Part shown: positions 1-34,141 of the stretch, piece after piece
How positions within the stretch are numbered: position 1 is the first letter of the stretch
How the letters are laid out: every line of letters starts with the position of its first letter
Sequence record: MK416018.1
DNA length: 34,141 nt
Reading direction: 5' to 3' (one strand)
Source: Klebsiella phage ST147-VIM1phi7.1
Notes under the pieces: generated by a model
The model's input: only the letters and a program-made list of their open reading frames with translations
Told to the model about the DNA's origin: nothing
The model's database searches: none
Translations under genes and position numbers: made by a program

Positions 1-36
1 GGTATCCCTACCGCGACATCTCGTGGTGGAGGTTGT

Positions 37-477
37 GTGGATAGAGAGTTGAGAGAGCTCGTCATGATTGAGCGTGTCGAAATGATTGCGCGTCTGACGG
101 CTGAAGGTACTTGTCAGGAGCGAGACCGAGAAATTGCCTTAAATTTGATTGCGGAAATAGCAAAAGGCAACCTAATGAAAAACAATAATTTTTCCGTTGT
201 TTTTTCCGCTCTGCCTGTCGATGAGACTTTTGCAAAGGAGGGCAAGGTGAAGGTAAATATCACGTTAGATAAAGACCAAAAAATAGGCCAGCCGGTAATT
301 GATGCTTTTCAATGCGAATTGACCAAGCGAATACAGTCTGTTTTCCCGTCAACGCGCGTAACGGTTAAAAAGGGATCTATGACCGGTGTCGAGCTGATGG
401 GGTTCGATAAAGATTCTGACCGAGAGGCGCTTGATAGTATCCTTCAGGAAGTGTGGGAGGATGAGAGCTGGCGTTAA
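37..477 (+). CDS. Tum-like SOS antirepressor with DinI-like C-terminal domain (frame open to window start; start may be GTG 37, ATG 64, or upstream)
   Basis: The C-terminal ~80 aa (ELTKRIQSVFPS...VTVKKG...ALDSILQEVWEDESW) matches the DinI signature (E. coli DinI: ELSRRIQYAFPD...VSVRY...ISEILQETWESADDW). Total length of 146 aa and a position just upstream of cos match phage 186 Tum. Confidence 0.55.
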   Translation: MDRELRELVMIERVEMIARLTAEGTCQERDREIALNLIAEIAKGNLMKNNNFSVVFSALPVDETFAKEGKVKVNITLDKDQKIGQPVIDAFQCELTKRIQSVFPSTRVTVKKGSMTGVELMGFDKDSDREALDSILQEVWEDESWR

Positions 478-479
478 TG

Positions 480-690
480 TATTGTGCTCATGGTGCTTCT
501 CATCGAAAAAGTGTAATTAAATTTTTCATTATGTAATTGTATATTAAATATTCTATTATGAGAAAATGTTATAAGTCATCACTCCTAAGCGAAGCGGATA
601 TCTTGTTATGATGCGTTCATTGGTTAGTTAGTGAGATAAGTCGCCACCAATTGGGTATTTATTACCCGTGGAAAGCAGATGCTTTCTAAC
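480..690 (+). promoter_or_regulatory. AT-rich intergenic region, putative promoter region for the downstream retron-like operon
   Basis: About 30% GC, lying between the Tum stop and a structured GC-richer region. Called from sequence composition only. Confidence 0.3.
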
Positions 691-699
691 ATTTACCCC

Positions 700-900
700 G
701 CGCAACGCCTCTGAGCACCGAAGCGACGCAGCTCGCAAGAGTCATCGCAGGTCCAGATGGTATGGCGTATGGGTATTCGAACCCTTTGGGCGACCAAGGG
801 TTCGTGGAGCAGGGGGCTAGTGCTGTTCAATCTCATCCTTATGAGGGCGAACCATGGTGCTTGAGCAAACATCCGTTTGCACACCGTGGGCATAAGGAAA
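700..900 (+). ncRNA. Candidate retron ncRNA (msr/msd) or structured leader; boundaries uncertain
   Basis: Two strong hairpins lie here. One is at 777-803 (9 bp + 2 bp stem, GCGA tetraloop). The other is at 837-897 (7-bp closing stem ccttatg/cataagg plus an inner ~8-bp stem). Both sit upstream of an operon encoding a retron-type RT. The six-frame ORFs here (693-893 minus, 762-904 plus) have non-protein-like composition. Confidence 0.3.
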
Positions 901-904
901 AAGT

Positions 905-1061
905 CATGAAGAATGATAAAGTAACCAACGAACAGCAGGCGCAGAGCAAGTCAAACCGGAAAAAGTGGGCTGCTTATGCGTGGGAAGCGATCAAGTGGGG
1001 TATTCGACTGTTTGATTTAATCACACGATTAGTAAACTATTTTGAAGGGGGAGATGAGTAA
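905..1061 (+). CDS. Small Trp-rich amphipathic protein (51 aa), unknown function
   Basis: Strong SD (AAGGA at 894-898, 6 nt before the ATG at 905). Product MKNDKVTNEQQAQSKSNRKKWAAYAWEAIKWGIRLFDLITRLVNYFEGGDE. Lies in-operon upstream of the HTH-RT pair. Confidence 0.4.
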
Positions 1062-1085
1062 TGCGTCCTCCCTAGTTTCAATAGC

Positions 1086-1406
1086 ATGGAGTTGCCTATG
1101 TTACATAAAGCCCTTCGTTTAATAAGGCAATACCATAAAGAATCAATAGTTGAATTATCAACATCTTTGGGTATTCCAAAAGAAAAAATAGTAGAACTTG
1201 AAAGCGGAGTTTGGTCGCCGTCGATTGAAGTTTTACAGCGTTATGCATCTCATTTTGACATACCAGTATCTTCCTTAGTGTTTTTTTCAGAATCATTAGG
1301 TACTCAAGGGCGTTTGTCTAAGAGTTTACGCTTAAATTTAGCAGGTAAAGTTCTGGATATCGTAGAGTGGGTAAGTAATAAAAATGAAAAAACGGAAAAA
1401 GCTTAA
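1086..1406 (+). CDS. XRE-family helix-turn-helix protein (retron accessory candidate)
   Basis: Classical HTH_XRE segment (IVELSTSLGIPKEKIVELESGVWSPSIEVLQRYASHFDI). The 3' end overlaps the RT start by 23 nt, suggesting translational coupling. Alternative start at ATG 1101. Confidence 0.7.
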   Translation: MELPMLHKALRLIRQYHKESIVELSTSLGIPKEKIVELESGVWSPSIEVLQRYASHFDIPVSSLVFFSESLGTQGRLSKSLRLNLAGKVLDIVEWVSNKNEKTEKA

Positions 1407-2334
1407 GATCTCCACTAAAAATAAATCTTATGACGTAAAGGATTCGCCATTTTATAAGCTCAAAACCAAAAAAAAACTTGCCGGACTTCTTTGCGTTAGT
1501 GTGAATGATTTATCTATTTTGAGAAAAGACGAAGGTAATTACTCTGTTTTTGAACAGCTGTCTAAAAAAGGCAAGCCACGAAAAATACAAAAGCCTTTAG
1601 AGAAATTAGATGTAGTGCATACGCGAATTGCGAGTTTATTATCGCGCATTGCGTTACCAGAATATCTGCATTCAGGTAGAAAAAAGTGTTCTAATGTAAC
1701 GAATGCTAAAGCTCATCTTAACCATGAAAAGATGATGACAACTGATATTAAGGCCTTTTTCCCTTCAACAACAAGGGTAATGATATTTTCATTTTTCTTT
1801 TCAGTGATGAAAACGTCATCTGACGTTGCTGATATTTTGTCGCACATATGCACCTGTCATGACCGGTTGCCAACAGGAAGTCGGATTAGTATGCCTTTGG
1901 CCTACTTTGCAAACTCTAGAATGTTTAGTGAAATGTATGAGCTTTGCCAAAAATTAACAGTTAACATGACTGTTTATGTTGATGATCTGACTTTTTCTGG
2001 CGCTAACGTAAATCGATTATTCTGTGCTGTGATTCGTAAGGTTATCTGCAAGCATGGGCATACTATGCATCCTGATAAAACAAGATTATATGCTAAAGAC
2101 CAACCCAAGTTGGTAACTGGAGTTATTGTATTAGGTGACTGTTTGAAAGTTAGAAATGAGCAACATCGCCTAATGGCTAGAGATATTGAGTATTGGAAAA
2201 TAATTAAAGATGTGGAAAGTGCTAAAGAAACATCGATTGCAAAAACACTCTTTGGTCGTTTGCATTCAATGGGAGTTATTGAACAACGGTATAAATCGAA
2301 AGTCCTCACTTTAAAGTTTAATACCGCAAATTAA
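1384..2334 (+). CDS. Retron-type reverse transcriptase (316 aa)
   Basis: RT motifs are present. These are N-terminal LAGLLCVSVNDLSIL, KKGKPRKIQKP (cf. retron KKsGGxRxIxxP), NAKAHLNHEKMMTTDIKAFFPS (motif 1-2), LPTGSRISMPLAYFANS (motif 4-like) and YVDDLTFSG (YxDD). It also has HPDKTRL and the retron-specific VTG box (KLVTGVIVLG). Its size matches Ec86-class RTs. Confidence 0.85.
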   Translation: MKKRKKLKISTKNKSYDVKDSPFYKLKTKKKLAGLLCVSVNDLSILRKDEGNYSVFEQLSKKGKPRKIQKPLEKLDVVHTRIASLLSRIALPEYLHSGRKKCSNVTNAKAHLNHEKMMTTDIKAFFPSTTRVMIFSFFFSVMKTSSDVADILSHICTCHDRLPTGSRISMPLAYFANSRMFSEMYELCQKLTVNMTVYVDDLTFSGANVNRLFCAVIRKVICKHGHTMHPDKTRLYAKDQPKLVTGVIVLGDCLKVRNEQHRLMARDIEYWKIIKDVESAKETSIAKTLFGRLHSMGVIEQRYKSKVLTLKFNTAN

Positions 2335-2410
2335 AATATTGAATGCAGTGGGTGTACGTCAATTAAAAAATTGATGAGTTAGGTTCGGTATGGATAACTC
2401 ATTATGATAA

Positions 2411-2448
2411 CCCGGCCAGCACTGAAAACGGTTTCAGTGCTGGCCGGG
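2411..2448. terminator. Perfect 17-bp stem / 4-nt loop hairpin between convergent genes (possible bidirectional terminator)
   Basis: Sequence cccggccagcactgaaa-acgg-tttcagtgctggccggg. Lies between the RT stop (2334) and the minus-strand gene stop (2473). No clean U-tract on either side. Confidence 0.4.
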
Positions 2449-2472
2449 TTGAACAACGAGTCCTGCGAGGCG

Positions 2473-2904
2473 TTAGCTTGTTACCAGATTAACACCGAGT
2501 GTCAGCAAATTCGTCACCGCACCTGCAATGACTCCTGGGGTTCCATCCTTCACCGCACTGATAATCTTATCGCCCATCGTTTCATTACCGCCAAGCGCCT
2601 CAGGCTTTTTGTTGAGCACGGCGAGAGCTTTCTCGGTCAGACGCACATCCATAAAATACGTTTGATGGTCGGTTTCATACTGGATGTATCCATTTTCACC
2701 AAGAAAAGTGAATGTACCTTCAACCACACTACGCAATTGATTTATTGCTTTCATTTCCGGTGAGTTAAGTTGGTTAAAGTAGTCATCGGGTAGTGCTGCG
2801 TTAAATTTTTCGTAGGTGATGACTTGCGGAACGGGAAAGTTATCCCATAGCACCGCAAAGATTTCCGCCGTCTGTTGGTTAAATAAATCGAGGTTTTTAG
2901 ACAT
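2473..2904 (-). CDS. Hypothetical protein (143 aa) with Gly-rich hydrophobic C-terminus
   Basis: Protein-like composition on the minus strand. Start MSKNLDLFNQQ... at 2904, though the ORF is open up to 2979. C-terminus ...GTPGVIAGAVTNLLTLGVNLVTS. No homolog recognised. Confidence 0.55.
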   Translation of the reverse strand: MSKNLDLFNQQTAEIFAVLWDNFPVPQVITYEKFNAALPDDYFNQLNSPEMKAINQLRSVVEGTFTFLGENGYIQYETDHQTYFMDVRLTEKALAVLNKKPEALGGNETMGDKIISAVKDGTPGVIAGAVTNLLTLGVNLVTS

Positions 2905-3097
2905 GCAAAATTCCATTTCTAGTGAGGATAAGTGGGTTAAGCGCTGGTCGAAGCACATTACCTGTCTGGCGCAGAACAATGACCTTAGTTCACGAGAGGT
3001 CGACAGCTATACCGCTAAGCTGGTCGAACAGGCAAGCAGCGAAGAGCTAGGCAAGGTCATTAAAGACCTACTGAATCACATCAGAATGCAAAAATAA
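2903..3097 (+). CDS. Small hypothetical protein (64 aa)
   Basis: ATG at 2903 is back-to-back with the minus-strand start (acATG). Hydrophilic product MQNSISSEDKWVKRW... Followed by the 3114 ORF and a plus-strand terminator. Weak SD. Confidence 0.3.
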   Translation: MQNSISSEDKWVKRWSKHITCLAQNNDLSSREVDSYTAKLVEQASSEELGKVIKDLLNHIRMQK

Positions 3098-3113
3098 AAG
3101 GATCTTTATCAAT

Positions 3114-3215
3114 ATGTTACCTCTCATTTATGAAAATCCGTGGACAACTGTTTTTCTGCTGATTGTTACCAGCGTGTGTCTCAACAGTATCATTGGCACA
3201 TTACGCGGCCAGTAA
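3114..3215 (+). CDS. 33-aa hydrophobic peptide (single predicted TM helix)
   Basis: MLPLIYENPWTTVFLLIVTSVCLNSIIGTLRGQ. AAGGA lies 11 nt upstream. A canonical intrinsic terminator follows immediately. Confidence 0.4.
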   Translation: MLPLIYENPWTTVFLLIVTSVCLNSIIGTLRGQ

Positions 3216-3237
3216 CTTCACAGAAGCGCCCCTAACC

Positions 3238-3264
3238 GGCAACCTGAATGCCGGTTTTTTTATG
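3238..3264 (+). terminator. Rho-independent terminator
   Basis: ccggca-acctgaa-tgccgg followed by ttttttt. Confidence 0.6.
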
Positions 3265-3421
3265 CCATTTCCCCGCGATTTTTCCGTTTCTTAGTCGTGC
3301 ATGCATTAAGTGCATCATTCTGCATGCGTGTTTACTCCATTTTTGTGACGATCGCCGCCAGAGCTGGCGCGGATCCGATGACCTGTTGCAGTTGCATTAA
3401 TTCCTACCCACGAAGCGGGCA

Positions 3422-3440
3422 GGCGAGGCGGGGAAAGCAC
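3422..3440. other. cos: P2-type cos site (19-nt cohesive end)
   Basis: Exact match, as recalled, to the P2 cohesive end GGCGAGGCGGGGAAAGCAC. It lies just downstream of the portal gene, as in P2/186. Confidence 0.6.
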
Positions 3441-3578
3441 TGCGCGCCAGCGTACTTTTGCGCATTTATTTTCGCAACCTGAGCGCGTCGCTGCGCCGCG
3501 CGGATTCGCGAGGGTGTCGGTGGGAGATGCGGAGGCGTTCGAGGGCGTGGCGGGCTTTTGAGGCGGTCAGGCGTGGGG

Positions 3579-3604
3579 GTAAGAAAAAGCCGCCCGGAGG
3601 CGGC
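3579..3604 (-). terminator. Rho-independent terminator of the Q-P late operon
   Basis: Minus-strand hairpin gccgcc-tccg-ggcggc followed by tttttctt, 6 nt after the Q stop. Confidence 0.5.
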
Positions 3605-3609
3605 GGAAA

Positions 3610-4653
3610 TCAGTCACTTTCGGTGTCGAGGGTGTAACTTTTGAACCGGATCACCTCCTGACCGACCCACTCGTTGACCTCTCGCATTCTGTCCTGTAAC
3701 GGGATGAGCTCGTTACGAACAAACACTTTTGCCACCTTTTCGATGTCACCGAGCGAGCCGACGTTTTCCGGCTTGCCGCCCATCAGTTGGAACGGGATGC
3801 GGTGAGCGTCGAGCAGGTCGGCGGCGCTGACTTTTTTGATATTGAAGAAATCGTCTTTCGTTGCCACCTCACTAAGCGGCACAATTTTTATGCCGTCCGG
3901 TTTTCCGTGCGGTGCGTAGAAAAACAGATTTTTGAAGTTGCCGAGCCCCTTCGAACTGCGCATCGCATCGCGCAACGCCTCAACATCGGTACCGCTTTGC
4001 GCGGCGTCCGTCACATACATGATGTAACCTGCATGAGCTCCGTTCTGGTAATACTTGCGACGGAACAGCGTCGCCGCTTCATTCAGCCAGGCGGAGTTTA
4101 GCGCGCTGAGATATTCCGGCATGCCGTACAGCTCTTGGTTGATGTCTGGCTCCAGCAGGTGGAATACGGATCCCGGCGCGAACGGGTGCGGCTGGTCAAA
4201 TGACGGCACCCACCAGTAGACATCATCCTCAATACCACGCCGCGTGTATTTCGCCGGTGACGCTTCCAGCTTCAGCGGGTGACCGGTGACACTCTTTCGG
4301 AGCTCTAAAAACGCGTTGCCAAACACCAGAAAATCAAGCGCGAAGCGGCTGAAGTCCTGTTGTGACAGTAGCGGGTGCGGAATAAACGTTGAGGCCAGAA
4401 TGTTGCGCTTAACGTAAATCGGCGAGCTGTGATGAACGGCGGCACGCAGGCTTTTTGCCAGCCCGTTAAAGCTGACCGGTGGCTCGAACCAGCGACCATT
4501 ATTGACGCATTCCACGTAATCCAGAATATCGCGGCGGTCGAGCACGGCGCTCGGTTCACCAAAGGTAAACGCCTCCACTTTCTGGGGCGCGCTGTCTTTC
4601 ATGTTGCGCGGGCGCTGTTGTGGCTGCGGCTTGCGGCCTTTGTATTTACTCAT
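3610..4653 (-). CDS. Q: Portal protein (P2 gpQ-like)
   Basis: 347 aa against 344 aa for P2 Q. ATGA overlap with the upstream terminase gene. Synteny with P2. Confidence 0.9.
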   Translation of the reverse strand: MSKYKGRKPQPQQRPRNMKDSAPQKVEAFTFGEPSAVLDRRDILDYVECVNNGRWFEPPVSFNGLAKSLRAAVHHSSPIYVKRNILASTFIPHPLLSQQDFSRFALDFLVFGNAFLELRKSVTGHPLKLEASPAKYTRRGIEDDVYWWVPSFDQPHPFAPGSVFHLLEPDINQELYGMPEYLSALNSAWLNEAATLFRRKYYQNGAHAGYIMYVTDAAQSGTDVEALRDAMRSSKGLGNFKNLFFYAPHGKPDGIKIVPLSEVATKDDFFNIKKVSAADLLDAHRIPFQLMGGKPENVGSLGDIEKVAKVFVRNELIPLQDRMREVNEWVGQEVIRFKSYTLDTESD

Positions 4654-6422
4654 CAGTTGAACTCCAGAATGGACGATGTGGCCTGGCCGCTGCCAGCGGT
4701 CAGCGGTTCGTTTAACAGCGCGTGCATGGTCGCCCAGGCGACGTCCGCGTGACTGGCTTCCTCGGTGCGGCTGGCCTCATAGGTGGCGCTGCGCCCGCTG
4801 CTGGTCATGGTCTTGCGGATAGCCATAAACGAGGTGGTGATGTCGGTGGCGCTGACGTCATATTCGAGACAGCCACGGCGGATAACGTCCTTTGCTTTCA
4901 GCACCATTGCGGTTTTCATTTCCGGCGTGTAGCGGATATCGCGGGCGGCGGGATAAAACGAGCGAACCAGCTGGAAGACGCCAATACCGAGGCCGGTCGC
5001 ATCGATACCGATGTACTCGACGTTGTATTTCTCGGTGAGCTGGCGGATGGATTCGGCCTGCGTCGCAAAGTCCATGCCTTTCCACTGATGGCGCTCCAGA
5101 ATGCGAAACTTGCCCCCGGCGACAACCGGCGGCGCGAGCACCACACACCCGGCGCTGTCGCCGCTGTGCGACGGGTCGTATCCGACCCAGACCGGGCGGG
5201 AGCCGAACGGGTTGTCGGCGAACGGCGCAAAGTCTTCCCACTCTTCCAGACTGTCGACCATGCAGCGTTGCAAATCCTCGAACGGGAACACCGACGCTTT
5301 GTCGTCAACGAACTCGCACATAAACAGATTGCGGAAGTCGTCGACGCTGTTTTCGCGCTTGAGTTGCTCCAGATTGAACAGCGTACAGCCCCCGGCGAGC
5401 GCATCCTCAATGGTGACAATCTGCCGCCACTGACCGTCAGGACACGCCACGCCAGCGGCGAGCGCGTCATGACTGATATCGATGTCAACCCGCTCGCTGG
5501 CGCTGGCGCGGCCCCGGTTGAATAATTCCCCCGACCAGAACGGGTAAGCGCCGTGTGCCAGGGTGGAAGGTGTCGAAAAGTAGGTGCTGCGCAGGTGGCT
5601 TTGTGAGGCCATGCCCGACGACACTTTGCGTAGTTTCTGGAAGTTGGGGATCCAGAAAATTTCGTCGACATAAAGGTCGCCGTTGTGGCTCTGCGCGGTG
5701 TTTGAGTTGGTGCCGAGAAAAATCAGCTTAGCGCCGTTGTTGCCTATGACAATCGGGTCACCGGTCAGGTCGACATCGACCCGGCGGGCAAACTGAATGA
5801 TGTACTCGCGGAATACATACGCCTGCGTCTTACTCGCTGACAGGAAAATCTGGTTATGGCCGGTTTTCAGCGCATGCAGCAGCGCCTCGCGGGAAAAGTA
5901 GAACGTCGCCCCAATCTGGCGCGATTTCAGAATGTCGCGAATACGGTGCTCAAGCCCGGCGCGGTGCCAGCGGAGCTGATACTCGAAAGACTCCGCGAAA
6001 AAAATCTCTTCCAGTTTCTCGATAGCCTCGTCGCTGAAAAAGTTCTTTGTCGGCTTTTTGCGGTCGCCTTTGTTGCGGTTGGCCACATTGGGATTAAGGT
6101 CAACCTCATTTCCGGTCTGGCCATAGCGATTAATGCGCGCAAAGCGCTCCATCTGTCGGGCCAGAAAATCCGCCACCTTGAAATCGTGGGGTGTCAGGTT
6201 GGGCTTTGCGTAGAGCTGAATCAGCCGGGCCTCTAAGGTGCTTTCGACCCGGTTCAGCGGTGCGGTTTCCTCCCACTGGTCGCGCTGTTTCCAGCTCTGC
6301 ACCGTCGGGCGTTTGGTCTGCAACATTTCGGCAATCTGCGGCACGGAAAACCCCTGCCAGTACAGTAAAGCCGCCTGGCGTCGCGGGTCGTTTAATAAAG
6401 TGGTGTCGGTGGTGATGGTCAT
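4653..6422 (-). CDS. P: Terminase large subunit / ATPase (P2 gpP-like)
   Basis: 589 aa from MTITTDTTLLNDPRRQ (GAGG SD 5 nt upstream). P2 P is 590 aa. Divergent from O. Confidence 0.9.
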   Translation of the reverse strand: MTITTDTTLLNDPRRQAALLYWQGFSVPQIAEMLQTKRPTVQSWKQRDQWEETAPLNRVESTLEARLIQLYAKPNLTPHDFKVADFLARQMERFARINRYGQTGNEVDLNPNVANRNKGDRKKPTKNFFSDEAIEKLEEIFFAESFEYQLRWHRAGLEHRIRDILKSRQIGATFYFSREALLHALKTGHNQIFLSASKTQAYVFREYIIQFARRVDVDLTGDPIVIGNNGAKLIFLGTNSNTAQSHNGDLYVDEIFWIPNFQKLRKVSSGMASQSHLRSTYFSTPSTLAHGAYPFWSGELFNRGRASASERVDIDISHDALAAGVACPDGQWRQIVTIEDALAGGCTLFNLEQLKRENSVDDFRNLFMCEFVDDKASVFPFEDLQRCMVDSLEEWEDFAPFADNPFGSRPVWVGYDPSHSGDSAGCVVLAPPVVAGGKFRILERHQWKGMDFATQAESIRQLTEKYNVEYIGIDATGLGIGVFQLVRSFYPAARDIRYTPEMKTAMVLKAKDVIRRGCLEYDVSATDITTSFMAIRKTMTSSGRSATYEASRTEEASHADVAWATMHALLNEPLTAGSGQATSSILEFN

Positions 6423-6587
6423 GGATGCCTCGCCGTGATTGATACAGGGCAAGGCTAAAGAAACGGGTGATGCGAATCGCTAAGGTGCTGTTGTGTGAGG
6501 GATAAGCCATCCGGGATTGATAGCGGGTGGGCGGCGACGTCGGGAAACTAACCCCGACCCGTTAACCCGATATCAGGACTCCTGACA

Positions 6588-7442
6588 ATGGCAAAAAAAG
6601 TTTCAAAATGGTTTCGCATCGGCGTCGAAGGCGATACCTGTGACGGCCGCGTTATCAGCGCGACGGATATTCAGGAAATGGCTGAGACCTTTGACCCCCG
6701 CGTCTATGGTTGCCGCATTAACCTCGAACACCTGAAAGGCATCCTGCCGGATGGCCCGTTCAGCCGTTACGGCGATGTGGTTGAGCTGAAGTCTGAAAAG
6801 ATTGACGACGATTCGGTACTGAAAGGCAAGCTGGCGCTGTTCGCCAAAATCACCCCGACCGATGACCTGATCGCAATGAATAAAAAATTGCAGAAGGTCT
6901 ACACCTCAATGGAAATTCAGCCGAATTTCGCCAATAGCGGTAAATGCTACCTGGTCGGCCTCGCCGTGACCGATGACCCGGCCAGCCTTGGCACCGAATA
7001 CCTCGAATTTTGCCGGGGTGCCAAATTTAACCCCCTCAACCGCTTCAAAGCCGAGCCGGGCAACCTGATTTCCGTCGCCACCCTCGCCGAGCTGGAGTTT
7101 GAAGACCAGGCGGAAAATGTCTTTACCGCCCTGAGTGACAAAGTGAAAGCGATCTTCAGCCGCAAACAGGCCAGCGATGACGCCCGTTTTCAGGATGTGC
7201 ATGAAGCCGTGACGGCCGTCAGTGAACATGTGCAGGAAAACCTAACCGCCACTGAGCAGCGTCTTGCCACGCTGGAAAATGCCTTTGCGACGCTGAAACA
7301 GGACGTCACCACGAAGGCCGACCAGACCAGCCAGGCATTCAGCCAGTTAAAAACGTCGCTGGATAACACCGAAAGCACCGCGCAGCCACGCCGCAAGCTC
7401 TCCACCGGTGGCGGTGGCGATGAGCTGCTGACCGACTGCTAA
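6588..7442 (+). CDS. O: Capsid scaffold protein (P2 gpO-like)
   Basis: 284 aa, the same as P2 O. By position and synteny. Confidence 0.9.
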   Translation: MAKKVSKWFRIGVEGDTCDGRVISATDIQEMAETFDPRVYGCRINLEHLKGILPDGPFSRYGDVVELKSEKIDDDSVLKGKLALFAKITPTDDLIAMNKKLQKVYTSMEIQPNFANSGKCYLVGLAVTDDPASLGTEYLEFCRGAKFNPLNRFKAEPGNLISVATLAELEFEDQAENVFTALSDKVKAIFSRKQASDDARFQDVHEAVTAVSEHVQENLTATEQRLATLENAFATLKQDVTTKADQTSQAFSQLKTSLDNTESTAQPRRKLSTGGGGDELLTDC

Positions 7443-7515
7443 ACGGTCATGAATTTATCGCCGGGCGACAGGCTTGCCCGGTCAGACAACCAGATTTAAC
7501 CAAACAGGAAAGACT

Positions 7516-8574
7516 ATGCGTCAGGAAACCCGTTTTAAATTCAATGCCTACATGTCCCGCGTTGCTGAGCTGAACGGCATAGACCCGGACGACGTGAGTA
7601 AAAAATTCTCCGTCGAGCCGTCCGTCACGCAAACCATGATGAACACCGTGCAGATGTCCTCGGCCTTTTTGCAGAAAATTAATATCGTGCCGGTGGATGA
7701 GCTGAAGGGTGAAAAAATTGGCGTCGGCGTCAATGGCACCATCGCCAGCACCACGGACACCAACAGCGGCAAGGAGCGTAAAACCGCCGACTTTACCGCG
7801 CTGGAGTCCAACAAGTACGAATGCGATCAGGTCAACTTCGACTTTCACTTCAAATATAAAAAGCTGGATTTGTGGGCGCGATTCCAAGACTTCCAGCGCC
7901 GTATTCGTGATGCCATCATCCAGCGGCAGGCGCTCGATTTCATCATGGCCGGGTTCAACGGCGTTGAGCGCGCCGAAACCTCTGACCGCGCCACTCATCC
8001 GATGTTGCAGGATGTCGCCGTCGGCTGGCTGCAGAAATACCGTAATGAAGCGCCGACCCGCGTGATGAGCAAAATTGTCGACGAAGAAGGGAATGTTGTT
8101 TCCGCTGTGATCCGTGTGGGTAAAAACGGCGATTACGTTAACCTCGATGCGCTGGTCATGGATGCAACAGACAACCTGATTGACGAGATTTATCAGGAAG
8201 ATGCCGAACTTGTAGCGATTGTGGGTCGTAAGCTGCTGGCCGATAAATATTTCCCGATCGTCAACAAAGACCAGCCGAACAGCGAAGCGCTCGCGGCTGA
8301 CATCATCATCAGCCAGAAACGCATCGGCAACCTGCCCGCCGTCCGTGTGCCGTACTTCCCGGCGAACGCGATTATGGTGACGCGTCTCGATAACCTGTCC
8401 ATCTATTTCATGGATGAAAGTCACCGCCGCTCCATCATCGAAAACCCGAAACTCGACCAGGTGGAAAACTACGAATCGATGAACATCGATTACGTGGTCG
8501 AAACCTACGCCGCCGGGTGCTTCATTGAAAATATCAAGCTGGGCGATTTCTCTGCCGCGCAACCGGAGGGCTAA
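7516..8574 (+). CDS. N: Major capsid protein (P2 gpN-like)
   Basis: Starts MRQETRFKFNAY with an AGGAAAG SD. 352 aa. Confidence 0.9.
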   Translation: MRQETRFKFNAYMSRVAELNGIDPDDVSKKFSVEPSVTQTMMNTVQMSSAFLQKINIVPVDELKGEKIGVGVNGTIASTTDTNSGKERKTADFTALESNKYECDQVNFDFHFKYKKLDLWARFQDFQRRIRDAIIQRQALDFIMAGFNGVERAETSDRATHPMLQDVAVGWLQKYRNEAPTRVMSKIVDEEGNVVSAVIRVGKNGDYVNLDALVMDATDNLIDEIYQEDAELVAIVGRKLLADKYFPIVNKDQPNSEALAADIIISQKRIGNLPAVRVPYFPANAIMVTRLDNLSIYFMDESHRRSIIENPKLDQVENYESMNIDYVVETYAAGCFIENIKLGDFSAAQPEG

Positions 8575-8577
8575 CCG

Positions 8578-9321
8578 ATGACGAGCCCCGCACAGCGTCA
8601 CATGATGCGGGTCTCGGCCATTGAAACCGCGCAGCGGGAAAACAACCCGCTGCGGCATGCCACTGCCTACGAGCAGATGCTGGTTAAGCTGGCCGCAGAC
8701 CAACGCACGTTAAAAGCCATCTTTGGTAAAGAGCTGAAAGCCACGAAAAAGCGCGAGCTGCTGCCGTTCTATCTGCCGTGGGTCAGTGGCGTGCTGGAAC
8801 AGGGCAAAGGTGCGCAGGATGACATCGTGATGACCGTCATGCTGTGGCGTCTTGATGTCGGCGATATCGGCGGCGCGATGGATATTGCCCGCTACGCCTT
8901 TAAGTACGGTCTGACCATGCCAGGCAAACACCGCCGCCCGCCGCAGTACATGTTTACCGAAGAGGTGGCACTCGCCGCCATGCGCGCCCATGCCGCCGGT
9001 GAACCGGTCGTCATCAGCCAGCTGCTCGACACGCTGGCGCTGACCGCCGCCGCCGATATGCCTGATGAAGTGCGCGCAAAGTTGCACAAAATCACCGGCC
9101 AGGTGTTGCGGGATAACAAACAGCCCGCCGACGCGCTGGCCCACCTCAAACGCGCGATGCAGCTCGATTGTCAGGCAGGCGTCAAAAAAGACATTGAACG
9201 GCTTGAGCGAGAGCTGAAGCCCAGACCGGCAACAGTCGTTAAAGCCCCGGTAAGCACGCCGCGCGCCGTGAAAACCACGGCACCGGCTAAACGTGGCCGA
9301 CCGAAAAAGACCGCCGGTTAA
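8578..9321 (+). CDS. M: Terminase small subunit / endonuclease (P2 gpM-like)
   Basis: 247 aa, equal to P2 M. By synteny. Confidence 0.85.
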   Translation: MTSPAQRHMMRVSAIETAQRENNPLRHATAYEQMLVKLAADQRTLKAIFGKELKATKKRELLPFYLPWVSGVLEQGKGAQDDIVMTVMLWRLDVGDIGGAMDIARYAFKYGLTMPGKHRRPPQYMFTEEVALAAMRAHAAGEPVVISQLLDTLALTAAADMPDEVRAKLHKITGQVLRDNKQPADALAHLKRAMQLDCQAGVKKDIERLERELKPRPATVVKAPVSTPRAVKTTAPAKRGRPKKTAG

Positions 9322-9417
9322 CAGAATGCGCCCCGCGCCAGGGCGGCACGCCGGTCGATGAGGGTGTTTTACCCGACCTGAGACCGGCGTCCACCGCCCA
9401 CCTATTCAGAGGTAGTC

Positions 9418-9924
9418 ATGACGACGCTGATTATTAAAAAGAACGATGAGCCGCAGCCGGGTGGCGTGGTGGTCATCCCGCCGCCTGCCAGCGATGAGCC
9501 GGTGATAAAAAATACGTTTTTCTTTCCTGACATCGACCCGAAACGCGTGCGTGAAGGGATGCGCCTTGAGCAGACCGTCGCCCCGGCCCGGCTGCGTGAG
9601 GCCATCAAAACCGGCATCGCCGAAACCAATGCCGAGCTGTTTTTGTGGCGGGAACAGCAGATTGCCGGGGGTTTTAGCAAGCTGGCCGACGTACCGGCTG
9701 ACGATCTCGACGGCGAAAGCGTGCGCGTTTTCTATTACCTGCGCGCCGTCACCTCAATGGCGACCGCCACGCTCTATGAGCGTTATCGCGGTGTGGATGC
9801 CAGCGCAAAAGGTGACAAGAAAGCTGACAGCATCGATACCACTGTCGACGAGCTGTGGCGGGACATGCGCTGGGCCGTATCACGCGTCCAGGACAAACCC
9901 CGCTGCATCGTGAGCCAAATCTGA
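9418..9924 (+). CDS. L: Head completion protein (P2 gpL-like)
   Basis: 168 aa. By synteny. The stop overlaps the X start (ATCTGATG). Confidence 0.85.
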   Translation: MTTLIIKKNDEPQPGGVVVIPPPASDEPVIKNTFFFPDIDPKRVREGMRLEQTVAPARLREAIKTGIAETNAELFLWREQQIAGGFSKLADVPADDLDGESVRVFYYLRAVTSMATATLYERYRGVDASAKGDKKADSIDTTVDELWRDMRWAVSRVQDKPRCIVSQI

Positions 9925-10127
9925 TGCAGGCCATCGCGCAACAGGGCGACACGCTCGACATGATTTGCGCCCGGTATTACGGGCGCACTGAGGGGGTCTT
10001 CGAGTCGGTGCTCGCCGCAAATCCGGGGTTAGCCGAGCTCGGCGCAGTATTGCCTCATGGCACTGTGATCGAGCTACCTGATGTGAAGTCATCCCCCGTA
10101 ACAGAAACCATAAACCTCTGGGAGTAA
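9924..10127 (+). CDS. X: Tail protein X (LysM-like, P2 gpX-like)
   Basis: 67 aa starting MQAIAQQGDTLDMICARYYG. Same length as P2 X. Confidence 0.7.
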   Translation: MQAIAQQGDTLDMICARYYGRTEGVFESVLAANPGLAELGAVLPHGTVIELPDVKSSPVTETINLWE

Positions 10128-10131
10128 CCAC

Positions 10132-10422
10132 ATGACGGAAGGGGAAAAAAGCGTCATTTCGCTTTTTATCATCGGCGCGCTGATTGTCGTAGGTAAAGTG
10201 CTGGCCGGTGGTGAACCGATCACCGCACGTCTTTTTATTGGTCGCACGTTGCTGGGTGGCTTTGTTTCGATGGTGGCCGGGGTTGCCCTGGTACAGTTTC
10301 CAGACCTGCCAACTGCGGCCGTGTGCGGATTTGGCTCCATGCTGGGTATCGCCGGTTATCAGGCGGTAGAGCTTGCTATCCAGCGCAAGATTAAAAAAGG
10401 GGAAAGCGATGGCAGTCATTAA
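10132..10422 (+). CDS. Y: Holin (P2 gpY-like)
   Basis: 96 aa with two or three hydrophobic TM segments and a charged C-terminal tail. Located before the endolysin. Confidence 0.75.
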   Translation: MTEGEKSVISLFIIGALIVVGKVLAGGEPITARLFIGRTLLGGFVSMVAGVALVQFPDLPTAAVCGFGSMLGIAGYQAVELAIQRKIKKGESDGSH

Positions 10423-10906
10423 GACACATCCCAACGTTGCGGCATTCCTCGACACGCTGGCATTTTCGGAAGGGACAGCAACGCATCCGCTGACCCGAAA
10501 CAACGGTTACGACGTTATCGTCACGGGTATCGATGGCAAGCCGGAGATTTTTACCGATTATCGCGATCACCCGTTCGCCGGTGGGCGCCCGGCGAAGGTC
10601 TTCAATCGTCGCGGGGAAAAATCCACGGCATCCGGGCGTTACCAGCAGCTTTACCTGTTCTGGCCGCATTACAAAAAGCAGCTTGCATTGCCGGATTTCA
10701 GCCCGGCATCACAGGACAGGCTCGCCATTCAGCTGATTCGTGAGCGCCGCGCGCTGGAAGACTTGCAGCAAGGGCGCATCGAGCGCGCCATTTCCCGTTG
10801 TTGCAATATCTGGGCTTCATTGCCGGGTGCTGGATACGGTCAGCGTGAGCACAGCCTCGACAAGCTGGTCGCAATGTGGCGCAAGGCCGGAGGCGTATCC
10901 GCATGA
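10409..10906 (+). CDS. K: Endolysin / lysozyme (P2 gpK-like)
   Basis: 165 aa from MAVIKTHPNVAAFLDTLAFSEGT, the same as P2 K. Good SD. Confidence 0.85.
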   Translation: MAVIKTHPNVAAFLDTLAFSEGTATHPLTRNNGYDVIVTGIDGKPEIFTDYRDHPFAGGRPAKVFNRRGEKSTASGRYQQLYLFWPHYKKQLALPDFSPASQDRLAIQLIRERRALEDLQQGRIERAISRCCNIWASLPGAGYGQREHSLDKLVAMWRKAGGVSA

Positions 10907-11334
10907 AAATAGTCATTATCCTGCTGGCGCTGGCCGGTGCGGGTCTGCTGTGGATGCGACACGATAACAGCAATTTGCGGGTCTCATTTGAACGTGCGAA
11001 CCGGGTCGCCGGTACGCAGAAAACCACCATCATCATGCTGAAAAATCAGCTCAACGTTGCCGCAGAGCAGTCGCAGCGCATAGAGCTGGCGCAGGTTGCC
11101 ATGCGGGACAAACTCACCACGGCTAACCTGCTGGCCTTCCGGCGTGAACAAACTATCACGAGGTTACTCAATGAAAATGAAGCGTTTCGCCGCTGGTATC
11201 GCGCTGATTTACCTGATGCTGTGCGCCGGTTGCACCAGCGCACCGCCTGCACCAACGCCGCCGCCGGTGATTGTTTACAACGCCTGCCCGAAGGTCAGCC
11301 CCTGCCCGATGCCGGGCAGCGACCCGCTAACTAA
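10903..11334 (+). CDS. lysB: i-spanin (P2 LysB / Rz-like)
   Basis: 143 aa. N-terminal TM helix (IVIILLALAGAGLLW) followed by a coiled-coil-like region. ATGA overlap with K. Confidence 0.65.
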   Translation: MKIVIILLALAGAGLLWMRHDNSNLRVSFERANRVAGTQKTTIIMLKNQLNVAAEQSQRIELAQVAMRDKLTTANLLAFRREQTITRLLNENEAFRRWYRADLPDAVRRLHQRTACTNAAAGDCLQRLPEGQPLPDAGQRPAN

Positions 11335-11467
11335 TGGCGACCTGAGTGCGGATATACGCCAGCTCGAAAACGCCCTGAAAAGTTGCGCAATCCAGGTCGA
11401 TACGGTTAAACAATGCCAGGATGAAATCGATGCAAAAGCCCAACAGTCTGCGAAAAGCCTTAACTGA
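11171..11467 (+). CDS. lysC: o-spanin lipoprotein (LysC / Rz1-like), overlapping lysB out of frame
   Basis: MKMKRFAAGIALIYLMLCAGCTS has a lipobox with Cys +1. Pro-rich mature region. The start lies inside lysB in the +1 frame. Confidence 0.6.
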   Translation: MKMKRFAAGIALIYLMLCAGCTSAPPAPTPPPVIVYNACPKVSPCPMPGSDPLTNGDLSADIRQLENALKSCAIQVDTVKQCQDEIDAKAQQSAKSLN

Positions 11468-11897
11468 TGCGGTGCCGGTACTGCGTACTAACCCCGATAT
11501 GCTTTGCCTTCGCCTGGACGATGGCAACAATACGGCGACGCTGGCGCGCTCCCTGTCGTTTGAAAAGCGGTACACGCTTAACATCGTGGTCACGGATTTT
11601 ACCGACGATATTGACCTGCTGTTTGTGCCGATTATGGCCTGGCTGCGAGTCAATCAGCCGGACATCATGACAACCGACGAGGGGAGAAAAAAAGGATTTG
11701 CCTGGTACGCTGACATTAATAACGACAGCAGCCTTGATGTCAGCATCAGCCTGTTGCTGACCGAGCGCACCCTGGTCAAAGAGGCCGACGGCGCAATGTA
11801 CGTTGAGAACATCCCGGAGCCGCCACCGCCGGAGCCGGTGACGCGCCTTGTTGAGATGTGGAGTAATGGCGAACTGGTGAGTAAATGGGATGAATGA
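11430..11897 (+). CDS. R: Tail completion protein R
   Basis: 155 aa from ATG 11430, equal to P2 R. By synteny. Confidence 0.8.
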   Translation: MQKPNSLRKALTDAVPVLRTNPDMLCLRLDDGNNTATLARSLSFEKRYTLNIVVTDFTDDIDLLFVPIMAWLRVNQPDIMTTDEGRKKGFAWYADINNDSSLDVSISLLLTERTLVKEADGAMYVENIPEPPPPEPVTRLVEMWSNGELVSKWDE

Positions 11898-12339
11898 CTT
11901 CAAACCCTTTGAGGACAAGCTCGCCGGGTTGATATCGGCCCTTTCTCCCGCCGGGCGTCGCCAGATGACCGCCGACATTGCGAAGAAACTGCGCCAGCGG
12001 CAACAGCAGCGCATTAAGTCGCAGAAAGCGCCGGACGGTTCGCCATTTGCCCCGCGTAAGCGCCAGCCCGTCAGGGCAAAGAAAGGCCGGATTAAGCGCG
12101 AGATGTTCGCGAAACTGCGAACCAACCGTTATATGAAAGCGAGCGGTAACGACAGCGCTGCGGTGGTGGAGTTTACCGGTAAAGTGCAGCGCATCGCCCG
12201 TGTGCATCAGCTCGGATTAAAGGACAAGCCATTCCCCAAAAGCGCCGCCGTCGAGTATCCACAGCGCCAGCTCCTGGGCTTTATAGACGATGACCGGCAG
12301 CTTGTGGAAAGCGTCATTATCGACTACCTCGTTGATTGA
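11890..12339 (+). CDS. S: Tail completion protein S
   Basis: 149 aa against 150 aa for P2 S. Overlaps the R stop. Confidence 0.8.
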   Translation: MNDFKPFEDKLAGLISALSPAGRRQMTADIAKKLRQRQQQRIKSQKAPDGSPFAPRKRQPVRAKKGRIKREMFAKLRTNRYMKASGNDSAAVVEFTGKVQRIARVHQLGLKDKPFPKSAAVEYPQRQLLGFIDDDRQLVESVIIDYLVD

Positions 12340-12667
12340 GCTGATACAGTTTTTACTGGCAACGACCCCCCCTTGATTAAGGATAGCGTTGTATCGACCC
12401 GTTGAACTCACAGCGAGTAATGGACGTTAACGACACTCTGTAGCTCAGGTTGATATCTAGATTCTCATCAGCTTAAGCAGCACCATTTATTGTATAGACT
12501 GTCACAGAAAATCAGCTCCCCATAACTGCTTAGTGAGTATATAGTATCAAAGTTAGGCATATCTTAAGCTATGCTGAAGGTAAAAAGAAAAATAAATGGA
12601 GAGTGTGTTTAATTCCAAATCTTCACTTATTTTTTCATGAATGTAAATTTGCATCAGGGGTCTGATT

Positions 12668-13711
12668 ATGCCAGAGGGATTCATCCAGAGTTTTAAACTT
12701 AAAGTTCATGAAAGCGATGGGATAGAATATGAAAATTTGTTTTCAAAGGTTATGTCGTATTATATTCCTGGGTTCGAAAGAGTGAAACCTCATGGCAATA
12801 TAGGTGACAGAGGTAATGATGGATGGGTATGTGGTGTCGGTGTTTATTACCAGGTATACGCCCCAGAGGATTTGCTTAGTAATGAAAAGAAATCGCTAGA
12901 TAAAATGAAGGGTGATTTCAAAAAGCTTTATGAATATTGGAATGCCATTTCCACAGTCAGGGAGTTTTATTACGTTGTTAATGATAAATATAAGGGGATA
13001 CCACCGCACCTTAATAATGCAATCTCCGAAATAAAAAGTGAATACAAACTAAATAAAGCCATGGTGATTGGTGCTACGGCCCTTGAGGGTTTTTTTATAA
13101 CTCTGAGTGATGAACAGAAGAATTATATTTGTGGGCGATCGAATCGTATTCAGTTCTCAACAGAGCGCTACCTTATAGAGCGTATTACAAAAAGGATGTA
13201 TCTTCAGGACTGGAATAATATCAGCGAGAATCTTATCGCTAACTCTATGCAAACTGAAGTTGTTGATGGATTTTATGAGGCTTGCCAGGCCGTTCTGGCA
13301 ACCCAAATGCCAGGCCGACTTCCCAATCTTGACTTCTCAATGATTGAACTTGCTAACCATGCACATTGCCTTTGCGAACATATAACTAATATGAATTTTG
13401 CAAGTAACATAAATGGCTTTTGGAAAATGGATATGAGTTGGAAGAGAGTCAGAATGGATCAAGATAAATATCATGAAAAATATAACACCTACGAACACTG
13501 GAGAAGAGAGTTGTTTCGGCTGCATTATAACTTAGCTCATGCTTTAAATCTTTTCTCTGTAGAGGTTAGAAAATCACTTGAGCCTGATTTCTTTTTTGGC
13601 TCCCAATTCGGAATAAGTGATAGTATGGGTGCCTATAATCATATGGAACCTATGCTTTTTATTCCTGGATCATACTGTTCAAATTATCGAGAGCTGTTTG
13701 GTGACGTTTGA
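12668..13711 (+). CDS. Hypothetical 347-aa cargo protein in the S-V variable locus; N-terminal Mrr/PD-(D/E)xK-like signature
   Basis: Low GC (~35%). AGGGG SD. The N-terminus EYENLF...GNIGDRGNDGWV...VYYQVY resembles the Mrr catalytic-domain pattern (E...GDgGiDG...QxK), but with Y in place of the K. The rest is unrecognised. Confidence 0.7.
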   Translation: MPEGFIQSFKLKVHESDGIEYENLFSKVMSYYIPGFERVKPHGNIGDRGNDGWVCGVGVYYQVYAPEDLLSNEKKSLDKMKGDFKKLYEYWNAISTVREFYYVVNDKYKGIPPHLNNAISEIKSEYKLNKAMVIGATALEGFFITLSDEQKNYICGRSNRIQFSTERYLIERITKRMYLQDWNNISENLIANSMQTEVVDGFYEACQAVLATQMPGRLPNLDFSMIELANHAHCLCEHITNMNFASNINGFWKMDMSWKRVRMDQDKYHEKYNTYEHWRRELFRLHYNLAHALNLFSVEVRKSLEPDFFFGSQFGISDSMGAYNHMEPMLFIPGSYCSNYRELFGDV

Positions 13712-14053
13712 TTTTTAATTAATGCCATCCTTAGGGGTGGCATTGTTAAAAACATTTCAATAATTAAAGCATAGTGATCAGCACAGCAATATCATCCTGA
13801 GGCTAAATTGTTTTTGATGAAAAAATATTTATCCAGCTCTTTGTTTTCTCAATTTTATCAAAAAAATTGCTTTTCTTAACACCATTACCGCAATGAACGT
13901 CTGCTTTGGCACAGAGCGGCTCATAAGATTAGGTCTGGCTCTGTGCCATGGATGTGTCAGGTCAATTCCGGGCTGATACATATAACGTTGTGCCAGCCAG
14001 GGCAAAACGCCCGCAGATTGCCGCCGGAACACCCCGGCGGCATCCTTTCCCCT

Positions 14054-14695
14054 ATGAATACTCTCGCATCTATCCAGGAACTCGCCCGCGCGATACGCAA
14101 CATGATCCGCACCGGAATCGTCGTCGAAACTGACCTCGACGCCGGGCGCTGTCGCGTGCAGACCGGCGGCATTTATACCGACTGGCTCCAGTGGCTGACG
14201 CATCGGGCCGGGCGCTCGCGCACCTGGTGGGCTCCCTCCATTGGTGAGCAGGTGATGATTCTGGCCGTGGGCGGTGAGCTCGATACCGCTTTTGTGCTGC
14301 CGGGTATTTATTCCGACGACAACCCCGCGCCGTCGGCCTCTGCTGATGCCTGGCACGTTGAATTTCCCGACGGTGCCGTTATGAGTTATGAGCCGGAAAC
14401 CGGCGCGCTGACCGTCACCGGCATTAAAACCGCCGATGTGACCGCATCCGATTCGGTTGCCGTCAGCGTGCCGGTGGTGCTGGTAAAAGCCGAGACCCGC
14501 GTCACCCTCGATACACCGGAGGTGGTCTGCACCAACAAGCTGACGACCGGCACGCTGGAGGTGAAGCAAGGCGGCAAGATGTCAGGTGATATCGAGCACA
14601 GCGGCGGCGCTTTCACTTCCAACGGTGTGCAGGTGGATAAACACGGCCACGGCGGCATCAGGCGCGGCGATGAATGGACGGAGGGCACCCAATGA
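14054..14695 (+). CDS. V: Baseplate spike protein (P2 gpV-like)
   Basis: 213 aa from MNTLASIQELARAIRNMIRTGIV. P2 V is 211 aa. Confidence 0.85.
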   Translation: MNTLASIQELARAIRNMIRTGIVVETDLDAGRCRVQTGGIYTDWLQWLTHRAGRSRTWWAPSIGEQVMILAVGGELDTAFVLPGIYSDDNPAPSASADAWHVEFPDGAVMSYEPETGALTVTGIKTADVTASDSVAVSVPVVLVKAETRVTLDTPEVVCTNKLTTGTLEVKQGGKMSGDIEHSGGAFTSNGVQVDKHGHGGIRRGDEWTEGTQ

Positions 14696-15039
14696 CGGCG
14701 CGTTATCTCGGCATGAATCGCACGACCGGTGAAAGCATTTCAGACGTTGACCATATCAGTCAGAGCATCGGGGATATTCTGCGCACGCCCGTCGGCTCCC
14801 GCGTCATGCGTCGTGAATACGGCTCGCTGTTGTCGCAGATGATTGACCAGCCTCAGACACCGGCACTTGAGCTGCAAATTATGGCCGCGTGCTACATGGC
14901 GATCCTGAAGTGGGAGCCGCGCGTCAGGCTGACCAGCATCACCACAGCGCGGCAGTTTAACGGGCAGATGGTCGTCGACGTGACCGGCCAAATCACCGAT
15001 ACCGGTGAGAGCCTTTCCTTAACCATCCCTGTGAGTTGA
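14692..15039 (+). CDS. W: Baseplate wedge protein (P2 gpW-like)
   Basis: 115 aa, equal to P2 W. ATGA overlap with V. Confidence 0.85.
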   Translation: MTARYLGMNRTTGESISDVDHISQSIGDILRTPVGSRVMRREYGSLLSQMIDQPQTPALELQIMAACYMAILKWEPRVRLTSITTARQFNGQMVVDVTGQITDTGESLSLTIPVS

Positions 15040-15043
15040 ACCT

Positions 15044-15952
15044 ATGGCAGTTATCGACCTGAGCCAGCTCCCCGCGCCTGATGTGGTGGAAACACTGGAT
15101 TTTGAAACCATCCTCGCCGAGCGCAAAGCGACGCTGATTTCACTGTACCCGGAAGATGAGCAGGAAGCGGTCGCCAGGACATTAACGCTGGAGTCTGAGC
15201 CACTGGTGAAATATCTCGAAGAGAATGCCTATCGTGAGGTGATTTTACGCCAGCGCATTAACGAGGCGGCGAAAGCCGGGATGGTGGCCTATGCCATCAA
15301 AAACGACCTCGACCAGCTCGCGGCAAATAATAACGTTGAACGCCTGGTCATCACCCCCGGAGACGAGACCCAAATCCCGCCGGTGGCGGCGGTCATGGAA
15401 TCTGACAGTGATTTACGTCAGCGCGTACCGGCGGCATTTGAGGGTATGAGTGTTGCTGGGCCAACCGGTGCCTATGAATTTCACGCCCTGAGTGCCGACG
15501 GACGTGTCGCGGATGCTTCGGCTAATAGCCCGGCTCCAGCTGAGGTCACTATCGCGGTACTATCGCGGGAAGGTGACGGCACGGCGTCGGATGATTTATT
15601 GCTGGCCGTCAGTACCGCGCTAAATGATGAGAGTGTACGACCGGTCGCTGACCGCCTGACAGTCGTCTCGGCTGAAATCGTCAATTATGCGATCGACGCA
15701 GTGCTGTATGTTTACCCCGGACCAGCGACCGAGCCGATTCTTGCCGCCGCAAAAGCGCAGTTAACTGCCTATATTACGGAGCAGCGCCGCCTTGGTCGTG
15801 ACATCCGAATGTCGGCGATTTACGCCGCGTTGCATGTGCAGGGGGTTCAGCGCGTCGAGCTGCGCGAACCGCTGGCCGATGTGGTGCTGGATAAAACGCA
15901 GGCGGCTTATTGCACCGACGCCCGCGTCATTATCGGGGGATCGGATGAATAA
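15044..15952 (+). CDS. J: Baseplate protein J
   Basis: 302 aa, equal to P2 J. Confidence 0.9.
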   Translation: MAVIDLSQLPAPDVVETLDFETILAERKATLISLYPEDEQEAVARTLTLESEPLVKYLEENAYREVILRQRINEAAKAGMVAYAIKNDLDQLAANNNVERLVITPGDETQIPPVAAVMESDSDLRQRVPAAFEGMSVAGPTGAYEFHALSADGRVADASANSPAPAEVTIAVLSREGDGTASDDLLLAVSTALNDESVRPVADRLTVVSAEIVNYAIDAVLYVYPGPATEPILAAAKAQLTAYITEQRRLGRDIRMSAIYAALHVQGVQRVELREPLADVVLDKTQAAYCTDARVIIGGSDE

Positions 15953-16547
15953 TTCTCTAATGGCGCCCGGGTCATCTCTGCTGGAACAGCGAGCCGCCGC
16001 AGCATGCGCCTCTATCAGCGATTTACCCGTATCGCTGCGCGATTTATGGAATCCGTGGAAATGCCCGGTGAAATTCCTGCCCTATCTGGCCTGGGCGTTT
16101 TCTGTCGACCGCTGGGAAGAAACATGGTCGGAAACAGAGAAACGCCAGGCTGTTAGTGATGCTTTCTGGATCCACCAACGCAAAGGTACCGTTGCCGCCG
16201 TTCGGCGTGTGATTGAAACGCTGGGCTACAGCATGACGCTCCAGGAATGGTGGAAGGTGGCCGATCCTGCCGGGACATTCCGCCTTGAGATTGACCTCAA
16301 CGATATCGGCATTACTGAGACGATGATTAAAGAGTTAGAACGAATTATCGGCGATGCAAAGCCGGTGAGTCGACATATATCACAACTCACACTATCGGCA
16401 AGCGTGTACGGCATGGCTCATATAGGCGCGGCAGTGGTCGACGGGGAAATTATAACGGTGTATCCGCCGGGGTATGAGCCGGATGACAGTATTTATTATG
16501 ACGCAGCCGTTAATTATGACGGGAATTATCATTACTCCGGGAAATAA
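15945..16547 (+). CDS. I: Baseplate protein I (extended C-terminus)
   Basis: 200 aa against 176 aa for P2 I. Overlaps the J stop. The C-terminal Y/D-rich extension is absent from P2 I. Confidence 0.8.
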   Translation: MNNSLMAPGSSLLEQRAAAACASISDLPVSLRDLWNPWKCPVKFLPYLAWAFSVDRWEETWSETEKRQAVSDAFWIHQRKGTVAAVRRVIETLGYSMTLQEWWKVADPAGTFRLEIDLNDIGITETMIKELERIIGDAKPVSRHISQLTLSASVYGMAHIGAAVVDGEIITVYPPGYEPDDSIYYDAAVNYDGNYHYSGK

Positions 16548-16548
16548 T

Positions 16549-18813
16549 ATGACCAGTATTATTGAAACACCTAAATGGGGCGACGTTCCTCTAATTACCC
16601 GCGCAGATAAAGTCGAGGGTGGTCGCGGCGGTGCGGCTAATATTCAGGCGCAGGAACTGGCAAACCGCACTTTGCTTTTAATGCAGACGCTGGAAGGTTA
16701 TTCCGTTGGCGAAAAACCTTACAACAATGCGGCAGGCGCACAGGCTGATGTTGATAAGGGGCTGATTAAGCCTGATGCTATCTTTACGGTGCGTACTGAT
16801 GATGCCGATTACTGGCTGGATGAATATAAAAATATTAATGGCATCGCCACGCCAACCGGGAAAAAGTTACCCAGCGATAAAATGCTGCAAGAAATTAAAA
16901 ATAACTTTTTCCAGTCACGTCATGATGGCGATGTGATGTTGGATTTTGTTGATGATGACTGGTTCTCATTTTTTCGCGTGATGGCAAGTGGGGCGTTCGG
17001 GGCCATTAACTGCATGGTCGCGCCTGATGGTTTATATGTTAAAGACATGGCGATGTCGCATGAGGATGGCGAGCCAGGGTTGATTTATCGTGACCCGGAA
17101 GGATTTAGCGTAAATATTGTCGGGCCAGATGGTATCGGGCAACGTCCGGGAACGCTGAATGGTGGCGGAAAATTTCATACTGAAACCACGGACAGCGCCT
17201 GGTTGCGTCTGGAAGATATCGACGGGTTTTATTCTGACGTAGCTGACCAGTCAGGGAAAGCGGCGCCTCATGCGCTGAGTGGTGATGGTGAGTTCACTAC
17301 GAAAGCCGGTGGTATGGGTTGGCTGAATCTTGAGGATGAGGAAGGTTTTTTCAAAGCGCTGACGGATAGGGATGGCGAGCTAATCGGGGTTAAAGATACC
17401 CCTGTTGAAAGCCTTAATCTGACTGCTGCTGATGCGCAAAACAAGGCGTATTCGCAGAATGTTCGCAGTCGCTATAACGCCGCGGTGCAGCGTCTTGTTA
17501 CCGGTTTGATTCATCTGCTGATTTACAGCCAGAGTCTCGGAACGCAACAGGAGGGATGGCCCGCTCTGAGTCAAACCCCTGTAAAGGGTTTTGATAACCT
17601 GATGCTGGGCGATTCGATCCGACCAGCCAGCAGAACAGACCCGGCGTTTGCGCCTTTGGGAGATGCAGTATTAAAACCGTTGCGTGCTGTCGTTCAGAAC
17701 GGCACCGGAAACGCGATGATAAGCAATGAACAGGTTGCAGCCCTGCCGGCAGGTTCACCTAATGAGGGCGAGGGAGGGGTAGCTATTGCAAACGGTCTGC
17801 GTCGTCTCTGGTTACAGCGAAATTGTCTGGAGCGCGACCCGTCGCGTCGATTTGTTCTGTCCAGCACCGGCGTAAACGGTCGCAGTATTGAGCAGCTTTC
17901 CAAAGGTGCGACGCCTGAACTATATCAGCGTCCGCTTCAGGCTGTTCAGCAGGTGAAAGCCCTGGCTGATAAGGAAGGCGTGTCTTATTCCATCGGGGCA
18001 ATCATCTGGATTCAGGGGGAGTGGAATTACCAGAAAAGGGATGGCTCTAACGACAAAGCGACTTATAAGGCGAATCTCGAAAAACTCTATAACGATATGG
18101 TAGCCGATATGGCTGTCGGCATCGCCGGACAGAAAGCGCCGCCAGCTATTTTCATGTACCAGACCGGGGCCGGTTATACCCGTGATGATGCTGATTTATC
18201 TATCGGGATGGCGCAGTGGGAATTTTGTCGCGAACATGATAACGCTTACCTTGTCACGCCTGCGTATCCCTTCCCGGATAAAGGAGGGCATCTGGGGCCG
18301 AATGGCTATCGCTGGATGGATATGCAATTCGCCAAAGTGATGCACCAGGTATTAAACGAGGGGCAAGGCTGGGAGCCGCTGGGGCCGATTAGAATTATCA
18401 ATATTGGGCGTGAGATTTACGTGTTTTATCACGTGCCGTCACCGCCGCTGACGTTCAGGCCGTCATACGTGAAAAACGTTGCCACGATGTATGTCGATAA
18501 AGGTTTTCGTGTGACCGACAGTGCCGGAACCGTAGCTATCGCCGCCGTTGAAATTGTGGCGGATACGATTATTAAAATCACAGCTGGCCGGGATATCACC
18601 GGCAATGCAAAGTTGTGGTATGGCGATAAAACTACCCATGAAGGAAACGGCAACGTTTTTGATAGCGACAAATTTAACTCGCTGGAAAATTTCATTTTCG
18701 AAGCGGGGACGGGCCAGTATGAGGCCGAAAATATACCGGAGCTGGTAGGTAAACCATACCCGTTAAATAACGCATCAGTGCAATTCTGTCTTTCGATTCC
18801 TTACGGAGAGTAA
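16549..18813 (+). CDS. Tailspike-like protein with C-terminal SGNH / sialate-O-acetylesterase-like domain (754 aa)
   Basis: Inserted between I and the H-like fibre. GC about 48%. The C-terminal region has the IIWIQGEWNY (GxSN-type) motif and resembles SASA/SGNH esterases. The N-terminus is a conserved fibre-anchor-like segment. Confidence 0.65.
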   Translation: MTSIIETPKWGDVPLITRADKVEGGRGGAANIQAQELANRTLLLMQTLEGYSVGEKPYNNAAGAQADVDKGLIKPDAIFTVRTDDADYWLDEYKNINGIATPTGKKLPSDKMLQEIKNNFFQSRHDGDVMLDFVDDDWFSFFRVMASGAFGAINCMVAPDGLYVKDMAMSHEDGEPGLIYRDPEGFSVNIVGPDGIGQRPGTLNGGGKFHTETTDSAWLRLEDIDGFYSDVADQSGKAAPHALSGDGEFTTKAGGMGWLNLEDEEGFFKALTDRDGELIGVKDTPVESLNLTAADAQNKAYSQNVRSRYNAAVQRLVTGLIHLLIYSQSLGTQQEGWPALSQTPVKGFDNLMLGDSIRPASRTDPAFAPLGDAVLKPLRAVVQNGTGNAMISNEQVAALPAGSPNEGEGGVAIANGLRRLWLQRNCLERDPSRRFVLSSTGVNGRSIEQLSKGATPELYQRPLQAVQQVKALADKEGVSYSIGAIIWIQGEWNYQKRDGSNDKATYKANLEKLYNDMVADMAVGIAGQKAPPAIFMYQTGAGYTRDDADLSIGMAQWEFCREHDNAYLVTPAYPFPDKGGHLGPNGYRWMDMQFAKVMHQVLNEGQGWEPLGPIRIINIGREIYVFYHVPSPPLTFRPSYVKNVATMYVDKGFRVTDSAGTVAIAAVEIVADTIIKITAGRDITGNAKLWYGDKTTHEGNGNVFDSDKFNSLENFIFEAGTGQYEAENIPELVGKPYPLNNASVQFCLSIPYGE

Positions 18814-18818
18814 ATAAC

Positions 18819-19547
18819 ATGGTTATGGTCATCAAATCTAACGTGCCGTCTAATATCATTGCAAACCCGGATGGATGGAATCCACCGTTTAACACAGATG
18901 GTCTTTTATATGCAGGTATTTACGGGCGCGGGAATCTGTCGAAAAACTTTGCAGCAGGTGGCGCGGATGCGGTCGTGTCTGGCTCGCCTGTAGTAAGCAA
19001 TCATTTTGCCACTTTCGATCTTAATAACTTTATTGATACGGGAGTGCCAACGGCGAAGGAAACGACGCTGATTGCTGTTGTGAAGAAAGTAAATCCCACA
19101 CTGCGACAATTTTTTATTTCTTCTTATAATGGTACAGGTGACGCTGGTCGCAGTCTGGTTATTGATAAGGGAACGGCAAGGCTGACATTTTATTCGCATT
19201 ATAAAAATACAGAAACTAATGCCAATACAGTGCTGAATTGTTATGCCACATTAAATGTGACAGCCGGAGAGCCTGCGTTTATCTATGGCCGGGACACGGG
19301 TAAAAAAATTAATGTCGCGAGCATGACCGACAAGCTGAGCGGGGAGAATATCCCGACGGCTGCGTTTGAAACCATTGTAAACCCTGAACTGAAATACAGG
19401 ATTGGTCGAGGTATTAGCAGTGAGGTTCCGGGGGCATCGGATATCGGCGCAGCATTGATTTTTGACCGCGCATTATCTGATACGGAAATAAAGTCAATTT
19501 ACGATTACTTCCAGGCCTACTACGCCCGCCGTGGCATCAGCATTTAA
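18819..19547 (+). CDS. LamG / concanavalin-A-like lectin domain protein (242 aa)
   Basis: C-terminal IGRGISSEVPGASDIGAALIFDRALSDTEIKSIYDY matches the LamG signature. Lies in the tail-fibre block. Confidence 0.55.
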   Translation: MVMVIKSNVPSNIIANPDGWNPPFNTDGLLYAGIYGRGNLSKNFAAGGADAVVSGSPVVSNHFATFDLNNFIDTGVPTAKETTLIAVVKKVNPTLRQFFISSYNGTGDAGRSLVIDKGTARLTFYSHYKNTETNANTVLNCYATLNVTAGEPAFIYGRDTGKKINVASMTDKLSGENIPTAAFETIVNPELKYRIGRGISSEVPGASDIGAALIFDRALSDTEIKSIYDYFQAYYARRGISI

Positions 19548-19558
19548 GAGGTGATTCT

Positions 19559-20638
19559 ATGGCAGGGAAAAAATATATTGCGATTCTGACGCCTGCCGGA
19601 GAAGCAAAAATGGCAGCGGCGGCGATATCGGGGGAGCCTGTCGGCTTCTCCCATATGGGGGTGGGAGATGGCGGAGGCACGCCATATCAACCCTATGCGG
19701 AGCAAACGGGGCTGGTTAATGAGCTTTATCGTGCCCCGCTTAACCGCCTGGTCATTGCCGACAGTGGTGCAAACGTGATCCGTGCTGAGATGGTGATGTT
19801 TCCCCAGGTCGGCGGGTTCTGGCTGCGAGAGGCCGCGCTTTATGATGATGACGGGGTATGCCTGGCGTTAGCCAGTTTGCCGCCGTCGTATAAGCCTCTT
19901 CTGGCGGAAGGCTCAGGCAGGCAGCAGGCCGTCAATCTGTGGATAGCGGTTAACAATACCGCTGATGTGCGGTTAATGACGGATCCGGCGGTTGTGATTG
20001 CCTCTCTGGGTGAGGTCGATCGAGCAAAGAATGAAGCTAAGGACTACGCCGATAAAATCATTAACGAGCTTGATATCAACATACAGCAGGCAATTACGGA
20101 GGCTGTTAAAACAGCGGTACGTGATGCCTGGGAGGAAGATAATCCACCAGGCACCACCCGCTTTTTTAACCAGAACCTCAACCCTAATGAGCGCTGGCCG
20201 TGGTCGCAATGGATTTACACCGGTGAAAATAAAACAATCCGGGTGGCAAAAGCTGACGGCTCAAACGTAGGGAATACCGGCGGCAGCGATACCGTTACAT
20301 TACTGCGCGCAAACCTGCCCGCCGTACAAATCGATGTGACCGGCGAAACCAGCGAACAGGAGCAACAGGAGCTGACGACATCCGGAAATGGAAGGCACCG
20401 GCACAGGGCAGGGGACGGGGCTCCGGGGGATACCTGGCAGGACGCCACCCACGGAACGGATAACCAGAAATATACGGGATGGAACTATACCGACTATGCA
20501 GAAGACCATCAGCATAGCGTCACGATCCCGCCGCACAAACATTCGACCAGCGGCAAAACAGCCGACCTTGGCGAGGGAAAATCGTTCAGCGTGGTTGAAG
20601 CCCACACACTACTGATGTGCTGGAGTCGTGTTGCCTGA
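19559..20638 (+). CDS. H: Short tail fibre with P2 gpH-like N-terminal domain (359 aa)
   Basis: N-terminus MAGKKYIAILTPAGEAKMAAAAISGEPVGFSHMGVGDGGG...SYKPLLAEGSGRQQ parallels the P2 H N-terminus. The C-terminal half is His-rich and unrelated to the P2 H receptor-binding part. Confidence 0.75.
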   Translation: MAGKKYIAILTPAGEAKMAAAAISGEPVGFSHMGVGDGGGTPYQPYAEQTGLVNELYRAPLNRLVIADSGANVIRAEMVMFPQVGGFWLREAALYDDDGVCLALASLPPSYKPLLAEGSGRQQAVNLWIAVNNTADVRLMTDPAVVIASLGEVDRAKNEAKDYADKIINELDINIQQAITEAVKTAVRDAWEEDNPPGTTRFFNQNLNPNERWPWSQWIYTGENKTIRVAKADGSNVGNTGGSDTVTLLRANLPAVQIDVTGETSEQEQQELTTSGNGRHRHRAGDGAPGDTWQDATHGTDNQKYTGWNYTDYAEDHQHSVTIPPHKHSTSGKTADLGEGKSFSVVEAHTLLMCWSRVA

Positions 20639-20658
20639 CCTGTGACGGTCATTCCTGT

Positions 20659-20676
20659 TGTACTGTCCCTGTTACA
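20659..20676 (+). promoter_or_regulatory. Ogr/Delta-type late promoter dyad (TGT-N12-ACA) upstream of FI
   Basis: TGTACTGTCCCTGTTACA centred about 80 nt before the FI ATG. P2 late promoters carry TGT-N12-ACA near -55. Confidence 0.4.
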
Positions 20677-20747
20677 GCGGGGATGACTCGTCACCCTTTC
20701 CACCACGATTGAAAATAATGCTCACCCTTAACCACGGAGTTAAACGG

Positions 20748-21929
20748 ATGAGCGATTTTCATCACGGCGTCCAGGTTGTCGAGATTAACGACGGCACCCG
20801 CGTCATTTCCACCGTATCAACGGCGATTATCGGCATGGTCTGCACGGCAAGCGATGCCGATGCCGCCACCTTCCCACTCAATAAGCCCGTACTGATTACC
20901 AGCGTGCAAAGCGCCATTGCGAAAGCGGGTACAAAAGGCACCCTGGCCGCATCCCTCCAGGCAATCGCCGACCAGTCGAAACCGGTCATTGTCGTTGTGC
21001 GCGTTGCCGAAGGTACCGGCGACGATGCCGAGGCGCAGACTATCTCTAATATCATCGGCGGTACCGACGAAAGCGGCAATTACACCGGGTTGAAAGCGCT
21101 GCTCACGGCGGAGGCCGTCACCGGCGTTAAACCGCGCATCCTTGGCGTGCCGGGCCTCGACTCCCTTGAAGTGGCGACCGCCCTCGCGCCGATTTGCCAG
21201 AAGCTGCGCGCCTTTGGCTATATCAGCGCATGGGATTGTAAGAACATTTCCGAGGCGATGCTCTATCGCGAGAATTTCAGCCAGCGTGAGCTGATGGTTA
21301 TCTGGCCGGATTTTCTGGCATGGGATACCACGGCGAACGCGACCGAGACCGCCTGGGCGACTGCCCGCGCGCTGGGCCTGCGCGCCAAAATCGACCAGGA
21401 CACCGGCTGGCACAAAACTCTGTCAAACGTTGGCGTGAATGGCGTCACCGGCATCAGCGCGTCGGTCTTCTGGGATTTGCAGGAATCCGGCACCGATGCC
21501 GACCTGCTTAACGAGGCAGGCGTCACCACGCTCATTCGTAAAGACGGTTTCCGCTTCTGGGGCAACCGCTGCTGCTCCGATGACCCGCTGTTCTTGTTCG
21601 AGAACTACACCCGCACCGCGCAGGTTATCGCTGACACAATGGCCGCTGGTCACATGTGGGCGGTAGACAAGCCGATCACTGCCACGCTGATTAAGGACAT
21701 CGTTGCGGGTATCAATGCGAAATTCCGCGAGATGAAAACGGCGGGCTATATCGTCGATGCGACCTGCTGGTTTGATGAATCGGCCAACGACGCGGCGACC
21801 CTCAAAGCCGGAAAACTGTATATCGATTACGACTATACGCCGGTTCCCCCTCTCGAAAACCTGACGCTACGCCAGCGCATTACCGATAAATACCTGGCGA
21901 ATCTGGTGTCATCGGTTAACAGCAATTAA
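20748..21929 (+). CDS. FI: Tail sheath protein FI
   Basis: 393 aa from MSDFHHGVQVVEIN. P2 FI is 396 aa. Confidence 0.9.
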   Translation: MSDFHHGVQVVEINDGTRVISTVSTAIIGMVCTASDADAATFPLNKPVLITSVQSAIAKAGTKGTLAASLQAIADQSKPVIVVVRVAEGTGDDAEAQTISNIIGGTDESGNYTGLKALLTAEAVTGVKPRILGVPGLDSLEVATALAPICQKLRAFGYISAWDCKNISEAMLYRENFSQRELMVIWPDFLAWDTTANATETAWATARALGLRAKIDQDTGWHKTLSNVGVNGVTGISASVFWDLQESGTDADLLNEAGVTTLIRKDGFRFWGNRCCSDDPLFLFENYTRTAQVIADTMAAGHMWAVDKPITATLIKDIVAGINAKFREMKTAGYIVDATCWFDESANDAATLKAGKLYIDYDYTPVPPLENLTLRQRITDKYLANLVSSVNSN

Positions 21930-21942
21930 GGAGCCCTGACCA

Positions 21943-22458
21943 ATGGCAATGCCGCGCAAGCTCAAATATCTGAACACGTTTCTGGATGGCGTCAGCTATC
22001 TCGGCGTTATCGAGTCCGTCACCCTGCCTAAGCTGACCCGTAAGCTGGAAAATTACCGGGGCGGCGGGATGTCAGGCTCAGCCCCTGTCGATTTCGGCCT
22101 CGACGATGACGCGCTGGCGATGGAGATTTCCCTCGGCGGCTTCCCTGATGATGCGATCTGGTCGCTTTATGGTGCCGTCGGTACCGGGACGCTGTTGCGC
22201 TATGCAGGCTCTTACCAGCGGGACGATAACGGCGAAACCGTGGCGGTGGAAGTTGAGACCCGTTTCAAGGTGAAGGAAGTCGATAACGGCGAGAGCAAAC
22301 AGGGCGAGGATACCAGCAGCAAATTATCGCTGGTCTGCACGTACTACAAGCTGACCATGAACGGTAAAGAGCTGGTAGAAATCGACGTCCTCAACATGAT
22401 TGAGAAGGTGAACGGCGTCGACCGACTCGACCAGCACCGCCGCAATATCGGCCTGTAA
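21943..22458 (+). CDS. FII: Tail tube protein FII
   Basis: 171 aa against 172 aa for P2 FII. Confidence 0.9.
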   Translation: MAMPRKLKYLNTFLDGVSYLGVIESVTLPKLTRKLENYRGGGMSGSAPVDFGLDDDALAMEISLGGFPDDAIWSLYGAVGTGTLLRYAGSYQRDDNGETVAVEVETRFKVKEVDNGESKQGEDTSSKLSLVCTYYKLTMNGKELVEIDVLNMIEKVNGVDRLDQHRRNIGL

Positions 22459-22518
22459 TTTTTCCCCGGCCAGCATGTCTGGCCGGTTAACCCCGAATCC
22501 GTAAATAGTGAGAAACTC

Positions 22519-22794
22519 ATGAGCAAAGAAAACATCGTCACCCTGGAAAACCCCATCAAACGCGGCGAGCAGGTCATCGAAAAAATCACCCTGATGAAGC
22601 CTAACGCCGGAACCCTGCGCGGTGTCAGCCTGGCAGACGTTGCGCGCTCTGAAGTGGATGCCCTGATTAAAGTGCTGCCGCGTATGACCAGTCCGTCTCT
22701 TACCGAATCGGATGTCGTCATGATGGATTTACCCGACCTGATGGCGCTGGCAACAAAGGTGATCGGTTTTTTGTCGCCGAATTTGGCGGATTAA
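22519..22794 (+). CDS. E: Tail assembly chaperone E
   Basis: 91 aa, equal to P2 E. Confidence 0.8.
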   Translation: MSKENIVTLENPIKRGEQVIEKITLMKPNAGTLRGVSLADVARSEVDALIKVLPRMTSPSLTESDVVMMDLPDLMALATKVIGFLSPNLAD

Positions 22795-22946
22795 ATTTCC
22801 CGAAAGACATGTCGGTCGATGACCTGATGGCGGATATCGCGGTGATTTTTCACTGGCCGCCATCAGAGTTATATCCCATGAGCCTGACCGAGCTCACCAC
22901 CTGGCGCGAAAAGGCGCTACAGCGAAGCGGAAACACGAATGAGTAA
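22519..22946 (+). CDS. E': E+E' fusion via -1 programmed frameshift at T6G slippery site (22767-22773)
   Basis: ggTTTTTTG sits near the end of E, as in P2 E/E'. The -1 frame has a TAA at 22944-22946 overlapping the T start. Whether the -1 frame is open throughout was not fully checked. Confidence 0.4.
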
Positions 22947-25377
22947 CGACGTTAAATTGCAGGTTTTACTCAAGGCTGTTGACCAGGCGACCCGCCCGTT
23001 TAAAACCATCCAGACAGCGAGTAAAACGCTGTCTGGTGATATCCGGGACACTCAAAAATCATTGCGTGAGCTTAACGGTCAGGCATCCCGTATTGACGGA
23101 TTTCGCAAAGCCAGCGCGCAACTCGCCGTTACCGGTCAGGAGCTGAAGAAAGCTAAACAGGAAGCCGCCGCGCTGGCGATCCAGTTCAAAAATACGGAGC
23201 AGCCTACCCGCGCGCAGGCGCAGGCGATGGACGCGGCACGAAAAAGCGCCGCCGCGCTACAGCTTAAACACAACAGCTTACGGCAGGCTGTACAGCGCCA
23301 GCGGCAGGAACTCAGCCAGGCGGGAATAAATACCCGTACCCTGGCCGCGGATGAACGCCGGTTAAAAACCAACATTAGCGAAACGACAGCACAGCTCAAT
23401 CGTCAGCGTGAAGCGCTGGCGCGGGTCAGCGCGCAACAGGCAAAGCTCAATGCGGTTAAGCAGCGATATCAGGCCGGTAAGGAGCTGGCCGGAAATGCGG
23501 CAGCAATGGGTGCCGCCGGTGTCGGTATGGCGACGACAGGCACGCTGGCCGGTGTTGCACTGATGAAACCGGGTTATGATTTTGCGCAGAAAAACTCCGA
23601 GTTACAGGCTGTACTCGGCGTGGCGAAAGACTCCGCAGAAATGACTGCGTTGCGAAAGCAGGCCCGACTGCTGGGTGACAATACAGCCGCCTCTGCCGAT
23701 GATGCGGCCGGTGCTCAGATTATCATTGCGAAAGCAGGCGGAGACGCGGCAGCGATTCAGGCGGCGACGCCCGTCACACTTAATATGGCGCTTGCTAACC
23801 GTCGAACAATGGAAGAGAACGCCGGTTTGCTGATGGGGATGAAATCAGCTTTCCAGCTTTCTAACGAGCAGGTCTCTCACATCGGTGATGTCCTGTCGAT
23901 GACAATGAATAAAACCGCCGCAGATTTTGACGGGCTTAGTGATGCGCTGACATATGCTGCGCCGGTGGCGAAAAATGCCGGTGTCAGCATTGAGGAAGCC
24001 GCTGCAATGGTTGGCGCCCTACATGATGCGAAAATTACGGGATCAATGGCTGGTACGGGTAGTCGCGCTATTTTAAGTCGACTCCAGGCACCGACCGGGC
24101 AAGCCTACGCGGCGATTAAAGAGCTTGGAATTAAAACGGCAGACAGTAAAGGGAATACCCGCCCGATCTTTACCATCCTGAAGGAAATGCAGGCCAGTTT
24201 TGATAAAAATAAACTGGGTACCGGTCAGCGCGCTGAATACATGAAAACGATATTTGGTGAAGAGGCCAGCTCTGCCGCCGCTGTTTTGATGAACGCGGCT
24301 CAATCAGGAAAGCTGGACAAGCTCACGGCTGCATTTAAAGCCTCTGACGGTAAGACGGAGGAACTAGTTAAGGTTATGCAGGAAAACCTCGGCGGCGACT
24401 TTAAAGAGTTTCAGTCGGCATATGAGGCTGTAGGTACTGACCTTTTTGACCAGCAGGAGTCCTCTTTACGTAAATTGGTGCAAACCGCTACCGGCTACGT
24501 GCTCAAACTTGATAAGTGGATCCAGCGAAATAAAGAGCTCGCGCAGACGCTGGGGGTGATTACCGCTGTGGCGATCGGGGTCGTGGGGATGATTGGGGCT
24601 ATTGGACTGATTGCCTGGCCGGTGATAACCGGTGTAAATGCCATCATTGCCGCTGCGACGGCACTCGGTACCGTATTTACTACGGTGGCCGGTGGCGTCG
24701 TTACTGCAATTGGCGCAATCTCCTGGCCGGTTGTTGCTGTCGTGGCCGCAATAGTGGCCGGGGCATTGCTCATCCGTAAATATTGGGAGCCCATCAGCGC
24801 GTTTTTTGGCGGTGTGATGGAAGGATTGCGCACGGCCTTCGCGCCAATAGCAGAACTATTTGCACCGCTTAAACCGATGTTTGACTGGCTAGCCGGAAAA
24901 CTTAAAGCCGCGTGGGACTGGTTTAACAATCTGATTGCGCCGGTTAAATCATCACAGGAAACGTTAAACAGTTTCCGAGATGCCGGTGTGTTGTTTGGTC
25001 AGCGCCTGGCTGACGCTCTTACTTTACCGCTTACAGCATTCAATAAGCTGCGCAGCGGTATTGATTGGGTACTTGAGAAGCTCGGCATAATCAACAAAGA
25101 GTCCAGTACGCTTGATCAGACTGCCGCAAAAGCAAACGCAGCCACGCAGGGTAACTCTTATATCCCGGCTACCAGTACTTATAGCGGCTATCAGGCATAC
25201 CAACCAGTCACCGCACCCGCCGGGCGTTCTTACATCGACCAGAGCAAAAGCGAGTATCACATTTCCGTTGATGGTAGCGGGAACGGCACGCAGCTCGATC
25301 GTCAACTACAGGATGCGCTCGAAAAGTTTGAGCGTGACAAGCGTGCTCGTCAGCGGGCCAGCATGAACCACGACTGA
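22939..25377 (+). CDS. T: Tail tape measure protein T
   Basis: 812 aa against 815 aa for P2 T. Ala/Gly-rich with a hydrophobic TM-like segment. Confidence 0.9.
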   Translation: MSNDVKLQVLLKAVDQATRPFKTIQTASKTLSGDIRDTQKSLRELNGQASRIDGFRKASAQLAVTGQELKKAKQEAAALAIQFKNTEQPTRAQAQAMDAARKSAAALQLKHNSLRQAVQRQRQELSQAGINTRTLAADERRLKTNISETTAQLNRQREALARVSAQQAKLNAVKQRYQAGKELAGNAAAMGAAGVGMATTGTLAGVALMKPGYDFAQKNSELQAVLGVAKDSAEMTALRKQARLLGDNTAASADDAAGAQIIIAKAGGDAAAIQAATPVTLNMALANRRTMEENAGLLMGMKSAFQLSNEQVSHIGDVLSMTMNKTAADFDGLSDALTYAAPVAKNAGVSIEEAAAMVGALHDAKITGSMAGTGSRAILSRLQAPTGQAYAAIKELGIKTADSKGNTRPIFTILKEMQASFDKNKLGTGQRAEYMKTIFGEEASSAAAVLMNAAQSGKLDKLTAAFKASDGKTEELVKVMQENLGGDFKEFQSAYEAVGTDLFDQQESSLRKLVQTATGYVLKLDKWIQRNKELAQTLGVITAVAIGVVGMIGAIGLIAWPVITGVNAIIAAATALGTVFTTVAGGVVTAIGAISWPVVAVVAAIVAGALLIRKYWEPISAFFGGVMEGLRTAFAPIAELFAPLKPMFDWLAGKLKAAWDWFNNLIAPVKSSQETLNSFRDAGVLFGQRLADALTLPLTAFNKLRSGIDWVLEKLGIINKESSTLDQTAAKANAATQGNSYIPATSTYSGYQAYQPVTAPAGRSYIDQSKSEYHISVDGSGNGTQLDRQLQDALEKFERDKRARQRASMNHD

Positions 25378-25393
25378 CAGGAGGTAACGAGAA

Positions 25394-25873
25394 ATGATGC
25401 TTGCACTCGGTATGTTTGTTTTTATGCGCCAGACGTTGCCACACCAGACGATGCAACGCGATGCCGAATATCTTTGGCCATCAAACTCACGCGTAGGTAA
25501 ACGGGATTCTTTCCAGTATCTGGGGCCGGGGGAAGAAAGAATTACCCTGGCCGGTGTGTTATACCCGGAGCTCACCGGTGGAAAGTTGACGATGACAGCT
25601 ATTCGTTTAATGGCTGACGAAGGGCGCGCCTGGCCGTTGCTGGATGGCACCGGCACTATTTACGGTATGTACGTCATCAATAATATCAGCGAGACAGGGA
25701 GCTTGTTTTTTGCTGACGGCACGGCGAGAAAAATTGATTTCACGCTGACGCTCACCCGCGTGGATGAATCACTCGCGGCGCTGTATGGCGATATTGGCGA
25801 ACAGGCCAATGCACTTATTGGCAAGGCGGAAAATATGGCTTCGTCAGTGTCTGGCTTGGTGGGGATTAGCTGA
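25394..25873 (+). CDS. U: Tail protein U
   Basis: 159 aa, equal to P2 U. Confidence 0.85.
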   Translation: MMLALGMFVFMRQTLPHQTMQRDAEYLWPSNSRVGKRDSFQYLGPGEERITLAGVLYPELTGGKLTMTAIRLMADEGRAWPLLDGTGTIYGMYVINNISETGSLFFADGTARKIDFTLTLTRVDESLAALYGDIGEQANALIGKAENMASSVSGLVGIS

Positions 25874-27033
25874 TGCTGGATATGCTGAGTTTGAATGCGG
25901 GTGGCGTCCTGACGCCCGATTTTATGCTGATGCTCGACAGCAAAGATATTACCGGCAATATCAGTAACCGCTTAATGAGTCTGACGATGACCGATAACCG
26001 CGGATTTGAGGCAGACCAGCTTGATATTGAGCTCGATGACGCTGACGGGCTTGTCGAGTTGCCGTTACGTGGTGCCGTGCTGACGCTTTATCTGGGATGG
26101 AAAGGGTTTGCGTTAATTAACAAGGGCTCTTTCACTGTCGATGAAGTTGAGCATCATGGCGCGCCAGATAGCGTGACAATCCGTGCCCGTAGTGCCGATT
26201 TTCGGGGAACGTTAAATTCCAGGCGAGAAGAGTCATGGCATGACAAGACTTTAGGCGAAATTGTGGCGGCGATAGCGACGCGTAACAAACTGACATCGAG
26301 AGTCATACCTGAACTGGCGGGAATTAAAATCCCGCATATCGACCAGTCACAGGAATCGGATGCTAAATTTTTGACTCGTCTCGCCGAACGAAATGGTGGT
26401 GAGGTTTCGGTAAAAGCGGGAAAGTTGCTTTTTCTGAAAGCCGGGCGTGGGTTAACAGCCAGTGGAAAGGCTATTCCACAAGTCACTATCACCCGCGGCG
26501 ATGGCGACAGGCATCAGTTTTCGATTGCCGACCGTGGGGCATATACCGGTGTCACGGCAAAATGGTTACACACCAAAGACCCGAAACCACAAAAGCAAAA
26601 GGTGACGTTAAAGCGGAAACCGAAAGAGCAACATTTACGTGCGCTACAGCACCCAAAAGCCAAACCGGTAACGAAGAAAAAAGCGGTGAAGACACCGGAA
26701 GCCAGGGAAGGTGAATACATGGTCGGCGAGGATGACAACGTGTTCGCCCTGACGACAATTTTTTCAACCAAAGCGCAGGCGATGCGAGCAGCCCAGGCAA
26801 AATGGGACAAACTGCAACGTGGAGTTGCTGAGTTTTCTATCAGGCTGGCGACGGGGCGGGCTGATCTTTATCCAGAGACGCCGGTACAGGTTAAAGGCTT
26901 TAAGCGCGTCATAGACGAGCAATCTTGGACAATCACTAAAGTTATGCACTACCTGAGTAAAAGCGGCTTTACGACGAGCCTAGAGCTTGAGGTGAGGTTG
27001 TTTGATGTGGAATATGATGCTGTGGATGCTTAA
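25873..27033 (+). CDS. D: Tail protein D
   Basis: 386 aa against 387 aa for P2 D. ATGA overlap with U. Confidence 0.9.
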   Translation: MLDMLSLNAGGVLTPDFMLMLDSKDITGNISNRLMSLTMTDNRGFEADQLDIELDDADGLVELPLRGAVLTLYLGWKGFALINKGSFTVDEVEHHGAPDSVTIRARSADFRGTLNSRREESWHDKTLGEIVAAIATRNKLTSRVIPELAGIKIPHIDQSQESDAKFLTRLAERNGGEVSVKAGKLLFLKAGRGLTASGKAIPQVTITRGDGDRHQFSIADRGAYTGVTAKWLHTKDPKPQKQKVTLKRKPKEQHLRALQHPKAKPVTKKKAVKTPEAREGEYMVGEDDNVFALTTIFSTKAQAMRAAQAKWDKLQRGVAEFSIRLATGRADLYPETPVQVKGFKRVIDEQSWTITKVMHYLSKSGFTTSLELEVRLFDVEYDAVDA

Positions 27034-27038
27034 AAAGG

Positions 27039-27066
27039 AAAACAACCCGTAACCAAACGGGTTGTT
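27039..27066. terminator. Bidirectional hairpin terminator between D and the convergent moron
   Basis: aacaacccg-taacca-aacgggttgtt, with T-rich tracts on both strands. Confidence 0.5.
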
Positions 27067-27073
27067 GTCATCT

Positions 27074-27481
27074 TCATTTTGAAACGTAGCCGTGGGTGTT
27101 TTCATACATCAAAGTCTTTGCTTCATCGTCCATCAGCGCACCCATCTTTTTACATGTAATCAGAGGGGTTTCAAACGTATAGCCCTGCGCTGAAAATTTA
27201 TTAACGACATGTATCTCTTTGGTGTTTTTGAGATATCCCTCAGGGGCACTTTTAACCCAAACAGGAGTGCAGACACCGGATGATATCAGTGCTTCATATG
27301 CATCCGAGGTTACAGTGGCAGTTGGTAACTTTATTTTCACTGAGTCCGTCTTGACCTCAATTCCAACGGGCTGCCACGGTTTAAGACTTTTCATTAAAAT
27401 TTGTGCATCAATGCTTTGTGAAAAGGCTCTGCTTGAAAGGGCTGCGACAGTACATAGAAGCGTTATTTTTAAGAGGTTCAT
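27074..27481 (-). CDS. Secreted/periplasmic hypothetical protein (135 aa) with Sec signal peptide; prophage moron
   Basis: AAGGA SD 5 nt before ATG 27481. MNLLKITLLCTVAALSSRAFS-QS is a signal peptide. Two Cys residues. Low GC (~38%). Lies between D and ogr, where P2 has nothing. Confidence 0.6.
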   Translation of the reverse strand: MNLLKITLLCTVAALSSRAFSQSIDAQILMKSLKPWQPVGIEVKTDSVKIKLPTATVTSDAYEALISSGVCTPVWVKSAPEGYLKNTKEIHVVNKFSAQGYTFETPLITCKKMGALMDDEAKTLMYENTHGYVSK

Positions 27482-27574
27482 GGGCATCCTTATCAACTAA
27501 CTATGAATATCTTTCGCTTTTGGTGAATTATTGTGTATCATTTATTCACATTGTGTGAATCTCGGAGTGTAGTA

Positions 27575-27793
27575 ATGTTCCATTGTCCAAAATGCCAGCA
27601 CGCGGCACATGCGCGCACCAGTCGCTATCTAAGTGAGAACACCAAAGAGCGTTACCACCAATGTACTAACATAAATTGCAGTTGTACGTTCGTAACGATG
27701 GAATCGGTGGAACGTTTTATTGTTACGCCAGGAACGATAATCCCGGCCCCGCCTCATCCGACAGTTGGTGGTCAGCGCCCGCTATGGCTCTGA
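27575..27793 (+). CDS. ogr: Late transcription activator Ogr (zinc-finger)
   Basis: 72 aa. MFHCPKCQHAAHARTSRY...CTNINCSCTF has four Cys in the Ogr/Delta arrangement. Confidence 0.85.
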   Translation: MFHCPKCQHAAHARTSRYLSENTKERYHQCTNINCSCTFVTMESVERFIVTPGTIIPAPPHPTVGGQRPLWL

Positions 27794-27810
27794 AAAAAAT
27801 TTCAAAAAAT

Positions 27811-27834
27811 GCCCGCCGCGAGCGGGTTTTTTTA
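27811..27834 (+). terminator. Rho-independent terminator after ogr
   Basis: cccgc-cgcga-gcggg followed by ttttttt. Confidence 0.5.
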
Positions 27835-27898
27835 TGTGATCTGAAAAGTGGCGGTAAAAAATTCACCGCCATTTTATCGCCGCTCAATAACGATATAA

Positions 27899-27924
27899 GA
27901 AAAAAGCCACTCGCGTGAGTGGCT
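27899..27924 (-). terminator. Rho-independent terminator downstream of the tRNA (minus strand)
   Basis: Minus-strand hairpin agccactc-acgc-gagtggct followed by tttttt. Confidence 0.5.
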
Positions 27925-27951
27925 TAATTATATGATTTTAAAGCTAAAATT

Positions 27952-28027
27952 TGGTGGCCCCTGTTGGGTTTGAACCAACGACCAAGCGATTATGAGTCGC
28001 CTGCTCTAACCACTGAGCTAAGGGGCC
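27952..28027 (-). tRNA. ileX: tRNA with CAT anticodon; near-identical to E. coli ileX (tRNA-Ile2, lysidine-modified)
   Basis: 76 nt: GGCCCCTTAGCTCAGTGGTTAGAGCAGGCGACTCATAATCGCTTGGTCGTTGGTTCAAACCCAACAGGGGCCACCA. The cloverleaf is consistent. The mug-adjacent context matches E. coli ileX. Confidence 0.85.
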
Positions 28028-28151
28028 GTGGCGAGGGATTATAAAGTAACTGGCGATTGCAATCCAGCGTAAAGCGCGCAGCTGCTGTTTTTATAAACAA
28101 TGCATTTTCAATCCTTTATAATCATGTTTTAGCCATACAGCCGGAGAAAAC

Positions 28152-28658
28152 ATGATTAGCGATATCCTTGCGCCGGGCCTGCGCGTTGTCTTTTGCGGTA
28201 TCAACCCGGGGAAGTCCTCCGCCCATACCGGCTTTCATTTTGCCCATCCTGGCAATCGCTTCTGGAAGGTCATCCATCAGGCCGGGTTCACCGATCGGCA
28301 GCTCAGGCCGGAAGAGGAGCTGCAGCTGCTGGATACGCGCTGCGGCATCACCATGCTGGTAGAGCGTCCGACGGTGCAGGCCAGCGAGGTCGCCTTGCAG
28401 GAGCTGCGCAGCGGCGGCCGTGAGCTGGTGCGGAAGATTGAGGAGTATCAGCCGCAGGCGCTGGCGGTGCTCGGCAAGCAGGCATTCGAGCTGGCCTTTA
28501 ACCAGCGCGGCGCGAAGTGGGGGAAACAGGCCATGACCATCGGGACGACCCAGGTGTGGGTGCTGCCTAATCCCAGCGGCTTAAACCGGGCGACGCTCGA
28601 TAAGCTGGTGGCGGCCTATCGTGAACTGGACGATGCCCTGGCAACCCGCGGCCAGTAG
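28152..28658 (+). CDS. mug: G/U mismatch-specific DNA glycosylase
   Basis: 168 aa, equal to E. coli Mug. Motif GINPG. Conserved position next to rpoD. Confidence 0.9.
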
Positions 28659-28699
28659 CGGAGAGAGGCGACTTTCCCGGGATGGCCACCTGAACGCCA

Positions 28700-28730
28700 T
28701 AAAAAAAGCTCCCCGCAGGGAGCTTTTTAA
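28700..28730. terminator. Bidirectional rho-independent terminator between convergent mug and rpoD
   Basis: aaaaaa-agctcccc-gca-ggggagct-ttttt. A-run and T-run flank an 8-bp stem. Confidence 0.6.
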
Positions 28731-28757
28731 CAGGCTGTAGACGATGCCCCGCGACGA

Positions 28758-30599
28758 TTAATCGTCGAGGAAGCTACGCAGCACTTCAGAACGGCTCGGG
28801 TGGCGCAGTTTACGCAGCGCCTTCGCTTCGATCTGACGGATACGTTCGCGGGTAACGTCGAACTGTTTACCCACTTCTTCCAGCGTGTGGTCGGTGTTCA
28901 TGTCGATACCGAAACGCATACGCAGCACTTTCGCTTCACGAGCGGTGAGGCCGGCCAGCACGTCATGCGTTGCCGCGCGCAGGCTCTCGGTGGTCGCAGA
29001 ATCCAGCGGCAGCTCGAGGGTGGTATCCTCGATGAAATCCCCCAGATGCGAATCTTCATCGTCGCCGATCGGCGTTTCCATGGAGATAGGCTCTTTGGCG
29101 ATCTTCAGCACTTTACGGATTTTGTCTTCCGGCATCAGCATACGCTCAGCCAGCTCTTCCGGGGTCGGTTCACGGCCCATCTCCTGCAGCATCTGACGGG
29201 AGATACGGTTGAGCTTGTTGATAGTCTCAATCATATGCACCGGAATACGGATGGTGCGCGCCTGATCCGCGATAGAGCGGGTGATGGCCTGACGGATCCA
29301 CCAGGTGGCGTAGGTCGAGAACTTGTAGCCGCGACGGTATTCAAACTTATCGACCGCTTTCATCAGACCGATGTTGCCTTCCTGAATCAGGTCGAGGAAC
29401 TGCAGACCGCGGTTGGTGTATTTCTTGGCGATAGAGATAACCAGACGCAGGTTCGCTTCAACCATCTCTTTCTTCGCACGACGGGCTTTCGCTTCGCCGA
29501 TGGACATGCGACGGTTGATATCTTTAACCTGCTCGATGGTCAGGCCGGTCTCTTCTTCAATCTGCTGCAGCTTCTGCAGGCCGCGCTGCACATCTTCTTT
29601 CACTTCCAGCAGCTTCTCAGACCACGGCTTGTTCATTGCCACCGCGGCGTTGAACCAGGTTTCGCTGGTTTCGTTGCCGGTGAACAGGGTGATGAAGTTT
29701 TTCTTCGGCATTTTGCACTGCTCAACGCACAGCTTCATGATGATACGTTCCTGAGTACGAACGCGATCCATCATGCTGCGCATGCTGTTGACCAGGTAAT
29801 CGAACTGCTTCGGCACCAGGCGGAACTGCTTGAAGACTTCAGACAGCTTCAGGATCTCTTCCTGGGCGGCGGCATGGCTACGACCTTTGGCTTTGATGGT
29901 GTCGCGCGTCAGCTCGTACTGGGTACGCAGCTCGGCGAATTTCTCACGGGCCAGCTCTGGGTCGATGCTGTTGTCGTCATCGCTGTTGTCGTCGGCGTCT
30001 TCATCTTCGTCTTCGTCTTCGTCGTCATCCATCTCTTCCTGAGACAGCTCGGAGCCAACGTGGGTGGCGGTTGGCGCCATATCTTCTTCGGCGTTCGGAT
30101 CGACGAAACCGGTGATCAGATCGGACAGACGGGCTTCTTCCGCTTCAACGCGGTCGTACTGCTCAAGCAGGTAGGTGATCGCTTCCGGATATTCGGCAAC
30201 GGAGCACTGCACCTGATTGATGCCGTCTTCGATGCGTTTGGCGATGTCAATTTCGCCTTCACGGGTCAGCAGCTCTACGGTACCCATTTCACGCATGTAC
30301 ATACGCACCGGGTCGGTCGTGCGCCCGATTTCGGATTCCACGCTGGAGAGCACCTGCGCGGCGGCTTCGGCAGCATCTTCATCCGCGGTGTTTTCGGCAA
30401 GCATCAGATCATCGGCATCCGGTGCTTCTTCCATCACCTGAATACCCATGTCGTTGATCATTTGGATGATGTCTTCGATCTGATCGGAATCGACGATATC
30501 TTCCGGCAGATGGTCATTGACCTCGGCATAGGTCAGATAGCCTTGCTCCTTACCACGTTGGACAAGAAGCTTCAGCTGTGACTGCGGGTTTTGCTCCAT
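28758..30599 (-). CDS. rpoD: RNA polymerase sigma-70
   Basis: 613 aa from [12 protein letters not shown], the same as E. coli. Conserved regions 2-4 (e.g. [44 protein letters not shown]). Confidence 0.95.
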
Positions 30600-30755
30600 A
30601 AGACGGTATCCACACTTAATTCGTTTGATTGGTGTCGGCAGACGGGCTGTCGACATTTAAAGCGAGGGCGTACTTATATTATTGCCGCTGCGCCTCTGCG
30701 CGGCTGTCGGGGGCTTCCCGATCGATACTCGGCACTTAAGCCGTTAAATACTTTT

Positions 30756-30803
30756 CCTTCACGTTGTTCTGCGCTTTCTTACTGCTTTGATACAACGTGA
30801 AGG
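30756..30803 (-). promoter_or_regulatory. 12-bp perfect inverted repeat in the dnaG-rpoD intergenic region (mRNA processing/regulatory hairpin candidate)
   Basis: ccttcacgttgt...(24 nt)...acaacgtgaagg. Confidence 0.35.
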
Positions 30804-30817
30804 ATATTGTCTGTCAT

Positions 30818-32563
30818 TTATTTTTTCGCCAGCTCCTGGCTGATGGTCCAGAGCTCCCGGCGTTCTTCACTGCTTAAACCGTGTGTGCGATCGCGAGCTA
30901 TCAACTCTTCCTGTCGCAGTTCCAGCAGTGAATCAAACATATGGTTGAGCGAGTCGGTGAAGGTTTGTTCAGCGATGTCTTTATCTGCTATATCGTCCCA
31001 CATCGACAGTTTTTCAAGGGTTGCCGCCTCTTTTGTGCCGCGATATTGCTCTAAAAGTTGCCCGGTTGTCAGACCAGGCTGCGCCAGACAGCTCTTCACC
31101 AGTTCGTTGAACAGGCTCAGTCCCGGCATTTTGCGCGAGTCCAGTCCCTCCAGCGGCGGGACTAACGGCGCCAGATCCGGGTTTTGCACCAGCAGTCCTA
31201 TCAGTATACGCATGGTCGTGCGTTTTAGCTGCGGTGCGGGACGCGGCGCGCCATTTTCCGCCTGTTTTGGCATTAATCGTTCAAGCTGCGCGTCATCTAA
31301 AATGCCCAGCTTATTGCCCAACTCCTGACGCAAATAGATGCGCAGCGTTTCGCCCGGGACCTGGGTTATCAGCGGCAGCGCCAGCGTACTCAGCTGCGCG
31401 CGCCCGTCCGGAGTACTCAGATCGACCTGCGGCAGCAGGCTGTTAAACAAGAACGTGGAGAGCGGCTGAGCCTGCTCCATCCGCGCCTCGAACGCCGCTT
31501 TGCCCTCTTTACGCACCAGCGTATCCGGGTCTTCGCCGTCAGGCAGAAACATAAAGCGTAGCTGGCGACCATCGGTCATGTACGGCAGCGCCGTCTCCAG
31601 CGCGCGCCAGGCGGCATCGCGGCCGGCCCGGTCGCCGTCGTAGCAGCAGATGACGTTATTGGTCACCCGGAACAGCAGCTGGATATGGTCGGCCGTGGTC
31701 GAGGTACCCAGCGAGGCCACGGCATAATTAATGTCGTACTGCGCCAGCGCCACGACGTCCATATACCCTTCGACAACCAGCAAACGCGGTGGTTCGGGGT
31801 TATCCTGCTGCGCTTCATACAGGCCATACAGCTGGCGGCCTTTATGGAATATGTCGGTTTCCGGGGAGTTCAGATACTTCGGCAGGGCATCGCCCAGCAC
31901 CCGTCCGCCAAACCCAATCACCCGGCCTCGCTTATCGCGGATGGGGAACATCACCCGTTCGCGGAAGCGGTCGTAACTGCGTCCCTGATCGTTGGTGACC
32001 AGCATGCCGGCATCAATAAGCGACTGGCGGTTTTCCTGATTGCCGCCAAACCGTTTTAAAACGTTATCCCAACCTGGGGGAGCATAGCCGATGGCAAAGC
32101 GCGTAATCACCTCGCTGCTTAACCCCCGTTTCGCCAGGTACTGGCGCGCAGGATCGGCGGCGGGCTGCATCAGAGACTGTTGATAAAACGCATTCAGACC
32201 ATCCAGTAACTGGTAGAGGTTCTGCCGTTGATGGCGCTCTATCTGGCTGGGTCCGTTGCCTGCTTCATAAGGCACTTCGAGGTTGTGCATGGCGGCCAGC
32301 TCTTCGACCGTTTCCACGAACTCGAGCTTGTCGTAGTTCATCAGGAAGTCGATAGCATTGCCGTGCGCCCCGCAGCCGAAGCAGTGGTAAAACTGTTTTT
32401 CACCGTTGACGGTGAAAGAGGGGGTTTTTTCGTTATGGAACGGACAGCACGCGTGAAAATTTTTGCCCTGCTTTTTCAGCTTTACCCGCGCATCGATCAG
32501 ATCGACGATGTCGGTTCTGGCAAGCAGATCGCTAATAAATACACGTGGAATTCGTCCAGCCAT
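30818..32563 (-). CDS. dnaG: DNA primase
   Basis: 581 aa, equal to E. coli DnaG. Zn-finger CPFHNEKTPSF and Toprim EGYMDV motifs. Confidence 0.95.
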   Translation of the reverse strand: MAGRIPRVFISDLLARTDIVDLIDARVKLKKQGKNFHACCPFHNEKTPSFTVNGEKQFYHCFGCGAHGNAIDFLMNYDKLEFVETVEELAAMHNLEVPYEAGNGPSQIERHQRQNLYQLLDGLNAFYQQSLMQPAADPARQYLAKRGLSSEVITRFAIGYAPPGWDNVLKRFGGNQENRQSLIDAGMLVTNDQGRSYDRFRERVMFPIRDKRGRVIGFGGRVLGDALPKYLNSPETDIFHKGRQLYGLYEAQQDNPEPPRLLVVEGYMDVVALAQYDINYAVASLGTSTTADHIQLLFRVTNNVICCYDGDRAGRDAAWRALETALPYMTDGRQLRFMFLPDGEDPDTLVRKEGKAAFEARMEQAQPLSTFLFNSLLPQVDLSTPDGRAQLSTLALPLITQVPGETLRIYLRQELGNKLGILDDAQLERLMPKQAENGAPRPAPQLKRTTMRILIGLLVQNPDLAPLVPPLEGLDSRKMPGLSLFNELVKSCLAQPGLTTGQLLEQYRGTKEAATLEKLSMWDDIADKDIAEQTFTDSLNHMFDSLLELRQEELIARDRTHGLSSEERRELWTISQELAKK

Positions 32564-32588
32564 AAGCCCCGTTATTTCTGATGACTAT

Positions 32589-32627
32589 AAACGAAAATAA
32601 GCCGCGCATTCCTTTCGGAAGCACGGC
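32589..32627 (-). terminator. Partial terminator between rpsU and dnaG (T1-like)
   Basis: Minus-strand hairpin gccgtgc-ttccgaaaggaa-tgcgcggc followed by ttattttcgttt. Confidence 0.45.
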
Positions 32628-32674
32628 CTTACAACTACAACTCGGTCTGAATTGAGAGCGTCGCTCTCAACAGA

Positions 32675-34141
<1,467 letters not shown>

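Follow-up and report, generated by a model that had tools for sequence, protein, structure and literature searches.

A probable type VI retron, closest to the Vpa2/Eco12 lineage, as old/tin-hotspot cargo of a P2-like Klebsiella pneumoniae prophage

The DNA analysed here (the window, 34,141 nt) is one strand of the record MK416018.1, Klebsiella phage ST147-VIM1phi7.1. It carries a module flanked on one side by a DinI/Tum-like gene (37-477) and on the other by cos, with the portal and terminase genes. The module is made up, in this order, of a hybrid RNA (hyRNA), a small protein (SP), then an HTH protein and lastly a reverse transcriptase (RT), and all three open reading frames are intact (Table 1). 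A preliminary description of this DNA had placed the module in the slot where P2 carries old and tin, between the replication/tum end and cos, and the flanking genes agree with this placement. Retrons, along with many other defence systems, have been catalogued in this P2 hotspot by a survey of E. coli (Rousset et al. 2022, PMC9122126); the present copy occupies the equivalent slot, but in a prophage of Klebsiella pneumoniae.

Table 1. Position and basis of the features of the module and of its right-hand flank
Feature	Position	Strand	Basis
Candidate extended -10 promoter, TGtTATGAT	604..612	+	read by eye, conservation
hyRNA: retron non-coding domain and embedded SP coding sequence, one folding unit	618..1085	+	fold, covariation
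H0, 5' arm	620-626, with 922-928 (SP codons 6-8)	+	covariation
Hx, 5' arm	632-637, with 830-835	+	covariation
E1, UCGCC	641..645	+	covariation with both repeats
SL-A, conserved msr-like stem-loop	653-667	+	compensatory changes
SL-B, conserved msr-like stem-loop (GGAAAGC...GCUUUCU)	670-687	+	compensatory changes
Candidate msd, predicted reverse-transcription template	694..804	+	position, homology to Vpa2-like locus L085
Long variable stem of candidate msd	694-775	+	indels in relatives
Candidate-msd hairpin with repeat 1, GGGCGA (788-793), in its loop	778-804	+	per-locus hairpin
H1	805-816, with 1068-1080	+	81.5% paired; 3' arm just past SP stop codon
H2	821-828, with 930-937	+	98% paired; two-sided changes in 8/8 pairs
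Riboregulator hairpin, outer stem 836-843 with 891-898	836..898	+	fold, per-locus stems
Direct repeat 2, GGGCGA, in riboregulator internal loop	845-850	+	unpaired in every fold
SP, 51 aa, 3 Trp, predicted toxic effector	906..1061	+	position conserved, phrog_15287 match
H3, closing the third hyRNA arm (938-1080)	938-943, with 1062-1067	+	95.5% paired; two-sided changes in 6/6 pairs
Type VI HTH, 102 aa (open reading frame open from 1086)	1098..1406	+	PADLOC HTH_VI, E 4.5e-31
Retron type VI RT, 316 aa	1384..2334	+	PADLOC RT_VI match, YVDD at 198-201
G+C-rich 17-bp hairpin between RT and convergent gene	2411..2448	.	read from sequence
Convergent gene, 143 aa	2473-2904	-	P2-like backbone

Related phages carry other cargo, or none, in the equivalent slot. 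The G+C content is 35-39% in the HTH and RT genes, 51% in the RNA domain (601-900) and 54-62% in the phage genes, and the low value of the first is as expected for acquired cargo. On the right, the G+C-rich hairpin that follows the RT gene probably terminates transcription in both directions and marks the 3' limit of the module; a terminator scan missed it owing to its weak T run, and the sites returned by that scan were no commoner than in shuffled sequence. The same hairpin surfaced in Rfam as a spurious miRNA-like match. As for the convergent 143-aa gene, which had been taken as part of an unusual arrangement, it belongs to the phage backbone and lies outside the retron; together with a 64-aa gene it was considered as a retron accessory and rejected, because the pair adjoins cos in the cargo-free Midge and in the Fic-bearing FSL SP-004.

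Regarding the RT, a PADLOC search assigned it to type VI, the RT_VI model matching over profile positions 1-278 of 279 with 345 bits (E 5.1e-104), against 150 bits for the second-ranking retron type; the best 25 of 38 matches were all to retron RT models, with no non-retron class among the matches listed. Every retron hallmark named in the preliminary description is found in the protein, namely LAGLL (32-36), KKGKPRKIQKP (61-71), NAKAHL (107-112), DIKAFFPS (121-128), YVDDL (198-202) and KLVTGVIVLG (242-251, with VTG at 244-246). Among 31 RT homologues, NAxxH (NAKAH, 107-111), YxDD and VTG are invariant or nearly so, with N107, A108, H111, Y198-D201, T245 and G246 strictly invariant. Pairwise identities are 86-92% with the RTs of E. 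coli P2 prophages and 56% with a Vpa2-like RT from Vibrio, versus about 30-38% with the RTs of more distant type VI-like loci.

The HTH reading frame (1086-1406) shares 23 nt with that of the RT, in agreement with the translational coupling proposed earlier, and its product matches the PADLOC HTH_VI family. Its start is probably the ATG at 1098, on which a GGAG at 1088-1091, the RefSeq E. coli homologues and the N-terminus of the Vpa2-like HTH agree. The protein has 46% identity with the Vpa2-like HTH and conserves R7; by analogy with published type VI retrons, it is predicted to repress reverse transcription, to act as the antitoxin of the SP, or both. With RT and HTH in the RT_VI and HTH_VI families, the earlier suggestion of a retron, possibly of type VI in the Mestre scheme, is upheld, and the module is almost certainly a type VI retron.

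As for the SP, the Trp-rich reading frame upstream of the HTH gene, noticed already in the preliminary description, has homologues with a conserved pattern at the equivalent position of about 35 related loci, and matches phrog_15287 (E 4.7e-33). A longer frame of 99 aa (762-1061) that contains it was rejected as an artefact, the N-terminal extension being out of frame or missing in relatives. A single long helix is predicted for the SP; its residues 24-40 are strongly amphipathic, its N-terminus is basic and its tail acidic. The residues required for toxicity of the Vpa2 SP, I39, F43 and F45 (Zhang et al., bioRxiv 10.1101/2025.10.22.683967), correspond in the alignment to I39, V43 and Y45 here, and by this analogy the SP is the predicted toxic effector. 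The module had seemed odd for its want of a recognisable effector domain; in published type VI retrons the effector is the SP itself, which explains the missing effector and accounts for the small open reading frame as well.

The RNA that precedes and includes the SP gene is structured, as was claimed at the outset: the interval 600-1100 folds better than 100 of 100 shuffles (z = -4.8). The start first given for it, 690, does not hold, since it loses the 5' domain, and the real span is about 618-1085 with the SP coding sequence included. In an alignment of 30 loci, standard pairs occupy 84.5% of the pair cells, against 43-50% in slid controls, and none of 500 shuffles reached this value. The minimum-free-energy fold reproduces the three arms reported for Vpa2, and an RNAalifold consensus agrees with long-range helices that join the non-coding domain to the SP coding sequence; in every fold tried, the Shine-Dalgarno sequence of the SP was paired and repeat 2 was unpaired. 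Two elements, the hairpin that carries repeat 1 and the stem of the riboregulator, had noisy MAFFT columns (55-78% paired) and were therefore evaluated locus by locus. An Rfam scan of 1-4000, sub-threshold matches included, gave chance matches only; Rfam has no family for type VI retron RNAs.

Transcription is predicted to start at about 618-620. The sequence at 604-612 suggests an extended -10 promoter, and in most of the related loci aligned a -10-like hexamer lies 7-9 nt 5' of the first conserved helix arm; a sigma-70 consensus scan in which a -35 box was required found nothing at 604-612, and its sites were no commoner than in shuffles.

Covariation backs every helix of the hyRNA. In H0, two-sided changes occur in 7/7 pairs, and the individual loci form duplexes of 6-11 bp with unrelated sequences (permutation 0/2000); Hx is 84% paired, and its GAGAU/AUCUC is replaced by GGGAU/AUCCC and GAGAG/CUCUC in relatives. 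SL-A and SL-B are paired in 98% and 97.5% of the cells, respectively, while H1, H2 and H3 are supported by the values in Table 1. H0 and Hx cross H1 and H2, both sets being supported by covariation, a crossing for which the simple published model has no explanation; hence, the RNA has either a pseudoknotted core or alternative conformers.

Downstream of the two stem-loops, the interval taken as the candidate msd would, judged by its position and by homology, be the template for reverse transcription; its equivalent in the Vpa2-like locus L085 measures 91 nt, and the published Vpa2 msDNA 86 nt. In every locus, the repeat of the candidate msd sits in the loop of a perfect hairpin of 8-13 bp. An a1/a2 pair with a branching G, as in canonical retrons, was looked for: three long-range helices are present in the hyRNA (H0, Hx and H1), but no simple a1/a2 pair with a branching G next to it was identified there. 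None of the three sets a conserved G beside the predicted 3' end of the msd, and the search of the hyRNA helices located neither priming site nor branching G. The strongest inverted repeat, 615-629/919-933, which equals H0, would as a1/a2 make priming fall inside the SP gene, at variance with the mapped Vpa2 msDNA; H1 adjoins the predicted end of the msd, but a conserved G is absent after its partner arm.

Regarding translation of the SP, its Shine-Dalgarno sequence, AAGGA (894-898), is sequestered by the outer stem of the riboregulator hairpin in the predicted folds. This stem, 5-12 bp long and of differing sequence, occurs in 30/30 loci (mean 8.6 versus 5.9 across loci; permutation 0/2000), and repeats 1 and 2 change together across the family. 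A third element, E1, takes part in the same covariation; it is complementary to both repeats and identical in sequence to the cDNA that repeat 1 would give. E1 and repeat 2 are paired in 94% of the cells, against 27-50% in slid controls, with two-sided changes in 4/5 pairs (UCACC/GGUGA, UCGUC/GACGA, UCGCU/AGCGA and CCGUC/GACGG among the variants), and E1 agrees with repeat 2 in the few loci in which the two repeats differ. The text of the two preprints on type VI retrons (Zhang et al.; Garcia-Rodriguez et al.) mentions neither E1 nor the crossing helices. A tentative proposal is that the type VI hybrid RNA is a competitive switch of three elements, E1 and the two repeats, rather than of two repeats. 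In one version of it, E1 may be paired to the loop of the riboregulator while the RNA is at rest, and the msDNA would displace E1 by acting as its DNA mimic; in another, reverse transcription may release E1 from repeat 1, after which E1 would attack repeat 2.

The architecture is that of a known system, already reported in two preprints (Zhang et al. 2025; Garcia-Rodriguez et al. 2026), and the locus is a further example of it. With the Vpa2 and Eco12 type VI retrons of the former it has in common the order hyRNA-SP-HTH-RT, the three-arm RNA, the paired ribosome-binding site of the SP and a direct repeat with two copies, one in the loop of an msd hairpin and the other in the riboregulator. The SP is also of comparable size, 51 aa versus 55 in Vpa2, its hydrophobic core residues align and the F-E/D-G-G-D tail is shared. 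For comparison, a Vibrio parahaemolyticus locus was used as a proxy for Vpa2; it encodes a 55-aa SP with K15, I39, F43 and F45, and its HTH has R7, exactly the residues mutated by Zhang et al., yet its RT has YVDD in place of the YADD of the preprint, and the locus may therefore be closely related to Vpa2 rather than identical with it. As for differences, the Klebsiella repeat reads GGGCGA and that of the Vibrio locus GGACGAA; the candidate msd is about 111 nt long, against 86-91 nt for Vpa2 and the Vibrio locus; and the setting is a P2-like Klebsiella prophage, whereas the Vibrio copy adjoins hipA and rpoD. The traits of the Vpa2/Eco12 lineage, a short SP with no N-terminal extension and conserved repeats in the loops of the msd and the riboregulator, are both found here. 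The module is thus probably an intact type VI retron carried as old/tin-hotspot cargo by a P2-like K. pneumoniae prophage, with the Vpa2/Eco12 lineage as the closest.

Compared with canonical retrons (Ec86/Eco1, Ec48/Eco6 and Se72/Sen1), the RT motifs NAxxH, YxDD and VTG, the structured RNA upstream, the msr-like stem-loops and the long msd-like stem are shared, and, by analogy, so would be the association with a toxin and the logic of abortive infection. The predicted toxin gene lies within the retron RNA here, unlike in canonical retrons, and the role of the DNA differs as well: in canonical retrons an abundant msDNA is the antitoxin, whereas in type VI the msDNA is scarce and, in Vpa2, it activates the toxin.

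As for how the module may work, control of the translational kind proposed for Vpa2 is moderately favoured. By analogy with that system, a constitutive promoter near 604-612 would transcribe the hybrid RNA (about 618-1085) along with the HTH and RT genes, and the RNA would be bound by RT and HTH, the latter restraining reverse transcription. A phage bringing recombination proteins or RecBCD inhibitors would then cause single-stranded msDNA, copied from about 694-804, to accumulate; the loop of its 5' hairpin, the complement of repeat 1, would pair with repeat 2 of the riboregulator and free the ribosome-binding site. The SP, as an amphipathic helical toxin, would be made, growth of the infected cell would stop and the population of lysogens would be protected.

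The other mode of action to be weighed is that of Sen3 of Salmonella enterica, a type VI retron of the cl2075 lineage (Garcia-Rodriguez et al., bioRxiv 10.64898/2026.04.27.721009), in which ssDNA and SP are made constitutively and control is post-translational, so that the mode of control may differ between type VI lineages. If the Klebsiella module worked in this manner, the HTH would hold the SP in check as a post-translational antitoxin, inhibition of RecBCD by a phage would free the toxin, and the msDNA would not be the switch. Sen3, of enterobacterial origin, is the one further type VI retron with an in-depth study; it shares with the present locus the order SP-HTH-RT, an SP coding sequence inside a conserved RNA framework and a non-coding domain that pairs over a long range with sequence past the SP stop codon. 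Its SP ribosome-binding site is also predicted to lie in a stem, and such pairing cannot therefore separate the two models; moreover, the HTH of the Klebsiella module is under tight conservation, and its translation is coupled to that of the RT. The SP itself points elsewhere: the Sen3 SP has 79 aa, of which about 25 form an N-terminal extension, whereas the 51-aa SP has no such extension and aligns with the 55-aa SP of Vpa2, and the primers of the Sen3 paper indicate an SP N-terminus (MKYETL) and an HTH C-terminus that differ from those found here. Sen3-like loci, sought by the 79-aa SP and the primer sequence among 80 loci, were not found. Also, the covarying direct repeats, linked by Zhang et al. 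to msDNA-dependent derepression, are present and conserved in this module, and in Retron-Eco12, a type VI retron of E. coli, basal msDNA is undetectable. On this balance, a Sen3-like mode is rather unlikely.

A decayed or repurposed remnant with no defence function, its HTH serving as a prophage regulator only, for instance, is a very improbable reading of the module. Standard assays show no msDNA for type VI retrons, which would suit such a reading, but the three reading frames are intact, and all the invariant RT residues, all the RNA helices and both repeats are retained; further, among 5426 complete E. coli genomes, 100 retain relatives with a nucleotide identity of 85-89%, and five Klebsiella phage records have the module in identical sequence. 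Finally, an RT of another class (DRT/UG, Abi, group II intron or DGR) is hardly credible, since the weak Pfam RVT_1 match (25.8 bits, under the cut-off) and the lack of a specific NCBIfam model are set against the uniformly retron character of the best 25 of 38 PADLOC matches, PDB sequence matches to the retron Ec86 and Ec67 RTs only, and no intron or DGR features near the gene.

In conclusion, P2-like prophages appear to bring a retron of the Vpa2/Eco12 type into Klebsiella pneumoniae; this is of relevance for phage therapy against this species and for superinfection exclusion by prophages. It should be noted that a single locus adds little, and that a tool of the PADLOC type would detect it automatically. 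The alignment of 30 loci, instead, confirms the published hybrid-RNA model by an independent route, down to the way in which both direct repeats change in concert. A third covarying element and long-range helices that compete with each other are indicated as well; these are concrete targets for mutation and bear on how a DNA copy turns on translation of the toxin, the question left open by the authors of the Vpa2 study.

Regarding the proteins, the RT (316 aa) carries all the motifs quoted in the preliminary description, and its best PADLOC match, spanning the whole model, is to the type VI retron RT (E 5.1e-104, 345 bits); the models ranked next belong to other retron types and score no more than 150 bits, and the 25 matches listed of 38 are all to retron RT models. 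The only solved structures matched by its sequence are the retron Ec86 and Ec67 RTs. The Pfam match is a weak one to RVT_1 and NCBIfam has no specific model for it, hence the RefSeq name "reverse transcriptase family protein". The HTH matches PADLOC HTH_VI (E 4.5e-31), and its ORF overlaps that of the RT by 23 nt, in support of the type VI idea and in keeping with the proposed HTH-RT coupling; its start is probably ATG 1098, because GGAG lies six bases 5' and the RefSeq annotation and the N-terminus of the Vibrio homologue agree. We predict with high confidence that the locus is a functional type VI retron.

As for the published systems, Zhang et al. (10.1101/2025.10.22.683967) studied Retron-Vpa2, with tests also of Retron-Eco12 from E. 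coli, and described the type VI operon as a non-coding RNA, a small protein (SP), an HTH and an RT. In Vpa2, SP is toxic by itself and its ribosome-binding site is buried; the HTH keeps reverse transcription repressed, the build-up of msDNA (the DNA product of the msd template) is triggered by phage recombination proteins, and msDNA turns on SP translation, even in trans; a 7-nt direct repeat, to which the authors draw attention, has one copy in an msd loop and the other in the riboregulator loop. Retron-Sen3 (Garcia-Rodriguez et al., 10.64898/2026.04.27.721009) belongs to a different lineage (cl2075) and has a 79-aa SP; its ssDNA and SP are constitutive, its HTH is an antitoxin, and it fires upon RecBCD inhibition. 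The window shows the same set of parts already described in these two preprints, and it is thus a further example of a known architecture.

RT homologues number in the hundreds, and a scan limited to one genome per species returned 80 loci. A V. parahaemolyticus locus (L085) encodes an SP of 55 aa with K15, I39, F43 and F45, and its HTH has R7; these are the exact residues mutated by Zhang et al., so L085 is Vpa2 itself or closely related to it. One discrepancy is the RT motif, YVDD in L085 but YADD as Zhang et al. write it. The window RT and HTH are 56% and 46% identical, respectively, to those of L085. In L085 (1-6960) the retron is flanked by a hipA toxin gene and by rpoD/dnaG and is not part of a P2 prophage, implying that one retron lineage uses very different genomic vehicles. 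Xenorhabdus hominickii holds two copies in one genome (L037, L038); in both, the best RT match is to the C-terminal part only, from locus position 4375, and a search for an HTH match gave none, so these may be disrupted copies.

Features of the locus and its surroundings (pairing and two-sided changes counted over 30 loci)
Feature	Position	Strand	Paired	Pairs changed on both sides	Remarks
DinI/Tum-like gene	37-477				146 aa; upstream of module
H0	620-626 with 922-928	+	73%	7/7	3' arm in SP codons 6-8
Hx	632-637 with 830-835	+	84%	5/6	
E1	641-645	+			UCGCC; between Hx and SL-A
SL-A	653-667	+	98%		msr-like
SL-B	670-687	+	97.5%		msr-like
Long stem	694-775	+			length varies; indels in relatives
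Repeat-1 hairpin	778-804	+			GGGCGA (788-793) in loop; 8-13 bp stem in every locus
H1	805-816 with 1068-1080	+	81.5%		3' arm shortly 3' of SP stop
H2	821-828 with 930-937	+	98%	8/8	
Riboregulator outer stem	836-843 with 891-898	+	74%		
H3	938-943 with 1062-1067	+	95.5%	6/6	
SP	906-1061	+			51 aa
RT	1384-2334	+			316 aa
143-aa gene	2473-2904	-			phrog_2266; convergent to RT
64-aa gene	2903-3097	+			phrog_2454; divergent from 143-aa gene
Portal gene	3610-4653	-			downstream of module
gpP-type terminase gene	4653-6452	-			downstream of module

The upstream sequence is indeed highly structured, as first noted: the fold of region 600-1100 reaches -172 kcal/mol, whereas its shuffles give -148 ± 5 (z = -4.8). 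Close-relative alignments, an RNAalifold consensus (13 loci), block alignments (30 loci) and pair counting in the 30-locus alignment agreed on the RNA elements tabulated. Over all 72 pairs, 84.5% of the cells hold standard pairs, compared with 43-50% when partners are slid by 1-3 columns and 69.9% in column shuffles, none of 500 reaching the observed value. Column alignment is poor for two of the helices, the riboregulator stem and H0, which were tested locus by locus; the duplexes measure 8.6 bp within a locus vs 5.9 bp between loci and 8.9 vs 6.5 bp, respectively, the observed sum being reached by 0 of 2000 permutations. The riboregulator outer stem buries the Shine-Dalgarno AAGGA (894-898), and its internal loop holds the second GGGCGA (845-850). 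The minimum-free-energy fold of 618-1092 has three arms (H1, H2, H3), with the Shine-Dalgarno paired and repeat 2 unpaired, and is the three-arm RNA that Zhang et al. described for Vpa2. The stretch that follows SL-B and runs through the repeat-1 hairpin measures 91 nt in L085, and the published Vpa2 msDNA is 86 nt (Zhang et al.); by homology to this locus, the window msd template would be ~694-804, with a product of ~110 nt.

Both repeat copies vary in concert across the family (GGGCGA, GGACGAA, GGTGAC/T, GGGTGA, GTGCGAA, AGCGAAG, GAGCGA and others); the shared substring is 6.2 nt within a locus vs 4.7 nt between loci (0 of 5000 permutations), in a test that ignores relatedness and covers only ~4-6 independent variant classes. 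This concerted change is independent of the preprint data and supports the published pairing of repeat-1 cDNA with repeat 2. E1, whose sequence is that of the repeat-1 cDNA, is complementary to the repeats and varies with them (UCACC/GGUGA, UCGUC/GACGA in the Vpa2-like locus, UCGCU/AGCGA, CCGUC/GACGG); with repeat 2 it is 94% paired vs 27-50% in slid controls, with 4/5 pairs changed on both sides, and where the repeats differ (relatives L024, L050, L029 and probably L034) repeat 2 is its better fit. Because H0 and Hx cross H1 and H2, no simple nested fold can contain all four helices, and forcing H0 and Hx in a nested model costs ~12 kcal/mol. The covariation of E1 with the repeats, together with these crossings, suggests either that the core is pseudoknotted or that the RNA switches conformation, with E1, the two repeats and msDNA as competitors; in the text of both preprints, figures aside, no mention of E1 or the crossing helices was found.

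The 51-aa ORF described as Trp-rich has three Trp residues and counterparts in ~35 of the 80 loci, each with an ORF of 47-57 aa immediately 5' of the HTH. The pattern shared by these ORFs is an N-terminal half that is polar and basic, then a hydrophobic, amphipathic helix and, in many cases, an acidic tail (G-G-D/E). The window SP has I39, V43 and Y45 at the core positions aligned with the L085 SP; modelled alone it is predicted to be one long helix (pLDDT 85), strongly amphipathic at residues 24-40, with too little hydrophobicity for a membrane span. The absence of a recognisable effector, the oddest feature in the preliminary description, is explained by the architecture in both preprints, in which the small ORF is the effector. 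SP codons 9-13 (930-943) coincide with the H2 3' arm and the H3 5' arm; since the conserved N-terminal motif (E/D-Q-Q-A or W-Q-A/T-L, depending on the lineage) overlaps these arms, RNA pairing seems to constrain this part of the protein sequence no less than protein function does. A 99-aa ORF (762-1061, +), extending the SP frame upstream across the riboregulator, was rejected as a true gene, its extension being out of frame or absent in relatives; the long form annotated in P2_2H1 gp41 and PHROG 5826 is probably a recurrent mis-annotation.

Regarding the setting, five unannotated phage records from Klebsiella pneumoniae (Kp4882-2 and relatives) match window 480-2400 at 100% identity. The identity is 80-89% for Peduovirus P2_2H1 and for the P2-like prophages of 100 E. 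coli genomes, among them many O157:H7 strains, out of 5426 complete ones. In annotated E. coli relatives, the module is bounded on one side by the portal gene and on the other by a gene for DinI or a replication endonuclease, and its slot is the old/tin hotspot, as had been located; retrons there were previously catalogued (Rousset et al. 2022, PMC9122126). G+C content is 35-39% across the HTH-RT coding region but 54-62% in the late genes of the phage, a difference to be expected of acquired cargo. The linear genome end of phage Midge maps to ~3421-3427, which fits a P2-type cos at 3422-3440. An A+T-rich palindrome, AAAAGTGTAATTAAATTTTT (507-526), ~80 nt 5' of the proposed promoter, could act as an operator or belong to the terminator region of the Tum gene. 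The convergent RT and 143-aa genes are separated by a perfect, G+C-rich hairpin of 17 bp (2411-2448), probably a bidirectional terminator, to which Rfam gave a chance miRNA-like match.

The 143-aa gene, singled out in the preliminary description, turns out to be backbone, as does the 64-aa gene: the pair, whose start codons overlap by 2 nt, adjoins cos, and it does so too in Midge (no cargo), directly after DinI, and in Salmonella phage FSL SP-004. Both were rejected as module parts, being kept in P2-like phages whether or not these carry cargo; an HHpred likeness to T7 gp5.5/5.7 is noted in the Midge record. In P2_2H1 the retron is followed by a different gene. A hypothetical gene of 454 aa adjoins the retron there (L083, 6824-8188), and the FSL SP-004 slot holds a Fic-family gene (L089, 1068-2108); these two are further cargo and might be defence-related.

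In conclusion, control of the Vpa2 kind is the probable mode: SP would be translationally silent at rest, and phage recombination or anti-RecBCD functions would let msDNA accumulate, whereupon SP would be released. Post-translational control like that of Sen3 is unlikely, and mixtures of the two or decay of the module take up the remaining probability. The locus is chiefly of use as an enterobacterial example that is well conserved and tractable in experiments; it also anchors a comparative alignment that reveals additional candidate switch elements.

Follow-up and report, generated by a model that had tools for sequence, protein, structure and literature searches.

A P2-like Klebsiella phage carries a Type VI retron that probably encodes a hybrid RNA (hyRNA) of the Vpa2 type

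The 34,141-nt DNA of Klebsiella phage ST147-VIM1phi7.1 (sequence record MK416018.1; this whole stretch is called the window below) most probably encodes, at positions 618-1100, the hyRNA of a Vpa2-type Type VI retron, in which translation of the small protein (SP) would be derepressed in dependence on msDNA. Folding and the comparison of 20-odd homologous loci gave a nested RNA spanning approximately these positions and, by homology with Retron-Vpa2, its msDNA probably serves to relieve the repression of toxin translation. A first-pass annotation of the operon leader had left the choice between a riboregulatory leader that controls the small ORF and a retron msd/msr scaffold, and the PADLOC assignment of the operon, together with covariance-model homology to Vpa2, indicates that both readings hold at once.

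Locus and gene content

The genes follow the Type VI retron operon order, i.e., SP, HTH and reverse transcriptase (RT), and PADLOC assigned the last two as HTH_VI (4.5e-31) and RT_VI (5.1e-104). A retron RT, an adjacent Cro/C1-type HTH and an SP upstream of the HTH, by which Type VI is recognized, are all present. The class is that of Mestre et al. 2020, defined by a clade-3 RT whose gene is preceded or overlapped by an HTH gene, and the HTH gene end at 1406 overlaps the RT start at 1384. In RefSeq homologues of the HTH protein, the start is the equivalent of ATG 1098. The SP is shorter, at 51 aa, than the 75-79 aa of clusters cl2075, cl2760 and cl3272, and its codons 9-11 form the 3' strand of helix P2 (930-937) described below.

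The retron occupies part of the variable region of this P2-like phage, with a DinI-like ORF upstream and a portal gene downstream of it in the window, and the window shows 100% identity to Klebsiella phage Kp4882-2; in homologous loci, a replication endonuclease gene is found upstream of the DinI-like ORF. The Type VI retron is most probably anti-phage defence cargo of this phage. The reverse transcriptase of P2-EC30 was considered as a representative of this retron and rejected, that enzyme being of the Abi-P2/AbiK type. Coordinates of all features are collected in Table 1.

Table 1. Positions of the genes and RNA elements of the retron locus in the window
Feature	Position	Strand	Description
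Putative extended -10 promoter	604..612	+	TGtTATGAT; transcript start predicted at about 618-620
Conserved RNA 5' segment	618..651	+	GAGAUA...GUCGCC(640-645)...CAAUUG; nearly invariant in 15 close homologues
SLa, small msr-like hairpin	652..668	+	UGGGUA/UACCCG; alifold consensus and single-sequence MFE
SLb, small msr-like hairpin	669..688	+	UGGAAAGC/GCUUUCUA; alifold consensus
Long stem-loop	694..775	+	conserved base, hypervariable tip; predicted main msd (template) stem
Hairpin 1	778..804	+	CGAACCCUU(U)GG-GCGA-CCAAGGGUUCG; 11-bp stem, GCGA tetraloop
Long-range helix strand	805..816	+	UGGAGCAGGGGG; pairs with 1068-1080; alifold and MFE
Helix P2, 5' strand	821..828	+	UGCUGUUC; pairs with 930-937, closes the riboregulator arm
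Hairpin 2, SD-sequestering	836..898	+	three stacked stems; MFE and covariation
Start-codon hairpin	903..917	+	GUCAU/AUGAU; A and U of AUG 906-908 in stem; alifold and MFE
SP gene	906..1061	+	51 aa, predicted toxin; ORF kept in Enterobacterales
Helix P3, 5' strand	938..943	+	GGCGCA; pairs with UGCGUC 1062-1067, just past the SP stop
Non-coding segment past SP stop	1062..1080	+	P3 3' strand at 1062-1067; 1068-1080 is CCUCCCUAGUUUCA
HTH gene, Cro/C1-type	1098..1406	+	SD GGAG at 1088-1091; PADLOC HTH_VI
Retron reverse transcriptase, Type VI	1384..2334	+	YVDD motif; PADLOC RT_VI

RNA architecture and covariation

The single-sequence MFE fold and a 15-sequence alifold gave the same nested architecture; the MFE fold of 618-1100 has z = -3.5 and that of 660-930 has z = -3.6. 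The two leader hairpins pointed out by the first-pass annotation are present in both of these folds, and compensatory base changes were found in both when homologous loci were aligned.

Nucleotide homology among the loci starts at 604-612, where CTTGnTATGAT is conserved in the Enterobacterales set; a generic promoter scan did not call this element, because its -35 is weak. In the alifold consensus, the 5' end of the RNA (618-629) pairs weakly with the SD/AUG region of the HTH gene (1089-1100), a helix that is predicted without covariation because all its pairs are invariant. Of the two small hairpins that follow, SLa has arms that are wholly different in distant loci yet complementary (GAGCU/AGCUC, GAACAU/AUGUUC and GGACU/AGUCC), while SLb has CG, UG or UA as its top pair and is kept, with changes, in distant loci. 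The long stem-loop at 694-775 has an MFE of -32.4 kcal/mol (z = -2.6); its base pairs are conserved and its tip (712-757) is variable, with a 19-nt deletion in the E. coli group. By position it matches the Retron-Vpa2 long stem-loop that gave a 63-nt msDNA signal.

The first-pass annotation had described hairpin 1 correctly as a stem of 9+2 bp with a GNRA tetraloop, interrupted by one bulged U, and had placed it one base off (777-803 in place of 778-804). This hairpin has a folding energy of -16.0 kcal/mol (z = -4.5), none of 200 shuffles was as stable, and 7 of its 11 pairs have changed on both sides across 22 sequences. It carries the first copy of the repeat GGGCGA at 788-793, covering the stem top and loop, and the homologous hairpin of the Vpa2-like locus L028 has a 7-nt repeat in its loop. 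[quoted passage not shown]

Three long-range helices enclose both the remaining SP coding sequence and the riboregulator arm, which consists of hairpin 2 and the start-codon hairpin. The strand at 805-816, which directly follows the predicted end of the template, is similar to a retron a2 repeat; its duplex with 1068-1080 is kept in 22/22 loci, including the co-varying forms UCGAGAC/GUUUCGA, GGGAG/CUCCC and GGGGG/CCCCC. Helix P2 is 100% paired in 22 sequences and co-varies as UGCUG-UUC/GAA-CAGCA, -AUC/GAU- and -GUU/AAC-. Helix P3, which closes the arm made from the remainder of the SP coding sequence, appears in the alifold consensus; a GC pair has become AU in L004, and the family variants are GGCACA/UGUGCC, AGUAAAC/GUUUACU, AACGGU/ACCGUU and AGCUCUUA/UAAGAGCU. 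The segment 1062-1080, which supplies the 3' strands, is near-invariant although it is non-coding.

Over the 46 pairs counted, 97.9% of cells were paired in the main alignment, which had been fitted to the covariance model, against about 40% when partners were slid, and 30 of the pairs had changed on both sides, against 8-14 with slid partners. Compensatory pairs were obtained also with an unfitted MAFFT alignment. The covariance model R1, built from 770-951 of the window and close relatives, matches every related locus at full length, including loci with an RT only 45% identical; against L027 and L028, it matched over model positions 1-182 with 79-81 bits (E ~2e-20).

The wider searches were as follows. 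A scan of genome contigs with the RT gave only two loci, and a metagenome pattern scan with GGGRGCNNGTGCTGNTYAATC gave 120 stretches, 80 of which (those listed, L062-L141) were scanned by the covariance model. Among these 80 and six new viral-contig loci, eight matched the covariance model (six metagenomic and two viral), all being close relatives of the window's lineage. Carriers are P2-like phages of Klebsiella, E. coli, Yersinia, Serratia and Dickeya, the E. coli carriers amounting to about 100 complete genomes, including O157:H7. An Rfam cmscan of 400-2600 with E up to 10 found no retron or riboswitch family and gave only chance-level unrelated matches.

Sequestration of the SP start region

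Hairpin 2 consists of a closing stem (U)CCUUAUG/CAUAAGG(A), pairing 836/837-843 with 891-897/898, an inner stem of 8 bp (852-859 with 882-889) and an apical stem of 6 bp, GCAAAC/GUUUGC (865-870 with 875-880). Its energy is -24.1 kcal/mol (z = -3.0; one of 200 shuffles was as stable), and pairs have changed on both sides at 7/8 positions in the closing stem, 7/8 in the inner stem and 5/6 in the apical stem. The Shine-Dalgarno (SD) sequence AAGGA of the SP ORF is located at 894-898, within the 3' arm; the stems and this overlap, which the first-pass annotation had described, are present, the start of the small ORF being corrected from 905 to ATG 906. Ensemble calculation for the 618-1100 RNA gave pairing of 68-85% for the SD bases and of approximately 100% for the A and U of the SP start codon. 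The start-codon hairpin is 88% paired across the family, with two pairs changed on both sides. In the alignment, compensatory changes preserve the occlusion of the SD by the hairpin-2 3' arm.

Direct repeats and possible pairing in trans

The word GGGCGA is shared by the loop of hairpin 1 and the internal loop of hairpin 2, where the second copy occupies 845-850 on the 5' side. In some lineages both copies have changed in concert (GGACGAA in Vpa2, GGCGAG in L037, CCGAGAGGG in L220). Of 12 lineages, eight share a word that is significant when tested singly, and L207 is an exception with only CGA common to both sites. The GGGCGA copies match the published "direct repeats" of Vpa2. The first-pass annotation had drawn attention to another word, CGAACC, and its recurrence is real (778-783 and 848-853); the conserved repeat of the family is the loop word GGGCGA, not this arm word.

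When the repeat alone was blocked in silico (845-850 or 845-854), the SD stayed unexposed, and its exposure required that the anti-SD arm be engaged in addition. The sole in-silico perturbation that exposed the SD was a bipartite hybrid, discontinuous and about 20 nt long, of -21.8 kcal/mol (RNA parameters used as a proxy), in which hairpin 2 would be bound at its CCUU anti-SD arm by the AAGGG tract of msDNA and at GGGCGA by the loop complement TCGCCC. Modelling of this kind makes it conceivable, if rather doubtful, that in this Enterobacterales lineage the msDNA 5' hairpin acts as a bipartite anti-anti-SD that directly frees the SD. Cross-lineage hybrids of hairpin-1 cDNA with hairpin 2 were partly specific, the own partner ranking first in 5 of 12 rows.

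We also considered whether the 5' segment holds an anti-motif that could pair with either repeat copy (GUCGCC here, UCGUC in Vpa2, CCUCGU in L216, ACCAGG in L218 and UCUCGGG in L220); by eye, this looked like three-way covariation. It did not go beyond chance, as shuffles of the 5' segment equalled the score in 4-88% of cases and cross-lineage scores were as high as own-lineage scores. A pseudoknot of GUCGCC 640-645 with the repeats, to be mimicked by msDNA, was likewise inseparable from chance.

Proposed mechanism and alternative explanations

We propose one structured transcript with three arms joined by the long-range helices: an msr-msd arm, which would comprise the two small hairpins, the long stem with the variable tip (694-775) and hairpin 1; a riboregulator arm, bounded by the helix 821-828/930-937, where the SD would be paired in hairpin 2 and the toxin AUG in a second hairpin; and an arm from the remaining SP coding sequence. 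At rest, SP would be untranslated because the SD and AUG are base-paired in the computed structure. Following Retron-Vpa2, phage infection would cause the RT to copy 694-804 into msDNA, whose 5' stem-loop would be a copy of hairpin 1 and bear the complement of GGGCGA. This complement would hybridize with the second repeat copy, located in the hairpin-2 internal loop, and might pair in addition with the adjacent CCA and the CCUU anti-SD arm; the opening of hairpin 2 would lead to toxin translation and abortive infection; hybridization and opening are put forward as hypotheses in the Vpa2 paper too.

Control of the kind known from Retron-Sen3 is an alternative that we regard as unlikely but deserving attention: SP would be translated constitutively, hairpin 2 would only tune the level, HTH would neutralize SP post-translationally and msDNA would not be the switch. 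In Retron-Sen3, ssDNA and SP are constitutive, and HTH and SP form a toxin-antitoxin pair independent of the RT and ncRNA. Ensemble folding leaves the SD 15-32% unpaired, so that some SP translation is possible, and the closed SD after blocking of the repeat alone fits this explanation as well. Against it, the locus is much closer to Vpa2, both in SP length (51 aa, compared with 55 in Vpa2 and 79 in Sen3) and in an RT 56% identical to the Vpa2-like RT, and its RNA is found by a shared covariance model; sequestration of both the SD and AUG with compensatory change, and the co-varying direct repeats, also speak against it.

A switch made of RNA only, in which the hairpin 1 3' arm CCAAGGGUUCG would pair with CGAACCAUGG (848-857) and toggle the SD without DNA, was suggested by the first-pass annotation as mutually exclusive pairing, and we hold it to be very improbable. 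CGAACC does occur twice, the word is present also in Vpa2, and the duplex has an energy of -8.7 to -11.4 kcal/mol in Vpa2 and the majority of close relatives. It falls to -3.6 to -5 kcal/mol in L004 (itself a close relative), L033, L035 and L037, where the hairpin-1 arm has changed and the hairpin-2 word has not, and the pairing has no support as a family feature. Moreover, it is absent from the MFE and centroid folds and must break an 11-bp GNRA-capped hairpin of -16 kcal/mol, and SD pairing is the same after in-silico removal of hairpin 1. That the leader is coding, with an N-terminally extended protein starting from ATG 762 in the SP frame and the hairpins being incidental, we consider practically negligible. 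The frame is open from 762 to 1061 in the window, some callers extend the ORF (80-86 aa), and gp41 of Peduovirus P22H1 is annotated with 130 aa. Upstream of ATG 906, however, the loci do not keep this frame, and stops and starts there vary; no conserved in-frame ORF, which the first-pass annotation had named as evidence against its own proposal, spans 762-905, because the E. coli group is shifted into another frame by a 1-nt indel in the apical loop of hairpin 2. Stem substitutions are compensatory and follow no codon pattern, and the RefSeq annotation is the 51-aa ORF. A Vpa2-type hyRNA with msDNA-dependent derepression is our preferred explanation.

Comparison with known systems

Retron-Vpa2 is a Type VI retron of Vibrio parahaemolyticus, whose hyRNA was first described by Zhang et al. 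(10.1101/2025.10.22.683967, 2025 preprint) as carrying an msr-msd arm and an SD/AUG-sequestering arm on one transcript. In that system RT and HTH bind the hyRNA, which is enriched, and SP is toxic; msDNA appears upon triggering, and its supply in trans, 5' stem-loop included, relieves the repression of SP translation (10.1101/2025.10.22.683967). The locus analysed here shares with Vpa2 the operon order hyRNA/SP, HTH, RT, a similar RNA length (about 480 nt, compared with about 470 nt), the three arms (msr-msd; two stem-loops with SD and AUG; SP-coding), inverted repeats that tie the arms and 3' end (here 805-816/1068-1080), and a short direct repeat in the loops of the last template hairpin and the riboregulator. 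Identity to the Vpa2-like proteins is 56% for RT (P0087), 46% for HTH, including R7, and 26% for SP; the two SPs match with a pairwise E of 2e-4 and have QQ and a C-terminal (E/D)GGD in common. The Vpa2-like locus L028 has a 55-aa SP with K15, I39, F43 and F45, and an HTH with R7, i.e., the residues mutated in Retron-Vpa2. The Vpa2 RT mutant changes YADD to YAAA (10.1101/2025.10.22.683967), whereas the motif of L028 reads YVDD, and therefore L028 may be a near-identical allele, not Vpa2 itself.

Differences from Vpa2 concern the vehicle, which is a P2-like Klebsiella/Enterobacterales phage here and a Vibrio chromosome there; the repeat, GGGCGA (6 nt) in place of GGACGAA (7 nt); the hairpin-1 loop, where a closed GNRA tetraloop, with part of the repeat in the G-C stem top, replaces an open 7-nt loop; and the msd stem, which is longer here (predicted msDNA of about 110 nt, compared with 86 nt). 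The properties of Vpa2 were shown experimentally, and those of this locus are predicted from sequence and folding. Comparing all of these, we conclude that the locus is a further member of the Vpa2-type hyRNA, not a new kind of system.

With Retron-Sen3, whose Type VI ncRNA of cluster cl2075 was reported by Garcia-Rodriguez et al. (10.64898/2026.04.27.721009), the locus has in common the SP-HTH-RT operon, a structured leader before SP, a sequestered SP ribosome-binding site, an inverted repeat around the SP coding sequence (3' arm just past the stop), and RNA-structure selection on that coding sequence. Sen3 differs in that its SP (79 aa) belongs to a different cluster and RT subclade, its ribosome-binding site lies in a basal stem with the 5' inverted repeat whereas ours lies in a local hairpin, and its ssDNA and SP are constitutive under post-translational control (10.64898/2026.04.27.721009).

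The canonical msr-msd of Retron-Eco1/Ec86 (Rfam msr) resembles the locus in an adjoining retron RT, small 5' hairpins, a long variable-tipped template stem and an inverted repeat abutting the template 3' end. In the canonical retron, this repeat pairs with the RNA 5' end, whereas here it pairs about 260 nt downstream, beyond an embedded gene. A conserved G after 1080, as a site of branching, was sought across the loci and none was found; the 5' candidates for canonical a1-type pairing are short and invariant, and none could be assigned as the canonical a1 repeat. The msDNA of Vpa2 acts as an activator, unlike the antitoxin role in canonical retrons.

In sRNA-activated mRNAs and engineered toehold switches, SD-sequestering hairpins are opened by a trans-acting nucleic acid. 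Such riboregulators share with the present RNA a local hairpin over the SD and AUG and an adjacent single-stranded loop as the proposed landing site. Unlike them, the proposed activator here is DNA reverse-transcribed from the same transcript, and the landing site has only 6-9 nt; opening of the hairpin does not follow from thermodynamic modelling alone.

Type VI retrons invert the usual logic, since in the one case studied msDNA switches the toxin on, and in this case of Vpa2 the reverse-transcribed DNA opens a translational riboregulator lying on the template's own RNA. The same RNA design appears to be carried as mobile defence cargo by P2-like phages, and the published Vpa2 helices are backed by compensatory change, including through the toxin coding sequence; the helix 618-629/1089-1100 is invariant. 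The coordinates given here and the natural variants, such as the GNRA-capped template hairpin and the altered repeat words, should help in studying how DNA opens an SD hairpin.

The retron operon and its phage setting

The leader is followed by genes in the order SP-HTH-RT, encoding a small protein that is a predicted toxin (SP), a Cro/C1-type protein (HTH) and the retron reverse transcriptase (RT), and this order is the Type VI retron layout. HTH and RT were assigned by PADLOC (see the table), and the 51-aa ORF of SP gave no Pfam or PADLOC match. Klebsiella phage Kp4882-2 is 100% identical to the window over the 480-2400 query. The retron occupies the position where P2-like phages carry variable cargo: in the window it is 3' of a DinI-like ORF and 5' of portal and terminase genes, and in homologous loci a replication endonuclease gene is found upstream of the DinI-like gene or immediately upstream of the retron. 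The P2-EC30 RT, encoded in the same phage region, was ruled out as a relative, being an unrelated Abi-P2 enzyme.

Homologues with 80-92% nucleotide identity are present in about 100 of 5,426 complete E. coli genomes, O157:H7 included, in Peduovirus P22H1 and in many IMG/VR contigs, and remoter relatives are present in Acerihabitans, Yersinia, Serratia, Dickeya, Vibrio, Aliivibrio, Aeromonas, Providencia and Xenorhabdus. An Rfam search of 400-2600 gave nothing above chance level, and chance matches made up the majority of hits in a metagenome pattern scan.

The flanks of the module were also inspected. The DinI-like ORF (37-477) encodes 146 aa with the DinI domain confined to residues 87-145, and a homologue of equal length is annotated in E. 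coli QEC11-421. Between the 3' end of RT (2334, + strand) and that of a convergent 168-aa ORF (2473-2979, - strand) is a perfect ~18-bp inverted repeat (AUAACCCGGCCAGCACUGAAA/UUUCAGUGCUGGCCGGGUU, 2404-2455), which gave spurious low-score Rfam microRNA matches and is probably a bidirectional terminator closing the retron module. The 168-aa ORF, which separates the retron from the portal gene, had no convincing Pfam or PADLOC match; its position is occupied by other hypothetical ORFs in E. coli relatives, and it is a candidate for an additional cargo gene of this variable region.

Features of the retron locus in window coordinates, with pairs changed on both sides in the covariation test (counts inflated by fitting of the alignment to the model)
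Feature	Position	Description	Pairs changed
Extended -10 element	604-612	TGnTATGAT, conserved; just 5' of the conserved RNA segment	
Conserved 5' segment	from ~618		
Two small hairpins	652-668, 669-688		
Long stem	694-775	base conserved, tip hypervariable	
Hairpin 1	778-804	CGAACCCUU(U)GG-GCGA-CCAAGGGUUCG	7/11
Long-range helix	805-816 with 1068-1080	3' strand directly past SP stop codon	
Helix P2	821-828 with 930-937	long-range, within the preceding helix; 3' strand = SP codons 9-11; 100% of cells paired	2/8
Hairpin 2, closing stem	836-843 with 891-898	(U)CCUUAUG/CAUAAGG(A); SD-occluding	7/8
Hairpin 2, inner stem	852-859 with 882-889	8 bp	7/8
Hairpin 2, apical stem	865-870 with 875-880	6 bp	5/6
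SP	906-1061	51-aa ORF, downstream of leader	
Helix P3	938-943 with 1062-1067	long-range; encloses remaining SP coding sequence	
HTH gene	1098-1406	Cro/C1-type; PADLOC HTH_VI 4.5e-31	
RT gene	1384-2334	overlaps HTH gene; PADLOC RT_VI 5.1e-104	

Architecture of the leader RNA

The Shine-Dalgarno sequence (SD) and AUG of SP are sequestered in the leader structure. The two hairpins that the first-pass annotation had described here are present in the sequence, with small corrections of their coordinates. Hairpin 1 (-16.0 kcal/mol, z = -4.5 against shuffled sequence) and hairpin 2, composed of three stacked stems (-24.1 kcal/mol, z = -3.0), are both unaltered in folds of 660-930 (z = -3.6) and 618-1100 (z = -3.5). 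As had been proposed, the 3' arm of the hairpin-2 closing stem overlaps the AAGGA (894-898) of the 51-codon ORF starting at ATG 906; the computed pairing is 68-85% for SD bases and about 100% for the A and U of AUG.

When a MAFFT alignment of 15 close homologues, which was not fitted to any model, was folded with RNAalifold, the consensus was the same nested structure as the minimum free energy fold of the window alone. The tip of the long stem carries a 19-nt deletion in the E. coli group, and a start-codon hairpin (903-917) lies together with hairpin 2 inside helix P2. SP codons 1-15 and the non-coding segment past the stop are almost invariant in nucleotides, which is explained by this nested architecture. 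We were unable to assign a canonical a1 repeat or a branching G.

The SP protein sequence is itself dictated in part by RNA structure (906-950 and 1043-1061): its invariant QQ (CAGCA[GA]) is the 3' strand of P2, the nucleotide-invariant codons 1-15 fall in the riboregulator arm, and the C-terminal (E/D)GGD is conserved across the family together with the post-stop segment. Upstream of the RNA, five distant Type VI loci (L204, L207, L209, L215 and L218) have an inverted repeat, TTCGC-N(3-6)-GCGAA (e.g., AGTTCGCTAATAGCGAACTTTGTTGAC and GTTCGCTATTTGCGAAC), about 40-80 nt 5' of the RNA start and overlapping a TTGAC -35-like box; the repeat is a candidate operator recognised by the Cro/C1-type HTH. 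At the equivalent place in the window (~586-600) we found only AAGCGAAGCGGA.

We also considered the leader as coding sequence, the possibility against which the first-pass annotation had set its reading. Homologous loci do not preserve the open frame that runs from 762 into SP: the E. coli group is shifted to a different frame by a 1-nt indel in the hairpin-2 apical loop, and stops and starts upstream of SP vary among loci. Public annotation contains ORFs of 80-130 aa running through the leader into SP (protein records P0008, P0012 and P0017, and Peduovirus P22H1 gp41, which is 1550-1942 of locus L003); because the leader frame is not conserved, these calls extend the 51-aa gene too far upstream.

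Conservation of the structure by compensatory changes

The leader structure exists and is conserved by compensation; the hairpin stems are kept by compensatory changes among homologues, for which the first-pass annotation had proposed looking. A covariance model (R1) made from 770-951 and 11 relatives with the proposed structure matches full-length in every related locus, with 66-101 bits (E 1e-16 to 1e-26) on distant Vibrio, Aeromonas, Providencia and Xenorhabdus loci and about 50 bits on loci with only 45% RT identity. In a 22-sequence alignment, which was fitted to R1 and therefore inflates the counts, 97.9% of cells were standard pairs in the proposed structure versus 33-47% when 3' partners were slid by 1-3 columns, and pairs changed on both sides numbered 30 of 46 versus 8-14; no observed measure was attained in any of 500 shuffles.

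Compensatory changes are also visible in the unfitted MAFFT alignment and evident in raw sequence. For example, the closing stem of hairpin 2 is CCUUAUG/CAUAAGG in the window, CUGUAAU/AUUACGG in Vibrio parahaemolyticus, CCUAUA/UAUAGG in locus L029 and UGAUUG/CAAUUG in locus L034. Two helices outside R1 co-vary too: P3 (GGCGCA/UGCGUC, GGCACA/UGUGCC, AGUAAAC/GUUUACU, AACGGU/ACCGUU and AGCUCUUA/UAAGAGCU) and 805-816/1068-1080 (UGGAGC/GUUUCA vs UCGAGAC/GUUUCGA; GGGAG/CUCCC vs GGGGG/CCCCC).

A direct repeat shared by the two hairpins

GGGCGA has two copies: 788-793, formed by the top pairs and GCGA loop of hairpin 1, and 845-850, in the 5' internal loop of hairpin 2. The two copies are linked: 11 of 12 lineages have a word of 5 nt or more in common between the two sites, and for 8 of the 12 this word is significant by itself against shuffles (p < 0.05). 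Both copies change together in several lineages (GGACGAA in Retron-Vpa2, and GGCGAG, UGGCGAC, CCGAGAGGG, GAGGA and CUGGU in loci L037, L209, L220, L216 and L218, respectively). The exception is locus L207, with only CGA in common. A recurrence of CGAACC had been noticed at first pass as allowing alternative RNA-RNA pairing; this word of the hairpin-1 5' arm is indeed common with hairpin 2, in some lineages only, and with a diverged arm the pairing is weaker, at -3.6 to -5 kcal/mol.

A conserved 5' word, GUCGCC (640-645), is complementary to both GGGCGA copies, is identical to the predicted msDNA loop and by eye seems to vary in step with the repeat word among divergent lineages. As a third element it was not supported, performing no better than shuffles or cross-lineage controls.

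Comparison with Retron-Vpa2 and a working model

Retron-Vpa2, a Type VI retron of V. parahaemolyticus, has a three-armed hybrid RNA of about 470 nt, in which the msr-msd, two stem-loops with the SP RBS and AUG, and the remaining SP coding sequence form one arm each; its arms and 3' end are connected by inverted repeats, and an msd loop and the riboregulator loop each contain a copy of a conserved 7-nt direct repeat (10.1101/2025.10.22.683967). Its msDNA is undetectable at rest and builds up upon phage triggers or HTH loss; the full-length msDNA, with an additional 23-nt 5' stem-loop containing the repeat, is needed for SP translation, and its supply in trans is sufficient (10.1101/2025.10.22.683967).

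Among our loci, L028 of V. parahaemolyticus has K15, I39, F43 and F45 in its 55-aa SP and R7 in its HTH, precisely the residues mutated in that study, and is therefore Retron-Vpa2 or a near-identical allele; one discrepancy is its RT motif, YVDD versus the published YADD (10.1101/2025.10.22.683967). Identities between the window and L028 are 56% for RT, 46% for HTH and 26% for SP, and the RNAs are homologous by covariance model. On these grounds, hairpin 1 is the counterpart of the last template-region hairpin, the source of the msDNA 5' stem-loop, and hairpin 2 that of the SD-sequestering stem-loop in the riboregulator arm. The first-pass annotation had offered a retron scaffold or a riboregulatory leader, and was essentially right in that the region is both.

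By analogy with Retron-Vpa2, the RNA bound by RT and HTH would hold the toxic SP untranslated at rest, infection would lead to accumulation of msDNA copied from about 694-804, and the msDNA 5' hairpin, with TCGCCC, would hybridise to the hairpin-2 internal loop and free the SD. Control like that of Sen3, another Type VI retron, in which SP is constitutive and checked post-translationally by HTH, is less likely, because the locus is much closer to Retron-Vpa2. As for msDNA-dependent opening, the SD stays hidden in modelling when 845-850 or 845-854 is blocked alone, and its exposure also requires engagement of the CCUU anti-SD arm (837-841). The hairpin-1 cDNA contains AAGGG, and the best predicted cDNA/hairpin-2 hybrid uses this tract plus the loop complement (-21.8 kcal/mol, with RNA parameters as a proxy); we speculate that the cDNA might engage both hairpin-2 sites in this manner.

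The locus is a well-resolved natural variant, useful for probing how reverse-transcribed DNA opens a translational switch, and is a phage-borne instance of a kind of system for which preprints from 2025-2026 already exist, rather than a novel kind.
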